IMG/VR virus record: IMGVR_UViG_3300021185_003145
Location: 27,667 to 91,666 of that record
Strand: one strand, 5' to 3'
DNA length: 64,000 nt
From: a virus
This document shows positions 1 through 64,000 of this stretch, in pieces. The notes below the pieces were generated by a model. That model was not told the origin of the DNA. It searched no databases and saw only the letters and a list, made by a program, of their open reading frames with translations. Position 1 is the first letter of the stretch. Every line of letters begins with the position of its first letter. Both the position numbers and the translations under genes were made by a program.

Positions 1-20
1 TCTGCAAACATTTCGTCCAT
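1..20 (-). CDS. 5' end of a gene running off the window (MDEMFA...)
   Basis: ATG at 20 just after the uvsX stop; only 6 codons visible. Confidence 0.4.
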
Positions 21-23
21 TGC

Positions 24-1121
24 TTATCCTTCTGCTACTTCTTTTTCTGTATCAATAACATCAACAACTGGTTGATCAGTTGCTTCTTCTTCAGTACTTA
101 GTGTATCACCACCAAGTGCAATATCTTCCATTACTGTATCAAGTTTTTCACCAATCCAATTTTTACGGAATTCAATAATAACTTCACCAGTACGTTTGCT
201 TGTGTATTCAAGTCTGTTACCACTTTTCTTTAGTAGTCCTGCTTTTTCAAAAATGTCAACAAGTCCACTATATGGATCCATACCTGTTTCATATGGAATT
301 TCTACTTGTACACCTTCAAACGGTTTTGCATAACGTGTTTTCATAACTTTACAAGCGGCTCTAATACCATGTACTTGCGAAGTCTTAACACCGTTTGCGT
401 CAACTTTAAGTTTAAGTTTTTTCATTGCAACAACAATACTTGATGCATATACAAAACCTTGTCCACCTGATATCTTATCATCAGGATCAAACATGTCTTG
501 CGATTGATAAGTGTGGTTAGTTGCTACTAAACCTACATTATAACTACCAAACATATTAACACAATTTGTTACTAGTGCTTTAAGTGCCTTAGCCTTACGA
601 CCCATATCACCTTTCATGTCACCTGCATCAAACTGATTGAGTTCAGTTGGTGTCATCATCATACCTAATGAGTCAATTACAAATAATACCTTAGGACGTT
701 CACCGTCGGGCATTGCTTTATAATCTTTCATAAAAGTACTAACTGTTTTTGCTACATCATCTAACATTGCCATGTTAAGTTTAAGAAGTTTTTCATCACT
801 TGTATCAACATTTAATGCTTGTAACCAACTTTCATCAAGTGCATTCTCTGAGTCAATTAATACTACAAAGATACCTTGATCTTGTGCGGCTTTAATAATA
901 TTACCACTTGCTATATAACTTTTACCAGCACCAGATTCTCCAGCAAATACTGTAACTTTACCTAAAGGAATTCCTTTGTGAAAGTCACCACTTACTAGAT
1001 AGTTTAATGCATAGTTACCAGTGCTGATCCAATCTGTAGGGTCATTAAAACCAACAGACAGGCCATCAATACTTTTTGTTATATCTTTTCTAAATTTACT
1101 TACGTCGAATGGTCTTGCCAT
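24..1121 (-). CDS. uvsX: RecA-like recombinase (UvsX)
   Basis: Walker A GESGAGKS, IDSENA, Walker B FVIDSLG, KISGGQG motifs; next to gp32. Confidence 0.95.
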   Translation of the reverse strand: MARPFDVSKFRKDITKSIDGLSVGFNDPTDWISTGNYALNYLVSGDFHKGIPLGKVTVFAGESGAGKSYIASGNIIKAAQDQGIFVVLIDSENALDESWLQALNVDTSDEKLLKLNMAMLDDVAKTVSTFMKDYKAMPDGERPKVLFVIDSLGMMMTPTELNQFDAGDMKGDMGRKAKALKALVTNCVNMFGSYNVGLVATNHTYQSQDMFDPDDKISGGQGFVYASSIVVAMKKLKLKVDANGVKTSQVHGIRAACKVMKTRYAKPFEGVQVEIPYETGMDPYSGLVDIFEKAGLLKKSGNRLEYTSKRTGEVIIEFRKNWIGEKLDTVMEDIALGGDTLSTEEEATDQPVVDVIDTEKEVAEG

Positions 1122-1142
1122 TTGTTTAATCTCCAGTCATTG

Positions 1143-1169
1143 AAAAGTAGGGGGCTGTAACCCCCCACT
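1143..1169 (-). terminator. Rho-independent terminator after gp32
   Basis: AGUGGGGG...CCCCCUACU stem followed by U-run on minus strand. Confidence 0.7.
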
Positions 1170-1177
1170 ATATAGTT

Positions 1178-2209
1178 TTACTTGTTGCTTTGACGTGATC
1201 TGATCATTGCTAGAATGTCTTCAGCACGTTGATTTCCACCTTCTTCGGCTGCTGGTGCAGTTGCACCCATTTCTGCCGGAGTTGCAACTGGAGCCGGTTG
1301 CATAACAGTTTCAGCAACTGGTTGAGCGACCGGAGCAGGAGACGATTCTGCTACTGGTGCCACAGGTGCCGCTGTTGCAACTGGAGTAGGTGTTGGAGCA
1401 TTTGAGCCTTCAGGTCTAGCCATTCCAGCAGGACGATAGTATGATGCATACTTGTCCGGATCATATGCTTTTCCATCTACACTATCTTCAAACATTTGTT
1501 TAATAATAGCCAGTTCTGTTTCAGATGGTTTCTTTGGCAAGAAGTCATTCAAGTCAAACAATCCGTTTGTATCTACTGCTGACTGCTCTTCTTCAGTAAT
1601 TGCAGTCTCTTTACGAGCCCAATTACTTGTTGAATAGTCTGCATAGCCACCTTTTGATGTCTTTACAACACGGAAGTCTAAACCTTTTGAGTAATCAGTT
1701 GGCATTTCTTCCATATCCGGGTCCATTAAACTTGCTTTAATAATATTAAACAGTTGTGGTCCCATAATGAATCTACGAACTGGATTCTCAGGAGATGTTT
1801 CTTCTAATGGATTATCACGAACAAAACCTTGGAATAAGTAAGATTTCTTTTTCCAGTATTTTCTACCCATATCTTCTAAAGAACTATCTTTAAACCATGG
1901 ACGTACTTCTGCAAGAATTGGGCAAGAACCAGTTGGCTCCCACATTTCCATACATGGTACTTGTACTACTGTAGTTTTTGTTTCGTTATCACCTACAATA
2001 CCTTGAAATGGTAAACGAATCATTGCTCGCTCTACCCAAAAGAATGTATTGTTAGGATTAGAGTCTGGAAGGAAACGAATAGTGGCTGTTTCGCCTTCGT
2101 TAATATTCCAGTGTGGATAAATGGCGTTGTCGCCATATGTATTGGAGTTACCGTTTGAACGGGTTTCTTGTGCTTGTAATTTTGCACGGATTTCTGCTAA
2201 TGATGCCAT
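1178..2209 (-). CDS. gp32: single-stranded DNA-binding protein (T4 gp32-like)
   Basis: ATIRFLPD, CP, YWKKKSY, KGGYADYSTS motifs; Pro/Ala-rich linker and EDILAMIRSR tail. Confidence 0.92.
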   Translation of the reverse strand: MASLAEIRAKLQAQETRSNGNSNTYGDNAIYPHWNINEGETATIRFLPDSNPNNTFFWVERAMIRLPFQGIVGDNETKTTVVQVPCMEMWEPTGSCPILAEVRPWFKDSSLEDMGRKYWKKKSYLFQGFVRDNPLEETSPENPVRRFIMGPQLFNIIKASLMDPDMEEMPTDYSKGLDFRVVKTSKGGYADYSTSNWARKETAITEEEQSAVDTNGLFDLNDFLPKKPSETELAIIKQMFEDSVDGKAYDPDKYASYYRPAGMARPEGSNAPTPTPVATAAPVAPVAESSPAPVAQPVAETVMQPAPVATPAEMGATAPAAEEGGNQRAEDILAMIRSRQSNK

Positions 2210-2299
2210 AATAATTTGCCTCTTTCTGTTTAGCCATAATGGTTAGTTGTTGTTTTAATGCCTCGATAGCACATACAAGATCTACTTGTACTGCTAACA

Positions 2300-2328
2300 A
2301 TTATATTTACCTTTGTAGTCAAAGTCAA
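2300..2328 (-). promoter_or_regulatory. sigma70-type promoter of gp32 with embedded late TAAATA
   Basis: TTGACT-N17-TATAAT on minus strand; a second TTGACC...TATATT candidate at about 2378-2407. Confidence 0.75.
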
Positions 2329-2505
2329 CCACTTTTTTTAAAATAAACATAATGTCTTGTTCTCTAAGCATGTACTTAATATAACATACTATATTAGTAA
2401 AGGTCAAGAGAAATCTGCATTTTTTTTGCATATAGTAGCGAATTATATACAAAAGGTAAGCAGACAACCTCTGACGCCTGTCGCTGTAACAGCGGTCCTA
2501 AGCGT

Positions 2506-4911
2506 TTACTTTAATCCGGCTAAGCCGAGTATTCTATCTATTTCTGATTGGTAATCAATATCTTCATTTTTTACTGCAAGATCATCATCACCATCACCAT
2601 CTAAATCTACCATAATCCAGTTTTCACCTTTTGGATCTTGACTATCATGTTGACAATCTGTAGTTGGCTCGCCTAACATATCACCACACTCTTTACATTT
2701 TAGGCTACATGCTTCGTTAATACTTTCGTCCATTGGCTCTTCTGAATCTTCGTCTACTTTGTCTTCTTTTTTAGGAAGTTTATCTTTAATTAGACCTGCA
2801 ATCTTCAGCATAGTTTCAAGTTCTTTATCACCTAGTGCGTTTTTCTGACTTTGTAAATCTGCTTCTGCTTTTTTAAGTGATTGTTCTAAATCTTCATCTA
2901 CTTCTACTACTTTTTCATCCATTAGTCCAAGCTCGTCTAGCTCATCACTTATATACTGTACTGGATCTCCATCTCTGGCTTTCATAGTATCGTATGGCAT
3001 ATCTTCTGAATAGTAATCAAACAAATCCATATACAAATCAGTATCGTATACTGACATTAAATCATTACTCATTTGCATCTTTTTAGTTTCTGCAGGATGT
3101 TTTTTAAGTATATTAATAACATTTTCTTTGTCAGTATTTCTGGCTACTACTTGTGGGTAATCAGTATCATCTTCACTAACTGAACCAGCGTCATAATCAA
3201 CTGCTACCATTAGCCTTTTTATTAATTGTTCATCAATATCATAACGTTGAATATTTGCTAATACCCATCTTTGTATGATTGGTCTTGCATCTGCATTTGG
3301 ATCTTCGTCGCTTAACTCTCCAAGATCGTCATATAACTCATCATCACCTACAATGTTGCCTAATGCATTACTGGCATTTTGTGCATCTGCTCCAACTGGT
3401 AAAGGTTTTTGCATAAGTTTTTCTAATTCTTCTGCAGCCTCTTCTGTATCTGGAATTGCCCAAGTACCTTCAATTAGATTGTTAGCCCAACTTTCTAATT
3501 GATTGTCTTCAGTTTTTAATTTTTTCTTTGCTTTTGGTTCTGACATCTTAACGTTGCCTTTGAGATACTTTAGTGCAAGACCCATTGCCGCATTATATTG
3601 CTTGGCATTATCAGTATCAAGATCACCTAACGCATTAGCAAGTTCACTATCTACAGCGTTTAACTCTAAATAGTCAATTATCTTCATAATTATGCTTCTA
3701 TTTTTTTGATCTTTTTCCTGGCCACTGCTCTTAACTATTTCAAGCTCTGCATTAAGTTCTGCTTGTGCTCCTGGATTATTTTGTACTTCAATAGCATCTG
3801 ATGATTTTGCAAACTTCATTAAGTTATCTGCTCTGTTGGCAAGTTTTGCATCTTGCTCTTTTTCAAATTCATCATAATCCTTATCTGCTTGTGATACAGC
3901 CGGCTCTGCTTCTGCTACTGCTTCGTTATCATGTTTTTCATTCATTGCTTTAATTCCTTGGGCTAAACTTGGTAAAACAGAATCCACAATATTGTCTCTT
4001 TCAATGCGAATTAGTTTACTACGAATATCATCTAAGTCGGCTTGTTCAATAGTTGACTCTGTAGGCTCATATTGCTGTACATAAGTCTTATATCCTTTTG
4101 GACCTGATAATGTTTTTAAAGTTGCAACTAAACCAGTTGCACGTTGCTTTGCTTGTTCAATAATATTTTGTGCTTCATCTTGCTCTGCAAAATTATCTGC
4201 ACGTTTAAATGCTTTTACAAACTTTTTAAGATCAATAACTTCCTGATTCATTTCATGTATGTGTTGTCCAAGTTCATCTACTTGATTTCCACCATGATTA
4301 ACATGTTGTGCCATTGCTCTTGCACCTGCTAAAAATCTAAAAGGAAACTTTGTGCGTTCTTTTGCTGAATTTTCAATAAACAAACTGTGTATTTGTCTTG
4401 TTCTTGAACCACGTTTTTCTTCGTCTACTGGCTTAGAGTGCTTTATAACTAAACGTACTTCACCAATGTTTTGATAACTGGTTTTAAGACTTCCGTGTAG
4501 TTTGCTCTCGTTAACATCTTCAACTGTGTCACTTACATCATTTGTTTTAATATAAGCATAATCTTTTTTATCTAATTGTTGCTTGCCGATATTTCTAACA
4601 TCAAAACCCATTAAGTTTCTTTTTGCAAAATATCTTAATTCTTTTAAAAATGTGTACCAATCTTTTTTATCATCATAACGCATGTCTTCAGTGATGTTAT
4701 TGTTGTAATATACAACTAGTGCATCTGGATCAACAATGTTAACTGTAACACTTCCATATGTTTTTCCACTACCTGTATACTCAAGTGTAAAAATTCTACC
4801 TGCGTCTGGCTCGATAGTACTCTGTGCCTGTTCGTTTGCAATAGTTAACTTGTCAAACTTCTTGGCTAATATACTGCTTAAATCTGTCGCTATTTTATTG
4901 TGTATTTGCAT
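2506..4911 (-). CDS. large acidic hypothetical protein, probably virion/internal head protein
   Basis: 801 aa ORF, late TAAATA motif just upstream, C-terminal EIDRILGLAGLK. Confidence 0.75.
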   Translation of the reverse strand: MQIHNKIATDLSSILAKKFDKLTIANEQAQSTIEPDAGRIFTLEYTGSGKTYGSVTVNIVDPDALVVYYNNNITEDMRYDDKKDWYTFLKELRYFAKRNLMGFDVRNIGKQQLDKKDYAYIKTNDVSDTVEDVNESKLHGSLKTSYQNIGEVRLVIKHSKPVDEEKRGSRTRQIHSLFIENSAKERTKFPFRFLAGARAMAQHVNHGGNQVDELGQHIHEMNQEVIDLKKFVKAFKRADNFAEQDEAQNIIEQAKQRATGLVATLKTLSGPKGYKTYVQQYEPTESTIEQADLDDIRSKLIRIERDNIVDSVLPSLAQGIKAMNEKHDNEAVAEAEPAVSQADKDYDEFEKEQDAKLANRADNLMKFAKSSDAIEVQNNPGAQAELNAELEIVKSSGQEKDQKNRSIIMKIIDYLELNAVDSELANALGDLDTDNAKQYNAAMGLALKYLKGNVKMSEPKAKKKLKTEDNQLESWANNLIEGTWAIPDTEEAAEELEKLMQKPLPVGADAQNASNALGNIVGDDELYDDLGELSDEDPNADARPIIQRWVLANIQRYDIDEQLIKRLMVAVDYDAGSVSEDDTDYPQVVARNTDKENVINILKKHPAETKKMQMSNDLMSVYDTDLYMDLFDYYSEDMPYDTMKARDGDPVQYISDELDELGLMDEKVVEVDEDLEQSLKKAEADLQSQKNALGDKELETMLKIAGLIKDKLPKKEDKVDEDSEEPMDESINEACSLKCKECGDMLGEPTTDCQHDSQDPKGENWIMVDLDGDGDDDLAVKNEDIDYQSEIDRILGLAGLK

Positions 4912-4915
4912 AAAG

Positions 4916-5275
4916 TTATTTATCCGAATTGTTGGTTCTTGCTTTAGTTAAAATAGCCAGATCTTGTTGTATGAGAACAGGAATTGGAGTACTATGTCCA
5001 CCGTAACACGGATGACTGTACAACCATTCTTCATGCAATCTGCACTCGTTTAACCTATTGTGTATCTTACACAACAGTCTGCCACTAGAATGCCAGTGTA
5101 TCCACATTCTAGCAACATAGTTATTTAACGGTGTAATATTGTGTTCTCCTTTCCATTGCTGTACGTCTATCTGTTGCTTTCGCCAGTAAGACTTACTCCA
5201 AGGACAAACACTAACAATTGAAGCGAAATACTCACTCCAATCTATATTACTTTCTTTTGCCGCCTTTTCCGCCAC
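4916..5275 (-). CDS. hypothetical protein (DWSEYF..VCPWS..WLYSHP..STPIPVLIQQD)
   Basis: ORF-track frame 4916..5311; start uncertain, GTG at 5275 chosen because the 5311 start has no room for an RBS. Confidence 0.65.
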   Translation of the reverse strand: MAEKAAKESNIDWSEYFASIVSVCPWSKSYWRKQQIDVQQWKGEHNITPLNNYVARMWIHWHSSGRLLCKIHNRLNECRLHEEWLYSHPCYGGHSTPIPVLIQQDLAILTKARTNNSDK

Positions 5276-5285
5276 GTTTTGCCAT
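5247..5285 (-). CDS. 12-aa basic micro-peptide MAKRGGKGGKRK
   Basis: ATAAATA late motif (5313-5319), AAGGAG RBS, ATG, 12 codons, TAA. Confidence 0.55.
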   Translation of the reverse strand: MAKRGGKGGKRK

Positions 5286-5320
5286 TTTAAAACTCCTTGT
5301 TTGTTACACAAATATTTATC

Positions 5321-6886
5321 CTACATCAATATAAAAGGCATTGGTTCTATTATATCATCAAGGTGATCTTTCATTCGTTCTTCAATACTAGCATCATAAT
5401 TACGAACTACATTTGTCATTCGTATTGCTAGTAATAAACTCATTACTAAATCATCTTTCTCTCCAGGCTTTGCACTATAACTATTTCCAGTGGCAACAAA
5501 GCATTTCATTTCACTAATAAGACTTTTACTATTAAGATTAAGTCGTTTAGTTTCTATTAAAGATTTCATTTTTGCACAAGCAGATAACTTACTTCGATGT
5601 GTTGTATTAAACCCTTTACGGAATCTTTTTGCATTTCCGTGTGCTCGCGGTTCGCTCAAAAATACTCCAGGTATATTTTCTTCTCCAATTTCAGCAATAC
5701 TAACAAGTGCAGCCTCTCCTAGTGTATTATTTTCAACACTATAATAGACATCATTTGGCTCGCCGATGCACTCAGCCAAGTATCCACATATTTCTCTCAT
5801 AATTGCTACTTGTTGTGTTATTGGTGTTTTATTATGCATCCACTCGGCTACTTGTACTAAATTAGGCAATTCAAGTATTTGTATTGCACTATTGTCCCCT
5901 CCTGTTCCTAAACTAGGATCTAGTGCAACCATATAAGTTTGTCCTTTGACTGGCTTTTTATACCAACGTACTTGTCCTTGCTTTTCAATTGGATCTGAGC
6001 CATCAAGTTCTGCTAGTCTAACTGGATTAATTAATGTTTCTTCGTAGATAATAGGTTCGCATTCCATTTCACGTCTGAAACGTTCATCGCCAATTCTACC
6101 ACGTTCTTCTATTGCCCACTGCTCATCTCTGTCTGGGTGCTCTTGCCACAAGCATTTGTAAGGAGCAAATCCGTTTGTTCCTGAATCACTTTCGTTACCA
6201 TACTCATCAATGTTATCGTTTGCTTGTGTCCACAACAACCAAAACTGATCTTCATCACTGTTAGGTGTACTTGTAATAATTGCACTACCACCTGTTGCTA
6301 GTGTAGGAGATATTGATGTCCAAAATTCTGTAGCAATAGTATTACGAACAAATGCAAACTCATCACAGTATAATAATGTTATGGACATACCACGTCCGGT
6401 ATTTTCTGTTGTTGCTTGTGCTACAATTCTACTTCCGTTTTCAAATTCAATTGAACCTTTGTTGTAGTTTGTAACACCTGCTCTAATATGATCAGGGCAT
6501 AGTTCATATGCATAACGTATACGTTGCATAATCTCTTGAGCTCCACTAAACTTATGTGCCGCAATAAGTATTGTACTATCAGCAATAAACATTGCATGCC
6601 ATAACAAGTAACCAGCGGCAGTAGTTGTTTTACCCATTTGTCGACTCAGTAAATTAATACTGAAACGATTTTTGTGATAACTATTAACGAGAGACTCTTG
6701 AAACTCAAAAGGCTTGTACAACATTTTTCCTTGGACTGGATGTTGTATGTGAAAATAATTTGACATAAAATAGTTAGGACCGTTATCAGTGTTTGCACAC
6801 TTTATAAATTCTTCTAATTGTCCTTCAGAAAACTTCTGGCTTTGGTGGGCTCTTTTTACTAAAACGCCATCTAAACTCTTGCTCAT
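5321..6886 (-). CDS. gp17: terminase large subunit (gp17-like)
   Basis: SRQMGKTT Walker A, LLYCDEFAF Walker B, ITSTPN motif III, RNase H-like LDPSLGTGGD and DDLVMS. Confidence 0.95.
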   Translation of the reverse strand: MSKSLDGVLVKRAHQSQKFSEGQLEEFIKCANTDNGPNYFMSNYFHIQHPVQGKMLYKPFEFQESLVNSYHKNRFSINLLSRQMGKTTTAAGYLLWHAMFIADSTILIAAHKFSGAQEIMQRIRYAYELCPDHIRAGVTNYNKGSIEFENGSRIVAQATTENTGRGMSITLLYCDEFAFVRNTIATEFWTSISPTLATGGSAIITSTPNSDEDQFWLLWTQANDNIDEYGNESDSGTNGFAPYKCLWQEHPDRDEQWAIEERGRIGDERFRREMECEPIIYEETLINPVRLAELDGSDPIEKQGQVRWYKKPVKGQTYMVALDPSLGTGGDNSAIQILELPNLVQVAEWMHNKTPITQQVAIMREICGYLAECIGEPNDVYYSVENNTLGEAALVSIAEIGEENIPGVFLSEPRAHGNAKRFRKGFNTTHRSKLSACAKMKSLIETKRLNLNSKSLISEMKCFVATGNSYSAKPGEKDDLVMSLLLAIRMTNVVRNYDASIEERMKDHLDDIIEPMPFILM

Positions 6887-6907
6887 TTGTTTCTCTCATT
6901 GTATAAT
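6879..6907 (+). promoter_or_regulatory. TTGCTC-N17-TATAAT promoter of the HNH gene
   Basis: exact 17-nt spacer; same -35 hexamer upstream of gp55 and gp47. Confidence 0.55.
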
Positions 6908-6942
6908 GTATACATATTATAACTTATTTATCGGTAAAAATT

Positions 6943-7497
6943 GTGAGTGATTGCTTAGTATTAAATGGTAACTATCAGCCGTTGAGTTTACTACCATTAA
7001 GTGTAGTAGGCTGGCAACAGGCTGTTAAATTATATTTCTTAGATCGGGTTAGGATCATTGAAACGTATGATGACTGGCAAGTACACAGTCCTAATATGGA
7101 TTTTAAAGTACCTGCTCTTGTGGCATTACGAAAATACTACCCTGTGCAAAAACAAATAAGATTCACTCGTTATAATTTATTTTTACGTGATATGTATCAG
7201 TGTCAATATTGTGCTGATACTTTTCCTACTATTGAATTAACTGTTGACCATGTACTTCCACTAAGCAAAGGTGGAAAAACAAATTGGCAAAATTGTGTTA
7301 GTGCTTGTAAAAAATGTAATACAAAAAAAGGTAATACTGTTGGGCAAATGATTCCTATCAGAAAAACGTTTACACCGGATTACTTTAACTTATCTAGTAT
7401 TAGACGCAAGAGACCATTTACTGTACGACACAGTAGTTGGTTAGAATATATTGGAAACGTAGATGACTTTAAGTTTAGTAAGGATTCTCACCAGTAA
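6943..7497 (+). CDS. HNH endonuclease (McrA-like)
   Basis: CQYC...TVDHVLPLSKGG..W.NCVSACKKCNTKK; N-terminal LVLN..YQPL. Confidence 0.9.
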   Translation: MSDCLVLNGNYQPLSLLPLSVVGWQQAVKLYFLDRVRIIETYDDWQVHSPNMDFKVPALVALRKYYPVQKQIRFTRYNLFLRDMYQCQYCADTFPTIELTVDHVLPLSKGGKTNWQNCVSACKKCNTKKGNTVGQMIPIRKTFTPDYFNLSSIRRKRPFTVRHSSWLEYIGNVDDFKFSKDSHQ

Positions 7498-7681
7498 GAT
7501 GTGTTTGTGCAAACCATAATTTAAACCATTCAGGTGTTCCTGGTTTAATATTTTTCTTCTTCATATGTTTAGATTTTTTATCTCCCACATAAGAGAGATT
7601 CTCACTATAAGGGGTCAAACCTTTATACGATTCAACCCCTGCTAGTTTTTTTAAATTTTTTAACTCTTCTTCAAAAGTCAT
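7475..7681 (-). CDS. small hypothetical protein (IKPGTPEWFKLWF)
   Basis: 68 aa ORF in operon context; LKKLAG motif. Confidence 0.75.
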   Translation of the reverse strand: MTFEEELKNLKKLAGVESYKGLTPYSENLSYVGDKKSKHMKKKNIKPGTPEWFKLWFAQTHLTGENPY

Positions 7682-7682
7682 T

Positions 7683-8837
7683 TTACTTCGACATAAGTGC
7701 CTGTAGTTGGTCTGCCAATTTTGCTGCCAGTGGGTTATCCCCCGGACCCTCTTTTCTAGTGTGGGCTTTTGGCCCGTTTAGTCCTCCGGACAATTTGTTT
7801 AATTGCATATCCGCATCCATGTAATCTTCGTCTGGTGAGTTAGAATACTCGTCCAGTGCTTTTGTTGCCTGTGTATCTGCCTGTAAGCCCGCTAAGGACA
7901 TAAGTGATGCTAAGTCATCGACTGCAACTTCTACTGTTTCTTGTACGTCTGCTTCTTCAACAGTTTCTGCTTCTTCTACAGATTCACCAATGCCGTACAT
8001 AAACAACTTGCTGTATACTTCTGGATGATCTTGTTTGATTGCATATTTAATGTCTTGCATAAATTTTTCTCTCATTGCGGTATCACCTGAAGAAGCCATA
8101 GCGACAATATCATCACCATCAGCATTAGCATTTTTCATAAGATTTTCTAATGCTTCGATTGAATCCTCAATATCATCAATCATAATATATGAATAATCAT
8201 ACGGGTCACCTTGCATTAATTCTCTTTCTACTTCTTCGTCACTCATGCCTTTTGCTTTGAGTTCTGCTTTAGCCTCAGCCTCTCCATCATAGTACTCTTT
8301 TTGATCTGCTTTATAAGACATTAAAAGTTTTTTTAAGGCAGGTGCAACCATATCAAGTGTTACACTATCTCTATCAATATTTGATAATTCTTCTTCACGA
8401 CCAGTGTTAGTAACTTCTTCAGATGCTTCATCAACAACTTCTTCTGTTGCTACTTCATCAGATTCAAAACTAGCATTCATCTCATGGTGTCTACGATAGT
8501 CATCTACAAACTCTTTTATTTGATCTGCATCTAAGAAACGTACTATTTCTTGGAATATAGGATGATCTGGATCGCAACCTACTTCATCACATAAGTCCAT
8601 AATAGGATCAGCGGCAGTACCTACTGCTTCTGTTTCAACGCTTTCATTTGATTCATTTGCTTCTTTAGAATCGTCCCAAAATTTGCCGGCTTCTTCAGCA
8701 CTACCAAATGTTTTTGAATGCATGTCAATAAAATCTTTTCTGCTATTATCTTGTGCTTCAATATCTAAATCAGACATTCTACTTTCAGATACATCTTTTT
8801 CCATGCCTGAATATTTTAATAAGGTTTCTAAATCCAT
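7683..8837 (-). CDS. acidic hypothetical protein, possible internal head protein
   Basis: 384 aa, D/E-rich with many (V/I)xE motifs and LMSLAGL. Confidence 0.75.
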   Translation of the reverse strand: MDLETLLKYSGMEKDVSESRMSDLDIEAQDNSRKDFIDMHSKTFGSAEEAGKFWDDSKEANESNESVETEAVGTAADPIMDLCDEVGCDPDHPIFQEIVRFLDADQIKEFVDDYRRHHEMNASFESDEVATEEVVDEASEEVTNTGREEELSNIDRDSVTLDMVAPALKKLLMSYKADQKEYYDGEAEAKAELKAKGMSDEEVERELMQGDPYDYSYIMIDDIEDSIEALENLMKNANADGDDIVAMASSGDTAMREKFMQDIKYAIKQDHPEVYSKLFMYGIGESVEEAETVEEADVQETVEVAVDDLASLMSLAGLQADTQATKALDEYSNSPDEDYMDADMQLNKLSGGLNGPKAHTRKEGPGDNPLAAKLADQLQALMSK

Positions 8838-8838
8838 G

Positions 8839-9348
8839 TTACTTTCCTGCTTTTTCTTTTTTGGCTATTTCTACTTCCGGAGTACCACGCTCTAATTCTT
8901 TAAGCATGTTCTCGTTATATTTGTCACCAAATGTTGGGTCATCTTTACTATCTTCATAGTCGCTATCAAGTAAAGGCTCATATTCTTTTTCTTTGGCATT
9001 AGCCGCTTCTTCACGTGCAATTTCTTCCGGGTGCTCAGCGTTAATAACAACTAAGTGCGACCCTGAAAGTCCAGCATATTCGGCTAACTCATTTCTTAAT
9101 ATTGCAGAAGTACAAGGATAATTTACAGTAACGTCAATCATGCTAACTTCTGAATTCTTTAATGTTTGGAAATCCATTGGATGTTCCTGAATAGGAGTTG
9201 TTTTTGGCTTACTCATGTCAGTTACACTGTACTTTCCGAGCACCATTTCAATTCTATCAATGTGCTGATCTTCAAGAGTGCCGGCATATTTTATACGGAA
9301 TTTGTATTCTTTTTTACTTTCCGTTAAGTATTGTTGAAATGTTTTCAT
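8839..9348 (-). CDS. hypothetical protein with T4 internal-protein-like N-terminus (MKTFQQYLTE)
   Basis: 169 aa ORF, late motif upstream; N-terminus resembles the T4 capsid-targeting sequence. Confidence 0.7.
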   Translation of the reverse strand: MKTFQQYLTESKKEYKFRIKYAGTLEDQHIDRIEMVLGKYSVTDMSKPKTTPIQEHPMDFQTLKNSEVSMIDVTVNYPCTSAILRNELAEYAGLSGSHLVVINAEHPEEIAREEAANAKEKEYEPLLDSDYEDSKDDPTFGDKYNENMLKELERGTPEVEIAKKEKAGK

Positions 9349-9375
9349 TTTATCCAGACCTCTATGTAATATAAG

Positions 9376-9864
9376 TTATTTATCGTTTTTCATTAGTTTT
9401 TCTAATAAAGCATTTCTATCTAAAACCACTGCATCACCGTCGGATTCGCTGGTTCCGTCATGTCTTGCTTGTACTTGATCAATTCTTGCTTTCTTTAATT
9501 GCAAATCAATCATTTTTAATTTTCTATCAATTTTTGCACCTTTGGCATTTAACGCAGTATCAAGCATTCTGGCTGCAGTACTAAAAATATCGCCGGCATA
9601 TCTTGCTTCTACGTTCATACCTAAATCCATTAGGTCTTTAAATGTATCTTTGGCAGTATCTGCAATATCGTCCATTTCGCCATCACTTGCTTCAAGGTTT
9701 TCTACCATTGGCAGAGCGGCGTCAATTTTGTCTGCTTTGCTCATTGCATTTTGATAAGTTTCAGCGTCAGGCACAGGAATAACGTCCTGTTGTTCTGTGA
9801 CTTTTTCTTCTTCTACTTTATCAGCAGGTGCTAAATTTAATAAATCTTCTAATTTTTTTGTCAT
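9376..9864 (-). CDS. probable terminase small subunit
   Basis: helical 162 aa protein (DLMDLGMNVE..., DRNALL) in the packaging/head-completion cluster; assignment is inference. Confidence 0.55.
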   Translation of the reverse strand: MTKKLEDLLNLAPADKVEEEKVTEQQDVIPVPDAETYQNAMSKADKIDAALPMVENLEASDGEMDDIADTAKDTFKDLMDLGMNVEARYAGDIFSTAARMLDTALNAKGAKIDRKLKMIDLQLKKARIDQVQARHDGTSESDGDAVVLDRNALLEKLMKNDK

Positions 9865-9872
9865 ACAATTAC

Positions 9873-10310
9873 TTACCTTGCTTTACCTTTGTGGAAAATA
9901 TCTTCTTCAGTAACAACTCTAAACTTAATACGTTGTTGTTTACACCATCTACTAGCGGCTTCCCATTTTGCCATATTAACAATAACTCGGGCTTGTGCCA
10001 TTTGACTTTTACCTGCACTTTCCATTGTTGTTTCTTTTTTTGGCTTTACTTCAATGAGTTCTGCACTTTGTCTACCGTTTTTGTCTGAATATACAACTAA
10101 AAAGTCTGGAAGATATATTGATGCTTTTCCTGTAAGTGGATTTTTATACGGTATTTTTACACTTTCGCTTGACCATTGTGTTATGCCTGGATGATTATCA
10201 CAAAATTGCATAAATGCCCATTCCCAACTACTACGATAAGTAGGTTCTTTTAATCCAACATACTTTTCTGGAGACTTTAAAGTAAATTTACCTTGTGCAA
10301 ATTTTGCCAT
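9873..10310 (-). CDS. gp4: head completion nuclease (T4 gp4-like, TnsA fold)
   Basis: YRSSWE, WSSE, Y.PDF, IEVKP, N.AKW.AA motifs. Confidence 0.88.
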   Translation of the reverse strand: MAKFAQGKFTLKSPEKYVGLKEPTYRSSWEWAFMQFCDNHPGITQWSSESVKIPYKNPLTGKASIYLPDFLVVYSDKNGRQSAELIEVKPKKETTMESAGKSQMAQARVIVNMAKWEAASRWCKQQRIKFRVVTEEDIFHKGKAR

Positions 10311-10314
10311 CGGG

Positions 10315-10677
10315 CTAACTTAATATGTTACGAGCAACTAAATTGTTTGGAGATTGACTCTTGTTAAATCCTAGCATACTTGTATCGTTGCGTGTTTGGT
10401 TGAGTAAACTAATAATACTTTGTTGTATATCGTTTAATCCGTATTCTCTTAATTCATCAACAATTATCATTGGAGAATTACCTGTGTTAGTAGCAATGCT
10501 AATTACTGTGTCTGTTAAACTATTTGCAATCTCATTGTTTCCTTCAGTTTTATCTAAAAAGAAACCTAGCACTGCATCATACTCACCCGAAGTAACTGTA
10601 ACGTTCTCGTTGGTATTATACGAGTTAAACACATCTGTTTCTGTTACTGTTGTTGTATTTGCTGGTAAATTAGCCAT
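10315..10677 (-). CDS. hypothetical protein
   Basis: 120 aa ORF in structural operon. Confidence 0.7.
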   Translation of the reverse strand: MANLPANTTTVTETDVFNSYNTNENVTVTSGEYDAVLGFFLDKTEGNNEIANSLTDTVISIATNTGNSPMIIVDELREYGLNDIQQSIISLLNQTRNDTSMLGFNKSQSPNNLVARNILS

Positions 10678-10686
10678 TTATACCTC

Positions 10687-12096
10687 TTATGTTGCTACTG
10701 CTGTTGGTAAGCCTTTAGTTACTTTTGTAACTCCTTTAGGACTTGCACCAAGATTTTTGCCAAATGCTTTTCCTAGTTCACCTTTAAACGATCCTGGTCC
10801 ACTACCACTCATAAAATCTTGTGCTTTTCCTAAGTCATTTTGAAAGTTTGTTTGAAAGTCTGGATTGTCAACAAATCCACTTAAATTACCAAAGGACTTA
10901 GGTAAAGATCCTGTTACTTTTCCAACTAAACTAAATGCCTGCGAGGACATATCTTCTAAAGACTGTAAATTAAACTTTCCAAGTGCGTTTGCTAATGGTT
11001 GCTTTAAGTTAGCACCTACTTTAACACCGTTACTTGCTATCTTGTTCTGTGATGGTGGAATAAAGTTACCTGCAACTGTTCCAACTTTAGGTACGTTAGG
11101 TAAAGGATTGGCTCCGCCTGTTGATCCTGAACCGCTACTTGGAAACTTAAAATCACCTATTGGATTATTTCCTCTAAGTGCGTTTGTTGCCATACCTGTT
11201 AATTCTGATTTTAGCATACTTTTAAGATTAGCACCTTTAAGATTTTGAGCTCCTCTTAAACCAGTAACAACTGCTCCTGCTATATTTCCGCCTGATAAAT
11301 CACTTCCTATACTACCTACCGCATCAACAACTCCACCAGGACCAAATACACTAGTAGTACCGCCTCCTTGTGGTGTTAATGGACTAGAAGCCTTATCATA
11401 ATGCATTTCACCAAAACCTGCTGGGCCATCGCCTGCTACAAGTCCTGACTTGTATTTAACAGTTTCAAACTTTACAGTCATTGAATTTTCCATTAATCCT
11501 TGACTGTCTGCATAATCGTGCCTATCGTGTTCAAAACTTTGAATTATAGGATTAACTAACCAATATTCTGTGTACTTCTTTTGGTAGATACTATAAATTT
11601 TTATGTGACTAAAAAACTGTCCACTGTTACGATCTAGTCCCCAGTTTCTTGCTGAGTTTGGCATCTTTGTGTATGTGTCTTTTAGAGAATAAGTTCCGCC
11701 ACTTTCATAGTTTGGATCGTTATTGTAAAAGGCATAATACGCATACCACATATTACGAATAATATCACTGTTATCATCGTGAAATGTTAAACGTACAGGG
11801 TCATAGTTTATTTTATTATATGTATAACGCTTTCTGTTATACTGATTGTGTTCTGCTAACTCATAGGAGTATTTGGGCAAGTCTACGTTTTTTACGAGAA
11901 AACTTGCCTCTAATTGCTCACTTCCTGAAAAGGAAAATCCTAGTCCTGGGTTAATTCCAAAAGTACAATGGAATAAAAATCTATGCTTTGGAGCAAGACG
12001 GTAATTACCGTCAACAAAGGTTTTGGATGCATGTCGAAAATCTCGAACATTATCCCCAGTTGAAAGAGCGGTTAGAAAAGAGTTTAATACACTCAT
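10687..12096 (-). CDS. tail tube-like / baseplate tube initiator protein with Gly-rich C-terminus
   Basis: VKNVDLP, QYNRK, YDPVRLTFHDD tube-fold motifs; follows the tube gene. Confidence 0.65.
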   Translation of the reverse strand: MSVLNSFLTALSTGDNVRDFRHASKTFVDGNYRLAPKHRFLFHCTFGINPGLGFSFSGSEQLEASFLVKNVDLPKYSYELAEHNQYNRKRYTYNKINYDPVRLTFHDDNSDIIRNMWYAYYAFYNNDPNYESGGTYSLKDTYTKMPNSARNWGLDRNSGQFFSHIKIYSIYQKKYTEYWLVNPIIQSFEHDRHDYADSQGLMENSMTVKFETVKYKSGLVAGDGPAGFGEMHYDKASSPLTPQGGGTTSVFGPGGVVDAVGSIGSDLSGGNIAGAVVTGLRGAQNLKGANLKSMLKSELTGMATNALRGNNPIGDFKFPSSGSGSTGGANPLPNVPKVGTVAGNFIPPSQNKIASNGVKVGANLKQPLANALGKFNLQSLEDMSSQAFSLVGKVTGSLPKSFGNLSGFVDNPDFQTNFQNDLGKAQDFMSGSGPGSFKGELGKAFGKNLGASPKGVTKVTKGLPTAVAT

Positions 12097-12114
12097 TACA
12101 AAATCCTGACTCTA

Positions 12115-12732
12115 TTAACCAGTAACAACCTCACCAATTGTTCTTGCCACTGTAGCACCAACGCCAGCACCAATTGGTGTCTGTACTGCATTATCAAATC
12201 TAATTGTTAAGGCAATAGTTGCGGCTTCACTGCTTGAATAGTTTAAATCACCGTAGTTTACGTTTGAAATAAAGCAACCGTATAATTCCCAAGTCTCAAG
12301 TACGTTTGGTGCACTTGCTCCATTACCACCGTCTAATACTTCACAACGTGTGATAAACTTGAAATCAATACCAGATGCTGCACTTGACTGTTCCATCATA
12401 TCAAACTGCTTTTGTGTTTGCTCACCAACTAGTTTTGCAACTTGACCTGATGCATCATCACGTAAGTTAACTGTTGTTGGATCCCAAGTGTGTTTACCTT
12501 GGATGTACACTTTACTGTTGTAGATATCAATCGGAACATCTTCAAATGTTACGGCTGGACGAGTAAAATCAATTACTTGTTTTGTTAATTCGCTACGTGG
12601 AGTTGAAACACCAAAGTTTTCAAAACTTACACGGAAGCGATACTTTAATTTTGGCATTAACAGGCCTTGAGCTGATGCGGACTGATCCGATGCTAAAGGT
12701 ACTGTAAACTTGCTTAATGAACTTACTGACAT
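12115..12732 (-). CDS. gp19: tail tube protein (gp19-like)
   Basis: PKLKYRFRV, GKHTW, ETWELYGCF, LTIRFDNA; downstream of sheath. Confidence 0.85.
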   Translation of the reverse strand: MSVSSLSKFTVPLASDQSASAQGLLMPKLKYRFRVSFENFGVSTPRSELTKQVIDFTRPAVTFEDVPIDIYNSKVYIQGKHTWDPTTVNLRDDASGQVAKLVGEQTQKQFDMMEQSSAASGIDFKFITRCEVLDGGNGASAPNVLETWELYGCFISNVNYGDLNYSSSEAATIALTIRFDNAVQTPIGAGVGATVARTIGEVVTG

Positions 12733-12798
12733 ATTTTTTGCTCCTGCTTATTAGTATTTAGTCACTTTTTTTACTGCTAATTCATACATCACAGACTC

Positions 12799-15700
12799 TT
12801 AAATAGAGCCTGTGTTTTGTATACGAACTGGAATATAAATGTATTCAACTGCCTTAACAGGTTCAACTGCAATATCAATATACAATTCGTTACGATCAAT
12901 TCTATCGTTTGTGTTGTTTGATTCATCACAAACTACTAGGTAATCGTATAAGCCTCTTTTTGCAACTAAGTCATTCATTAACTGTTCAACTACTTGTTTA
13001 ACTTCATCTCTTGTTAACTTGTCGTTTGGTTCGAAAACAAACGGCTTAGTAATAACTGCTAGTCTTTCACGTACATATGCAACTAAACGTGCAACGTTAA
13101 TACGATCTAATGCACTTGCAGTTGCTGTGCGTGTTTTGTTACCGTAGTTAAGTATTCCGTTACCCGGGAAGAATGATACTGGGTTAATACTGTTATCATA
13201 CAATGTATCACGTAAACTTTCACGTACACCTGTTGCAACAAACTCACCTGTTACTGTATCTAAATATCCAAGTCCAGTAGCATTATCTACTACACCACGT
13301 CTTGTACCTGCTGGTGCAAACCATGGAAAACTTGCTTCATCGGAACGTATTAGTGTTCTTAAAATCATATGACTTGCTGGAACCATAATACTGTTTCCAT
13401 CTAAGTCAGTTGAAATACCATGTGGATAAAACACACCCATATATGTATCTGCACTAACTAATCCGTCATCACCGTTATCTGATGCTAAGTTACTGTTTAA
13501 CGCCCAGTTCTGGATATCAGTACTGTTTGCCGCTAATCTAAATGGTGTATCACCAATTATAAAGCCTGTGTTACGTCTATCATTGTTTAATGCAATCATG
13601 TTAGCCATTAGCTCTGGATAACCTGGTGCTGCCATTACGTTAAAGTTTCTTTGATCTTCACGTAACTCACCACTTGTATCAATTACTGATTTCATTTTTT
13701 CTACAATAACTTGACGTACTGCGTTTCTACCCATATAAGGTGAACCATCAGTTTTGTTACCTGCAATACTTACCCATGCATCTGTTTCTGCTGGTAATAC
13801 TTTACCTGGAAAATCATCTGCGTTAAAGTAATCTCTTCTAAACTCTTTAACATTGTAACTACTACGTCTTGTGTTAAACAATAGTGTACCACGTGGATAA
13901 AGTGCATTACTCGGTGCGTCTAAATCAACATCGTTATCTGTTAATAAACTTGCAATACTAGTAACTGTTCCTGTAACAACGTCTGTTGTTGTATCGCCCA
14001 TATAACGTGCATCAGCAAATAAAATACCATCACTACTTGTTTGATCGCCTTTATCAATTGCTACCCATTTGTTTTCACCATCAACTAGTTGATAACGTTT
14101 AATAAACGGATAGTTTTCTAAATCGCTTGTGTCAATCCATAAATCACCAACTACTAATGCTGACTTGTCGCTTTGCTCTGTTGGAGCACTTGCACTTACA
14201 AACGGACCTTCTGGATTAGTTTGACTTAAATCAAAGCCTCTAGCATCTACAGTTACGTTTTGGTAACCTTTCCAGTCTGTACCATCGTGTATCATAATAT
14301 CTACTTCGTTAGTAATATTCTGGTACCACATACGACCGTTATCTGGATTTGCAGTAGGTTGTGTTGCACCTACAACGTATGTTAATGCTTGGAAATTACT
14401 TATAATAATTTCACCAGTTGTAACATCGTCTCTTGCATAACTGTTTGCACTAACTATGCCTGCATCTGCAATCGGTGTTCCTGTAGTTTCGTCTAATTTT
14501 ACAAAACCACCTAAACTGTGTGTAATTGTAATTGCACCAGTATCTTCTAACTTTGCAGTAACATATGGAACAGCCGCTGCATTAAATTCTTGTACAAATA
14601 ACTCTTTAGTTGTACCACTTAATGTAACTGATGCACTTGATGTTGCTATTGTGTTTTTACCACTTGCAATAATTGTAAAGGCATCACTTGCAGTAAATGT
14701 TGGGCTAGTTAAGTTACCTGTAAGTACTGTTTCGCCTTTTACTTTACGCTCATATAACTTATATGTTATTTCACCTAATGTTGACTTTTCTGCTAACGCA
14801 ATTACTTTGCCTGTAGCAACGTTTAATCCGCCGCCAATAGCATCAACGTCATACATTGCAGCCTCTTCTGACTTGTATAACTTAACACTTTTATCTGCAA
14901 ATAAATCTGTTATTGAACTATATGCACTTACATCAATGTCTGCACCTGTGTTAGAATTTGTTGTTTTAATCCAAATACTTCCAGTTGGTCTTGATGCTGC
15001 ATCACCGCTTCTCCATTCTGGAATTGAAGTGTGTGGATCAATGTTAATTGCTGGAATGTAAAAATCTCCTGCTGACATACCAATATCTGCTAATAATGTA
15101 CCTGTTCCGCTAATAGCAATTTTTCCTGAAGCTGTACTTGCAGTTCCAAACAAACGAATGTTTCCTTCACTACTAAGTTGTGAAGTAACACCTGTAACAG
15201 CCGCTGCATTAATATCTGCTACCACTTGAGAAGCAGATGTGCCTGTCATTGATATAACATTACCATTAATTGTAATAGTATGTCCTATTGTTACTGTTGG
15301 ATTTGTTTCTGTACCTTGTACTGCTGACCATGTGTTGTACCATGAATTAACACCAACAACTTGCCAACCTGCACTTGTCTTTAAGAAAAGTTTGTTGTTT
15401 GTTGTTGTAGTGTCAATGGCATAATCTGCTATTGAACCAATATGTGCTTTTGGAATACCACCATCCATATCAGTTGCCGCAGTAATTACTACCGGTACTT
15501 TATTAGTAAATGTTTGTGTACTTGAAGACCATTGAAAAATTCCCCATTTAGACTTTGTAGTGTTAAGCCAGTGTGTTCCGTTAGCCGGGTCACCTGCAGG
15601 ACGTCCTGCACTTCCTGTTAACTGTCCTAAATCAATGTCTGCACGAACGATATATGCTCTATTACTAACGCCTAATAAACTGTATGCTGACATTAAGCCA

Positions 15701-15975
15701 TGCTCGTTTAGTTCATAGCCATGTAAAGCAGTTCCGCTTGTACTCTGATAATATGATGGTTCACCAAATGTAGAAACTAGTTCTCTTTGTGAGCCAATTA
15801 AATATGCCTTTTCAGCATTTGCTTTTGTAGTTCCACTAGCAGTATTGCCTGTGGTTGGATCTTTCTTGTCTTGTGCAGATGCTATCACCAACATTGGTAC
15901 CGTACCAACTGCCGTACTTGCGTACTGTGATTCATCTATAACTTTGACCTCGATACCGGGTGAAATAAGTGCCAT
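12799..15975 (-). CDS. gp18: contractile tail sheath protein (gp18-like) with large insertion
   Basis: SPGIEV N-terminus, WFAPAGTRRG, DRINVARL, FEPND, KAVEYIYIP. Confidence 0.93.
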   Translation of the reverse strand: MALISPGIEVKVIDESQYASTAVGTVPMLVIASAQDKKDPTTGNTASGTTKANAEKAYLIGSQRELVSTFGEPSYYQSTSGTALHGYELNEHGLMSAYSLLGVSNRAYIVRADIDLGQLTGSAGRPAGDPANGTHWLNTTKSKWGIFQWSSSTQTFTNKVPVVITAATDMDGGIPKAHIGSIADYAIDTTTTNNKLFLKTSAGWQVVGVNSWYNTWSAVQGTETNPTVTIGHTITINGNVISMTGTSASQVVADINAAAVTGVTSQLSSEGNIRLFGTASTASGKIAISGTGTLLADIGMSAGDFYIPAINIDPHTSIPEWRSGDAASRPTGSIWIKTTNSNTGADIDVSAYSSITDLFADKSVKLYKSEEAAMYDVDAIGGGLNVATGKVIALAEKSTLGEITYKLYERKVKGETVLTGNLTSPTFTASDAFTIIASGKNTIATSSASVTLSGTTKELFVQEFNAAAVPYVTAKLEDTGAITITHSLGGFVKLDETTGTPIADAGIVSANSYARDDVTTGEIIISNFQALTYVVGATQPTANPDNGRMWYQNITNEVDIMIHDGTDWKGYQNVTVDARGFDLSQTNPEGPFVSASAPTEQSDKSALVVGDLWIDTSDLENYPFIKRYQLVDGENKWVAIDKGDQTSSDGILFADARYMGDTTTDVVTGTVTSIASLLTDNDVDLDAPSNALYPRGTLLFNTRRSSYNVKEFRRDYFNADDFPGKVLPAETDAWVSIAGNKTDGSPYMGRNAVRQVIVEKMKSVIDTSGELREDQRNFNVMAAPGYPELMANMIALNNDRRNTGFIIGDTPFRLAANSTDIQNWALNSNLASDNGDDGLVSADTYMGVFYPHGISTDLDGNSIMVPASHMILRTLIRSDEASFPWFAPAGTRRGVVDNATGLGYLDTVTGEFVATGVRESLRDTLYDNSINPVSFFPGNGILNYGNKTRTATASALDRINVARLVAYVRERLAVITKPFVFEPNDKLTRDEVKQVVEQLMNDLVAKRGLYDYLVVCDESNNTNDRIDRNELYIDIAVEPVKAVEYIYIPVRIQNTGSI

Positions 15976-16020
15976 TTTATACCTCGCGAATATATAATAT
16001 ATATTAATATTTTGTAGTTG

Positions 16021-16028
16021 TATTTATA
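16021..16028 (-). promoter_or_regulatory. T4-type late promoter TATAAATA for sheath operon
   Basis: exact TATAAATA ~45 nt upstream of the sheath ATG. Confidence 0.75.
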
Positions 16029-16100
16029 CTTTTGCAACAAAAAGGCGTCTATTAGACTCAGATACCAGGTACCCTTTAAAGGGCACCGCTAAATATTTGT

Positions 16101-16448
16101 ATGGAAAAACGACCTATATGTACTAAATGCAAGAAAAAATTTGCAGCCTTTAACTATCGTAAAGGGGAAAAGGTTTACTATCGCAAAAAATGTGATAGTT
16201 GCAATCGTAAGCACAAAGCAGACGGTAAAAAAAGTCCGTGGGCAAAAGCAGGTTATAAAAAGAAAACTGTTTGCGAAAAATGTGGATTTAAAAGTAAGTA
16301 CTACGAACAAATAGAAGTGTACTATATAGATGGTAATATGATTAATATAAAACACACTAATCTTAAATCAGTGTGTTTAAACTGTTTAACTGAATTGGGA
16401 CACGAAGGATGGAATACTAAGCAAGGTGACTTAATACCTGACTTTTAA
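16101..16448 (+). CDS. Cys-rich zinc-binding protein with degenerate HNH-like C-terminus
   Basis: four CxxC pairs; YIDGN...NL..VCLNC resembles HNH but lacks the usual His. Confidence 0.7.
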   Translation: MEKRPICTKCKKKFAAFNYRKGEKVYYRKKCDSCNRKHKADGKKSPWAKAGYKKKTVCEKCGFKSKYYEQIEVYYIDGNMINIKHTNLKSVCLNCLTELGHEGWNTKQGDLIPDF

Positions 16449-17049
16449 GATCTTCTAACGTACTATTATTTTTGATAATTGCATCAAATTTATCATCATT
16501 TGCAACCCAGGCCCATTCACTTATGTGTACTTCTGGAAAAATTACTGCCATTGAATTATGTTCAACGTAAGTTGCATCGGCTTCATTAATACCTACGGCA
16601 GTTACAAACCACATAGGTTTTTCTCCTCTACACACTTGCCAAACTTCTCCATCTAATTCTTTTATTAGATTAATCTCGTTTGAAAAACGTACATCTGGTA
16701 TTACAAAATTTTTAGTAGGATTTTGTATTAGTTGTTGCTTAACTAAACTTACCCATATACCATCAAAGAATCCACTTCGCATACAGTCAGTACCAAACAA
16801 CTGAAGAACAAGACGAGGAGTAATATCTTTTCCTGTTTCCTTACTCCAGAATGTATCTTGTGTTTCACGCCATTGTCTGCTGTCATCAGTATCTCCTTCA
16901 AGCATATTTCTGTCCCAACCAAATACAGTTGCAACTCCGTCTTTTAACTTATCAGCAAAACTAATCTTAGTAAAGTCGTGATCTTGTACCAGCATATCAG
17001 CCACGGTTCCTTTACCGCTACCGATGAGACCACATACTCCGATTATCAT
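16417..17049 (-). CDS. deoxynucleoside monophosphate kinase (T4 gp1-like)
   Basis: GLIGSGKGT P-loop, SFADKLK, PRLVLQLFGT, IPDVRFSNE, HISE. Confidence 0.92.
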   Translation of the reverse strand: MIIGVCGLIGSGKGTVADMLVQDHDFTKISFADKLKDGVATVFGWDRNMLEGDTDDSRQWRETQDTFWSKETGKDITPRLVLQLFGTDCMRSGFFDGIWVSLVKQQLIQNPTKNFVIPDVRFSNEINLIKELDGEVWQVCRGEKPMWFVTAVGINEADATYVEHNSMAVIFPEVHISEWAWVANDDKFDAIIKNNSTLEDLKSQVLSHLA

Positions 17050-17074
17050 AAAGTACCTCTTTTTATTTTAAGGG

Positions 17075-17818
17075 TTAGCCCATGACCCATGTCATTGGCA
17101 TTTGTCCGTCAACTAAATTCATTAAATCTGTTTCAAGTTTGTCAAGTTCTGTTTGTGCTTCTACTTTAAGAGCATCACCATTTAAACTTGTTCCACCTTG
17201 TGGACCGGCAATAGTTGCAAATTTAGAACGTGCTTCACCTAACATATACTTACTTCTTGCTAGTGCATAGTCGTATACCCATGGCTTACAACGTGTATCT
17301 GTTAGCAATGACGTATCAGGTCTTACATTATACATCCATAACATAACTGTTTCGCCATCTGATCTAACATTTCTAATTATTGTTAATTTTTTTGTAACAG
17401 GATTAAAAGTAAAGTTAATATATGCTCCAAACATACGTCCAGCCATTTCTTGATACTGCTTGTAGAAATCGTAAGTAGCAAGACCACCCATCTTTCCTGC
17501 AGTTAACATATATGTGTTCATGTAACCTGCTTCAAAAGGCTCAAACACACTACCAACATTACCTGTTGTACTACGAAATACTTGTCTAACATTTTCTACT
17601 TCATTAGGTAATGTATACTCTGTCTGTCCTGTAACTAGTGCTAAAAAGCCATAACTTTCTTCAACGGCATTACTGCTTTTTTGACGATACACATCTAGTG
17701 CTTTTTGCAAAGCCATTTCATAGTGTGCTGCATCAAGCTCAACATCAACCATACCTCCACCGAGACTAAGTTCAATATAATCAAAAAGTTTTTGTTTTTC
17801 AGTTGTTAAGTCAGACAT
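17075..17818 (-). CDS. gp13: neck protein (gp13-like)
   Basis: LGGGMVDVEL, LGEARSKF, GPQGGTSLNG motifs. Confidence 0.82.
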   Translation of the reverse strand: MSDLTTEKQKLFDYIELSLGGGMVDVELDAAHYEMALQKALDVYRQKSSNAVEESYGFLALVTGQTEYTLPNEVENVRQVFRSTTGNVGSVFEPFEAGYMNTYMLTAGKMGGLATYDFYKQYQEMAGRMFGAYINFTFNPVTKKLTIIRNVRSDGETVMLWMYNVRPDTSLLTDTRCKPWVYDYALARSKYMLGEARSKFATIAGPQGGTSLNGDALKVEAQTELDKLETDLMNLVDGQMPMTWVMG

Positions 17819-17841
17819 GTACTAAATCCTTTATATTACTA

Positions 17842-19083
17842 CTATTTAGTCACTTTCAATAGTATTGTCTGATCATTGATTCTGCCATTTAGTTTAGTTT
17901 CAGTAGTTTTTATACTATCCATAAACTTCCTAACAAATACTTTATTACCTTTATTAAAACTTGCTAACTGCTCTAATGGCTTCCTAAGTGTTTTTTGTAC
18001 ACTTTGTTTTTCATCAAAGTATAATATTGTTGTTCCTTTAACTTGTAATGTAGCATGTTCTTCAGCAACATACTTTCCTAACTTACGAGTTTTTACATTG
18101 TATACCCATAACTCTGCACTTTCAAGTATATCAATAGGATTAACACTTGCAATTTTTAGTGTTGTATCCTCTTTTTGATACTTCAATCTTGCAACAATTT
18201 TATCCTTAGCAACAGGCTTTTTTGTTCTAGTTTGATTTGCTTTTTGGCTCGTAATAATCATATCACATGCACTTACTATTGCATTGTATATTTCAGCAAT
18301 TTTCTTTTGTTGCTTTGTTGAAAAATGTGCATATCCTTCAACTAATTGATCATACATATCATCATCTTTTTTCTTAGGCCCTATAAGTTCAGAAAACTCT
18401 TGTGCTACCGGCTTAAAGTACTCTCTAATAATACGAGCATGATTACCTTTAACTTCTAACTTTCGTAATGAAGAAACAGGATTAAAACTTTTTAAATCAA
18501 ACTTATCAATATTATCTAATGCTTCGTCAACTTCTTCTTCAATCTTTGTTGCATATACCATACTAGCATTTTTTAACTTTTGTTGTATGCTTAATACAGG
18601 TGCAGTATTCTTTGCTTTTTCTTCTTTTTTAATTTCGTCAACTATTAAAGATCCTGCCGCAATGGCTTCTTCAACTCTTGGCTTAATAAATTCTGTGATA
18701 GGTCGCATACTATCCATTGTCCCAGGACATGATTCCCAATATTCATTATGTGGTTCAAAGTAATCAGGACATCCTGTTAATAGTAACTTGGCGTATATTG
18801 CAACAGTTGGGCTTATTTGTCCTTTCTTAGCACTAGAAATATCTTTCTTAGTGTATTGCTCTTGTTTCATCCATTCGTAAATAAAAGGAACAACATCACT
18901 TGTTTTATAGTTCTGATAATAAAACTCTACTGCTTGTTGCCTTAACCTGTGGAATTCATATCCAGACAGTTTTTCAAAATCAGCAAAACTAGGTCCTGTT
19001 AATTTAGCACCTCTTTTAAGTCTAGGTGCACCTTTTACTACTTTTTTCTTAGGCTTTTTAGTAAGTGATCTTGCAGTAGCCAT
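17842..19083 (-). CDS. hypothetical protein, basic, probably early-expressed
   Basis: 413 aa ORF with AGGAG RBS and sigma70-type promoter; LWVYNVKTRKL, KTLRKP, NGRIN. Confidence 0.8.
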   Translation of the reverse strand: MATARSLTKKPKKKVVKGAPRLKRGAKLTGPSFADFEKLSGYEFHRLRQQAVEFYYQNYKTSDVVPFIYEWMKQEQYTKKDISSAKKGQISPTVAIYAKLLLTGCPDYFEPHNEYWESCPGTMDSMRPITEFIKPRVEEAIAAGSLIVDEIKKEEKAKNTAPVLSIQQKLKNASMVYATKIEEEVDEALDNIDKFDLKSFNPVSSLRKLEVKGNHARIIREYFKPVAQEFSELIGPKKKDDDMYDQLVEGYAHFSTKQQKKIAEIYNAIVSACDMIITSQKANQTRTKKPVAKDKIVARLKYQKEDTTLKIASVNPIDILESAELWVYNVKTRKLGKYVAEEHATLQVKGTTILYFDEKQSVQKTLRKPLEQLASFNKGNKVFVRKFMDSIKTTETKLNGRINDQTILLKVTK

Positions 19084-19108
19084 ATTATTCTCCTTTGTTT
19101 ATATTACT

Positions 19109-19136
19109 ATAATACACTGTTTTGTTTGTATGTCAA
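19109..19136 (-). promoter_or_regulatory. sigma70-type promoter
   Basis: TTGACA-N16-TATTAT upstream of the 413 aa gene. Confidence 0.55.
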
Positions 19137-19148
19137 CCTTTATCTTTA

Positions 19149-19156
19149 TATAAATA
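19149..19156 (+). promoter_or_regulatory. late promoter TATAAATA for neck/gp15 genes
   Basis: exact consensus 20 nt upstream of ATG 19177. Confidence 0.75.
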
Positions 19157-19176
19157 TAGTATAACAAGGATTTCAC

Positions 19177-20361
19177 ATGCCCAGACTATCACTATGGAAG
19201 CCAGAACGCAACAAAGACTTTACGTTTTTTGACAATAGAATACGTGAAATGTTTACTATTGGCGGTACTGGTATTAATATACACAAGTACTTAGGTCCTG
19301 ATACATCTAACAATGATGGCAAGGATGCTACACAACCAAATTATGCCAGTCAAAGTGCAACAAATATACAAGATTTGTTGTTTTTAGAAAACCGTGATCG
19401 TAAGTACGATTCAAGTATATATCAACTTAGAGGTATTTATAACGTAAGTGATATTGATTTTGATTTAACACAGTTTGGTTTATTCTTACAGAACGATACA
19501 TTGTTTGTCAGTTTTCATATACAAGATATGGTAAACGCACTTGGAAGAAAACTTATTAACGGTGACGTATTTGAATTACCTCATTTGCGAGACTTTTACC
19601 CATTAGATAGTGCATTACCGGCTTCTCTACGTAGGTACTATGTAGTACAAGATGCAAGTAATAGTGCTGAAGGATTTAGTCCAACATGGTATCCACATAT
19701 TTGGCGTGTTAAGTGTACACCATTAGTCGACAGTCAAGAGTACAAAGACATCTTTGACGATACTGCTAAAAAACAAGATGGTACTGACGCTGATAGAACA
19801 CTAAAAGATTTACTTAGTACATACAAAAAAGAAATTGAAATTAATACTGCAATAATTCAAGAGGCTGAAAACGAAGTTCCAAAAAGTGGTTACGACACTG
19901 ATAAATTTTTTGTTGTACCAACTGAACCAGATGGAACACCAGCAGACGGTGAAGAAACAGAAAGTGCTGATAATACCGGTGTTAAAGCAAGTAGCACACT
20001 GGTTACAGTGGATGAAGTTCCAACAACGCCAACAAGTAACGGTTATGATGGTTACTTAGTAGGCGACGGCTTAGCACCAAATGGATTTCCAGTAACTCCT
20101 GGAATAGCGTTTACAAATAACCCTAGCGTTGGAGATTATGTTTTACGACTTGACTTTACTCCAAATAGACTATTTAGATTTGATGGTAATAGGTGGGTTA
20201 AAATTGAAGATTCAGTTCGTACAAGTACAACAGGTGGTGCAGGTACTACACAAAAAGATTCATTTGTTGAAAATACTAAGCAGTACACAGATGATGAAAA
20301 TAATACATTTAATAGTAGACAAACACTTAGTGATGCACTAAAACCAGAGGCAGATGATTAA
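19177..20361 (+). CDS. neck/head-closure protein (gp14-like)
   Basis: IQDLLFLENRDRKY, DLTQFGLF, GDVFELP; precedes gp15-like gene. Confidence 0.7.
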   Translation: MPRLSLWKPERNKDFTFFDNRIREMFTIGGTGINIHKYLGPDTSNNDGKDATQPNYASQSATNIQDLLFLENRDRKYDSSIYQLRGIYNVSDIDFDLTQFGLFLQNDTLFVSFHIQDMVNALGRKLINGDVFELPHLRDFYPLDSALPASLRRYYVVQDASNSAEGFSPTWYPHIWRVKCTPLVDSQEYKDIFDDTAKKQDGTDADRTLKDLLSTYKKEIEINTAIIQEAENEVPKSGYDTDKFFVVPTEPDGTPADGEETESADNTGVKASSTLVTVDEVPTTPTSNGYDGYLVGDGLAPNGFPVTPGIAFTNNPSVGDYVLRLDFTPNRLFRFDGNRWVKIEDSVRTSTTGGAGTTQKDSFVENTKQYTDDENNTFNSRQTLSDALKPEADD

Positions 20362-21752
20362 TGGCAAGACAATTTTTCTATGATAATCAAATAAGAAGAT
20401 TCCTCTTACAATTTGTTAGAATGTTTAGTAACTTTCAAATTGAGATAGGAGCCCCGGATTCAAGTGGCAATAGAACGCTTTTGACCGTCCCTGTGCGTTA
20501 TGGAGATATGAGTCGTAATGCAGCTGCTATACTTAGAGAAAATAGTGAAAATAAAGTCTTAGGTGCTCCGATGATGAGTTGCTATATTAGTAGTTTAAAG
20601 TATAGTAGAGATCGTGTACAGGAACCAAATCATATTAATAAAATGCAAGTTAGACAACGAAAATATAATGCAAGTACAGAAACTTATAGTCGTACACAAA
20701 GTAATGCAATTACAGTTGAACGACATATGCCAGTACCTTACGATTTAACAATGAATTTAGATGTATGGACTACTAATACTGAAATGAAGTTGCAGTTACT
20801 AGAGCAAATGCTATGCTTGTTTAACCCTAGTTTAGAAATACAAAGTACAGATAACTATGTCGACTGGACAAGTTTAAGTTTAGTAGAATTAACAGACGTT
20901 AACTTTACAAGTAGAACAGTTCCAACTGGTACAGAAGATACAATCGATGTTGCTACATTAACATTTGATATGCCTATATGGATGTCATTACCTGCTAAAG
21001 TTAAAAAGATGGGTGTTATACATAAAATTGTTAATAGCATTTATGACGGTAACGGAGACTTAGTAAGTTCTATTGGAAAAGATGACTTAGTACTAGGACA
21101 ACGATTAGTTGTTACTCCAGGACGTTATGGAGCAATACTACTTAACGGACAAGCAGAACTAGTAGATTATGATAATGAGCCCACGTCCGATACCTTACAT
21201 ACTAGTCAAATACTTAAGAAGTCAGCAAGTAAGCCAAAATGGAGATCAGTACTTGAACAATACGGTGCAGTAAATCCTGGAATTACACAATTACGATTTA
21301 TACAACCTGACGATAGTGAAGTTATTGGAACAGTTGCATATCATCCTACAGATGATCAAATACTTTTAATAACTATTGACGCTGATACTATTCCAACTAA
21401 TAGTTTAACTGCCATAGATGCAATTATTAAGCCTAGTAGTGTTAACGTAGATACATTTGTTAAAAATACAAACTCAAGATACTTGATACTTGAAGATATT
21501 GGAAAATCAACTAACACAGATGGTAGTGATTTTTGGAAAAGTACTAGTGATGTTGACTTTATTGCTAGTGCAAACGATATTATTGAATGGGATGGTACAC
21601 AATGGACTGTAGCATTTGATAGTTCTGCAATTAGTGTTGCAAACTACGTTACAAACGCAACAACAGGTATACAGTATAAATGGAACGGTAGTGCTTGGCT
21701 AAAAAGTTTTGAAGGCGAGTATCAACCTCAGGACTGGCGAGTAGTTATCTAA
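20361..21752 (+). CDS. gp15: tail sheath stabiliser / tail terminator (gp15-like) with C-terminal extension
   Basis: FFYDNQIRRF, VPVRYG, PVPYDL, QLLEQ..FNP motifs. Confidence 0.8.
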   Translation: MARQFFYDNQIRRFLLQFVRMFSNFQIEIGAPDSSGNRTLLTVPVRYGDMSRNAAAILRENSENKVLGAPMMSCYISSLKYSRDRVQEPNHINKMQVRQRKYNASTETYSRTQSNAITVERHMPVPYDLTMNLDVWTTNTEMKLQLLEQMLCLFNPSLEIQSTDNYVDWTSLSLVELTDVNFTSRTVPTGTEDTIDVATLTFDMPIWMSLPAKVKKMGVIHKIVNSIYDGNGDLVSSIGKDDLVLGQRLVVTPGRYGAILLNGQAELVDYDNEPTSDTLHTSQILKKSASKPKWRSVLEQYGAVNPGITQLRFIQPDDSEVIGTVAYHPTDDQILLITIDADTIPTNSLTAIDAIIKPSSVNVDTFVKNTNSRYLILEDIGKSTNTDGSDFWKSTSDVDFIASANDIIEWDGTQWTVAFDSSAISVANYVTNATTGIQYKWNGSAWLKSFEGEYQPQDWRVVI

Positions 21753-22483
21753 CCTATATCAAGTTGGCTAATAAAATCTCTATAATCTTTAAGGTGTAAA
21801 TTACTACACCATCTCCATGATTCAGGACAAACATAATCTGCATTAGGATGAACGAAGTGAAAATTTACCTGATAGTAAGCCTTGAATAATCTTGTCATAT
21901 TTGCTTCCCACTTACTTCCGTTGACATGCTCATTTCTTTCCTTGTAGGCATTTGTACCTGCATATATGTTACTGTTGTAACCTTCTGCTTGTTGATTATC
22001 AAATCCAATAAGATAAATGTCTTTGTGTCCGTGATAGGCCGCTAAGTATGTTGCTACTGCACCAGCATTCATTATATAATTTTGAGGAACCAAGTGAAAC
22101 TTACCAGGGTACTTAACCATTAAAGCCGCACTACTGTAAACAATATTATTATCACAGTAATCAGTTTCTATAATTTCTTCCATCATAACTTCAGTATTGC
22201 AGATTAAAAAATCTGGAGACATATCTCTATAAAGTGCATTGCATCCGTAAGTTTGACACTTTAAACTAGCAAATAAACCGCCTTTGTGATTTGTTAGCAA
22301 ACTAAGTCTAAACTTTTGTCTACTATCACCGTTACCAATAATAACTGCATTACCTCTATGATCACTGTTATTAACAGTAACAGGTACCCATTCACGTTCT
22401 TCTTGACGCTTACCGGCTTCTATAGTTGTGTGATGAATAATAAATTCACCTTCATATTCAGTGGCGTAAAAAGGAAGTTTCAT
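21749..22483 (-). CDS. DUF115/MptE-like or sialyltransferase-like (Rossmann-fold) transferase
   Basis: AVIIGNGDSR, TYGCNALYRD..PDFL, IYLIGFD motifs. Confidence 0.65.
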   Translation of the reverse strand: MKLPFYATEYEGEFIIHHTTIEAGKRQEEREWVPVTVNNSDHRGNAVIIGNGDSRQKFRLSLLTNHKGGLFASLKCQTYGCNALYRDMSPDFLICNTEVMMEEIIETDYCDNNIVYSSAALMVKYPGKFHLVPQNYIMNAGAVATYLAAYHGHKDIYLIGFDNQQAEGYNSNIYAGTNAYKERNEHVNGSKWEANMTRLFKAYYQVNFHFVHPNADYVCPESWRWCSNLHLKDYRDFISQLDIG

Positions 22484-23976
22484 TACACTACTATCTCTGC
22501 TATCTTAATTCCTGAATCTAAATTTTCTTCTATTGCTTTTCCTATAACGCAAACTGCGTTAGGCATAGCACTTTCTTTTGCCAATGCAACGCCTGTTCCT
22601 GCAACAGGTCCTGAAACAATTATGTCGCCTTTGCGTATTGGTCCATCAATCTTGCAAGGTACTCTACCTCTTAATGCTACTGCTATACCATCAGCATCAC
22701 TATTCATTAAATGTGCAGGATTAGTTGATACAACTCCTGCAACTCTGTGATCATGCATTATATTAGTTGTAGTGACTTCTTTATCTCCACCAAATATTAA
22801 AACAGTGCCTGGTTCATAATCTTCATCGCTAGTATAAATTTCTGCCAAGTCAGCATATTGAGCCGATGTTGCAGTTCCACTAAACACACCACTTGCTAAA
22901 GTAATACCACTTGAATTAAATGTTGTATGTGTTGCGTTGTCTAAAACTAATGTGGCTACTCCTGTGCCAGAGTCTGTTACTGAAAGTGAACTGTCTCCTT
23001 GTGATATTGAGTTTGTAGCAATACCTGATAGCCCACTGCCATCACCTGTGTATGAAGTTGCATCTACAGTGCCATTAACACTTACACCTGTTGCTGTTGT
23101 TTCAAATTTAGTAACATTATTATATCGTAACTGCACTTGTGCATCTGCGTAAAATATAGCCATATATTCAGCTGCATTTTTCTTACTTAAATATATGTTT
23201 CCATCTGTTTGAACCCAAGTATTATGAGCATTGGTGCCTCTTATAATATTATTTGAACCATCATGATGTATTGTAAAATCACCACCGGTACCAAGTTTAA
23301 TCGTATCATTGTCACCCATATTAAGATGAGATTCTAAAGTGGTTTCACCAGCCACTTCCAATCCTGTTCCGTTAATTAATTTAAGATCTGTGCTTGTGAA
23401 TCTTGCACTAATGTTATTACTGCCTGCTTTCTTGTGTGCAATTTCAATAATACCGTCTTCAGTACCATCACTTGCATCATCAATTTTTGCAGTAATTTTT
23501 GCAAATACTTGACTAGAGCCTGCGTCATTGTCGCCTTTAAATTTAATTTGTCCAATATAATCAGCATCTGATCCAGCATTGTCTGACGGATTTCTTGTTA
23601 GTGTAATTACCGGTCCTGCACTATTTCCTGTTGATGTATCTGTTAGACTTGCTCCGTCACTCTCGGCAGTAAAAGCACCACTAACTCCTGTTAAGTTGCT
23701 TCCATCACCATAAAATGCATTGGCTTTAATATCTGCGTAACTTGTTATAGTGACATTACCACTAGTTGTTCCAACTTCATCTGTATTAATTACTGCAAAA
23801 TGATTTGCACTCTCATCATATATTAACGCAACATTACCATCACTACCTCGTTCCATAACGATACCAGTATCTTTATCAGCACTTCCTGATTCTCCGCTAT
23901 TGATTCTTATTAAAGGATCTGTTATATTTGTTACATCAAAATTTACCTGGGCGGCCTTAGGTCTTGTTAATGGCAT
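22483..23976 (-). CDS. tail fibre protein with C-terminal chaperone-like domain
   Basis: SATSAQYADLAEIY-type motif, GVVSTNPA, ALRGRVPCK, IGKAIE C-terminal module. Confidence 0.75.
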   Translation of the reverse strand: MPLTRPKAAQVNFDVTNITDPLIRINSGESGSADKDTGIVMERGSDGNVALIYDESANHFAVINTDEVGTTSGNVTITSYADIKANAFYGDGSNLTGVSGAFTAESDGASLTDTSTGNSAGPVITLTRNPSDNAGSDADYIGQIKFKGDNDAGSSQVFAKITAKIDDASDGTEDGIIEIAHKKAGSNNISARFTSTDLKLINGTGLEVAGETTLESHLNMGDNDTIKLGTGGDFTIHHDGSNNIIRGTNAHNTWVQTDGNIYLSKKNAAEYMAIFYADAQVQLRYNNVTKFETTATGVSVNGTVDATSYTGDGSGLSGIATNSISQGDSSLSVTDSGTGVATLVLDNATHTTFNSSGITLASGVFSGTATSAQYADLAEIYTSDEDYEPGTVLIFGGDKEVTTTNIMHDHRVAGVVSTNPAHLMNSDADGIAVALRGRVPCKIDGPIRKGDIIVSGPVAGTGVALAKESAMPNAVCVIGKAIEENLDSGIKIAEIVV

Positions 23977-24024
23977 TTTTAAATTCCCGTTCTTACTTGA
24001 ATAATTATATAAACATATTTAGTC

Positions 24025-24052
24025 AAAAAGAAAGGCCCCGGAGGGCCTTTCT
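24025..24052 (-). terminator. Rho-independent terminator
   Basis: AGAAAGGCCC-UCCG-GGGCCUUUCU then U-run; followed by late motif at 24016-24021. Confidence 0.85.
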
Positions 24053-24072
24053 AAGTTAGTTTTTTGCGTAAA

Positions 24073-27000
24073 TTACATACGGCCTACAACAACTTCAATA
24101 ACGCCTTCTGCGCCGTCAAAGTCTTCTAAAGCCTTACCAATTACTTGACCCATTTTTGGATCTGCTTCTGCACGAGCACAACCGTTACCAGCCGCTACAA
24201 GCATATCACCTTTAGCAATTTTACCTGTAACTTTAGCAGGTACACGACCTGTTAATGCAACTGCAACACCATCAGCGTCACTGTTCATTAAGTAAGCAGG
24301 GTTAGTTGATACTACACCAGCAACTTTTTTGTCGCCGTCTTCCATACATGTTGTTACTTCTGCGTCACCGCCAAAGCATACAACTGTACCAGGTGCAATT
24401 TCACCGTCTGCTTTATAGATCTCAGCCAAGTCAGCGTATTGTGCCGAAGTTGCTGTACCACTAAATGTACCAGCGTTAGTAATGTCGTTTCCGCCCATGT
24501 TAATGTCACCACTCATAGTGCCACCTGTTAAGGATAACTTACCATTTATGGATGCATTAATAGTAGCTGCGAAGTTGGCGTCATCACCTAGTGCTGCCGC
24601 TAACTCGTTAAGTGTGTCTAATGTACCAGGTGCACTATCTACTAGTCCGTTAATTTCATCATCAACATATTTCTTTGTTGATAAGTCATAATCTTGACTA
24701 GGGGAATATGAACCACCTGCGTATATACTTCCAGCACTTAAAGTTAGTACTGCAGCATTATCTACTGTTAACGCAATGTTTCCTGAACCTGTGTCTGTAA
24801 CTGTAACACCTGTGTCTGCAACAGAAATAGCACTTGAGCTAATCTCTTGTAAACCACCACTTGTAAATGTAGCAACAGTTGAACCACCAACTTTAATTAA
24901 CACTCTATCATTAGCAGTATCCATAACGATTGATTCTTCACCGTTTGTACCTGTAATAGATGTAACTGTTGATGTTGTTGTTAATACACGAGCATCAATA
25001 ACATCGCCAGTTGCCGGAGCCTCTGTAAACGTTAATGTTGTTCCACTGATCGCATAAGCAGTTGTTGGAATCTGTACAACACCGTTTAATGCAACGATTG
25101 TTGTAGCAGTTGTACCACTTACTGATAATGTAAATGCAGTTGTTGTATCATCACCTGCGAAAGCGTCTGCTGTAATAACTGTAAAGTCAGTACCTGCGTT
25201 CCACTCACCACCTGTGTATACTTCAATAGCACCAGTTGAACTGTTAAAACGGAACATACCTGCTACGCCAGTTCCCGGACGTTGTGCAGTTGTACCAACT
25301 GGAATCATCATACTGTCTGTACTGTCAACTTTAAAAGTTACGCCAGTAGTTGCAGTTGTTGAGCCAATAATACCTGATGCCGCTGTAACCGCGCCACCAA
25401 ATGCTGCCGCTGTGTCACTGATTGTTAACTGTGTACTTGTACCATTATCATCAATACCAGTTGATGCGAAAGTAGAAATTGTTCCACCATGTATCTTATC
25501 ACCTGAGATTTGATCATCTGCTAATGTTAATGTACCGCCACTTACATCAATAGTTTTACCTGAACCTGCAGTTACACTACCTGTTAAGTCACCAGTTACG
25601 TCACCAGTTACATCACCAGTTACGTCACCTGTAATTGTACCACTTGCCGCTATTGTTGTAAATGCACCTGAAGCCGGAGTTGTTGCTCCAACTGTACCAT
25701 TTAATGCACCTGCAAAGCCAGTGTTTGCTGTAATAGTTGTACCAGTTACGGCTGCTGGAGTGTTTCCACCTACAACGCCGTCTAATGCACCAGCAAAACC
25801 AGTGTTTGCAGTAATAGTTGTACCTGTTACAGCAGCTGGAGTTGTTCCACCTACGATACCATCAACATTACCTGTTACATTACCTGTTACGTTACCTGTT
25901 ACGTTACCTGTTAAGTTACCAGTTAAACTTGAACCATCCCATGCAGGACCGTCTGTAAGTTCACCGTTTGCGCCGACTAATACTAAGTCACCGTTTGTTA
26001 AGTCTTCAACTCTCATACTTCCAAAAGCTGCACCACCTAATGAACCGCTCATAACAGCCGCTGTATCTGTAACGTCTGGAATATAAACGAACTCACCAGC
26101 ACCACTTAGTTCTGACATGTCAGCACCAAAGTAACCTGCTTTTGCAGAGCCATCGTTATGTAAGTATTTGATACCTCTGTCTAAACTATCGTTTGAGTCA
26201 GCACCAACCTGGAAGATTGGATCTGCAATAGTTACAACAGTTGAATCAACAGTTGTTGTTGTACCTTGAACTGTTAAGTTACCAGCAACAATTAATGTTC
26301 CACCAGTTCCGTCTGGAGATGGATCAATTGTTAAGTCACCAGTTGTTGAACTAATTTCGTTACCATCAATGTTGATGTTACCCATTGTTAGTCCGTTAGC
26401 ATCAATTTTACCTTCTTCAGCACCTTCAATGTTAAATGCTATAGTACCGTCTGAACCTGTGTCAGTTACAGTAACGTTTGAGTTGCCTTGTAAAATTGAG
26501 TTTTCTGCACCACTTAACTGATCGTCAACATATTTCTTTGTTGCCGCGTCTTGGTTTGCAGTTGGATCTACAACGTTTACAATTTTGTTTGAACCAGCAT
26601 CAATTGTACTAGAAGCATCAAATGTAATACCAGCCGCAGTAAAGTTACCATTAATGTCAACAGTGTTAAATGTACTTGTACCTGTTGCCGCTGTAACGTT
26701 ACCAGTTAAGTCACCAGTTACGTCACCAGTAATTGTACCGGATGCGCCGATTGTTGTAAATAGACCAGCAGCTGCCGTTGTTGCACCTACTGTACCGTTT
26801 AACGGTCCAGCAAATCCTGTATTTGCTGTAATTGTTGTACCAGTAACGGCAGCCGGTGTGTTTCCACCCACGATACCATCTATGTTACCAGTTACGTTTC
26901 CTGTTAAAGCACCTGCAAAGTTTGTGTTTGCAGTAATTACTGTACCAGTTACGGCTGCAGGTGTTGTTCCACCTACGATACCATCCTGTGTACCTGTATG

Positions 27001-27465
27001 AGCACCAGCAGATGCACCTGTTAGGTCACCTGTGAAGCCAGTACTTGCAGTAATTGTTGTACCTGTTATTTCTTTTGCCTTCATGTCGGCATAAGCTGCG
27101 ATTGTAACGTTACCAGCAGTGGTACCGTCATCAGTTGTTGTTGCGAATGCGAATTCGTCTTCGCTTTCATCGAAAATAACAGCCGCGTTTGCGTCGTCAC
27201 CACGGTTGATGATAAAACCACCATCAACTGATGGTGAACCCGTTGCACCACTACTTAATAGTAAAAATGGGTCTGCGATTGTTGTGTTTGTTGTGTCTAC
27301 AGTAGAGGTTGTACCACTAACGGTTAAATTTCCGCTAACAGTAAGGTTACTACCGTAAGTTAAATTATCAACCAATTTTCCAGCAGTAACCGATTGGTTG
27401 GCAAGTTTTGCCGTGGTTACATTTAAATCTGTAATCTGGTTGGTTTTTATACGAGTAACAGCCAT
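24073..27465 (-). CDS. long tail fibre protein with Gly/Thr repeats
   Basis: 1130 aa; repeated GIVGGxTPAAVTGTTITANTGFAG, DAATKKYVD, APGTLDTLNELAAALGDD, same C-terminal module as 22483-23976. Confidence 0.85.
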   Translation of the reverse strand: MAVTRIKTNQITDLNVTTAKLANQSVTAGKLVDNLTYGSNLTVSGNLTVSGTTSTVDTTNTTIADPFLLLSSGATGSPSVDGGFIINRGDDANAAVIFDESEDEFAFATTTDDGTTAGNVTIAAYADMKAKEITGTTITASTGFTGDLTGASAGAHTGTQDGIVGGTTPAAVTGTVITANTNFAGALTGNVTGNIDGIVGGNTPAAVTGTTITANTGFAGPLNGTVGATTAAAGLFTTIGASGTITGDVTGDLTGNVTAATGTSTFNTVDINGNFTAAGITFDASSTIDAGSNKIVNVVDPTANQDAATKKYVDDQLSGAENSILQGNSNVTVTDTGSDGTIAFNIEGAEEGKIDANGLTMGNINIDGNEISSTTGDLTIDPSPDGTGGTLIVAGNLTVQGTTTTVDSTVVTIADPIFQVGADSNDSLDRGIKYLHNDGSAKAGYFGADMSELSGAGEFVYIPDVTDTAAVMSGSLGGAAFGSMRVEDLTNGDLVLVGANGELTDGPAWDGSSLTGNLTGNVTGNVTGNVTGNVDGIVGGTTPAAVTGTTITANTGFAGALDGVVGGNTPAAVTGTTITANTGFAGALNGTVGATTPASGAFTTIAASGTITGDVTGDVTGDVTGDLTGSVTAGSGKTIDVSGGTLTLADDQISGDKIHGGTISTFASTGIDDNGTSTQLTISDTAAAFGGAVTAASGIIGSTTATTGVTFKVDSTDSMMIPVGTTAQRPGTGVAGMFRFNSSTGAIEVYTGGEWNAGTDFTVITADAFAGDDTTTAFTLSVSGTTATTIVALNGVVQIPTTAYAISGTTLTFTEAPATGDVIDARVLTTTSTVTSITGTNGEESIVMDTANDRVLIKVGGSTVATFTSGGLQEISSSAISVADTGVTVTDTGSGNIALTVDNAAVLTLSAGSIYAGGSYSPSQDYDLSTKKYVDDEINGLVDSAPGTLDTLNELAAALGDDANFAATINASINGKLSLTGGTMSGDINMGGNDITNAGTFSGTATSAQYADLAEIYKADGEIAPGTVVCFGGDAEVTTCMEDGDKKVAGVVSTNPAYLMNSDADGVAVALTGRVPAKVTGKIAKGDMLVAAGNGCARAEADPKMGQVIGKALEDFDGAEGVIEVVVGRM
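25579..25920. repeat. 12-bp tandem repeats encoding (GDVT)n and (GNVT)n inside the fibre gene
   Basis: ttacctgttac(a/g) about 4x at 25868-25920; caccagttac(g/a)t about 4x at 25579-25632. Confidence 0.75.
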
Positions 27466-27516
27466 AAGTGAATCACTCCTCTTTATTATGGTTTATTGGT
27501 TTGGTCGGACCAACTG

Positions 27517-27524
27517 TATTTATA
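27517..27524 (-). promoter_or_regulatory. late promoter TATAAATA
   Basis: exact consensus upstream of fibre gene. Confidence 0.7.
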
Positions 27525-27573
27525 AAGGAAGTGCGGTTTTTTACTACTATGTTAATGTTTTAGGTCAGAAACT

Positions 27574-28860
27574 TTAATGGAAATCTACCCAGGTACTATT
27601 TGCATAACCTTGGAATTTATTGTCTGTTGTGTTGTAGATAACCATTCCGTTAGTCGCTGTAAGAGCGTTACGTTGTGTTGTTGTCATACTTGCTAACTGT
27701 ACTGCATTACTAAATGCACTTTTACTATTTTCTAATGCAAGTACTTCAGTACCGGCTGCATCAAAACGTATTGTATCGTCATCAGCGGATTCTTCAACTT
27801 GTATTCTAGTATCACTATCTGAATCTGACAATCCTCTTATAGTTGTCACAAGTCCAAGTTTTCTAACTTCAATTCTATCTCCAGTTACCGGTGCTCCAGT
27901 AAATGTTAATGTTGTTCCGCTAACGCTATACGCTTGTGTTGGCTCTTGTACTACACCATTAAGTGTTACCATAACTGTTGCACTATCCGCCGCACTGTTA
28001 AGAGTAAATGCAGTTGTGGTTCCATCTCCTGCAAATGCTTGTGTACTAATAGCACCTGTACTTGCTCCGACTTGTACCCAATCAACACCGTCATATACTT
28101 CAACCTTGTCATCATCATCGTTGAATCTTATCATTCCGTCTAACGGAGTTCCTGGACGTTGTGCTGATGTTCCTACTGGAATAATTAGTGCCGTAGTTGC
28201 ATCAATATCAACTACACCTGTTCCTTGCGGTTGTAATACAATATCATCACCACTGTTAGTTGGCGTAATTGTTGATCCGCTAATATCTAACTCTGCTACT
28301 TGTGTATCTGCACCAGGACTAGATCCTACACCAAAATCACCTATGTATCTTGCACCAGTAATATAAACACTTGCTCCGGAAAAGTTTTTACCTGCTGGTA
28401 AATTTGTACCAATAAAGTGTAACACACCTGCTTGATAATCAAAGAACCATTCATCATTACTACCACTACCACCGGCAAAAACTTTATTGCTAATTACTGC
28501 GGAATTGCCGGCATCACTAGCAGTATGTACATAAACACTTACCAAGTAAGTACTTCCAAACTCAGGTGGTATCCAATCAGTTGAACCAGTTTTCCAAGTT
28601 CTATTTGCAGTTGCAGTTACATCTTCAGTACATTCAACTGGAGCACTATTTCCATATACCTGTACAGTACTACTACTCGAAGTAGGAATAACTGCTGGTA
28701 TGTCTCCTGCCTGTTGCCATACTTTATCTCCACGAAGTAAAAGCGGACTTGCTATTGATTCGTTTGCGGCTGACTTTTGTGAATTTGTATCAGTTTTACT
28801 AACTGCAAAACCTAATTTTTTAAATAAGTAGTCAACTTTTTGGGTGTCTGAAATAGCCAT
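27574..28860 (-). CDS. virion structural / tail fibre-associated protein
   Basis: 428 aa; IPVGTSAQRP..GMIRFN and FAGDGTTTAFTL..LNGVVQ modules shared with neighbours. Confidence 0.75.
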   Translation of the reverse strand: MAISDTQKVDYLFKKLGFAVSKTDTNSQKSAANESIASPLLLRGDKVWQQAGDIPAVIPTSSSSTVQVYGNSAPVECTEDVTATANRTWKTGSTDWIPPEFGSTYLVSVYVHTASDAGNSAVISNKVFAGGSGSNDEWFFDYQAGVLHFIGTNLPAGKNFSGASVYITGARYIGDFGVGSSPGADTQVAELDISGSTITPTNSGDDIVLQPQGTGVVDIDATTALIIPVGTSAQRPGTPLDGMIRFNDDDDKVEVYDGVDWVQVGASTGAISTQAFAGDGTTTAFTLNSAADSATVMVTLNGVVQEPTQAYSVSGTTLTFTGAPVTGDRIEVRKLGLVTTIRGLSDSDSDTRIQVEESADDDTIRFDAAGTEVLALENSKSAFSNAVQLASMTTTQRNALTATNGMVIYNTTDNKFQGYANSTWVDFH

Positions 28861-31800
28861 TAACTTGCCTCCCCTATACTAAGCGAGGTAATACTTTGTC
28901 CACTTGTTAATGCAATTCTAACTAATACAACATTTCCTGTTGCGTTTGACATATTCTCACTACCCAATGTCATTGTGTATCCGCCACTTAAACTACTACC
29001 AGTTGGTATAACGTCTGCACCTGTACTTGCACCGCCGTCTACTCCGTTACCGCCGTTGCCTGTATCACTTCCAGGAACACCTGCACCTGCATACTGTGCC
29101 GTACCTGGAATCCAACCGTTTAATCCACTTGCACTATCAATTCCTGTTCCTGGTGCTGCAAACCAGACACCTGCTATACCAGAACTAGTGATGTTAAGAT
29201 CAAAATTAGCAACAACTTTTCTACGGAATGCAAAAGTAAAGTATTGCGTACCAGTATCGCCACTTCTATCAGGCCCTGCTGGTAAGTTAGTACTATGGTC
29301 AGTTACATCATATTTTAATGTTCCAAAAATAACACTTGCTTCTTTAGTTCCGCTAACTGTAGTTGCTCCTGCTGATGTGTACGGACTATTTGTATAAAAG
29401 TTTGTACTACCTGTATATGATGGAGTGTCAGTTGTATCACTTAAAAAGTCTTTAATTCTTACACCATCATCAGTAAGGTCACCATTACCTAAACTATCAG
29501 CAACTGGAATAGAAAACTCACTAATACCACTTGGTGTTTCACTTACTAATGTTATGACTTTATTTAATTCTGCGTAACTTCCATTACCATTTACATTGGT
29601 TGCTCTAAATTGGAGTTTTCTACTTGCAGTTACATTTGAACTTGTAAGTGTAATTGTTTGATCGCCTATTGCATATTTGCTACTACTGTTTAATCCTGTG
29701 TTTGCAGTTGGAACACTACTTACTAAGTAAGTACTTGCTCCTTCAAGATTAGCATATGATTTATACTGTGTTGAAATGATACTATCACTTGTACCACCAA
29801 CTGATGTACCATTAGCAATAGTAAAAACACTACTTGTATCTCTATACGTTTGCCCAATCCAGTTGTAAAGTTGAACACCACTTAATGTAAGTGTACTACC
29901 TGCACTGTAATAAGGAATACCTGAAATATAATTATATGTAACTGATCCTTCTGTAAGTGTTGCTCCACTTAAATCAACTGTTGGTGTACTAGTTACATTA
30001 TCAATAACAACAGATACATAATTTGTGTTTCCTGTTGTTGTGTGTTCAAGTCTTTGATCGTTTACACCAGCACTATAACTACCTGTTGCTTGTGTAATCT
30101 TTGCATCAAATGTTTGATAAAAACCTGTTGGGTATGTTGAACTACTAATTGTATCGTGTGCATCTCTTTGATCTGAAACTATAAGAGCACCTGTTGTACC
30201 TGTCTGATTAAGTGCAGTACTAAATGTTCTATTACCAGCATCTGCACCGTTTATAGTTGCAGTAAGTGTACCTGCAGTTCCATCATAGACGTTAGTAACA
30301 TTGTTAGTATCTATTGTTCCACTTGTATACCTTCTAGCAGTAGTTGTTGTTAGACTTGCTCCTGCACTTAGTGGATTGGTTGCACTATTATCTGTAAAGC
30401 CGTGTGCTAGTTTTGGACTTGTTCCTTGATAACTATCTTGTAATGTTAAACTTTCTGCACTTAATCCGTTTGGAGCAGACGGTACTGCATTAACTTGAAA
30501 TACTAAACTATCAGTATCTGTTTGTGCTGAAATATCCGGTGTTCCGTTTGCAGTAAAGTTTAATGTTTTGTTTCCTGTGCTTACTCCAGTAAAATCGTGT
30601 CCTAATGTTGCACCAATTGATCCAGCACTTGAACCGTCTTCAGTTACTGTATCGTTTGAACTGCCATCATTCCAGTTATAAACATAGTCATCTGCGTTTT
30701 GTGTTGTGTTAGTAACTGTAACTAATGCATGATTTACACCGTCATAAGTTACACCATCATATACGTCATATTGATTGTCACCGCTTCTATCACTAACTCT
30801 GTTAGCAGTTCCGCTAATGTTTGCTCTTACATCGGGCTCAACATGTACTGTAAAGTTTGTGCTTATAAACGGACTACCTGTATGGTTACTAGTAACACGC
30901 AAGTTACCTGTATAATCTTGTGGTGTTCCACTTGCTTGATCTGAACCACTTAGTGTATAAGTGTGACTTATTGTTCGCCCTGTATCGCCACTACCGTTGT
31001 TTCCTGTGTTTACTGTTTGTGTTGTGCCATCGCCCCATGTATACACATATTGAATTCCGTATGTACTATAGTTGCCTATTGTATTTTCTGTATTGTTTGT
31101 AAACGTAACCGGTAAGCCACTGGTTGCACTTTCGTTAATTCCTGTTGTGACACTTAATCCTACTGTTGGTGTGTGATCATCATATATTTTTACAACTGCT
31201 GAATCGTCAGTCGGTACTGCACTTGGTAACGCAGTACTATGAGAATCAAGTGTTAATTCAACTGTTCTACTTACTTCTGTTTCTGTGCTTGTAGCAAATG
31301 TATGTGCTAATCGTGTTCCTGTTACGCCACCTGCATCACTATCTGATGTTACAACATCATCACTTGAACCGTCGCCCCATGCGTATGTATACTGAACAGT
31401 TGCTCCAGTTGTATTTGTTGTATTGTTTTGAAAATATACTGTAGCACCATCGTCCCAATATGTAATTGGACTTCCGCCACTTGCCGCGGCATAGGCTGCA
31501 AAACTAACTACTGGGTCAGCAGTATAGATTGTAACATAACTTGTTCTTGCCTTTTGTGATGAACTTCCTGCACCTTCACCGCTGGTGTTACTTGCCGTAA
31601 CCGTAACTGTAAAAGGGCTTCCGGTGTTAGTTGCGTAAACGTGACTAGGAGTAGTAGACGAAGTTGTTGTATTAGATGTTCCGTCTCCCCAATCAATTAC
31701 ATATTGATTTGCATTACCATCTGAACTAATATTAAGAGTAACGTTCATACCAGCACCGCCGGTTAAAGGACTTCCTGTAAAATCTGCGTCTATCACTGCT

Positions 31801-32288
31801 GTATTATTAATAACGTTACGAGATAATTCATTTAAATCGTCAATTGAATTAGTAACTTTAGTTGCAGTAGTCCAACTATTAATTGCACCGTATTGTGTTA
31901 AACTTGAATCTGATGGTGTAGATAAATTAATATCCATTCCAGTAAAGGCTCCAGAGCCTCCGCCACCGCTTGTTGCTAAATTACCTAATGAATCCCAAGT
32001 TAAATTACCCGAGCCATCAGTGGTTAAAACATAGTCTGCACTTCCGCCACCAATAGTAATATTAGTTGCGTCTGTACCTAAGTCTAAGTCACCGGATACA
32101 CTTCTAATTGCAGATCCGCTAATCGTTACATTGTCTGCTTGTAATGTTGTTGTGGGGGTTGATGTTCCTATACCTATTCGACTGTTTGCTACGTCGAGGT
32201 ATAATAAATCTGTTTCAAATGATAAATCTGTGCCTAATCTCTCAAGATTATTCTTGAGCATAGCACCAGAAATTCTTCCTATTGCCAT
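28860..32288 (-). CDS. large virion protein with PKD/Ig-like repeats
   Basis: 1142 aa, Thr/Ser/Gly-rich; four Y..xW(G/N)DG...H.(Y/F) PKD-type motifs. Confidence 0.78.
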   Translation of the reverse strand: MAIGRISGAMLKNNLERLGTDLSFETDLLYLDVANSRIGIGTSTPTTTLQADNVTISGSAIRSVSGDLDLGTDATNITIGGGSADYVLTTDGSGNLTWDSLGNLATSGGGGSGAFTGMDINLSTPSDSSLTQYGAINSWTTATKVTNSIDDLNELSRNVINNTAVIDADFTGSPLTGGAGMNVTLNISSDGNANQYVIDWGDGTSNTTTSSTTPSHVYATNTGSPFTVTVTASNTSGEGAGSSSQKARTSYVTIYTADPVVSFAAYAAASGGSPITYWDDGATVYFQNNTTNTTGATVQYTYAWGDGSSDDVVTSDSDAGGVTGTRLAHTFATSTETEVSRTVELTLDSHSTALPSAVPTDDSAVVKIYDDHTPTVGLSVTTGINESATSGLPVTFTNNTENTIGNYSTYGIQYVYTWGDGTTQTVNTGNNGSGDTGRTISHTYTLSGSDQASGTPQDYTGNLRVTSNHTGSPFISTNFTVHVEPDVRANISGTANRVSDRSGDNQYDVYDGVTYDGVNHALVTVTNTTQNADDYVYNWNDGSSNDTVTEDGSSAGSIGATLGHDFTGVSTGNKTLNFTANGTPDISAQTDTDSLVFQVNAVPSAPNGLSAESLTLQDSYQGTSPKLAHGFTDNSATNPLSAGASLTTTTARRYTSGTIDTNNVTNVYDGTAGTLTATINGADAGNRTFSTALNQTGTTGALIVSDQRDAHDTISSSTYPTGFYQTFDAKITQATGSYSAGVNDQRLEHTTTGNTNYVSVVIDNVTSTPTVDLSGATLTEGSVTYNYISGIPYYSAGSTLTLSGVQLYNWIGQTYRDTSSVFTIANGTSVGGTSDSIISTQYKSYANLEGASTYLVSSVPTANTGLNSSSKYAIGDQTITLTSSNVTASRKLQFRATNVNGNGSYAELNKVITLVSETPSGISEFSIPVADSLGNGDLTDDGVRIKDFLSDTTDTPSYTGSTNFYTNSPYTSAGATTVSGTKEASVIFGTLKYDVTDHSTNLPAGPDRSGDTGTQYFTFAFRRKVVANFDLNITSSGIAGVWFAAPGTGIDSASGLNGWIPGTAQYAGAGVPGSDTGNGGNGVDGGASTGADVIPTGSSLSGGYTMTLGSENMSNATGNVVLVRIALTSGQSITSLSIGEAS

Positions 32289-32341
32289 TTTATTCTCTTC
32301 CTACACCACTGTTCATTCCCGGGTGTGCCTGGGTATAATGT

Positions 32342-32349
32342 TATTTATA
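32342..32349 (-). promoter_or_regulatory. late promoter TATAAATA
   Basis: exact consensus upstream of 32288 ATG. Confidence 0.7.
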
Positions 32350-32369
32350 CTTAGAAAACAAAAAGAAAT

Positions 32370-32813
32370 TTATATAGCAGTTACACTATCAAAACCTACA
32401 ATGCCGTAGATTCTATGTCCATTTGGTGGTGGACTTGTAAATGTAAGTGTTGTTGTGCCGGAAGTTGTATATGCTTGTCCTGGCTCTTGTACTACGTTTC
32501 CAACTACTATAACAACTGCTTGATCACTAATAGGTGCAGTTGCAAAGAAACTTGTAAATGCAGTTGTAGTTCCATCTCCTGTTACTACTGATGTTTTTGT
32601 AATTGCGGCATTTCCTGCGCCGGCTACGTTAGTGTATTGCGTTCCGTCATAAACTTCTAATACAGTATTATCGGTATTATATCTAATTTCTCCAATTAGA
32701 GGATCTGAACTTCTTTCTGCCGATGTACCAACTGCAAGTTGTGTACCTGCATCCAAAGGTCCTTTAATTAAATTAGATGATGGAATTGAAAACTGCTTTA
32801 TAAAGTTTGCCAT
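32370..32813 (-). CDS. virion structural protein
   Basis: 147 aa; GEIRYN and GDGTTTAF..VGNVVQEP modules. Confidence 0.72.
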   Translation of the reverse strand: MANFIKQFSIPSSNLIKGPLDAGTQLAVGTSAERSSDPLIGEIRYNTDNTVLEVYDGTQYTNVAGAGNAAITKTSVVTGDGTTTAFTSFFATAPISDQAVVIVVGNVVQEPGQAYTTSGTTTLTFTSPPPNGHRIYGIVGFDSVTAI

Positions 32814-32814
32814 T

Positions 32815-33123
32815 TTATATACCTACATGACTTACAGTTGCAGTTACGGCAGTACCTGCACTTGCTTTTGCATGAATACTATCGCCATTTGCTAACACAA
32901 TCTTTTCTAAGTTTAACATATATGTGTCTTTACCATTGATTGATAATTCTGAAATAAGTTGTGTAGTAGCCGATGCCGCTCCTGCATTTGGAACTGCATA
33001 AACATCAACTGTTACTGCTGATGCACTTGTATTACAAAAGAATATTACAGTTGTTGCAGTGTTTCCGGTACTGGTGTAAATTGCGGCAGTACTTGTTGTT
33101 AATTGAGCTTGTGCTAATGCCAT
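32815..33123 (-). CDS. small virion structural protein
   Basis: 102 aa beta-rich ORF (FCNTS, EKIVLANGDSI). Confidence 0.72.
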   Translation of the reverse strand: MALAQAQLTTSTAAIYTSTGNTATTVIFFCNTSASAVTVDVYAVPNAGAASATTQLISELSINGKDTYMLNLEKIVLANGDSIHAKASAGTAVTATVSHVGI

Positions 33124-33135
33124 TATTGTTACCTT

Positions 33136-33933
33136 TTAAAATATTAATCCAAAAGCAATCGCTTTTGATTTCGTTACTAGTTCGTCTGTTGAATCCTGAT
33201 TGGCAACAAAAATGCCACTTCCGCCATCACCTGGTGTTTTAGCATATAATCTTGTTTCACCTGCTTGTGCAGTCGGATTTGAACCTTGTTCAGTTAATGT
33301 TAGTACTTCAGCAGTTTTTACTTCACCTGTTCCGGTTGTTGCTAAAATTAAATCTTCATCTGTTGCACTATTACTAATGGTGTTTCCAGATATAGATACG
33401 TTTGCATAAGAAAGCGTAGTACTTGTAACTTCCATTACTTGTGTTGCATCAAGTTCAAGAAAGAGCCTTATATCAACGCCTGCATCAACAATTTCTAGTT
33501 TACTGTCACCTTCATTAATTTTATCAACTACTGCTCCGCCACCACCTACTTGTGTGTCAACGTAACTCTTTGTTGCTACGTGAGCTGCCGCGGTTGGATC
33601 TAATGCCTGTATGTTTATATATGCACTTCCAAGTTTAGCATCAAATGTATCGTCTGTTTCGTTAAACTGCCACGTTGCATTGTCAGATGTTCCTCTGTCA
33701 ATTTCAATACCTGCAGTTCCTGATGTAACAACTGCACCTGATTCTCCACTGTTTAATATAAGTGTGTTATCTGTAACGGCAGTATCTGTTGTCGATACTG
33801 TAGTTTGTGTACCAATTACATCTAAATTTCCGTTAATAGTTACTGTTCCAGAATCAATTAATACTGTTCCAGTTGTGCCATCATTTGTGATTAAATCATA
33901 ATCACCATTAATTCTTTTAGTCGTTTTTGCCAT
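33136..33933 (-). CDS. virion structural / fibre-associated protein
   Basis: 265 aa; GNLDVIGTQTTV, GIEIDRG, HVATKSYVD. Confidence 0.72.
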   Translation of the reverse strand: MAKTTKRINGDYDLITNDGTTGTVLIDSGTVTINGNLDVIGTQTTVSTTDTAVTDNTLILNSGESGAVVTSGTAGIEIDRGTSDNATWQFNETDDTFDAKLGSAYINIQALDPTAAAHVATKSYVDTQVGGGGAVVDKINEGDSKLEIVDAGVDIRLFLELDATQVMEVTSTTLSYANVSISGNTISNSATDEDLILATTGTGEVKTAEVLTLTEQGSNPTAQAGETRLYAKTPGDGGSGIFVANQDSTDELVTKSKAIAFGLIF

Positions 33934-33994
33934 TGTAATTCAGTCCTATATGCTATTTAGCATCTTATGACACGTTGTCTATATTACTTATGCT

Positions 33995-34024
33995 AAAATA
34001 AAGTTGCCCCCGAAGAGGCAACTC
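33995..34024 (-). terminator. Rho-independent terminator with UUCG tetraloop
   Basis: AGUUGCCUC-UUCG-GGGGCAACU then UUAUUUU. Confidence 0.85.
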
Positions 34025-34042
34025 TAAGTTATCTATTATAGA

Positions 34043-34501
34043 TTAAGCGTCTTCTGTAAAGTCGTCATCATCTGTGTTAGCAACGTCATCGTCACCTGCT
34101 TCTTCAAGTTTTACTTTACCTGCTGATGCAGCGGCAAAGTCCCACTTTAATGATAAACCGTCTAATGCATTAGAACCTGTTGCACTTGGTTGTGCGGCTG
34201 TTATCTTACGAGCAGTAATTTTACTTACGCCATAAGTTTCACTGTCGTTACCTGCAACTGAAATTGACATTTCACCTGCCGCTAGTGCAGATGCTAATTT
34301 ACCAGTTGTTAAAGTACAAGTGTGTGTTGTATCAGCAGTACCTGTTTCTGCACATACAAATTTCTTTGAACCTTTTTGCTTAATAATTGTACCTTCAACA
34401 ACAGATGAACCGTTATGAAAGTTTACTTTAATTTCGTTTTTACCAGCAGTTGCACCTGCAGCCGCAGTTGTAAAAAGTCTTTTATTTAGTGGACGTCCCA
34501 T
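34043..34501 (-). CDS. hypothetical virion protein (MGRPLNKR...) downstream of capsid gene
   Basis: 152 aa, AAGGAG RBS, own late motif at 34578-34583. Confidence 0.75.
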   Translation of the reverse strand: MGRPLNKRLFTTAAAGATAGKNEIKVNFHNGSSVVEGTIIKQKGSKKFVCAETGTADTTHTCTLTTGKLASALAAGEMSISVAGNDSETYGVSKITARKITAAQPSATGSNALDGLSLKWDFAAASAGKVKLEEAGDDDVANTDDDDFTEDA

Positions 34502-34588
34502 TTGTTTCTCCTTAGTTACGTTCTATGTAATACGGGGTTGGTTTCCCCATAAGTAAATGCTTGTGCATTTACAACTATATTTAGTCAC

Positions 34589-34615
34589 AAAAAAGCAGGG
34601 CCTAAGCCCTGCTTT
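34589..34615 (-). terminator. terminator after major capsid gene
   Basis: AAAGCAGGGC-UUAG-GCCCUGCUUUUUU. Confidence 0.88.
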
Positions 34616-34636
34616 ATGTTTAACATATCTTAGTTA

Positions 34637-35860
34637 TTAACTGAATGATAGGTTAGCAACTGAAATGCTACCTAAGTAATCAGCCGCGTTACCAAGAGAG
34701 TTTGATGTGTTTGTTAGTGTCTGATAACCATAACGTGTCATGAAACCAACTACTGGCTCTAGACTTGCTGGATCAAGCACAACACCTGAACTCATTAGTG
34801 GAACGTATGGGCAGTAAAATGCTGCTGCATCTGTTTCACTTGAACCTTTGTAACCAACTAGTACTGCTGTACTGTCGCCTGCATATGAGTCTACATAGAT
34901 TCTCATTGAAGAGTTTAATGTACCAACCATCTTTGTGTTAGTTGGTGCTTCAAAAGTACCTTCTGTAGTTCTAGCAAATGCTGATGTTGATGCACTTTGT
35001 AGTACTGTAAGTGCCTGTGGACTTACAACTGCCCAGTTACCTGCGCCTCTACGTGTTCTTTGTGCAATCTTGTTACCTACACGATTCATTAATACTGCTA
35101 ATGCGGCATGCTCATCACCTACGTATGTAGCTGTACCACTTACTGCAGCCTGATCGTATGCGGCTGTGTTGGCGCCAAATGCGGAACCTGTACCAGCAGC
35201 TGCTAATGCTCTTAGACTTACAAGAATCTCTTGGTCGATTTCAGCAGTAATTTCTTGTGCTAATGCAGCCATAATTTCTGCTTCTACATCGATACCGTGG
35301 ATGCTTTGTGCGTCTTGAGCTGATTCAAAAGTCCAACGAGCTGATAACTTACGAGTTTTCGCAGTTACTGTCTCTTTTAGAATTTCGATACTCATTGTGT
35401 TACCTGCTTTACCTTCTAAGTTAGCAGTTGCATCTGGGGCACCACTTGTACCACTATCGATACCTGAGTAACCTGCTGCGATTGCAGCTGGTGATAATGC
35501 TTCATCACCTGCACCTAGGTTTCCACCTGTTGAGTCTTGTAATTGTGTACCAGCATGGTCTGCCGCTGCATTGTACTTAACTCTTAGTGTGTGGATCTGT
35601 GAAACAGGTCCTGCCATTGGCTGAACACCAACGATTTCGTTAGCAATAACAGTTGGCATTACACGTCTGATTACAGGTAAAATTACCTTGTTTAGTACAC
35701 CAATGTCGCCGGCTGCAGTTGCACCTGCTGTTGCTGCTTCACTGATATATCTTTTGGTGTTTTCAAGAACAACACCCATATTCTTTCGCTTAGAACCTGC
35801 GAGGCCTTCTAAAAGGGCATCTTTTGTTTCGTCCCAGCGACTTTCGATTAAGTTAGACAT
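34637..35860 (-). CDS. gp23: major capsid protein (gp23-like)
   Basis: VIRRVMP, GVQPM.GP, AKTRKLSARWT.E..QD, EIDQEI, FYCPYVPL, TRYG. Confidence 0.96.
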   Translation of the reverse strand: MSNLIESRWDETKDALLEGLAGSKRKNMGVVLENTKRYISEAATAGATAAGDIGVLNKVILPVIRRVMPTVIANEIVGVQPMAGPVSQIHTLRVKYNAAADHAGTQLQDSTGGNLGAGDEALSPAAIAAGYSGIDSGTSGAPDATANLEGKAGNTMSIEILKETVTAKTRKLSARWTFESAQDAQSIHGIDVEAEIMAALAQEITAEIDQEILVSLRALAAAGTGSAFGANTAAYDQAAVSGTATYVGDEHAALAVLMNRVGNKIAQRTRRGAGNWAVVSPQALTVLQSASTSAFARTTEGTFEAPTNTKMVGTLNSSMRIYVDSYAGDSTAVLVGYKGSSETDAAAFYCPYVPLMSSGVVLDPASLEPVVGFMTRYGYQTLTNTSNSLGNAADYLGSISVANLSFS

Positions 35861-35886
35861 TTTTATCGTCTCCTAGTTAAAATGTA

Positions 35887-36969
35887 TTATAAACCTGCTA
35901 AACGCTTGATTTCGATGATTTTGCCCTCATCTGAATCCTGCTTGGTTTCTTTTTTATTACCAGTTACTTCTTTAGTTTCTGCTAAAACTTTATTAGTTGT
36001 TTTAGTGTCATTCTTAAGAACTGCTGGCAAATACTTGTTAAATGATGCATCTAAGCGATCAGTTGTAATTGACTCAAGTAATGAACCCATTACTTCTTTT
36101 TGATCTTTATTTAAAGGTGCCATCATCTTTGATAACATTGAATCGCGGGCAATACGATCTTTAATTCTACGAATTTCGGCTTCTTTACTTTCAACTAGTA
36201 CTGATTTCTCATCAATAGTTTTTGTAGATTCTGCCAACTTTGCATTTACTTCTTCAACTTGCTTTTGTAAGTCTTTGATATCTGCGTTTTCATTTAGATG
36301 TGAAGTTGCAAACTCTGCCGCAAAAGTTTCAAATAGTTTACGTCCGAAGTTATTCTGACGTGCTTGTTCGATATCTTCTTTAAGTTGAGTTAATTCGTTA
36401 TTGAGGTTCTCAGTTACTGTTTTCTGAACTAGTGTAGAAGCACGATCAATAAATTTAGTCTTTAATGACTCAATTTGTTTCTTTCCTTCTGCAACTAACT
36501 TAACCTTTGTTTCAACAACAGATTGCTTGTCCTTATGGAATTCGCTAATCTCTTCTGCTAAAGCATTAACCACAAACTTTTGTAACTTATCAAGTGTACT
36601 AGCCTGTGCTTTACGGTCTTCGTTTAGTTCTGCTAACTCTTCTGCTAATTTGGTAGCCATAAAGCCTTCAAATTTTTCTGACTTTGCAGTCATCTTAGCA
36701 TTAAAGTTGACACGGTCTTCTTCGAGCTTTGTGCGTTCTGCAACGACTTGTTCGATTTCAGACTGTAGTCCTTCAGTAACCATTTTGTCTAGAGCCTCAA
36801 CCATTGTGTTTTTATCATGCTCATAGCGTCTTGAAAATTCTTCTCTTAATTCAGAGCGAATCTCATCACGAGTTTCATTTAACTTGGATTCCCAGGCTTC
36901 TTGAATCTCGGTCTTAGTTTCTTCATTTACAATACCGCTGTCAAGCAATGGTTTGAGTGCGTCAAACAT
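35887..36969 (-). CDS. gp22: prohead scaffolding protein (gp22-like)
   Basis: coiled-coil 360 aa between protease and capsid; FGRKLFETF. Confidence 0.85.
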   Translation of the reverse strand: MFDALKPLLDSGIVNEETKTEIQEAWESKLNETRDEIRSELREEFSRRYEHDKNTMVEALDKMVTEGLQSEIEQVVAERTKLEEDRVNFNAKMTAKSEKFEGFMATKLAEELAELNEDRKAQASTLDKLQKFVVNALAEEISEFHKDKQSVVETKVKLVAEGKKQIESLKTKFIDRASTLVQKTVTENLNNELTQLKEDIEQARQNNFGRKLFETFAAEFATSHLNENADIKDLQKQVEEVNAKLAESTKTIDEKSVLVESKEAEIRRIKDRIARDSMLSKMMAPLNKDQKEVMGSLLESITTDRLDASFNKYLPAVLKNDTKTTNKVLAETKEVTGNKKETKQDSDEGKIIEIKRLAGL

Positions 36970-36974
36970 ATTGG

Positions 36975-37610
36975 TTAACTCCTTAGTTTAAGTTCTTTGA
37001 TTAGGCGTAAAGCCTCATCTCTTAAGTATTTTTGCACACGAGCATCTCCCTGTGCCTCTGCAGCTATTTCTAAAGTTTTATGACCATTTTTCATGTTCAG
37101 TAAACCCTCGTATATTGCAGTTGGGTAGGCGTTTGGAGCACTTGGTTGTGCAACTACGTCGACTGTGACGATTTCGAAGTCGCTTACTTCTCCCGAAGCC
37201 TCATTGACATTGCCACTACCGCGGCTTGATACTCCCAACTTGACGCCACTGTCTAGCATTGTTCGTACTAAACTCCCCATTGGCGTAGGAAGTATTTTTA
37301 ATTTACCATAACCGTTTGGACCATCCATCCATGCATCGGTTATCATATGACATACTCGATCTAAGTTGATCTTTAAGTCATCTGGATGATCGACTTCTCC
37401 TAATACCGAGCTGCCTTCAGTAATCTGTTCATTTAATGCCGAAACTGCCTTAGTAATTTCACTTACCGGGTAGTTACGTCCGTTTGCGTTAGTAACGCCA
37501 CCTTGAATGCAAATGCCTTTAAGGAACAAGTCCTTGCCGTCATCTGAACTTTCTGTAATCATGCGAGCTTGATCAAATGTCAAGTTCTCTTTCAAATATA
37601 CTGAAGTCAT
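36975..37610 (-). CDS. gp21: prohead protease (gp21-like)
   Basis: NANGRNYP, GEVDHP, GVSSRGSG, DVVAQPSAPNA. Confidence 0.93.
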   Translation of the reverse strand: MTSVYLKENLTFDQARMITESSDDGKDLFLKGICIQGGVTNANGRNYPVSEITKAVSALNEQITEGSSVLGEVDHPDDLKINLDRVCHMITDAWMDGPNGYGKLKILPTPMGSLVRTMLDSGVKLGVSSRGSGNVNEASGEVSDFEIVTVDVVAQPSAPNAYPTAIYEGLLNMKNGHKTLEIAAEAQGDARVQKYLRDEALRLIKELKLRS

Positions 37611-37621
37611 CTAAGTACTCC

Positions 37622-38386
37622 TTAGACTTTTTTCATGTCTGGCTTTGTTGTTCCACCCATGCTTTGTGATTTAGGTGTTGCTCCACCTTTTTCTTCTGCT
37701 GAACTAGAATTTTTGATTCCGCCCTTACCAGATTTTGCTACAGTTGATGTTGCATTATCATCATCACCACCTTTTGGTGCTGGTGCTTTTTCTGTATACT
37801 CAACTACAACTTCTTCTGATTCTTCAATAGCATCTTCATCAGTTTCTTCAGTTGCTTCTTCTACTGCTTCTGCTTCTTCTTCAGTTGCTTCTTCAATAGC
37901 ATCTTCTTCAACTGCTTCTTCTACTGCTTCTGCTTCTGCTTCTTCGACTGCTTCCATTTCTGGCTCGTCTTCAGAATCATCATTCATTAACTCAGCGAAT
38001 TCTGCCTTAAGTGCTTCAATTTCGTCGCCTAGTTCTGCTACCTTATCTTCGGTATCAACTACACGGTTTTCAATGTCGCCTTCTGCATGGTCTTCGTCAC
38101 TTGGAACGTCCATTGCATCATTAACTTCATCTTCTGCACCTTCGAGATCATCTTCATCGTCTTCTTCTCTAACGCCTTCTTCGTCTGCTTTGATATCGTC
38201 AATAAAATTATCAACTTCATCACTGCTTACTTCTTCTACAGAATCTTCTTCAACTGCTTCATCGTTGATTAAGTTTCCATAAATTTCACGAGAATTTTCA
38301 ATTACAATCTCATGAAAAAGCTCAGAGGCTTTATCTTCTTCTTCATTGACCACTAGGTCAATTAATTGTTTCCATTTATCGCTCAT
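37622..38386 (-). CDS. highly acidic prohead core protein (gp67/68-like position)
   Basis: 254 aa, E/D-rich with repeated AVEE/AIEE; between portal and protease. Confidence 0.7.
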   Translation of the reverse strand: MSDKWKQLIDLVVNEEEDKASELFHEIVIENSREIYGNLINDEAVEEDSVEEVSSDEVDNFIDDIKADEEGVREEDDEDDLEGAEDEVNDAMDVPSDEDHAEGDIENRVVDTEDKVAELGDEIEALKAEFAELMNDDSEDEPEMEAVEEAEAEAVEEAVEEDAIEEATEEEAEAVEEATEETDEDAIEESEEVVVEYTEKAPAPKGGDDDNATSTVAKSGKGGIKNSSSAEEKGGATPKSQSMGGTTKPDMKKV

Positions 38387-38524
38387 TTTCAGACTCCTAT
38401 TAGGATATGTTTTATTATGGTAGTAATATTTACTTATGTTTTCAATAAAGGTAGGTATAAAGGCAAAAAAGTAGCACTTTTTGACATTTATTTGGAGATA
38501 ACTATAACTTGAACTAAATCTAGT

Positions 38525-38731
38525 CTAATCTGACCCGCTGCCGCCACCGTATTGTAATTTTATACGTTTGAGCTTTTCATATTCTTCAAGTTTCTTTGCT
38601 TCACGAATACGACGCATTTTGTTGATTTGCTCTAAGGTCAAACGGCTTTTTCGAGTATCAGTAATTTCTAATGTACTGCTATCGCTTTCGCCATCTTGTC
38701 TATTCTTGTTAAAAAGATCATTTAGTTCCAT
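38525..38731 (-). CDS. small conserved-looking head-cluster protein (TRKSRLTLEQINKMR)
   Basis: 68 aa ORF with late motif at about 38778. Confidence 0.7.
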   Translation of the reverse strand: MELNDLFNKNRQDGESDSSTLEITDTRKSRLTLEQINKMRRIREAKKLEEYEKLKRIKLQYGGGSGSD

Positions 38732-38745
38732 GCTACTATTTACCT

Positions 38746-40452
38746 TTACTCGTCTGCAGCATCATCTGCCGGTAGATCGCCTCCACCTACATCTAAGTCT
38801 AAGTCTACTTCAGCGTCACCGCCAATGTCTGCATCATCACCTGTTTCAAGTGAATCAAAATCAGTGTTAATATCACCTGGTGTGACACCTACACTTCTAA
38901 GTTCTTGTCCTGGAGTGCTACCTATGTTAGCCGCTCCGTTTTCTTCAGCCCACATTCTATCGTTATCAGTTATTTCTTCTTCGCTTAATCCTAAGAAACG
39001 TTTAAGTAAGAAACGTTTACTTAAATATTCCGTACTTGCTAAACTCTGGAATAACGAAGCACGTTGACTATCAATTTCTGCTTGTCTATAAGCGGCAAAG
39101 TTTTGTGGCTCATTCATTCTGAGTTCAAACATGCTACTATCTATATTGTAGCCTTTCCAATTAAGGAACATTTTAAATTCAAAATCAAATGTACTTGCTA
39201 TACTGTGTTGCAATCTTTTACAATACTGATTAAATCTATATTCTTGAATTAGTGCAGTTCCAACTCTTCCGTCAACTACTGTTGAACTTCCATCATCTGC
39301 ACCAGTTGGCAAATAACTACTTGGAATTCTTAATCCTCTAAATAACTTGTTAGTAAAATACTTTAAGTCATCAATTTCACCAAGTCCTGTACCACCTGGT
39401 AATGTATCAACTTTTGATCCACGCCCTTCAGCAGTTTGTGGAAAGAAGTAGTCTTCGTTAATACTTAATGGATTATACGTTGCATCCATTGTATTAGCAC
39501 CACCGCTTTGACTTGGAATACGTCTTTGATGTATTTCATTTTTAACTCTGTTAACGTAACCCATTGCCATGTGTGCTGGCATGTTACCTACGTCAATATA
39601 GAAAACACGTCTTTCAGGAGCACGTTGTACTCTGTAAATAATAATCGCATCTTCTAATAATTCTTTTTGTTTGTATACTTTAAAAACACTTTCAAGCACA
39701 CTAAGTCCAAATGGCCAGTTAGGATCTAATCCTTCTGTTAAACTAATATGTACAACGTGCTTTGCATCAATGGCCAGTTCATTTGTACTATTACTAAAAC
39801 GTGATCCACTGCTTGATGATCCTTGATGTTGACCTAAATCATAAACATTGCCTGCACTTTGATCTCCACTCATCTTTCCAGTCATTTGATCTGAATGTTG
39901 TGGTTGTGTAGTTGTTAAATTTTGAAAGTTAACATTAATATTTTTTAGTATGTACTGCTCTGGTTTCTTTCCAGCACTTTCGTTTACAATAACTTTTACA
40001 ACATCTGCATTGTCTACCCAAAACCATTGAAAAGTTTGCGGGTCACGAATAAACACTTGATCTCCATACTTAATAGTATTACGAAATACTTTAAAGATAC
40101 GTCTATCAAAATCATTTAAACTAATCCAGTTATATAGTGCTTCTCTAATAACTTGTGTTTCAGTATCACTTGGTTGACTTTTAAAAAATATGTCAAAAGG
40201 TGTATGATTTTCTACATTTGTTTGTGTACTAAATTCACTTAATATGTCTAATGCGGCATTGATTTCACTGTCGCTATCCATTGTTTCATACTGATTGTAC
40301 CTATCAATACGATTAGGATGTCCTGTGTACACTTCTGGTAGTACACTTTGATAATTTTTAAATCCTACATCAGGCTGAGAGCCTGCAGGAGTAGTAACAG
40401 AACCTGTTAGGTTATCTGCTTGTACTACTTTAAAATACTTTTTCCAGCTCAT
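38746..40452 (-). CDS. gp20: portal protein (gp20-like)
   Basis: LLEDAIIIYRVQRAPERRVFYIDVGNMP, EDYFFP, GSKVDTLPGG. Confidence 0.95.
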   Translation of the reverse strand: MSWKKYFKVVQADNLTGSVTTPAGSQPDVGFKNYQSVLPEVYTGHPNRIDRYNQYETMDSDSEINAALDILSEFSTQTNVENHTPFDIFFKSQPSDTETQVIREALYNWISLNDFDRRIFKVFRNTIKYGDQVFIRDPQTFQWFWVDNADVVKVIVNESAGKKPEQYILKNINVNFQNLTTTQPQHSDQMTGKMSGDQSAGNVYDLGQHQGSSSSGSRFSNSTNELAIDAKHVVHISLTEGLDPNWPFGLSVLESVFKVYKQKELLEDAIIIYRVQRAPERRVFYIDVGNMPAHMAMGYVNRVKNEIHQRRIPSQSGGANTMDATYNPLSINEDYFFPQTAEGRGSKVDTLPGGTGLGEIDDLKYFTNKLFRGLRIPSSYLPTGADDGSSTVVDGRVGTALIQEYRFNQYCKRLQHSIASTFDFEFKMFLNWKGYNIDSSMFELRMNEPQNFAAYRQAEIDSQRASLFQSLASTEYLSKRFLLKRFLGLSEEEITDNDRMWAEENGAANIGSTPGQELRSVGVTPGDINTDFDSLETGDDADIGGDAEVDLDLDVGGGDLPADDAADE

Positions 40453-40518
40453 TTATACTTCTTCCAATACGTGGGTTGTAACTATTATAATAGCATACTA
40501 TTGTATTTATTGCAACCG

Positions 40519-42852
40519 TTATGCTAGTCTATCTCCGACTACTTTAATATTTTTATTAAATTTTCTCATCTCTTGTAACATTTCAGAGTTATCAAAGTTA
40601 GTTACTGCTTTTGCTATCTGTTGTGCCGCTTGAGCCATTGCTTTCTCGCCACTTCTGTCAAAGGCTGTGTCTTTATCAAAGTTTGCAGGTAAAGGGAAAA
40701 CACCTTCTTGTGTTCCTGGTTTTTCACCAATCGCAGCATTGTAAATCGGTTGTGTAACGATTCCGCCTTCTGCAAATCCAAAAAAGTTTGCTAACTTACC
40801 TCCTACAGATTTACCAAGCATATCTCCGCCAACACCGCCAGCAATACCGCCTATTATTCCACCAATTAAAGTTCCAATAATTGGAACTGCACTTCCTATT
40901 AATGCACCTGTTGCCGCTCCGCCGGCTGCACCGCCAAATGATCCAAGTCCTGAACCAATACCTTCACTAATTTTACCAACTTGTGTTTCTTGCTCACTTG
41001 TTGCATATGTTACACCACCCGAAAGTGCTGAACCTATAATAGGAATTCTTGGAAGAATCTTGCCTAACATTCCAGATGCTTTACTAAGCATAGTAGTTGA
41101 TTGGCCGGCTGCTTTTGCTACCTCATCTGATGATTGGGCTCCTTTTATTACACCTTCTGCAATATTAGTTGATGTTGCAGTAGTTGCCGAAGCAGTACCG
41201 CCACCAATTCCTATTTTTGCTAGTGCTTCTTTAAACACTTTTAACTGACCTGCTGCTTTTGTAAATCCTGTTTGTAATCCTTTAGCGGCACCTACTGCCG
41301 TTGCTGGTTTACTAGCATCTCCAATTGCGTTAGTAAATGCGTCCATTGATGTTGGCATACTAGTAACTAGTGTTTGTAAAGATTTAACACCTGCTGACAT
41401 AACGCTTACTGCTGACTCTGTTACACTATTAAAACCTAATCTTACAGTTTTACCAATTTCTTGTGATAGTAAGTCAACGTTCTTCATGTTCTTACTATTT
41501 TCGTCTAGTTGTGTTTTTTGAGCTGCAACAAACTTGTCATAGTCTCCGTTAAAATCTTTTTCAACTGTTAATCTTTGCTTTTGTGCATTTAATAATGCAG
41601 CCGATACTTCTGTAAACGCCATTGCAATTTCACTATATTGTGCAATGCCTTCCATTCCTTTATTTGCTTCAATGAATGTAGTACTAACTCCGGCTAATTC
41701 TTTTTGGATGTCAGTCATACTCACTGTGCCATCTTTTAATCCAGCAGTAATCCTTGCAATAACAGGACCCATATTACCGTCTTGTAGTAACATGTTTCCA
41801 GCAGTGGTTGCCGCTGCCGGTAATCCTAAGAAACTAGTTCTTAGTGCGTCCATTATTGGCGAGCCTTCACCAAACTGTGTACCCATTGTTGCAAATGCAG
41901 CTCTGGCACCACTGGCTGCTTCACCTTGCATACGACTCATCTGCAGTTCAACATCTGCTCTACGTTTATCGTTTGCCATTTTCTGAGCAAGTTGTTTACG
42001 ATCTTGTCCAGTTAAGTTTGCCATCATTTGTACTTCTTTTACAAAATTGGCTCCTGCTTGTGCTTGTTGTTGCACACCTAATGTTGCAAATTGTGTGTTT
42101 CTGGCTTGCATTGCAGTGAACTGTGCTAACATTTCTGCACTTTCACTAGCCTTAATACCCATCATAGCAAAGTCTGTACGATAAGTGTCTTGTACAACAC
42201 GGTTCATTTCACTAAAACGTTTTGCACCTAATCTTGCACTACCACCAAATACTGCTAAACTTTCGCTATTCTCTCGTAACATACCTGTCATTTGTTCTAA
42301 TGACAAATAACTGTTAGCCGCTACTCTTTCAAGATCAAATAAGTTATTTGTAAATGTTGCACCAGTTGAACTTAGTCCATCAAACGTATCAATTAAATTT
42401 GCACTGTGTCCAACTATAGCACCTGCGGCTGCACCAAATACAGCACCCAAGGCACCAAACTGACTAGCATTTTTGTCTACTGCGTCACCTAGTGACTTCA
42501 TATTCAGGCCAGTTCCAGCAACTTCTCCGCCAAAGTTGATTAATCCTTTACCAGCACCAAGTACTGCGTCCAGCATTTTTTTGCCTCTGGCTGCAAATGT
42601 GTTTGCACTTTTGGCTGCATCTTCTAATGCATCAGTGGCATCTGAACCAGCACTTGCTAGTCCTTTTAACTTGACCACTCCTGTTGTTAATTCTTTTGTG
42701 TTTGCCGCACGAGCTTTTACTTCTGCAACAGCAGCTGGAGTTTTACCAGTTGCACTTTTTTCCATTAAGTTAACTAATCGTTCAAGTGTTTTCTCAGTTG
42801 CTACGTCACTGATTTCTACTCTACCACCGTCTATGTCTACTGTAACTGCCAT
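40519..42852 (-). CDS. tail tape measure-like protein
   Basis: 777 aa Ala/Gly-rich helical protein with GxxxG hydrophobic stretch and FAEGGIV; next to chaperone gene. Confidence 0.75.
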   Translation of the reverse strand: MAVTVDIDGGRVEISDVATEKTLERLVNLMEKSATGKTPAAVAEVKARAANTKELTTGVVKLKGLASAGSDATDALEDAAKSANTFAARGKKMLDAVLGAGKGLINFGGEVAGTGLNMKSLGDAVDKNASQFGALGAVFGAAAGAIVGHSANLIDTFDGLSSTGATFTNNLFDLERVAANSYLSLEQMTGMLRENSESLAVFGGSARLGAKRFSEMNRVVQDTYRTDFAMMGIKASESAEMLAQFTAMQARNTQFATLGVQQQAQAGANFVKEVQMMANLTGQDRKQLAQKMANDKRRADVELQMSRMQGEAASGARAAFATMGTQFGEGSPIMDALRTSFLGLPAAATTAGNMLLQDGNMGPVIARITAGLKDGTVSMTDIQKELAGVSTTFIEANKGMEGIAQYSEIAMAFTEVSAALLNAQKQRLTVEKDFNGDYDKFVAAQKTQLDENSKNMKNVDLLSQEIGKTVRLGFNSVTESAVSVMSAGVKSLQTLVTSMPTSMDAFTNAIGDASKPATAVGAAKGLQTGFTKAAGQLKVFKEALAKIGIGGGTASATTATSTNIAEGVIKGAQSSDEVAKAAGQSTTMLSKASGMLGKILPRIPIIGSALSGGVTYATSEQETQVGKISEGIGSGLGSFGGAAGGAATGALIGSAVPIIGTLIGGIIGGIAGGVGGDMLGKSVGGKLANFFGFAEGGIVTQPIYNAAIGEKPGTQEGVFPLPANFDKDTAFDRSGEKAMAQAAQQIAKAVTNFDNSEMLQEMRKFNKNIKVVGDRLA

Positions 42853-42912
42853 AATCTACCCAGATAAATACTATTGTACTAATGTACATATGTTTATTTA
42901 TCGGAGCAAAAC

Positions 42913-43776
42913 ATGGATGAAAACGCGAATCCTTTAAAACAGGATCAAAATCCCTTAACCGGATATTTTCGTAAACCTGAAGTATATGTGTCTCTACCCA
43001 GCAAAGGAAACTACTATGCACCCGGTGCCATAGATTTTCCACAAAACGGAGAGATAGGTGTATTTCCAATGACTGCAAAAGACGAGTTAGTTTTTAAAAC
43101 TCCAGATGCACTACTTAACGGAAGCAGTACCGTTGAAGTTATTAAGAGTTGTGTACCTGCTATTAAAGACCCGTGGTCCATACCAAGTTTAGATATGGAT
43201 GTTTTATTAATTGCTATTCGTATTGCAACATACGGTAATCAAATGGATATTACCGCTACTTGTCCTACTTGTCAAGCAAAAAATGAGTTTGGCATTGACT
43301 TAGCAAACTTAATTGACCAAAGCGGAAAATGGGTGTTCAATGATACTTTGCAAGTAGATGATTTAACAATTAAATTTAAACCACTATCATACAAAGACTT
43401 AAACACTGAAAATCTTAGACAGTTTGAAGAAGCAAAAATTATGAGAATTGTCAATGATGAAACAACAACTGATGAACAAAAACAACAGTTGTTTAACGAT
43501 ACATTCTTAAAACTTACTGTACACACAGTTGACTTAATTGCTAAAACAATTTTTAAAATTACTACTGCTGATGGTACTGAAGTAACAAACATTAAACACA
43601 TTAACGAGTTTGTTCACGGAGTTGATAGAAAGATGTTTGATACTATTCAAAAACATCTTGACAATGAAAGAGTGAATAACAGTTTTGCAGAGTTTGAATT
43701 AACTTGTGAAAATGAAGGTTGTGATACAAAGTATAACACACCTATAGTATTTGACAATTCAAATTTTTTCGCATAA
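42913..43776 (+). CDS. baseplate hub / tail assembly chaperone (gp26-like)
   Basis: LPSKG..Y, PMTAKDE, LIAIRIATYG, CPTC, final FFA*. Confidence 0.8.
   Translation: MDENANPLKQDQNPLTGYFRKPEVYVSLPSKGNYYAPGAIDFPQNGEIGVFPMTAKDELVFKTPDALLNGSSTVEVIKSCVPAIKDPWSIPSLDMDVLLIAIRIATYGNQMDITATCPTCQAKNEFGIDLANLIDQSGKWVFNDTLQVDDLTIKFKPLSYKDLNTENLRQFEEAKIMRIVNDETTTDEQKQQLFNDTFLKLTVHTVDLIAKTIFKITTADGTEVTNIKHINEFVHGVDRKMFDTIQKHLDNERVNNSFAEFELTCENEGCDTKYNTPIVFDNSNFFA
43761..43770 (+). other. candidate -1 programmed ribosomal frameshift site (A AAT TTT / T TTT TTC)
   Basis: X XXY YYZ heptamers at the end of 42913-43776; the -1 frame is open from here to the 44000 stop. Confidence 0.7.
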
Positions 43777-43811
43777 GGCTTCTGAGTCTTAGCAACGAAG
43801 ATATTGAATCG

Positions 43812-44000
43812 ATGCTAAAGCAGTTCGACACAGAAGCCGACACTATTAGAGAAAATATATTTAAGATAGTTTGGTATATGCGTGGTGGCATTAATCTGGA
43901 TCAGGCATTCATGCTCAATCAGAAAGAGCAGAAGATTATCTACGATATCGTTTCAGAAAACATCAAGAATACAGAGAAGAGCGGAATGGCATTACTTTAG
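43812..44000 (+). CDS. gp51-like small protein; probable frameshift extension of upstream chaperone
   Basis: WYMRGGI motif; -1 frame relative to upstream gene, no clear RBS. Confidence 0.72.
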   Translation: MLKQFDTEADTIRENIFKIVWYMRGGINLDQAFMLNQKEQKIIYDIVSENIKNTEKSGMALL

Positions 44001-44094
44001 TATCACACTATAAGATGAACTAAAGTTCATCAGCAATTTCGTTTTTCAAACTCATTGCTTTTTTCTTAATTAATAATATACAACTAAATGATTA

Positions 44095-44480
44095 TATAAC
44101 TGAAGTCTTCATGCAGATCGTTTCAGTCAGACGGAACCTGTTTAAGGGTTCCATCTAATCTTGACTTCATGCGAGTATTATCCAGCCGAGACTTGGAAGT
44201 AGGTATTGTTTATACACAAGTTTGATGGGCTCTGACCTTTCCCAACCTACGTCGACATACATATTGCTATGTTACCCCACGCTTCGTTCCTGTTGCCATG
44301 GGTTTTTACAAACTATATTGTGTTTTTTGATTGACAGTAATTCAATCTATACTAACCGGTGAGCCCAATTTGTTTGATGGCTTCCACACTCTGGTGTGTT
44401 GATCTGTATGTTGCGTGTGTTCCTATACGGAAACTTTTTCCACAGCGGAATTCTAAACTGGCCCGCTAACCTTAAGTACT
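44095..44480 (-). ncRNA. large structured non-coding RNA candidate (unassigned family)
   Basis: ORF-free, GC-richer than flanks, at least 8 hairpins including two GCAA tetraloops and G-U pairs favouring the minus strand, several long-range complementarities. Confidence 0.65.
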
Positions 44481-44484
44481 GTAA

Positions 44485-44925
44485 CTATAATTGTTGATTG
44501 TTCTTGAACTGTTGAATGCCTTCGTGGAGAATTTTGCTACTGCCTACGCGAACGTTAATAATGCCATTATAGTAATCATCTGATAAAAGAACTTCCCTGT
44601 CAAATTGTTCCTTTGCTTCAAGATAACTCATTAAGCCTCTACTTGAACAAAGATATAATATTTCACGTGTGAAGTTTGTACTGCCTAGCTCTGCTACATC
44701 TGCCTGTAAGTGATCTGAAGATCCATAATATTCTCTCCAATCACTTTCTACTGTGGTTCGTCTTTTGTTTTTCTTACCTTTAAGAGGTGGTTTTGTTTTT
44801 TTAAATTTTGCTAATTTTTTGCCAATGTATTTTTTGTTGCTTTTTAAGTTGGTTATTAAGTAAACAAATCCTTCAACGTCACTTGGTAACTGCTCGATAG
44901 GATCACCTTTATAAGTCCAACTCAT
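44485..44925 (-). CDS. GIY-YIG family endonuclease (short, single-domain)
   Basis: GFVYLITN...KKYIGKK, conserved R, YYGSS, F.REIL, E..EQF, YYN. Confidence 0.85.
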   Translation of the reverse strand: MSWTYKGDPIEQLPSDVEGFVYLITNLKSNKKYIGKKLAKFKKTKPPLKGKKNKRRTTVESDWREYYGSSDHLQADVAELGSTNFTREILYLCSSRGLMSYLEAKEQFDREVLLSDDYYNGIINVRVGSSKILHEGIQQFKNNQQL

Positions 44926-45140
44926 TTCTTTTGTTTTCTTAACTGTTGTAATTGTAATGCCTTCTTGTGGTAATAGTCAACCTTTTTCTCTGCGTAAAAT
45001 GGTAAAACGTTAGGAAGTATACCATGTATAATACTAACGATACCTGTGAGTATAAGATCGAGTCCTGCCACAACAGCAAATTTGCCATGTTGAAAGTAAC
45101 CTTTGCGGGCTTCTTTAAGATGAGCTTTAATTTGAAACAT
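44922..45140 (-). CDS. small protein, DUF6356-like (HL....Y..H...A.......IH...P)
   Basis: 72 aa with one hydrophobic helix; overlaps both neighbours. Confidence 0.6.
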   Translation of the reverse strand: MFQIKAHLKEARKGYFQHGKFAVVAGLDLILTGIVSIIHGILPNVLPFYAEKKVDYYHKKALQLQQLRKQKK

Positions 45141-46455
45141 ACTTCTGCCTTAATTTTCCTATATCAGGTTTTCCTAATACATTAAGCTCTATGGGTATTA
45201 TTAGTTTATCATAACTGATACCCTGGCCTGTTAATTTCTGGATCAAACTGTCAGTATTCACTGAATCGTCATTCACACAGACTACAACATGTGTCTGAGA
45301 AGTACCAAACAACACAATTTTTGTTGCTTGACTTTCGTCAACAAGTTGTTGCGGATTAACTAATTCTCCGTTAATCCTAATAAAATCTTTATTACGTTTT
45401 TCAAAATAATAATTATCGCCAACCGTGTTTACACGGTCACCTGTATTTAATGTATCCACATTAGAATCGTTAATTTGCTTTGCTAAATGCTTACTTTTAA
45501 CAATTACTAATTCACCGTGTCTGTCAATTTTGTATTCAGCAGTATCATCACAGTTTACACCCATATCCTGCTGATTATAATCAGCAATGTTTTGTTTGTT
45601 TACAAACTTATGCATAATAGGAGGCAAACATTCTGTTAGTCCGTATATTACAACAACATCATCAACACCTTGCTCAATTAGTTTTTCACAAAATGTTTTT
45701 GGAATTGTTGAACCTCCAGTTAGTACATAGCGAACATGACTTAAATCTAACTTGCTTAAATTTTCGTATTGTTCATAGTTTGATGGAAACAATAACATTG
45801 TATCAGGTTTGTGTTTATTAAATGTTTCAACATCATAAGTGTCCCACAAATGTGGCAAAACGACCTTTTTACTAGAAAATAATGCAGGAAAGAAATACAC
45901 AGTACTAACACCTAAGTGTACAATATTATGATAAAACCAACTTGTTTTTGCATCTTTCCAGTAGTGCTTGATACTATCGTTTGAAGCACAAGTAATACTT
46001 TCGTGTGTATGTGTTACTGTTTTAGAATGCCCTGTTGTACCACTAGTAAACGATTCTAGTATAATATCGTTATGGTTAACACGATAGAGTTTTGATGGTT
46101 CAATATTGCCATCTAACTCAATGTGAGGAACATTAATAGTTTTTACAGTTACAGGTTGTATTCCACGAGTTAGAACAATTTTAATATTGCTCCTTGCACA
46201 GTACTCGTCATCAATATAATGGTCACCACTAATAACAGGAACAAGTCCGTAGTCAATAGAAGCAAACACTACTGCTAGATGATGTATGTCTTCTTGCAGA
46301 CACAATGAAATACGATCGCCTCTTGTAAGTTTTTGACTTTCAAAGAAACGCTGATATCCTCCAGCAAGACAAGTTAACTCATCTTTACTGTAGATACGTT
46401 CGTTAGTGCAATCATGTATTTCAATATCGTTTTGTAATCTCGATATTGAAATCAT
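45127..46455 (-). CDS. adenylate-forming enzyme (ANL / acyl-CoA synthetase-like)
   Basis: FTSGTTGHSK (A3 P-loop), TGGS, YGLTE (A5), TGD (A7), R.KD.I..NG (A8), GK (A10). Confidence 0.85.
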   Translation of the reverse strand: MISISRLQNDIEIHDCTNERIYSKDELTCLAGGYQRFFESQKLTRGDRISLCLQEDIHHLAVVFASIDYGLVPVISGDHYIDDEYCARSNIKIVLTRGIQPVTVKTINVPHIELDGNIEPSKLYRVNHNDIILESFTSGTTGHSKTVTHTHESITCASNDSIKHYWKDAKTSWFYHNIVHLGVSTVYFFPALFSSKKVVLPHLWDTYDVETFNKHKPDTMLLFPSNYEQYENLSKLDLSHVRYVLTGGSTIPKTFCEKLIEQGVDDVVVIYGLTECLPPIMHKFVNKQNIADYNQQDMGVNCDDTAEYKIDRHGELVIVKSKHLAKQINDSNVDTLNTGDRVNTVGDNYYFEKRNKDFIRINGELVNPQQLVDESQATKIVLFGTSQTHVVVCVNDDSVNTDSLIQKLTGQGISYDKLIIPIELNVLGKPDIGKLRQKYVSN

Positions 46456-46637
46456 TACATGCTGTTTTTCTTTTCTTGAATCTCAGCACGTCTTGACTTA
46501 GTAAGTTTACCAATGTCTCCAAGTGCCTTTCTTGCTCTAGCGGCTGCGGCTTTAACGCCTTTGTCTTCCCAAGCGGCATGCTCTTTTAAGTATGCATCAT
46601 AGGCCGCTACGATTTGTTCGTGAATTTGATCTGCCAT
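46455..46637 (-). CDS. histone H1-like (Hc1-type) small DNA-binding protein
   Basis: KGVKAAAARARKAL..I.KL.K..R.EIQ pattern; AGGAG RBS. Confidence 0.72.
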   Translation of the reverse strand: MADQIHEQIVAAYDAYLKEHAAWEDKGVKAAAARARKALGDIGKLTKSRRAEIQEKKNSM

Positions 46638-46646
46638 GTTGTTCTC

Positions 46647-48416
46647 CTATATGACTTCTATATCTGTATTATAACTTGTAAACCCATTCTCTTTTGTAAC
46701 TGTGAGTATGTTGTTTACACGACCAGCAAGTTCGTCTTTGTGCGACACAAGCCACACACTCTTTTTACGTTCTCTGCTAATCTTCTTTAATATGGCAAGC
46801 GAGTTTTCAACTCCACTTGAGTCCATTCCACTATCAACTAATTCATCAATGAATAACAAATTAATTGGCTGGTATAGATTTTCCCATACATCACGGAAAG
46901 CCCAACTTAAACTTAATATAAGTCTGTTGCGTTCTCCACGACTTAAATTGTCAAAATCTAAATCTCTTCCAAGCTCTTGTATTTCTACTGTTAGATCATT
47001 TAAGAAAACAACACTATGTGGTAATCCTATACGTTCTAAATAAAATGCTAATCGCTTGTTTAAGAATGCTAAATTTTGATCAATAATTCTTTTTCTTATA
47101 AAACTATCTTTACTAGTTAGTAATCGTTGTAAAAACTCCTGATGGTCTTTGACTCTTACAAGTTCGTTAAGTGTAGTATAATCTACTTCTTGTATTGCAG
47201 TCTCCTGCATTTCTTGTATTTGTTCTGCATATGGATCTACTTGTGCTAGTAAACCATCTAGTTCTGCTTTTAGTTTATCTAAACTGCCTCGGTGATCATA
47301 TGCGTCATCAAGTGACTCATAAAATACATTAGGAACTTCTCCAAGTTCTCCTAACTCATCTAGTTCAATATTTAACTTATTTTCTTCTACACTATTTTTT
47401 TCTACAATATCAGTTGCTTCTTGTAGAGATTCTTTTTTACTATTGATTGTATCTTCTTGTTTGTTATCATGTATTTCTTGTCCACATGCATAACATTTAT
47501 GTTGACTTAGTAGTGCTAATTCTTTTTCAAGTTTCTGTATACTTTTATTATTACGTTTTGTTTCAGCAGTTATTCTATCTAGTAAATCAGTTGTTTCTTT
47601 GATTTGTCTTTGCTTAGTTTTATACTCTTTACGTTTACTATGTGCTTCAAGCTCTGCTTCAATGTCAACATGTGATAGTGCATCAAGTCCTTCTTCAAGT
47701 TGTTTGGCATCATTGTCGTGTTTAGTCTTCCACAATGTTTGTCTACGTTTAAGTGCCTCAACTTGTCCTTCAATACGACTGTTAGCATCAATTTGACTTT
47801 TAATACTGAACTCTTCAGTAGTTGCTAATTCTTTACTAACTTTTAATTGTTCTTTTAGTACATCTGCTTTTTCACTAAGCAATGTAATACCTAACAACTG
47901 TTCAATAATAGCACGTTGATCATTTGCCTTCATACTAAGGAAAGGTTCAGTGTATGTGTTTAGTGCAACAATGTGTTTAAACATATTGTGTTGCATACCA
48001 AGTAAACGTTCAATTTCTGCTTGTGTTTCTCTACTGTCACCTTGTGCAGAATCACTTGCTTCTTGTTCATGATTGTTAATATAAAACTTTAGTACATTTG
48101 GCTTACGTCCTCGTTCAATACGATACTGTAATCCTCCAAGTTCAAACTCACAAGTAACTAACATATTCTTACCGTTAGTTTTGTTTACTAAGTTATCTCT
48201 ACGAATGTTAGTTAAAGCCAATCCATATAGTGCATAACTTAATGCATTAATTATAGTTGTTTTACCTGTACCGTTTCTTGAACCATTATCACCACCACCT
48301 GTATCTAAGTTTTCACCTAGTACAAGTGTTAAGTCATCACGATTAAAATCAACTGCTTGGGTACTATTACCCACACTCATAAAGTTTTTTGCTGTAAGAC
48401 TGTTTATTTTAAACAA
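46647..48416 (-). CDS. gp46: SbcC/Rad50-like recombination ATPase (gp46)
   Basis: KNFMSVG, NGTGKTT, CYACGQ zinc hook, LSRGE signature, LFIDE, SH. Confidence 0.95.
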   Translation of the reverse strand: MFKINSLTAKNFMSVGNSTQAVDFNRDDLTLVLGENLDTGGGDNGSRNGTGKTTIINALSYALYGLALTNIRRDNLVNKTNGKNMLVTCEFELGGLQYRIERGRKPNVLKFYINNHEQEASDSAQGDSRETQAEIERLLGMQHNMFKHIVALNTYTEPFLSMKANDQRAIIEQLLGITLLSEKADVLKEQLKVSKELATTEEFSIKSQIDANSRIEGQVEALKRRQTLWKTKHDNDAKQLEEGLDALSHVDIEAELEAHSKRKEYKTKQRQIKETTDLLDRITAETKRNNKSIQKLEKELALLSQHKCYACGQEIHDNKQEDTINSKKESLQEATDIVEKNSVEENKLNIELDELGELGEVPNVFYESLDDAYDHRGSLDKLKAELDGLLAQVDPYAEQIQEMQETAIQEVDYTTLNELVRVKDHQEFLQRLLTSKDSFIRKRIIDQNLAFLNKRLAFYLERIGLPHSVVFLNDLTVEIQELGRDLDFDNLSRGERNRLILSLSWAFRDVWENLYQPINLLFIDELVDSGMDSSGVENSLAILKKISRERKKSVWLVSHKDELAGRVNNILTVTKENGFTSYNTDIEVI

Positions 48417-49430
48417 TTATAGATTCCTGTATATTTCCATTAATAAATTACTGTCGTACAACTCACTTTGTACTGCGGTAAGTTGACTGTATACAATACT
48501 ATCAACACTTTCAAAGTTAATTTCTACTTGCTCATCATAATCTGTTTCAACGTTCTTTTGTGGTAATAGTGCAAGTTCTCTTACATCATATTGCTCATAA
48601 AATGTTTCTTTTATAAAGTTTGCTTCTTCATAACTGATATCAATATCCAAGTTAATTCTTGCATACGTTTTAGGTAACAATAGTTTATCTGGATTATCAA
48701 GTAAGTCACTAAGTTTTAGCACACGATACTTTGGAGCATCATGCCATTTATGAAATACATGTGGTTTGTCCCATTCAAGTATCATTGCACCTCTATCATC
48801 GTCCCATGCATCTGAATAGTTGTGCGGAAAAGCATTACCGATGTAACTTATGTTTCCTACTTCTTGTCTTTTGTGAAAGTGCCCAGTAAACATACGTTCA
48901 ACACCTTGAAAGTGGTTGTTCTTTAGTTCACCGTGATCGGGCATTTGTATCATTGCGTTCATATAAAAACTAGGAAGTTCAAAATGTCCTAGCATATACT
49001 TTGCTTCAATCTTTTTAATTTGTTTCCACTCGTCGCCAACGAGCCACGGAACAATAGCAACATCACCTTCAATTGTAATGTCGTTAAACAATCTTACGTT
49101 TGGTAAATGCTTAACCCAGGCTACACTATTGAAATCACGTTTATCTCTATAATACTCATCATGGTTGCCAGGCAAAAATATTACCTGATCAAACGCATCA
49201 CTAAGTTTAGTCATAGCCATAATACTGTAATTTAGTGTAGCAACGTTTATACTTGCTCTGTGATGGTGCCAGTCGCCAAGAAATAAACAAGTTTCTGCTC
49301 CTTGTTCTTTTCCTAGTTTAATAGCCCACTCAACAAATGCTACACAATCTTCGTTATGTGCATATGCATTACTTTTGTTGCCAAAGTGTATATCCGTAAA
49401 AACTACTGCTTTCTTGAATAAGTTACTCAT
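48417..49430 (-). CDS. gp47: SbcD/Mre11-like recombination nuclease (gp47)
   Basis: DIHFG, LGDW, GNHD, GHFE, GHFH metallophosphoesterase motifs. Confidence 0.95.
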   Translation of the reverse strand: MSNLFKKAVVFTDIHFGNKSNAYAHNEDCVAFVEWAIKLGKEQGAETCLFLGDWHHHRASINVATLNYSIMAMTKLSDAFDQVIFLPGNHDEYYRDKRDFNSVAWVKHLPNVRLFNDITIEGDVAIVPWLVGDEWKQIKKIEAKYMLGHFELPSFYMNAMIQMPDHGELKNNHFQGVERMFTGHFHKRQEVGNISYIGNAFPHNYSDAWDDDRGAMILEWDKPHVFHKWHDAPKYRVLKLSDLLDNPDKLLLPKTYARINLDIDISYEEANFIKETFYEQYDVRELALLPQKNVETDYDEQVEINFESVDSIVYSQLTAVQSELYDSNLLMEIYRNL

Positions 49431-49462
49431 ACAAGTCCTATCATGCTTCTGAAATATACGTT

Positions 49463-49491
49463 ATTGTATAGGTTTTTTGAGTAAAGAGCAA
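49463..49491 (-). promoter_or_regulatory. TTGCTC-N17-TACAAT promoter of gp47/46 operon
   Basis: exact 17-nt spacer in the intergenic gap. Confidence 0.6.
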
Positions 49492-49492
49492 C

Positions 49493-50326
49493 CTATTTTT
49501 TGTCTCTAGGTGCCACTAATTTAGATTCTTCAGCAATCCTGTTATTCCATTCACTGTTATGTTGTCTGGTATAACTTGGTGTTAAATCATTCATTTCAAG
49601 TATATCATCACGTATGTTTTGATTACGTTTCTCAATGTTTAGTACTCTTGTAAAACTATTTGTAATAGCGGCAGTATAATAAGCAAACGGGTTTTGACTT
49701 TTTGATTCGTCAAATTGTAAACCGATCTGTGCAAGTTGTACAAGTGCTTGTCCACGCATTTCGTCAACATATGTATAACCACGCCAGTTATATCTATGAC
49801 TGTAACGCTCGCACAGTTTCATGTACATGTTTGCAAGTTTGGTTGATGTTTTTCCATGATCCTGACTAAAGTAACCATTCTCCATTCCGCCAACCCAATG
49901 ACTTTTTGCCACTAGTTGTAGTTCTCCGTCGTCATCATGTCTATAATGCTGATATGGAGGAAACAAACACTTGGTATGATGGTCTGCAACTGTTTTAGGA
50001 GTTTTTTTACGTCCTGGTTCTAATGGAATATGTTCAAATGTCATTACACGGAACACTAGTTCACTTAACTTAAAACTTTCAGGATCAACTGCAAAGTCTG
50101 CCATTTTTAATTTTTTGTTATCATTTTTTTCAAATGCCGCACGTTGTAATCTATCAGCCCGTGCTTTGCGAGCTTCTTTGATAGCAGATTTGTCAATAGC
50201 GGCTACACTTAGTACAATACAATCAACGTCTTTTGCTTCAATATCAATATATGATCCGTAACTTGTTTTACTTTTGTGTATTTCTTTTAATAAATCTCTG
50301 TTATTAAGATAGTTTTTTGTTGCCAT
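49493..50326 (-). CDS. gp55: late-transcription sigma factor (gp55-like)
   Basis: NYLNN..LL, NWRGYTY.DEM, FDESKSQNPFAYYT, IEKRNQ. Confidence 0.88.
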   Translation of the reverse strand: MATKNYLNNRDLLKEIHKSKTSYGSYIDIEAKDVDCIVLSVAAIDKSAIKEARKARADRLQRAAFEKNDNKKLKMADFAVDPESFKLSELVFRVMTFEHIPLEPGRKKTPKTVADHHTKCLFPPYQHYRHDDDGELQLVAKSHWVGGMENGYFSQDHGKTSTKLANMYMKLCERYSHRYNWRGYTYVDEMRGQALVQLAQIGLQFDESKSQNPFAYYTAAITNSFTRVLNIEKRNQNIRDDILEMNDLTPSYTRQHNSEWNNRIAEESKLVAPRDKK

Positions 50327-50355
50327 AAAGGAATTCCTTATAATTATATGTGTAC

Positions 50356-50384
50356 ATTATAACGTAAATAAATACATAGAGCAA
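50356..50384 (-). promoter_or_regulatory. TTGCTC-N17-TATAAT promoter of gp55, overlapping plus-strand late TAAATAAATA (50365-50374)
   Basis: both elements read directly in the 73-nt divergent gap. Confidence 0.65.
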
Positions 50385-50399
50385 GAGGTATTTTATATA

Positions 50400-51335
50400 A
50401 TGGGTAGAATTTTAAATAGTAAAGGCGATGTACAATACACTGCCAAAGGCAAGCCAGTTTCGCAATTAGCAAAAAACAAAGGTGTAACAACGTCAACTGT
50501 TCCATCTTATGCAAGTTACGGCGAGTTTGCAGACAAAAATCCAATGGCTGCCAAAATTGCAGGCGGTATATTTCCTGGCATAAAAGATATAGCAGGTGGC
50601 GGTGCTCCTGATATTGGCAGACTATTTGGTGCTGGTATTACTAAAGGCGCTAGTGCTAATAAAAAAGGCGCAGCAATGAGTACTAGTTACCCGGTTGTTG
50701 GTAATAAAAATTCAGACCATAGAGTAAGACTTAGTTTACCTCCTAAAAGTAAAATTTTATATAATGGCAGTACTGGCGGTTTAATTTCACCGTTAGCAGA
50801 GACAAATGGAGTTGTATTTCCTTATACTCCTGCTATTACATTTCAACATCAAGTTGATTATTCAAGAACAAGTCCTACACATAGTAATTATCCTTTTAAT
50901 TTCTATAGTAATAGTGCAGTACAAGACATATTAATAACAGGGACGTTTACTGTTGATTCAGGTCCTGATGCAATCTATGTGATGGCAGTAATACAATTTT
51001 TAAGAACAATTACAAAAATGTTTGGAGAAGCGGATGGAGCTCTTGCAGGTAACCCACCTCCAATTATGAGATTAAGTGGACACGGACAACATTTAATGCC
51101 AAACATTCCTTGTGTTGTTAACAACGTATCGATTACACTACCAGCAGAAGTAGACTATATGGCAATACCAGGTTTATCAGCAGGGGGTTTTGATAGTTCA
51201 CCAGGAACAACTCGTGTACCAAGACAAACAGAAATAAGTGTAGGCGTTACACCGGTTTACAGTAGAAATCAATTAAGAGAATTTGGTTTAGATACACTTG
51301 CAAGTGGAGCCGGTAGTTCAAAAGGATTTATCTAA
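50400..51335 (+). CDS. baseplate/tube-associated protein (gp48/54-like)
   Basis: GVVFPYTP, THSNY, GNPPP..LSGHG, PCVV, VTPVYSR tube-fold pattern. Confidence 0.65.
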   Translation: MGRILNSKGDVQYTAKGKPVSQLAKNKGVTTSTVPSYASYGEFADKNPMAAKIAGGIFPGIKDIAGGGAPDIGRLFGAGITKGASANKKGAAMSTSYPVVGNKNSDHRVRLSLPPKSKILYNGSTGGLISPLAETNGVVFPYTPAITFQHQVDYSRTSPTHSNYPFNFYSNSAVQDILITGTFTVDSGPDAIYVMAVIQFLRTITKMFGEADGALAGNPPPIMRLSGHGQHLMPNIPCVVNNVSITLPAEVDYMAIPGLSAGGFDSSPGTTRVPRQTEISVGVTPVYSRNQLREFGLDTLASGAGSSKGFI

Positions 51336-51484
51336 TGGAACAAAAAGTAACCGAAGGCGATGTACAAGCAGGTATAGAATTCATATACCACATGCGAGAA
51401 CACTTAGTAGACGTAGGCGTAGCAACTGCATACTTGTTTGCTTGTTATGGCATTTACCTACTAATGAAGAAATATATAAAGTAA
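51335..51484 (+). CDS. 49-aa single-TM protein MEQKVTEGDVQAGIEFIYHMREHLVDVGVATAYLFACYGIYLLMKKYIK
   Basis: ATG overlaps upstream stop (TAATG) and fills the gap to 51494; below ORF-track cutoff. Confidence 0.7.
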   Translation: MEQKVTEGDVQAGIEFIYHMREHLVDVGVATAYLFACYGIYLLMKKYIK

Positions 51485-51493
51485 GGAAACACT

Positions 51494-51793
51494 ATGGCGT
51501 ACAGTAACACTAGCCCTTATTATAAAACTGGAATAAATGCTAACAGGCAACTAGAGACATTAACACCTCGACCAATTAGTGCTTCAGTAGGTGACCAAAT
51601 ATTAACAATCAACACCACATATGAATATCGTCCAGACTTGCTCGCGAGTGACTTATACGATAATCCAAAGTTATGGTGGGTATTTGCACAACGTAATCCA
51701 AATGTAATTCATGACCCAATATGGGATATGAAGCAAGGAGTTAGTATATTCTTACCCGAGCAAGAACGACTATTTAATGATTTAGGAATATAA
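51494..51793 (+). CDS. baseplate wedge protein (gp53-like, LysM-type)
   Basis: YRPDLLA.DLY..PKLWWVFA.RN. Confidence 0.82.
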   Translation: MAYSNTSPYYKTGINANRQLETLTPRPISASVGDQILTINTTYEYRPDLLASDLYDNPKLWWVFAQRNPNVIHDPIWDMKQGVSIFLPEQERLFNDLGI

Positions 51794-51794
51794 C

Positions 51795-54527
51795 GTGGCA
51801 CTTCAAAACTTAGTAAATGGCTTGGGTAAACTAGTACCAGAAAGTCAAAAAGAAGCATACAATAAAGATGCTGCGGCCGCAATGAAACATATGAATGCAC
51901 TAACTGGCGGTCCTGGCGGAAAGTCACAAGGTATTGCTGGTTCCGGTTCAGGCGGTAAAGAAAAAATAGGAGATCCTACTAAGAAACAATATAAACAAGT
52001 TGTTACTAAAGGTATAGACAAAGATGGATTTTCATATACAGAAACAAAACGTGTAGAAATTACTCCAACAAAAAAAGAGGCTCCGGTTGTAACTAAAGAT
52101 GTTGCAACTAAGAATGTACGTCTCAGCCAAGCAGACGATGATTCTGAGCTAAGTGATGAGGCAATTGAAGTACTAGAAAGATCACAAACAAAAGATACAA
52201 CTAAAATTCCAGCACTGTTTAAGAAAAACGTATTACATGAATATGCAAGTTATACATATCATTTTGAGTTGTTTGTTTTAGGAGTAGATGATTTTAATAA
52301 TTTTGTAGAAGACCCTAAGTTTACTGTTGAAGACTTACCCGGACGCCTATTAATTAAATCAGGTGGCGGTAGTCAAAAGAATAGAAACAAATTTTTTAAG
52401 TTAGATTACTTTATTGATGATGTTGAGATTGCTAGTAAAATTGCACCGGGTGCCGGTAATGTTGGAAGTGTAAACACAGAAGTTAGTTTTACAGTTACAG
52501 AACCATACGGAATGACATTACTCAACGGACTTGTAATGGCAGCTAAAGAAATGGGCGGTTATAACTATACTAATCAACCATATTTGTTAAAAGTAAGTTT
52601 TAAAGGATATGACAAAGACGGCGTGTTAATTGAAAAAGCATCCGCTGAATCAACAAGATATATTCCTATAAAAATAAAAAAGTTTACGTTTGGAGCAACT
52701 GAGGCAGGCACAGTTTACAACATTGAATGTGTACCTTATCATAGTTTAGCATTAGAAAATACTAAAGCAACAATTAAAACTGATGTTAAAGTTAATGCAA
52801 CTACTATTGGAGAATTTCTAACTAGTGATATTACAACATTTACCAAGTACAGAAAGAAGATAACAAATCCAATGGGCGACCCAGAGGATATAGTAGACGC
52901 AATCAGATCAGACGTTGTACAAGGTGGACTTGCAGGTTATTTTAATTTAATTGAAAAAGAGCAAGTAAAACAAGGAACTAAACTATACGCTGACGAATAT
53001 GAATTTGTAGTAGATCCTGATATTTCTACATCAACTATTACATTACAAGATGTTGTTGAATATAGAAAAATTAAAAATGAAAACGATCCTGCTAAAAAGG
53101 CACAAGGTCAGTTCTTAAAAAACTTTAATTATAATGAGTCAAAGCAGTCTTATTCAATACGTGCAGGTACAAACCTAATACAGTGTATTCACAGTATAAT
53201 GAGAACAAGCACATACATGACAAACCAAGTTAAGAACGATAACTTGCAATTAGTACCTGACAAACAATTTAGTCAGTATAAAGAAAATGAAGACACACCA
53301 ATTAACTTTTACAGAATTGTTCCTAAGATTACACTACTAGATAAGTGGGACACAAAGCGAAATTGCTTTGCAAGAAAAATGACCTATACAATTAAAAAGT
53401 ATAACATGCACGGTAAAGACTTTGAAAACTTTGGTCAGGCACCTATTAAGGACGTTGTTAAAGATTATAAATACCTATACACAGGACAGAACAACGACAT
53501 ATTAAATTTTGACATTCAGTTTAATAGTGCGTATTACCAAAAAAACTTATATCAAATTGCAGAAAAGGCAAAAAAGTCTCCAACACAAAAGTCTGCATAT
53601 GATCCATCAGATTTTGCCGCAGGTAATTTAGCCAAGACAGATGCTAACTCAGTTAGTGTTATTGCTCCATTTAATAAAGAAGCAGTAATAGATGTTGGAA
53701 GTTCAAAAGGAATAAGCGATCCTAGAAGCGACCCACGTTCAATGATTGTTGATAACTTTATGCAAGATGTATTTTCAACAGGTGCAGATTTAATTGAAGT
53801 ATCTCTTGAAATTATAGGAGATCCTGCTTTTATACAATCACAAGATTTAAGAATAGTAAGCAATGCTACATCAGAAGCACCAACTTACTTTCCAGATGAT
53901 AAATCTTTAAATCCAGACAGAGAGTGGCATTTGTCATTATCATTTAGAAACCCAGAAGATATTAATACCGAAACAGGATTGTATAGCGGATTTGGACATG
54001 ACAAAGATGGACTTGCAGAAGTTACTGCACCTACTATGAATGGCATATACAAAGCCGTTGAAGTTGATAGTAAATTTACAGGTGGTAAGTTTACACAGAG
54101 TATAAAAGCAATTAGAGAAAGAGGCAGACAGTTATCTGATTTTGTTGATAAGTCTGAGGGCCAGAAGCGTGTCGAAAGTGTAAAAGAAATTAATCAGCGT
54201 GTGGATTTAAAAATTAAACAAACTCCGGATATTAAATCTCAACTTACAAAAGCAATACAAAATAATAGTCCTGGTAACCCATTTAGTGCAGCCAACAAAC
54301 TAGAACCTGATAGTTTTGATAAAACAATAACAGGATCCAATGCAGTTAAGAATGCAATAGACAAAGCAGGTAGTTTAGGAAAAGCATTTCCACCCGGTGA
54401 TGTTAATAGCATAGGTGAAGGCGTAGAAGCAATTACAGGTGGTTGGTCACCTAAACCAGGCACTATAGCAAAGGCTAAAAAAGCAGGAACAAATCTGCTT
54501 AAAAGTGCTAGGACAATAGCAACATGA
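51795..54527 (+). CDS. large baseplate hub-like protein
   Basis: 910 aa; NVLHEYASYTY, VTEPYG, YTGQN.DI, LEIIGDP, F..GKFTQ; between gp53-like and gp5-like genes. Confidence 0.65.
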   Translation: MALQNLVNGLGKLVPESQKEAYNKDAAAAMKHMNALTGGPGGKSQGIAGSGSGGKEKIGDPTKKQYKQVVTKGIDKDGFSYTETKRVEITPTKKEAPVVTKDVATKNVRLSQADDDSELSDEAIEVLERSQTKDTTKIPALFKKNVLHEYASYTYHFELFVLGVDDFNNFVEDPKFTVEDLPGRLLIKSGGGSQKNRNKFFKLDYFIDDVEIASKIAPGAGNVGSVNTEVSFTVTEPYGMTLLNGLVMAAKEMGGYNYTNQPYLLKVSFKGYDKDGVLIEKASAESTRYIPIKIKKFTFGATEAGTVYNIECVPYHSLALENTKATIKTDVKVNATTIGEFLTSDITTFTKYRKKITNPMGDPEDIVDAIRSDVVQGGLAGYFNLIEKEQVKQGTKLYADEYEFVVDPDISTSTITLQDVVEYRKIKNENDPAKKAQGQFLKNFNYNESKQSYSIRAGTNLIQCIHSIMRTSTYMTNQVKNDNLQLVPDKQFSQYKENEDTPINFYRIVPKITLLDKWDTKRNCFARKMTYTIKKYNMHGKDFENFGQAPIKDVVKDYKYLYTGQNNDILNFDIQFNSAYYQKNLYQIAEKAKKSPTQKSAYDPSDFAAGNLAKTDANSVSVIAPFNKEAVIDVGSSKGISDPRSDPRSMIVDNFMQDVFSTGADLIEVSLEIIGDPAFIQSQDLRIVSNATSEAPTYFPDDKSLNPDREWHLSLSFRNPEDINTETGLYSGFGHDKDGLAEVTAPTMNGIYKAVEVDSKFTGGKFTQSIKAIRERGRQLSDFVDKSEGQKRVESVKEINQRVDLKIKQTPDIKSQLTKAIQNNSPGNPFSAANKLEPDSFDKTITGSNAVKNAIDKAGSLGKAFPPGDVNSIGEGVEAITGGWSPKPGTIAKAKKAGTNLLKSARTIAT

Positions 54528-55861
54528 GTACAACCACACAACAGTTTTTTAATAGGATTGATCCAGACCTCGACGTAATGAAAAAACGTCAGATTGTTGA
54601 TCCAGGTCCTTATGAAGGTATTATTAAAAACAACAGTGACGTGTTAAGAACAGGACGTATTGAAGTATACATTCCAGCATTTGGCGGTCCTGAACAAGCA
54701 ACAAACAGTTGGATACCAATACAATGGAGTACACCATACTACGGCAAAACAGATAAAGACAATATAGGTAAAGATCAACTTGATGGCATATACAGTTACG
54801 GAATGTGGATGTCGCCACCCGATCCAGGAGTTAGAGTTGTTGTAACTTTTCTTGAAGGTGTTAAAGATAAAGGTGTTTGTATAGGTTGCTTGATTGATGA
54901 TATGAGTAATCATATGACTCCAGGTATTCCTAGTAGTAAAAACTGGATTGAAGATCCAAAAGTATTTGATATTTTACCAGCAGCAGAAACTGGCAGAGAT
55001 ATTTTACCGGTTATTGAAAGAAACCCAAAATTTAAAGATGAAACTAGAAGCACACTAGGTGTACTACAAAGACCAGTTAATATTCCTTTATTAAAAATAT
55101 TTAAACAACAAGGGTTATTAAACGATACAGTACGTGGACAAAGTTTTAGTAGTAGTCAAAGAGAAAACAATAGTTCAGTTTATGGAATAAGCACTCCGGG
55201 AAGATCTGTACACACTGATCCAGCAACTAACATTCAATTAAAAGAACGAATGGAAGAAGGAACTGCAACTGAAGAAGATTTAAAAGTTAAGGAACGTTTG
55301 CCAGGTCACATGTTTATTATGGACGACGGCGATGTTGAAGGTGATAGTAACTTGATTCGTTTAAGAACAAGTACAGGACATCAAATCTTAATGGACGATA
55401 AAAAAGGTATTGTATATGTTGCAACTGCAAGTGGTAATGCTTGGATTGAAATGGACAACACTGGAAATACAAATGCCTATAGTGCAGGAAACTTTAGTGT
55501 ACATTGCGAAGGAACATTTAATGTACAAGCAGGTGGTAATATTAATTTAGAAGCAGACATGAACGTAAATATAAAATCAAAAGAAGCCGCAGTAAAAATA
55601 CATGCTGAGGATGGAACAATAGATGCAGTAAGTGAAAAAGGAACTTATATACAAAGTGAAGGACCTTTGCATGTTAGAACTGCTGAAGATCAAAAGTTCA
55701 CTGCATTAGATAGTGACATACATCATAACGGACCAGAGGCAACAGTTGCGTCAACACCGACAACAAATGATTTAGTAGGATCTAACAATAACAAAGATGT
55801 ACTAAGCAGTATTGCCAATGTGGTTCCAGAACATGAGCCTTGGAGTAGAGGAGACGAATAA
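54524..55861 (+). CDS. gp5: baseplate central spike (gp5/VgrG-like)
   Basis: D...GRI.V.IP OB-fold, SYGMW..PPD, GH..MDD, RT.GHQI, beta-helix repeats, HEPW; no lysozyme domain seen. Confidence 0.82.
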   Translation: MSTTTQQFFNRIDPDLDVMKKRQIVDPGPYEGIIKNNSDVLRTGRIEVYIPAFGGPEQATNSWIPIQWSTPYYGKTDKDNIGKDQLDGIYSYGMWMSPPDPGVRVVVTFLEGVKDKGVCIGCLIDDMSNHMTPGIPSSKNWIEDPKVFDILPAAETGRDILPVIERNPKFKDETRSTLGVLQRPVNIPLLKIFKQQGLLNDTVRGQSFSSSQRENNSSVYGISTPGRSVHTDPATNIQLKERMEEGTATEEDLKVKERLPGHMFIMDDGDVEGDSNLIRLRTSTGHQILMDDKKGIVYVATASGNAWIEMDNTGNTNAYSAGNFSVHCEGTFNVQAGGNINLEADMNVNIKSKEAAVKIHAEDGTIDAVSEKGTYIQSEGPLHVRTAEDQKFTALDSDIHHNGPEATVASTPTTNDLVGSNNNKDVLSSIANVVPEHEPWSRGDE

Positions 55862-56826
55862 TGCCATTTAATTTTGCCGGTAGAGCATTTAACTTTGATA
55901 TGGATGCCGACGTGGCAACCAACTTAACAAAACTAACAGAGGGTGCAAACAAAACACTTAAACTAGGCGGAGATTCCTGTAACATTATGGGAACTATTGG
56001 CGCAATTACACCAGATATTAAAACTGCAATTACGGCTGCTGAAACAGAAGTAAAGACTGCAGAAATGTTAACAAAGACACAAGACGCCGCAGGACAGTTA
56101 ACTGAAGCAATGAGTAGTATAATTGCTTCTAAAGAAACTGCAACTAGCAAGATTGATCAAGTAAACGCATTACTAACAAAACTAACTGATGCTGGCAAGA
56201 TAGAGATGAAATCAAAACTTGAACAAGCATTTATCGATTACATGGATGCAGTTGACGGTAAAGCAACTAAAGTAAATGCATCAGCAGGAAGTGGTATAAT
56301 GATTCCTGTACCTGTAATGGATGATGACGGACATCCAACGTATGATGAGTTTGGCGATCCTATTACAGAAATGAAAACACCAGGTGATGCTATTGCAGAT
56401 GCAATGACAAAAGCAGAAGAAAAACTTAACGTGTGTGTTGAAAAATTAGGTGACATGGTTAGTGTTACAGGCGGATTAAGTTGTAAAGGAATACAAGAAG
56501 CAATGCTCAACAGTAAGTTTGAAGCAAGTGGAACAGTAGGCGAAGCAACTAAAGAAGTTAAAAGTAAAGTGCCAAGACACACTAGACGTATACAAGATAA
56601 TGGCACACTTGTTAATTTTAATATTGATCGTAAAAAGCCTTTTAGAGATGTTGTTGAAACATTGCAAGTAAGAAACCTAAGTGCAAATGAAGAAGCAGGC
56701 GAAAGTCCGTTTGAAGAAAAGACAACATTAATTAGAGTATACGGAACTGAAGCACAGTTGAATAAACGTTACGGTGCAAAAGTTGAAGAGATACCTGAAG
56801 AAGAAGTGGAGAAAATAGCGTTATAA
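55861..56826 (+). CDS. hypothetical protein
   Basis: 321 aa helical protein, translationally coupled to gp5-like gene. Confidence 0.75.
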   Translation: MPFNFAGRAFNFDMDADVATNLTKLTEGANKTLKLGGDSCNIMGTIGAITPDIKTAITAAETEVKTAEMLTKTQDAAGQLTEAMSSIIASKETATSKIDQVNALLTKLTDAGKIEMKSKLEQAFIDYMDAVDGKATKVNASAGSGIMIPVPVMDDDGHPTYDEFGDPITEMKTPGDAIADAMTKAEEKLNVCVEKLGDMVSVTGGLSCKGIQEAMLNSKFEASGTVGEATKEVKSKVPRHTRRIQDNGTLVNFNIDRKKPFRDVVETLQVRNLSANEEAGESPFEEKTTLIRVYGTEAQLNKRYGAKVEEIPEEEVEKIAL

Positions 56827-57794
56827 TGGCATTAAAAAATTACATGATAAAGCCTAACCTTAAAGTTGTTAACTTCAATATTGATTATAAGTTGCCAAGC
56901 AAAGAGGTTGAGTACAATAAAACACAAGTAATGATGTATGGCAGAACTGCTGACATCGACAAACGTTTTCCAAACGGTAAAGAAAAAGTAGTTGAGGCTA
57001 AGACAGGAACACCAGATCCAAGTGCAGACATTCCTGTATTTGGAGGTCCGCTTATTCCAGTCAGTCTTAGTGCGGCAGTAGGCAAAGCAACTAAGAATAT
57101 GAAAGCAGTAGCCGGTGTTGCACTAAGCAGTGTAAACGGTATGGCTAGTGGACTTGAATCATTAAAGGATGGAAGTGTTGCTGAAATGGTAGCACTTGCA
57201 AAACTTGATGCGGCTATACTTGAAGCACAAGCAGAACTTGGAGAAATATCAGTAGGTAACAAAGACAAATTAAGTATGGGACTAGAAACTGATATTATAA
57301 AAGCACAAGGAATTAAAACACCAGGAAACTTAGGTGATGCACTTAGTATGGGAGACCCTAGTGGTTCTATTGGTAAGTTTGCAGGCATTGACGGAGCAAT
57401 GGCGGCAACTAAAGGATTATCACTTCCAGGAGTTTCAAAAGCAGTTGACTCAGCAGGAGCATTGAGCTTTGATGGAGTTAACAAGTTGCAAGGTTTTAGA
57501 GACATTGTAGAAAACGTTGATGTAAAAATTACAAGTCTTTCAGATCTAAGCTCGTTCAGTGACATTGCTAATAGCATAACTGAAACAACCGAATCATTTG
57601 CAAAAATGGCAAGAACAACAAGAGTATACGGAACTGAGACAGATTTAAATAATGCATTTGGGGTTGATGACTTTGCCAATGTTTCATCTCGCAGATCAGT
57701 AAAAGAAGCACCTCGACCAAGTAATAACTTATCTATTGCTAGGAAAACTTGGAATAGTATTTCTAACAAATGGACTGACACAGGAGCGGCATAA
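56826..57794 (+). CDS. hypothetical protein
   Basis: 322 aa, coupled; shares VNFNID/YG motifs with upstream gene. Confidence 0.75.
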   Translation: MALKNYMIKPNLKVVNFNIDYKLPSKEVEYNKTQVMMYGRTADIDKRFPNGKEKVVEAKTGTPDPSADIPVFGGPLIPVSLSAAVGKATKNMKAVAGVALSSVNGMASGLESLKDGSVAEMVALAKLDAAILEAQAELGEISVGNKDKLSMGLETDIIKAQGIKTPGNLGDALSMGDPSGSIGKFAGIDGAMAATKGLSLPGVSKAVDSAGALSFDGVNKLQGFRDIVENVDVKITSLSDLSSFSDIANSITETTESFAKMARTTRVYGTETDLNNAFGVDDFANVSSRRSVKEAPRPSNNLSIARKTWNSISNKWTDTGAA

Positions 57795-58105
57795 TGGGAA
57801 GACCAGTAGCAAGACTCGGTGATAGAACATTTGGAACGTGCAGTCACCCTAGTCATATTCCATTAAAAATTGGTGGCACTATTATTACTGCAAGTCCAGA
57901 CGACATAACAAACAATAAAGGTACTGCTAGATTAGGTGACTTAGTTTTAACTGACTGTGGACACCACGGTGAGATTATTACAGGCAGTCCTAACGTACTT
58001 GCTAATGATAAACCAGTTGCAAGACTAGGTGATAAAATAGCAAACAAGGCACCTTACGTTGCAGAAATAGTAACTGCTAGTCCTGATAGACTTGCAGAAG
58101 AGTAA
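57794..58105 (+). CDS. PAAR-like spike tip protein
   Basis: PVARLGD, TARLGD, PVARLGD repeats with C/H ligands. Confidence 0.9.
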   Translation: MGRPVARLGDRTFGTCSHPSHIPLKIGGTIITASPDDITNNKGTARLGDLVLTDCGHHGEIITGSPNVLANDKPVARLGDKIANKAPYVAEIVTASPDRLAEE

Positions 58106-58127
58106 AAAAGCATAGGTAAATATTGAT

Positions 58128-58502
58128 ATGGCAAACTATTACGGTTACACAAGCATTGGAAGAGATTTTGTAGATACTGCGGCAACAGACCAAGTATTAA
58201 TTCGTGCTGATCTAATTAATCATTTTAATACAAGATTAGGCGAACGATTAATGAATCCTGAGTTTGGTTGTATAATATGGGATTACATTTTTGATCCTTT
58301 TACTGATGAAGTAAGATATGCAGTTATTGAAAACTTGCAGAATATTGTTGAATCAGATCCGAGGATAGTATTAAGATCGTTAGATGTTGCAGAGTATGAA
58401 CATGGGCTGCAAGTAGAGTTAGCAATAGCATATGCCGATGGTGACTATAGCGAAGACATGGTAGTTACGTTTGATAGTCAAAGTGGAAAAGCAACTGCTT
58501 AA
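58128..58502 (+). CDS. gp25: baseplate wedge protein (gp25-like)
   Basis: GERLMNPEFG..IWD..F.P, DPR motif. Confidence 0.9.
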   Translation: MANYYGYTSIGRDFVDTAATDQVLIRADLINHFNTRLGERLMNPEFGCIIWDYIFDPFTDEVRYAVIENLQNIVESDPRIVLRSLDVAEYEHGLQVELAIAYADGDYSEDMVVTFDSQSGKATA

Positions 58503-58562
58503 TAATATACGCACTTTATAAAACGCATAAATACTACAATATAAGGAACTGGGTATATTTAA

Positions 58563-61500
58563 ATGAGCACTAGTGAACGTCAAAATAGTTTATTTGTTTC
58601 AGAAGACTGGACAAAGATTTATCAAACATTCAAAGACGCAGATTTTCAAAGTTATGACTTTGAAACACTTCGTACCACTATGGTACAGTATCTTCGCAAT
58701 AACTATCCTGAAGACTTTAATGACTACATTGAGAGTAGTGAATTTATTGCACTTATGGATCTTATTGCATACTTTGGACAAAGTCTTGCTTTTAGACAAG
58801 ATCTTAATGCAAGAGAAAACTTCTTAGAAACTGCACAACGTCGTGATAGTGTATTACGTTTAGCAAAGTTATTAAGTTATCATCCGAAACGTAATCAACC
58901 TGCACGTGGTATGTTAAAAATTACAAGTATACAAACTAGTGAAAGCGTGTTTGATAGTACAGGTAGAAATTTAGCAGATAGTTTTATTGTTTGGAACGAT
59001 AGTACAAACCCAGACTATTTAGAACACTATGCAGTAATATTAAATGCCGCTATGACAAGCTCGCAGAGTTTTGGTAATCCTGGCTTAAAAGGAACACTAA
59101 GCGGAATTACTACTGAAATATATGAAATTAATTTAATACCAGATACAATTCCTGTTGTACCGTTTGTTGCAGATGTTGCCGGACAGAGTATGACGTTTGA
59201 AGTTGTTAATGGTACATTTCAGGGCAAGGATTATGTTTATGAAGCAGCACCTAGACCCGGTGATACATTTAATACATTTTACAGACAAGATGGTAAAGGA
59301 GCAGGATCAAGTAATACTGGATTTTTCTTTTACTTCTAGCAAGGAACACTTGAAACTTCAGAGTTTCAGTTGAATACTGCTTTGTCAAATCGTGTTGTTA
59401 GTATTGATGTTAACGGAATTAACAATGATGATGTATGGTTGTTTAACCTTGATGCAAACGCAGATGCTGGCACAGAATGGACTAAGGTTCCTGCTATAAC
59501 TGGTAACAATGTTATCTATAATAGTTTAAGTGAAAGTGTACGTTCTTTGTTTGCAGTTAACAGTAGAACAGATGATCAAGTTGATTTAGTATTTGGAGAT
59601 GGAGTATTTTCAGATATTCCAAATGGTAGTTTCCGTACATTCTATCGTACAAGTAACGGAAGATCATATCGTATTAAGCCAAATGATATTAACGGATTAA
59701 AACTTAATATAAGTTACGTTAGTAAGACTGGATCAATTGAAGAACTAAGTGTAGGACTAAGTTTACAATATACAATTGATAATGCAAGTGCAAGAGATAC
59801 AATCGCAGATATTAAATCAAAAGCACCACAACAGTATTACACACAAAACAGAATGATTAATGGTGAAGACTATAATATTTTTCCATTAACTAATTTTAAT
59901 AACGTTATTAAAAGTAAAGCAATTAACAGAACAAGTAGTGGTATTAGTAGATACTTAGATGTTAAAGATGTAACTGGAAAGTATTCTAGTACAAACATAT
60001 ATGCTAACGATGGTGCGTTATACAGAAACGAATTTTTAAACAATGTAACATTTACATGGGTTACAGATAACGATATTTTTAACATACTTAAAAATACTGT
60101 TGAGCCCTTACTTCGTAGTAATGAAATGGAACATTTTTACTTTGCAAACTACGAACGTAAAGCATTAACAGGAAGTAATGTTAACTGGAACCGTATAAGT
60201 TTTGGTAGCAACTATAGTACTGGATACTTTACTAACGATGCAGGAGAAGTACTAGAAATAGGAACTTCATCAGGTAACAATAGAAGTTTTGTTAAAGTAG
60301 GTGGCATGTTAAAGTTTGCGGCGCCGACAGGTAAGCACTTTATGGAAAACGGAACATTAATGTCCGGTGAACCAAATCACTATGGAAGTATGAAAAATGT
60401 GTATAGCGGTATTGTTAGTATTAATAACAATGGCATAGGTGCCGCTGATGGACTAGTAACTGCACAAACTGGTGCAATTAGATTAAATGAAAACATTCCA
60501 TCAACTGCAATAGCACAAACTATATTACCTGGCTTTAAGTCAGACTTACCGGGTGCATTTGAAAGTACACTTTTTACAAACATTAAACAGTATAAAAACT
60601 TTGCAATAGGTTTTGATTATTTAGATAACGTTTGGTATGTTATTGAAAATAGAGACATAAGCACAGGCAATACTTTTAGTAGAGACTTTTCAGAAGACAC
60701 ATCAACTACAAACAAAGATGCTAGTTGGTTAATTAAGTTTACAACAGACGGAAGCACTTACACAGTTACATATAGAGGACTTGAATACTTCTTTACTAGT
60801 GAGCAGGAAACACGTTTCTATCACGACAAGACAAGCAAAGTTTATGATCCAGTAACAGGACTTACAAAGAAAGATACAATTAGTGTATTAGGTGTAAATG
60901 CAGATCCAGTAACTGCGTCTCCTCTTATAAGAGATCTTGAATGGAACGTTTACAATGTTGTAACTGAGTCTGATGGTTACAATGACAACACAAAGATTTT
61001 AATAACGTTTGCTGATCAGGATGATGACGGCATTATTGACAATCCAGATATTTTTGACATGGTAGTTGGCACTGATGATCCAACTGGACCAGTTGCTGAT
61101 AGAAAGTTTGTATTTTTAAAGAGACAAGCAGACTATGATAACTTTGACAAGTATGTAGCAATGCCAGCCGGTACAGTAAATCATACATATGAAACAAAAG
61201 GTGCCATTGATGCACAAATTAGTAACTTGTTACCAAATCAAGTAATGTATGCAGTAACTGAAGATAAATTTTATGTAATAAGCAATTCAACTGGAACAAA
61301 ATTAGCAGTTGAAAGTCTTGATTACCGAGTGCGTGTAGGACGTGATGCAATTAAGTTTCATTACTCACACCATGCACCAAACGATAGACGTATTGACCCA
61401 AGTCCGGGTAACATCATTGACATATACTTACTGACACAAAACTACAGTGATGCATATGTTGAGTATGTACAAGACACAACTGCAACTATTAGTTTGCCAG

Positions 61501-62042
61501 CAGAGCCAACAGTAAATAGTTTAAGAAGTCAGTTCAACTCATTAGAAGGTTACAAAAGTTTAAGTGATGCACTTGTAATGCATAGTGCAAAGTTTAAGCC
61601 ACTGTTTGGTTTAAAAGCAGATGCTAATCTCCGTGCAAGTTTTAAAGTAGTTAAAAATCCAGGTTACAGTATTAGTGACAGTGAAATTAAATCAAAACTA
61701 GTTATGGCACTTAATGAATACTTTGCAGTTGAAAACTGGGACTTTGGTGAAACATTTTTCTTTAGTGAGCTAAGTGCTTACTTACATACTACTCTTACAC
61801 CTTACTTAAATAGTGTTGTGATTGTTCCAACAAGTGGAACACAAGCATTTGGTAGTTTATATCAAATCAGTTGCGAACATGATGAAATATTTGTTAACGC
61901 CGCAACAGTTAACGACGTTGCAGTGATAGATGCTATTACGGCTTCTAACATTAAAGCAACAGGTGAAGTATATACAGGTTCAGCAACAACAAGCGGAACA
62001 TCATCTATTACGACAACATCCAGTGGAGGTAGTGGTTACTAA
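58563..62042 (+). CDS. gp6: baseplate wedge protein (gp6-like), interrupted by one in-frame TAG at 59337-59339
   Basis: DFETLR, FNDYIESSE, ENFLETAQRRDSVLRLA in part 1; FGDG, AP..YYTQNRM.NGEDY in part 2; both ORFs are in the same frame. Confidence 0.85.
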
Positions 62043-64000
62043 TGGCCAAACGTAAATCCAGTTCGTTTTTACCTAAGTTTTTACAAACAGTTAAGAACGA
62101 AAAATTTCTACATGCTACACTAGACCAGTTACTTAATAGTAAGAACTTAGAGCGTATTGACGGCTTTGTTGGTAAACGTCGTGGACCTAGTTATAGTATT
62201 GACGATCCATATATTAGTACAGTAGGTGTTAACAGACAAAACTTTCAACTAGAGCCTAGTACAGTTTATAAAAAGAATAACGAGATTGAATTTGTTGTAA
62301 CGTATGATGATTTAATTACTAACATTTCTGCTAATGGCGGTAATGCAACAAGACACGATAGATTATTTGAACAAGAATATTACAACTGGGGTGGATTCAG
62401 TGACTACGATAAGTTAATTAACTTTGGAGAGTACTACTGGTTACCAGACGGTCCAGGAACTGTTGCCGTTAGTGCAAATGACGTTCCTATTAACACAGAC
62501 TTCACAGTTACACATACAGGCTTATCAGATTACACACTAAGTCCTACATACGGCACTACTAAAAATCCAACTATATATTTGGTACGTGGTGGTAGTTATA
62601 CATTTACTGTTGACCAAACAAGTCAGTTTTGGATTCAGACAGAGCCGGGCAACACAGGCAAAAGTTTAATAAGTTTTAATCGTAGTACACGTGATATTTT
62701 TGGTGTAACTAACAACGGACAAAGTAATGGAACTGTAACATTCAATGTTCCTAAATCAAGAGATCAACAATTTTTTACACAAACATTAGTTAATATTGCA
62801 TCAATTGATTTAGCAAGTGATTTAACACATAAACAAATTAACGGCAAAACAGTTACACAAATACAGGAACTTGGCGGTGTTGACGGACAGTTATATCTTG
62901 AAAACAAAACAATAATTTTTACACAGTCAACTGAAGATGATGCTAATTGGGATGCCACAACTGTATTGCCTAAAGCAAACAGATTTAGTATTTTCCAAAT
63001 ACAAGTTGGCGGTAGTGGCAAGATTACATTACTACCTATACAAGCAATTGATGTAGATAAAAAAGTACAAATAAATGAAGGCTCGCTTCATAGCACAAAA
63101 GAATATTATAGAAATCCAAGTGTAGACAGTTTACAAGTAGTACCGGCAATTACTGCACCGATGAGCACACTATACTATCAAGATAGTACCGATGCTACAA
63201 GATACGGTATTATTAAATTAATTGATCCTGACTTCAGAACACTAGATATTGACAATGAAGTTGTTGGTAAAACTGCATACACAAGTCCAAATGGTGTACA
63301 GTTTACAAACGGACTACATATTAGTTTTGATACAACTGTATTACCAACTACAAAACAAAGTAAAACATTTATTGTTGATGGAGTTGGCGAAGGTATCTTT
63401 TTAATTGATAAAAGTAATCACGAAAGTTACGAACTAGCAACTACTAACACAAAGGACTATGTTACTATCAAGCGTGGTAGTGTAGACAGAAATGCGTGGA
63501 GTAGAAGTAACCATTGGTACCACAAAGAAGTTGTTAATACTATTGCAACATATAATAAAACTATTCCAACACTAGATCAAACTAGTAGAGCAAATAGACC
63601 TATCATTGAGTTTAATAGAAACTTAAATATTTTCAATCACGGTCGACAAGGCTTAGAGCCAATTGATTTAATTGACAATTTTACTACTGATGCATTAAGT
63701 CTTATACAGAATACAAACAGTTTTAGAATCGACGGTGTGTTATTAACTGAAGGCATGCGAGTTGTTTTTTCCGCAGACACAAACCCACAAGTAAGAAATA
63801 AAGTTTACACAGTTAATATTGTTAACTTTCAAAACACAGGCGATACTGAAATTAGATTAGTCGAAAGTACTACAGATATAGTTGCAGTTGATACAGGATT
63901 TTCAGTTAAGCAAGGCGCACAACAAAAAGGAAAAAGTTACAAGTGGACTGGAACTGCATGGAGTTTATGTCAGTTAAAAACACTTGTGAACCAAGCACCA
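62042..64000 (+). CDS. large baseplate/virion protein, 3'-truncated by window (MAKRKSSSFLPKFLQT...)
   Basis: ATG overlaps gp6 stop; FLHATLDQL, QLEP, DKLINF.EYYW.P.GP motifs; frame appears open to the window end. Confidence 0.75.
   Translation, partial: MAKRKSSSFLPKFLQTVKNEKFLHATLDQLLNSKNLERIDGFVGKRRGPSYSIDDPYISTVGVNRQNFQLEPSTVYKKNNEIEFVVTYDDLITNISANGGNATRHDRLFEQEYYNWGGFSDYDKLINFGEYYWLPDGPGTVAVSANDVPINTDFTVTHTGLSDYTLSPTYGTTKNPTIYLVRGGSYTFTVDQTSQFWIQTEPGNTGKSLISFNRSTRDIFGVTNNGQSNGTVTFNVPKSRDQQFFTQTLVNIASIDLASDLTHKQINGKTVTQIQELGGVDGQLYLENKTIIFTQSTEDDANWDATTVLPKANRFSIFQIQVGGSGKITLLPIQAIDVDKKVQINEGSLHSTKEYYRNPSVDSLQVVPAITAPMSTLYYQDSTDATRYGIIKLIDPDFRTLDIDNEVVGKTAYTSPNGVQFTNGLHISFDTTVLPTTKQSKTFIVDGVGEGIFLIDKSNHESYELATTNTKDYVTIKRGSVDRNAWSRSNHWYHKEVVNTIATYNKTIPTLDQTSRANRPIIEFNRNLNIFNHGRQGLEPIDLIDNFTTDALSLIQNTNSFRIDGVLLTEGMRVVFSADTNPQVRNKVYTVNIVNFQNTGDTEIRLVESTTDIVAVDTGFSVKQGAQQKGKSYKWTGTAWSLCQLKTLVNQAP

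What the first reader, a model, noticed from the sequence alone, without database searches (positions are those of the whole stretch)
44095..44925. GIY-YIG nuclease followed immediately by a ~390 nt structured RNA: candidate nuclease-RNA system
Seen: the only long ORF-free gap in the window starts right at the GIY-YIG stop. Read on the minus (gene) strand it folds into many helices: AGCGG/CCGCU (44444-44467), UUCC-GUAUA-GGAA (44420-44432), CACAC-CAGA-GUGUG (44385-44398), GAUUGA/UCAAUC (44329-44347), CCAUG-GCAA-CAGG (44289-44301), ACAUA-GCAA-UAUGU (44259-44272), GUAGGU/ACCUAC (44199-44250) and a 12-bp UUAGAUGGAACC/GGUUCCGUCUGA stem with two G-U pairs (44127-44158). Long-range complementarities UGGGCUC/GAGCCCA (44361-44367 with 44226-44232), UGGAAG/CUUCCA and CAUACAGAUC/GAUCUGCAUG (44401-44410 with 44110-44119) suggest a compact, possibly pseudoknotted multi-domain fold. 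Direct repeats CCAUCAAAC and GCAUGAAG each occur twice. GNRA loops and most wobble pairs favour a minus-strand RNA, although one pair favours plus. Known: nuclease genes with adjacent large RNAs include IscB/omegaRNA, TnpB/reRNA and intron-encoded GIY-YIG enzymes. This protein seems to be only the catalytic domain with a Lys-rich insert and no C-terminal DNA-binding domain. Inference: an RNP in which the RNA supplies scaffold or specificity, or a novel ribozyme/large phage ncRNA. A replication origin is an alternative.
Basis: partly seen in the sequence, partly recalled or inferred. Interest (0 to 1): 0.85.

Follow-up and report, generated by a model that had tools for sequence, protein, structure and literature searches.

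The report
Twin-box RNA behind phage nuclease gene
The gene-free stretch behind a small DNA-cutting enzyme gene of this uncultured marine T4-like phage encodes a real, knotted RNA of about 380 bases. It is in no RNA catalogue, it carries one 7-letter word twice whose two copies always mutate together, and its job is unproven.

Summary
Window 44107-44484 (minus strand) is a real structured RNA directly after a 146-aa GIY-YIG gene.

- **Structure:** On 79 related sequences, 91.7% of proposed pairs form, against 33-43% when partners are slid. Fifty of 74 pairs show compensatory changes. One crossing of helices and one loop-to-5' pairing are supported by covariation.
- **Catalogue:** Rfam 15 has no match.
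- **Twin boxes:** Two boxes (GCAUGAA at 44166-44172 and 44108-44114) hold the same 6-mer in 89 of 89 relatives, despite at least 12 independent changes. No complementary partner exists in the RNA. No protein residue tracks the word.
- **Linkage:** A DNA-only search found the RNA directly behind a GIY-YIG gene in all but two contigs with enough upstream sequence. The two exceptions (L116, L125) have none. Cultured relatives (Melnitz, cyanophages) have the nuclease without the RNA.
- **Expression:** Metatranscriptome contigs join gene and RNA.
- **Protein:** It is modelled as a symmetric dimer.
- **Guide hypothesis:** Nothing shows RNA guidance.

My best guess (about 0.3) is a two-fold nuclease-RNA particle whose twin words read a partner in trans.

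This scan has already noted the same "twin-box RNA" on other phage DNA many times. I found no publication of it.

The parts
44485..44925 (-). GIY-YIG-only nuclease gene (146 aa). It has a conserved basic beta-hairpin (residues about 36-60) and an invariant C-terminal strand, YYNGIINVRVG.
   Evidence: Pfam SegE_GIY-YIG E 4e-36. AlphaFold model pLDDT 87, best PDB fold match the I-TevI catalytic domain 1MK0 (prob 0.95, E 0.12). 78% mean column identity over 24 homologues. Homodimer model score 0.84 against best control 0.00.
44107..44484 (-). Twin-box RNA, whole element. Below, position p = 44495 minus the window coordinate.
   Evidence: nhmmer and blastn conservation right after the stop codon. 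Covariation statistics. No Rfam match. RNA-library contig spans 44105-44802.
44325..44484 (-). 5' domain, the less conserved part; it is replaced in 'half' and class 2/3 variants. Helices: p28-32:47-51, p52-54:78-80, p61-65:72-76, p86-92:140-146, p97-101:106-110, p148-152:162-166. Pseudoknot: p13-18 with hairpin loop p156-161.
   Evidence: Per-helix counts (83-99% paired, each helix with 2-5 doubly changed pairs). 16 loci keep only the 3' half.
44107..44321 (-). 3' core domain. It holds helix p182-186:271-275 (plus p174-176:277-279) crossing helix p245-250:291-296, the hairpins p193-197:215-219 and p251-254:266-269, and the hairpin p340-348:357-365.
   Evidence: The covariance model R1 of this domain finds the window copy at 160.7 bits and class-2 relatives at E 1e-4 to 0.25.
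44230..44240 (-). Near-invariant hairpin loop AAAGGUCAGAG. Its GGUCAGA is complementary to UCUGACU at 44125-44131, a candidate third pseudoknot.
   Evidence: 7 positions paired in 76-79 of 79 sequences, but they do not vary, so there is no covariation proof.
44166..44172 (-). Box 1 (word GCAUGAA, preceded by CUC).
44108..44114 (-). Box 2 (the same word GCAUGAA, preceded by UCU). It lies at the 3' edge of the conserved element.
   Evidence: 112 of 116 loci have identical 7-mers, and the exceptions seen differ only at the 7th base. The 6-mer is identical in 89 of 89, with at least 12 changes on a tree built without the boxes. One RNA contig ends at 44105.
44255..44258 (-). AUGU (p237-240), complementary to the first four bases of both boxes. 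It is followed by the invariant palindrome GUCGAC.
   Evidence: 74-79 of 79 paired with either box, and nearly all changes at word positions 1-3 are wobble-compatible transitions. There is no true covariation, and L116 breaks the rule.

Best explanation
This is a new family of large, pseudoknotted phage RNA, the 'twin-box RNA'. It is made as the 3' extension of the messenger for a small, homodimeric SegE-type GIY-YIG nuclease, and the two work as one module.

Shown:
- The fold.
- The strand.
- The linkage to the nuclease gene.
- Contigs from RNA libraries that join gene and RNA.
- The rule that the two boxes are always identical.

Inferred:
- Neither the RNA itself nor the protein sequence changes with the word. 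So both boxes must be read by the same sequence-variable partner outside the RNA, most simply a nucleic acid.
- The two-fold symmetric nuclease dimer sits on the RNA core with one active site near each box.
- The two identical words pair with two copies of a short complementary sequence. One example is the two strands of an inverted repeat in competitor-phage or host DNA.
- The RNA would thereby supply the positioning that the missing DNA-binding domain gives in other GIY-YIG homing enzymes.

This last step is a hypothesis, not a finding.
For: - Real RNA: 91.7% pairs against 33-43% slid, 50 of 74 pairs compensatory. G-U excess on the gene strand. Lengths spread evenly over the three classes mod 3, so it is not coding.
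- Linkage: in a protein-blind search, all but two elements with enough upstream sequence have the GIY-YIG gene directly upstream on the same strand, mostly with -3 to +30 nt between the end of the protein match and the element.
- More distant homologues carry class-2 and class-3 versions, again with twin words.
- Contigs from RNA libraries of four studies bridge the stop codon.
- Twin identity: 89 of 89, with at least 12 independent double changes. A quite different 10-nt word is again duplicated in L116.
- No cis partner. No protein residue follows the word.
- The protein lacks a DNA-binding domain.
- It has an invariant basic hairpin and an invariant strand that forms the modelled dimer interface. 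Score 0.84, best control 0.00; the mark was reached by 20 of 30 true homodimers and 1 of 23 single chains; 100% contact agreement; pLDDT 92.
Against: - The nuclease family does not need the RNA. Melnitz (73% identical) and cyanophage, Sinorhizobium and other homologues are followed by ordinary genes, and their whole genomes give no model hit.
- Two contigs have the RNA with no GIY-YIG gene nearby.
- A 6-7 nt word is very short for a guide.
- The word and its complement are not depleted in the phage's own 91.7-kb contig: 7 copies against a median of 9.5 for permuted words.
- Inverted repeats of known words are not enriched in about 2.1 Mb of related phage DNA: 175 against 259-357 for shuffled words.
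- No binding, cleavage or processing was observed. The RNA data are assembled contigs that cannot exclude DNA carry-over.
Confidence: 0.3

Rival explanations
1. Independent RNA plus a hitch-hiking homing endonuclease. The RNA is an autonomous large 'ornate' phage RNA with its own, unknown job (structural, catalytic or multimeric, as for GOLLD and ROOL). The SegE-type GIY-YIG gene is a selfish free-standing homing endonuclease. It lodges beside this conserved RNA gene and uses it as the conserved landmark or target for its spread. This is how T4 SegB sits among the tRNA genes and F-CphI sits beside the psbA intron (my own knowledge of those cases).
For: - Each partner occurs alone: nuclease without RNA, RNA without nuclease.
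- The Pfam family is named for the T4 homing enzyme SegE.
- The nuclease-RNA pair lies next to different neighbours in different contigs.
- The flanking gene content differs even between close relatives.
- As described for GOLLD, the 3' region is conserved and the 5' region is variable (PMC12286853).
Against: - Homing genes are normally sporadic. Here the gene is present in all but two elements with enough upstream sequence, always on the same strand and abutting the RNA.
- The protein is under strong constraint, about 70% identical in phages whose baseplate hub proteins are only 31-46% identical.
- This reading leaves the twin-box rule unexplained.
Confidence: 0.3
2. Self-acting RNA, either a ribozyme or a switch. 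The two boxes are two alternative substrates that dock in turn into one site of the knotted core, partly through the conserved AUGU next to the pseudoknot. That would serve two-step cleavage or ligation, or a two-state switch. A variant: the two boxes contact each other in a parallel, like-with-like base-paired stretch, which would by itself force identity.
For: - Unpaired nucleotides in the core are near-invariant.
- The core has a double pseudoknot.
- AUGU is complementary to the first 4 nt of both boxes in 74-79 of 79 sequences, with nearly all changes wobble-compatible.
- Box 2 lies exactly at the 3' edge of conservation, and one RNA contig ends there.
- No other partner for the boxes was found.
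- Natural ornate RNAs do use unusual contacts such as an A-A helix (PMC12286853).
Against: - No joint, skipped form or shared end was seen in RNA contigs (contigs are poor at this).
- Wobble tolerance at AUGU would allow the boxes to differ, yet they never do.
- L116 has a word that cannot pair with its GUGU.
- No similarity to any ribozyme model in Rfam.
- The helix order does not fit a group I core: a hairpin sits between the P7-like and P3-like strands.
Confidence: 0.2
3. Cis-regulatory or antitoxin-like 3' untranslated region. The RNA controls the nuclease that is translated from the same messenger. It might hold the dimer on the twin boxes to keep it off the phage's own DNA, much as type III antitoxin RNAs hold their nucleases. 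Or it might set messenger stability.
For: - It lies on the same transcript by position and by bridging contigs.
- Two identical sites match a modelled two-fold dimer.
- These phages have no obvious way to protect their own DNA from a non-specific GIY-YIG enzyme. That last point is inference.
Against: - 375-600 nt of knotted, highly conserved RNA is far more than known UTR elements need.
- No protein residue changes with the word.
- Homologous nucleases in cultured phages lack any such RNA.
- The RNA exists without the gene in two contigs.
Confidence: 0.1
4. Replication origin with a structured primer RNA, like ColE1 RNA II or the T4 origin transcripts. In this reading the twin boxes let the RNA 3' end re-align on the template.
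For: - The locus lies between convergent gene blocks, near the recombination genes (gp46-like) and the baseplate genes.
- In T4 the uvsY origin lies in the comparable neighbourhood (my own knowledge).
- Direct repeats are common at origins.
Against: - There is no inflection of cumulative GC skew at 44 kb. The turn is near 50 kb, where gene orientation changes.
- No AT-rich unwinding element is evident (GC 0.43 in the core).
- G-U-specific covariation over 15 helices points to a folded RNA product and not to a DNA site.
- The pair sits beside different neighbours in different phages.
Confidence: 0.07

Closest known systems
GOLLD (RF01998) and ROOL (RF03087), large 'ornate' RNAs of phages and prophages (Kretsch et al. 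2025, PMC12286853)
   Same: - Phage-borne.
- Several hundred nucleotides, many helices and pseudoknots, function unknown.
- A conserved 3' region with a variable 5' region, as stated for GOLLD.
   Different: - No sequence or model match.
- Smaller, at about 380-600 nt.
- Not seen beside tRNA genes in the loci examined, but fixed behind a nuclease gene.
- Carries the twin-box identity rule, which I do not know to be described for those RNAs.
- Multimer formation was not tested.
HEARO / omega-RNA with IscB, and reRNA with TnpB (OMEGA systems; own knowledge, and review PMC13565253 listed)
   Same: - A large structured RNA encoded next to, and co-oriented with, a small nuclease gene of a mobile-element type.
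- The nuclease lacks its own target-recognition domain.
   Different: - A different nuclease fold: GIY-YIG, not RuvC/HNH.
- No transposon ends.
- No 16-20 nt guide at an end of the scaffold that matches flanking DNA.
- The only variable 'word' is 6-10 nt, lies inside the conserved element and occurs twice.
- RNA guidance is not shown.
Free-standing Seg-type GIY-YIG homing endonucleases of T4-like phages (SegA-G), e.g. SegB in the tRNA gene cluster (own knowledge)
   Same: - The same catalytic-domain family (Pfam SegE_GIY-YIG).
- Free-standing, in a T4-like phage, next to a conserved RNA gene.
   Different: - Only 146 aa, with no C-terminal DNA-binding domain.
- Modelled as a dimer.
- Highly conserved and almost never absent where the RNA is present.
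Phage group I introns carrying GIY-YIG genes (I-TevI type)
   Same: - A GIY-YIG gene physically joined to a pseudoknotted RNA of comparable size.
- Two crossing long-range helices that recall P3/P7.
   Different: - No flanking exons. The upstream gene overlaps the nuclease start, and the downstream neighbour is a convergent gene.
- The helix order differs from P3-P9.
- No hit to the Rfam intron models even at E 10.
- No spliced form in RNA contigs.

Membership tests
GIY-YIG nuclease superfamily, SegE-type catalytic domain (PF19835) | Profile match over the whole domain above the curated cut-off | tested here: met
   124.3 bits against a cut-off of 25; residues 3-123 on profile positions 1-123 of 123.
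GIY-YIG nuclease superfamily, SegE-type catalytic domain (PF19835) | GIY-YIG fold and conserved catalytic motifs (GIY..YIG tyrosines, Arg, Glu, Asn) | tested here: met
   The model's best PDB match is the I-TevI catalytic domain (1MK0, prob 0.95, TM 0.65 on the target). F20-V21-Y22, Y33-x-G35, R55/R56, E88 and N120 are invariant in 24 homologues. Their catalytic role is inferred by position only.
Seg-type homing endonuclease (function) | A C-terminal DNA-binding domain, and sporadic presence with cleavage of the allele that lacks the gene | tested here: not met
   There is no domain beyond residue ~123 apart from a strand and helix that form the modelled dimer interface. The gene is present in all but two RNA-bearing contigs with enough upstream sequence. 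Cleavage is not testable here.
Any Rfam 15 RNA family (incl. group I intron, GOLLD, ROOL, HEARO, RNase P, tmRNA, self-cleaving ribozymes) | Covariance-model match at or near the gathering score | tested here: not met
   No hit in 44001-44484 at the gathering threshold or at E up to 10.
Group I intron | Flanking exons of a host gene; P1-P10 pairing with an internal guide; P3-P4-P6-P7-P3'-P8-P7' order | tested here: not met
   The element lies between a stop codon and a convergent gene. A hairpin lies between the P7-like 5' strand and the P3-like 3' strand. No spliced contig was seen.
RNA-guided nuclease system (OMEGA/CRISPR-like) | A variable guide segment that matches target or flanking DNA, and dependence of the nuclease on the RNA | tested here: inconclusive
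   The only variable, rule-bound segment is the 6-10 nt twin word. It has no matching site near the locus, is not avoided in the phage's own genome and shows no enriched inverted repeats. Homologous nucleases exist without the RNA. Biochemical dependence is not testable here.
Twin-box RNA (family defined in this scan, unpublished) | A conserved 3' core (GACGUAGGU..GGGAAAGGUCAGAGCCC..ACCUAC, GGUUCCGUCUGAC hairpin) and two identical boxes 49-68 nt apart, directly 3' of a small GIY-YIG gene | tested here: met
   The window copy scores 160.7 bits on model R1, though that model was built with this copy included.

The most novel reading that the evidence does not exclude
The twin-box RNA and the dimeric GIY-YIG enzyme form a two-fold symmetric ribonucleoprotein. 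In it, two identical short RNA words, not a protein domain, choose the DNA (or RNA) that is cut. That would be a new kind of RNA-directed nuclease, unrelated to CRISPR and OMEGA systems.

An equally unusual alternative that the data allow: the two boxes pair with each other like-with-like in a parallel strand contact. That is a type of conserved RNA interaction that standard covariation methods cannot see.
Probability: 0.15. Interest if true: 0.95.

Novelty: categorically new. Interest (0 to 1): 0.8.

Why it matters
Large, intricately folded RNAs are rare, and each class found so far has revealed new biology. Examples are ribozymes, riboswitches, guide-RNA scaffolds and RNA cages.

This one is common in uncultured marine and freshwater T4-like phages and is present in ocean RNA libraries. 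It obeys a rule I know from no other RNA: two short boxes that may take almost any sequence but must be the same.

That rule makes the function directly testable. One can mutate one box, then restore identity by mutating the other, and see what returns: RNA folding, nuclease binding or cutting specificity.

If the words steer the neighbouring nuclease, this would be a new, very compact programmable nuclease. If they do not, the RNA still adds a new member, with a new interaction logic, to the handful of 'ornate' RNAs.

Tried and rejected
- **Rfam**, at gathering and at E up to 10: nothing in the gap. The only hits are chance snoRNA-like matches outside it.
- **blastn of the gap against 50,697 phage records:** no match.
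- **Protein-coding reading:**
  - Element lengths fall evenly in the three classes mod 3.
  - The median stop-free run is 46 codons on the sense strand.
  - Antisense ORFs of 80-135 codons occur in some copies but are not kept in frame.
- **A cis 'anti-box':**
  - Exact reverse complements show no consistent site.
  - The best 7-nt window pairs at about 5 of 7.
  - The own-word versus other-word test gives a difference of at most 0.67 pairs.
- **A third direct copy marking a cassette end:** none at a consistent position. One extra copy at window 43908-43914 fits chance.
- **Avoidance of the word in the phage's own genome:** not seen.
- **Inverted repeats of words as targets in related phage DNA:** fewer than for shuffled words.
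- **Protein residues tracking the word:** none for the larger word groups.
- **Empty-site comparison:** every close relative found (L199-L202) also carries the pair, so the insertion boundaries could not be set.
- **Spliced or skipped RNA forms:** none in the contigs of four RNA runs. Contigs cannot show ends, strand or rare forms, so absence proves nothing.
- **Sigma-70 promoter and intrinsic terminator scans:** at chance level.
- **T4 endonuclease II (DenA) identity for the protein:** no sequence hit to any PDB chain. The fold search puts I-TevI first.
- **AGGCA / GGTAAGTA motifs:** seen upstream in relatives, not enriched in this phage.
- **Model R1 on class-3 elements:** mostly below threshold. 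Their kinship therefore rests on shared motifs and twin boxes seen by eye.
Full report
**What is there.** The window is part of a 91.7-kb contig of an uncultured marine T4-like phage.
- Around the finding lie a T4-type baseplate hub gene (42913-43776, +), a 62-aa ORF (43812-44000, +) and the gene-free gap.
- Then follow, on the minus strand, a 146-aa ORF (44485-44925), a 72-aa DUF6356 ORF, a 442-aa AMP-binding enzyme and a gp46/SbcC-like ATPase.
- The 146-aa protein matches Pfam SegE_GIY-YIG over its whole profile (E 4e-36) and has nothing else.
- The nearest cultured carriers of this protein are the Methylophilales phages Melnitz at 73% identity (phage described in PMC9004378).

**The RNA is real.**
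- Single-sequence folding is only mildly better than shuffles on the gene strand (z -1.99) and not on the other strand (z -0.08).
- Comparative evidence is decisive. More than 590 viral contigs encode a relative of the protein. In 41 of the best 80, a conserved element of about 375 nt starts at or within about 30 nt of the stop codon.
- A scan with the 16-nt core word GGAAAGGUCAGAGCCC alone fetched 119 further stretches.
- On 79 copies less than 95% identical to each other (alignment A2), a 74-pair structure gives 91.7% standard pairs. Controls with partners slid by 1-3 columns give 33-43%.
- Fifty pairs carry changes on both sides, and 587 cells are doubly changed against 195 +/- 11 in shuffles, with 0 of 500 shuffles reaching that value.
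- G-U pairs outnumber A-C 599 to 128, so the folded strand is the gene strand.
- Element lengths are spread evenly over the three residues mod 3, so it is not coding.
- Rfam 15 has no match, even at E 10.

**Anatomy** (p = 44495 minus the window coordinate).
- 5' domain:
  - Helices: hairpins p28-32:47-51 and p61-65:72-76 (closed by p52-54:78-80), a long-range helix p86-92:140-146 enclosing p97-101:106-110, and hairpin p148-152:162-166.
  - Pseudoknot: the loop of p148-152:162-166 pairs with p13-18.
- 3' core:
  - Crossing helices: p182-186:271-275 (extended by p174-176:277-279) crosses p245-250:291-296. This is a second pseudoknot.
  - Inside lie p193-197:215-219, a stretch of widely varying length, and p251-254:266-269.
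  - The near-invariant loop of p251-254:266-269, AAAGGUCAGAG, is complementary over 7 nt to UCUGACU just after the last hairpin, p340-348:357-365. These positions do not vary, so that contact is only a candidate.
- Some relatives keep only the 3' core.
- A covariance model of the core (R1) detects a second sequence class behind more distant GIY-YIG genes (E 1e-4 to 0.25). A third class of about 600 nt shares the core motifs by eye.

- Six of its local helices are backed by compensatory changes.
- One hairpin lies in the stretch that varies widely in length and could not be scored. One GNRA hairpin is weakly kept.
- Its three long-range pairings and the repeat CCAUCAAAC do not survive comparison.

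**The twin boxes.** CUC-GCAUGAA (44166-44172) and UCU-GCAUGAA (44108-44114) are the window's copies of two boxes 49-68 nt apart.
- In 112 of 116 loci the two 7-mers are identical. The exceptions seen differ only at the seventh base.
- The 6-mer is identical in 89 of 89 aligned copies. A tree built without the box columns needs at least 12 changes of the word, and each is a simultaneous change in both boxes.
- Eleven words occur in class 1. Others (AGAUAAU, GGAUGAA, UCGUGAU ...) occur in classes 2 and 3, and one contig has a quite different 10-nt word, again duplicated.
- I looked for what could enforce this:
  - There is no complementary segment in the RNA or within 1.5-2 kb.
  - There is no third copy at a fixed place.
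  - No protein residue follows the word.
  - The word is not avoided in the phage's own genome.
  - Inverted repeats of words are not enriched in 2.1 Mb of related DNA.
- The conserved AUGU at p237-240 can pair with the first four bases of either box. Nearly all variation there is wobble-compatible, but that does not explain why the boxes never differ, and L116 breaks it.
- Identity without a visible complement leaves three kinds of explanation:
  - A trans partner that reads both boxes.
  - A process that passes a strand from one box to the other.
  - A like-with-like contact between the boxes.

**Relation to the nuclease.**
- In the protein-blind set, all but two elements with enough upstream sequence have the GIY-YIG gene directly upstream on the same strand. 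The exceptions are L116 and L125, which are not T4-like in their neighbours.
- In nine loci an ORF of about 95 aa is wedged between gene and RNA.
- The pair keeps to the neighbourhood of the baseplate hub gene in phages whose hub proteins are only 31-46% identical, while the nuclease stays about 70% identical. Other loci have different neighbours.
- Conversely the nuclease family is much wider than the RNA.
  - Melnitz, P-SSM2, S-RSM4 and phiN3 have the gene followed by ordinary genes.
  - Their complete genomes give no significant hit to model R1.
- So each part can exist alone, yet in this phage group they are almost inseparable.

**Expression.**
- Twenty-two listed RNA-library runs from the ocean hold part of the stretch.
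- Assembled contigs from four of them, each from a different study, run from the nuclease ORF into the RNA.
  - One spans 44105-44802 and stops at the end of box 2. Other contigs stop within the RNA.
  - No skipped or rearranged form was seen.
- These are contigs. They show presence and continuity, not ends, strand, level or freedom from DNA.

**The protein.**
- The AlphaFold model (pLDDT 87) has the GIY-YIG sheet, a long basic beta-hairpin (KKLAKFKKTKPPLKGKKNKRR, largely invariant) and a C-terminal strand and helix.
- The best PDB fold match is the I-TevI catalytic domain.
- Two copies are modelled as a symmetric dimer through the invariant YYNGIINVRVG strand and flanking helices.
  - Score 0.84, best of 3 controls 0.00.
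  - The mark was reached by 20 of 30 proteins solved as homodimers and 1 of 23 solved as single chains.
  - The runs agree in 100% of contacts, and pLDDT is 92.
  - My own alignment was used, so those counts hold only roughly.
- This supports, but does not show, a two-fold enzyme. That would explain how a GIY-YIG domain without a DNA-binding domain could make double-strand cuts, and it echoes the two identical boxes.

**Reading.**
- I rank first, at about 0.3, a two-part module in which the dimer sits on the RNA and the twin words read a nucleic acid in trans.
- About equal is the reading that the RNA is autonomous and the nuclease gene is a homing element fixed beside it.
- Then follow a self-acting ribozyme or switch (0.2), an antitoxin-like or regulatory 3' region (0.1) and an origin RNA (0.07).
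  - Cumulative GC skew turns near 50 kb, not at 44 kb.
- None of these is proven. The identity rule offers a clean experimental handle.

**Comparison with the known.**
- The element is not a member of any Rfam family.
- It resembles GOLLD and ROOL in being a large ornate phage RNA with a conserved 3' part (PMC12286853).
- It resembles HEARO/omega-RNA in sitting beside a small nuclease gene.
- It shares neither the sequence, fold nor logic of these, and it fails the tests for a group I intron.

**Earlier notes of this scan.** They describe the same family on other genomes under the name 'twin-box RNA'. I re-derived the fold, the rule and the linkage here independently.
- I added these tests:
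  - The word-avoidance test.
  - The inverted-repeat test.
  - The protein-covariation test.
  - The whole-genome checks of cultured relatives.
  - The hub-gene synteny.
  - The dimer model.
- I added these candidate contacts:
  - The AUGU complementarity to both boxes.
  - The GGUCAGA/UCUGACU pairing.
- I found no publication describing the RNA.

Noticed in passing
window 34499-34570 (-): Rfam freshwater-2 RNA motif (RF02980), 59.7 bits against a gathering score of 49.9. It is the only Rfam hit in the window.
   Followed up: no
window 44997-46453: The AMP-binding enzyme gene and most of the DUF6356 ORF are missing from the close relatives L200 and L201. In those, the GIY-YIG gene lies next to the 60-aa ORF / gp46 side. 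This is an indel directly beside the nuclease-RNA pair.
   Followed up: partly
L095, L097, L101, L104, L120, L138, L139, L157, L175 (between GIY-YIG gene and RNA): An extra ORF of about 90-100 aa (motif W-P-x-G-K-H-x-G...Y-L-x-W) is inserted between the nuclease gene and the RNA in nine contigs. Its family was not determined.
   Followed up: no
L116:6690-7029 and L125:1398-1638: Two contigs carry the RNA with no GIY-YIG gene nearby; the neighbours are a 165-aa ORF of no family and an HNH-like fragment. L116 has a 10-nt twin word, AUCAUCAAGU, unlike all the others.
   Followed up: partly
upstream of the GIY-YIG start in many loci (e.g. L007, L010, L176): Many relatives carry a recurrent UAGGCA..GGUAAGUA motif 8-10 nt before the start codon, and AGGCA repeats before the RNA start. 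Both are absent from the window's own copy and are not enriched genome-wide in it.
   Followed up: partly
window 44251-44256 (-): GUCGAC is an invariant 6-nt palindrome in an apparently unpaired stretch next to the core pseudoknot. It could serve RNA-RNA dimerisation.
   Followed up: no
window 43908-43914: A third copy of the word (GCAUGAA on the minus strand) lies about 200 nt downstream of box 2, inside the convergent 62-aa ORF. Its presence is compatible with chance, given 7 copies in the contig.
   Followed up: partly
phage records S-RSM4 NC_013085.1 and Melnitz MZ577097.1: In cultured relatives the homologous small GIY-YIG gene sits just after nrdA-nrdB. That is the position of denA (endonuclease II) in T4 by my own knowledge. 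Public records often label it 'NAD synthetase', which looks like a propagated misnomer.
   Followed up: partly
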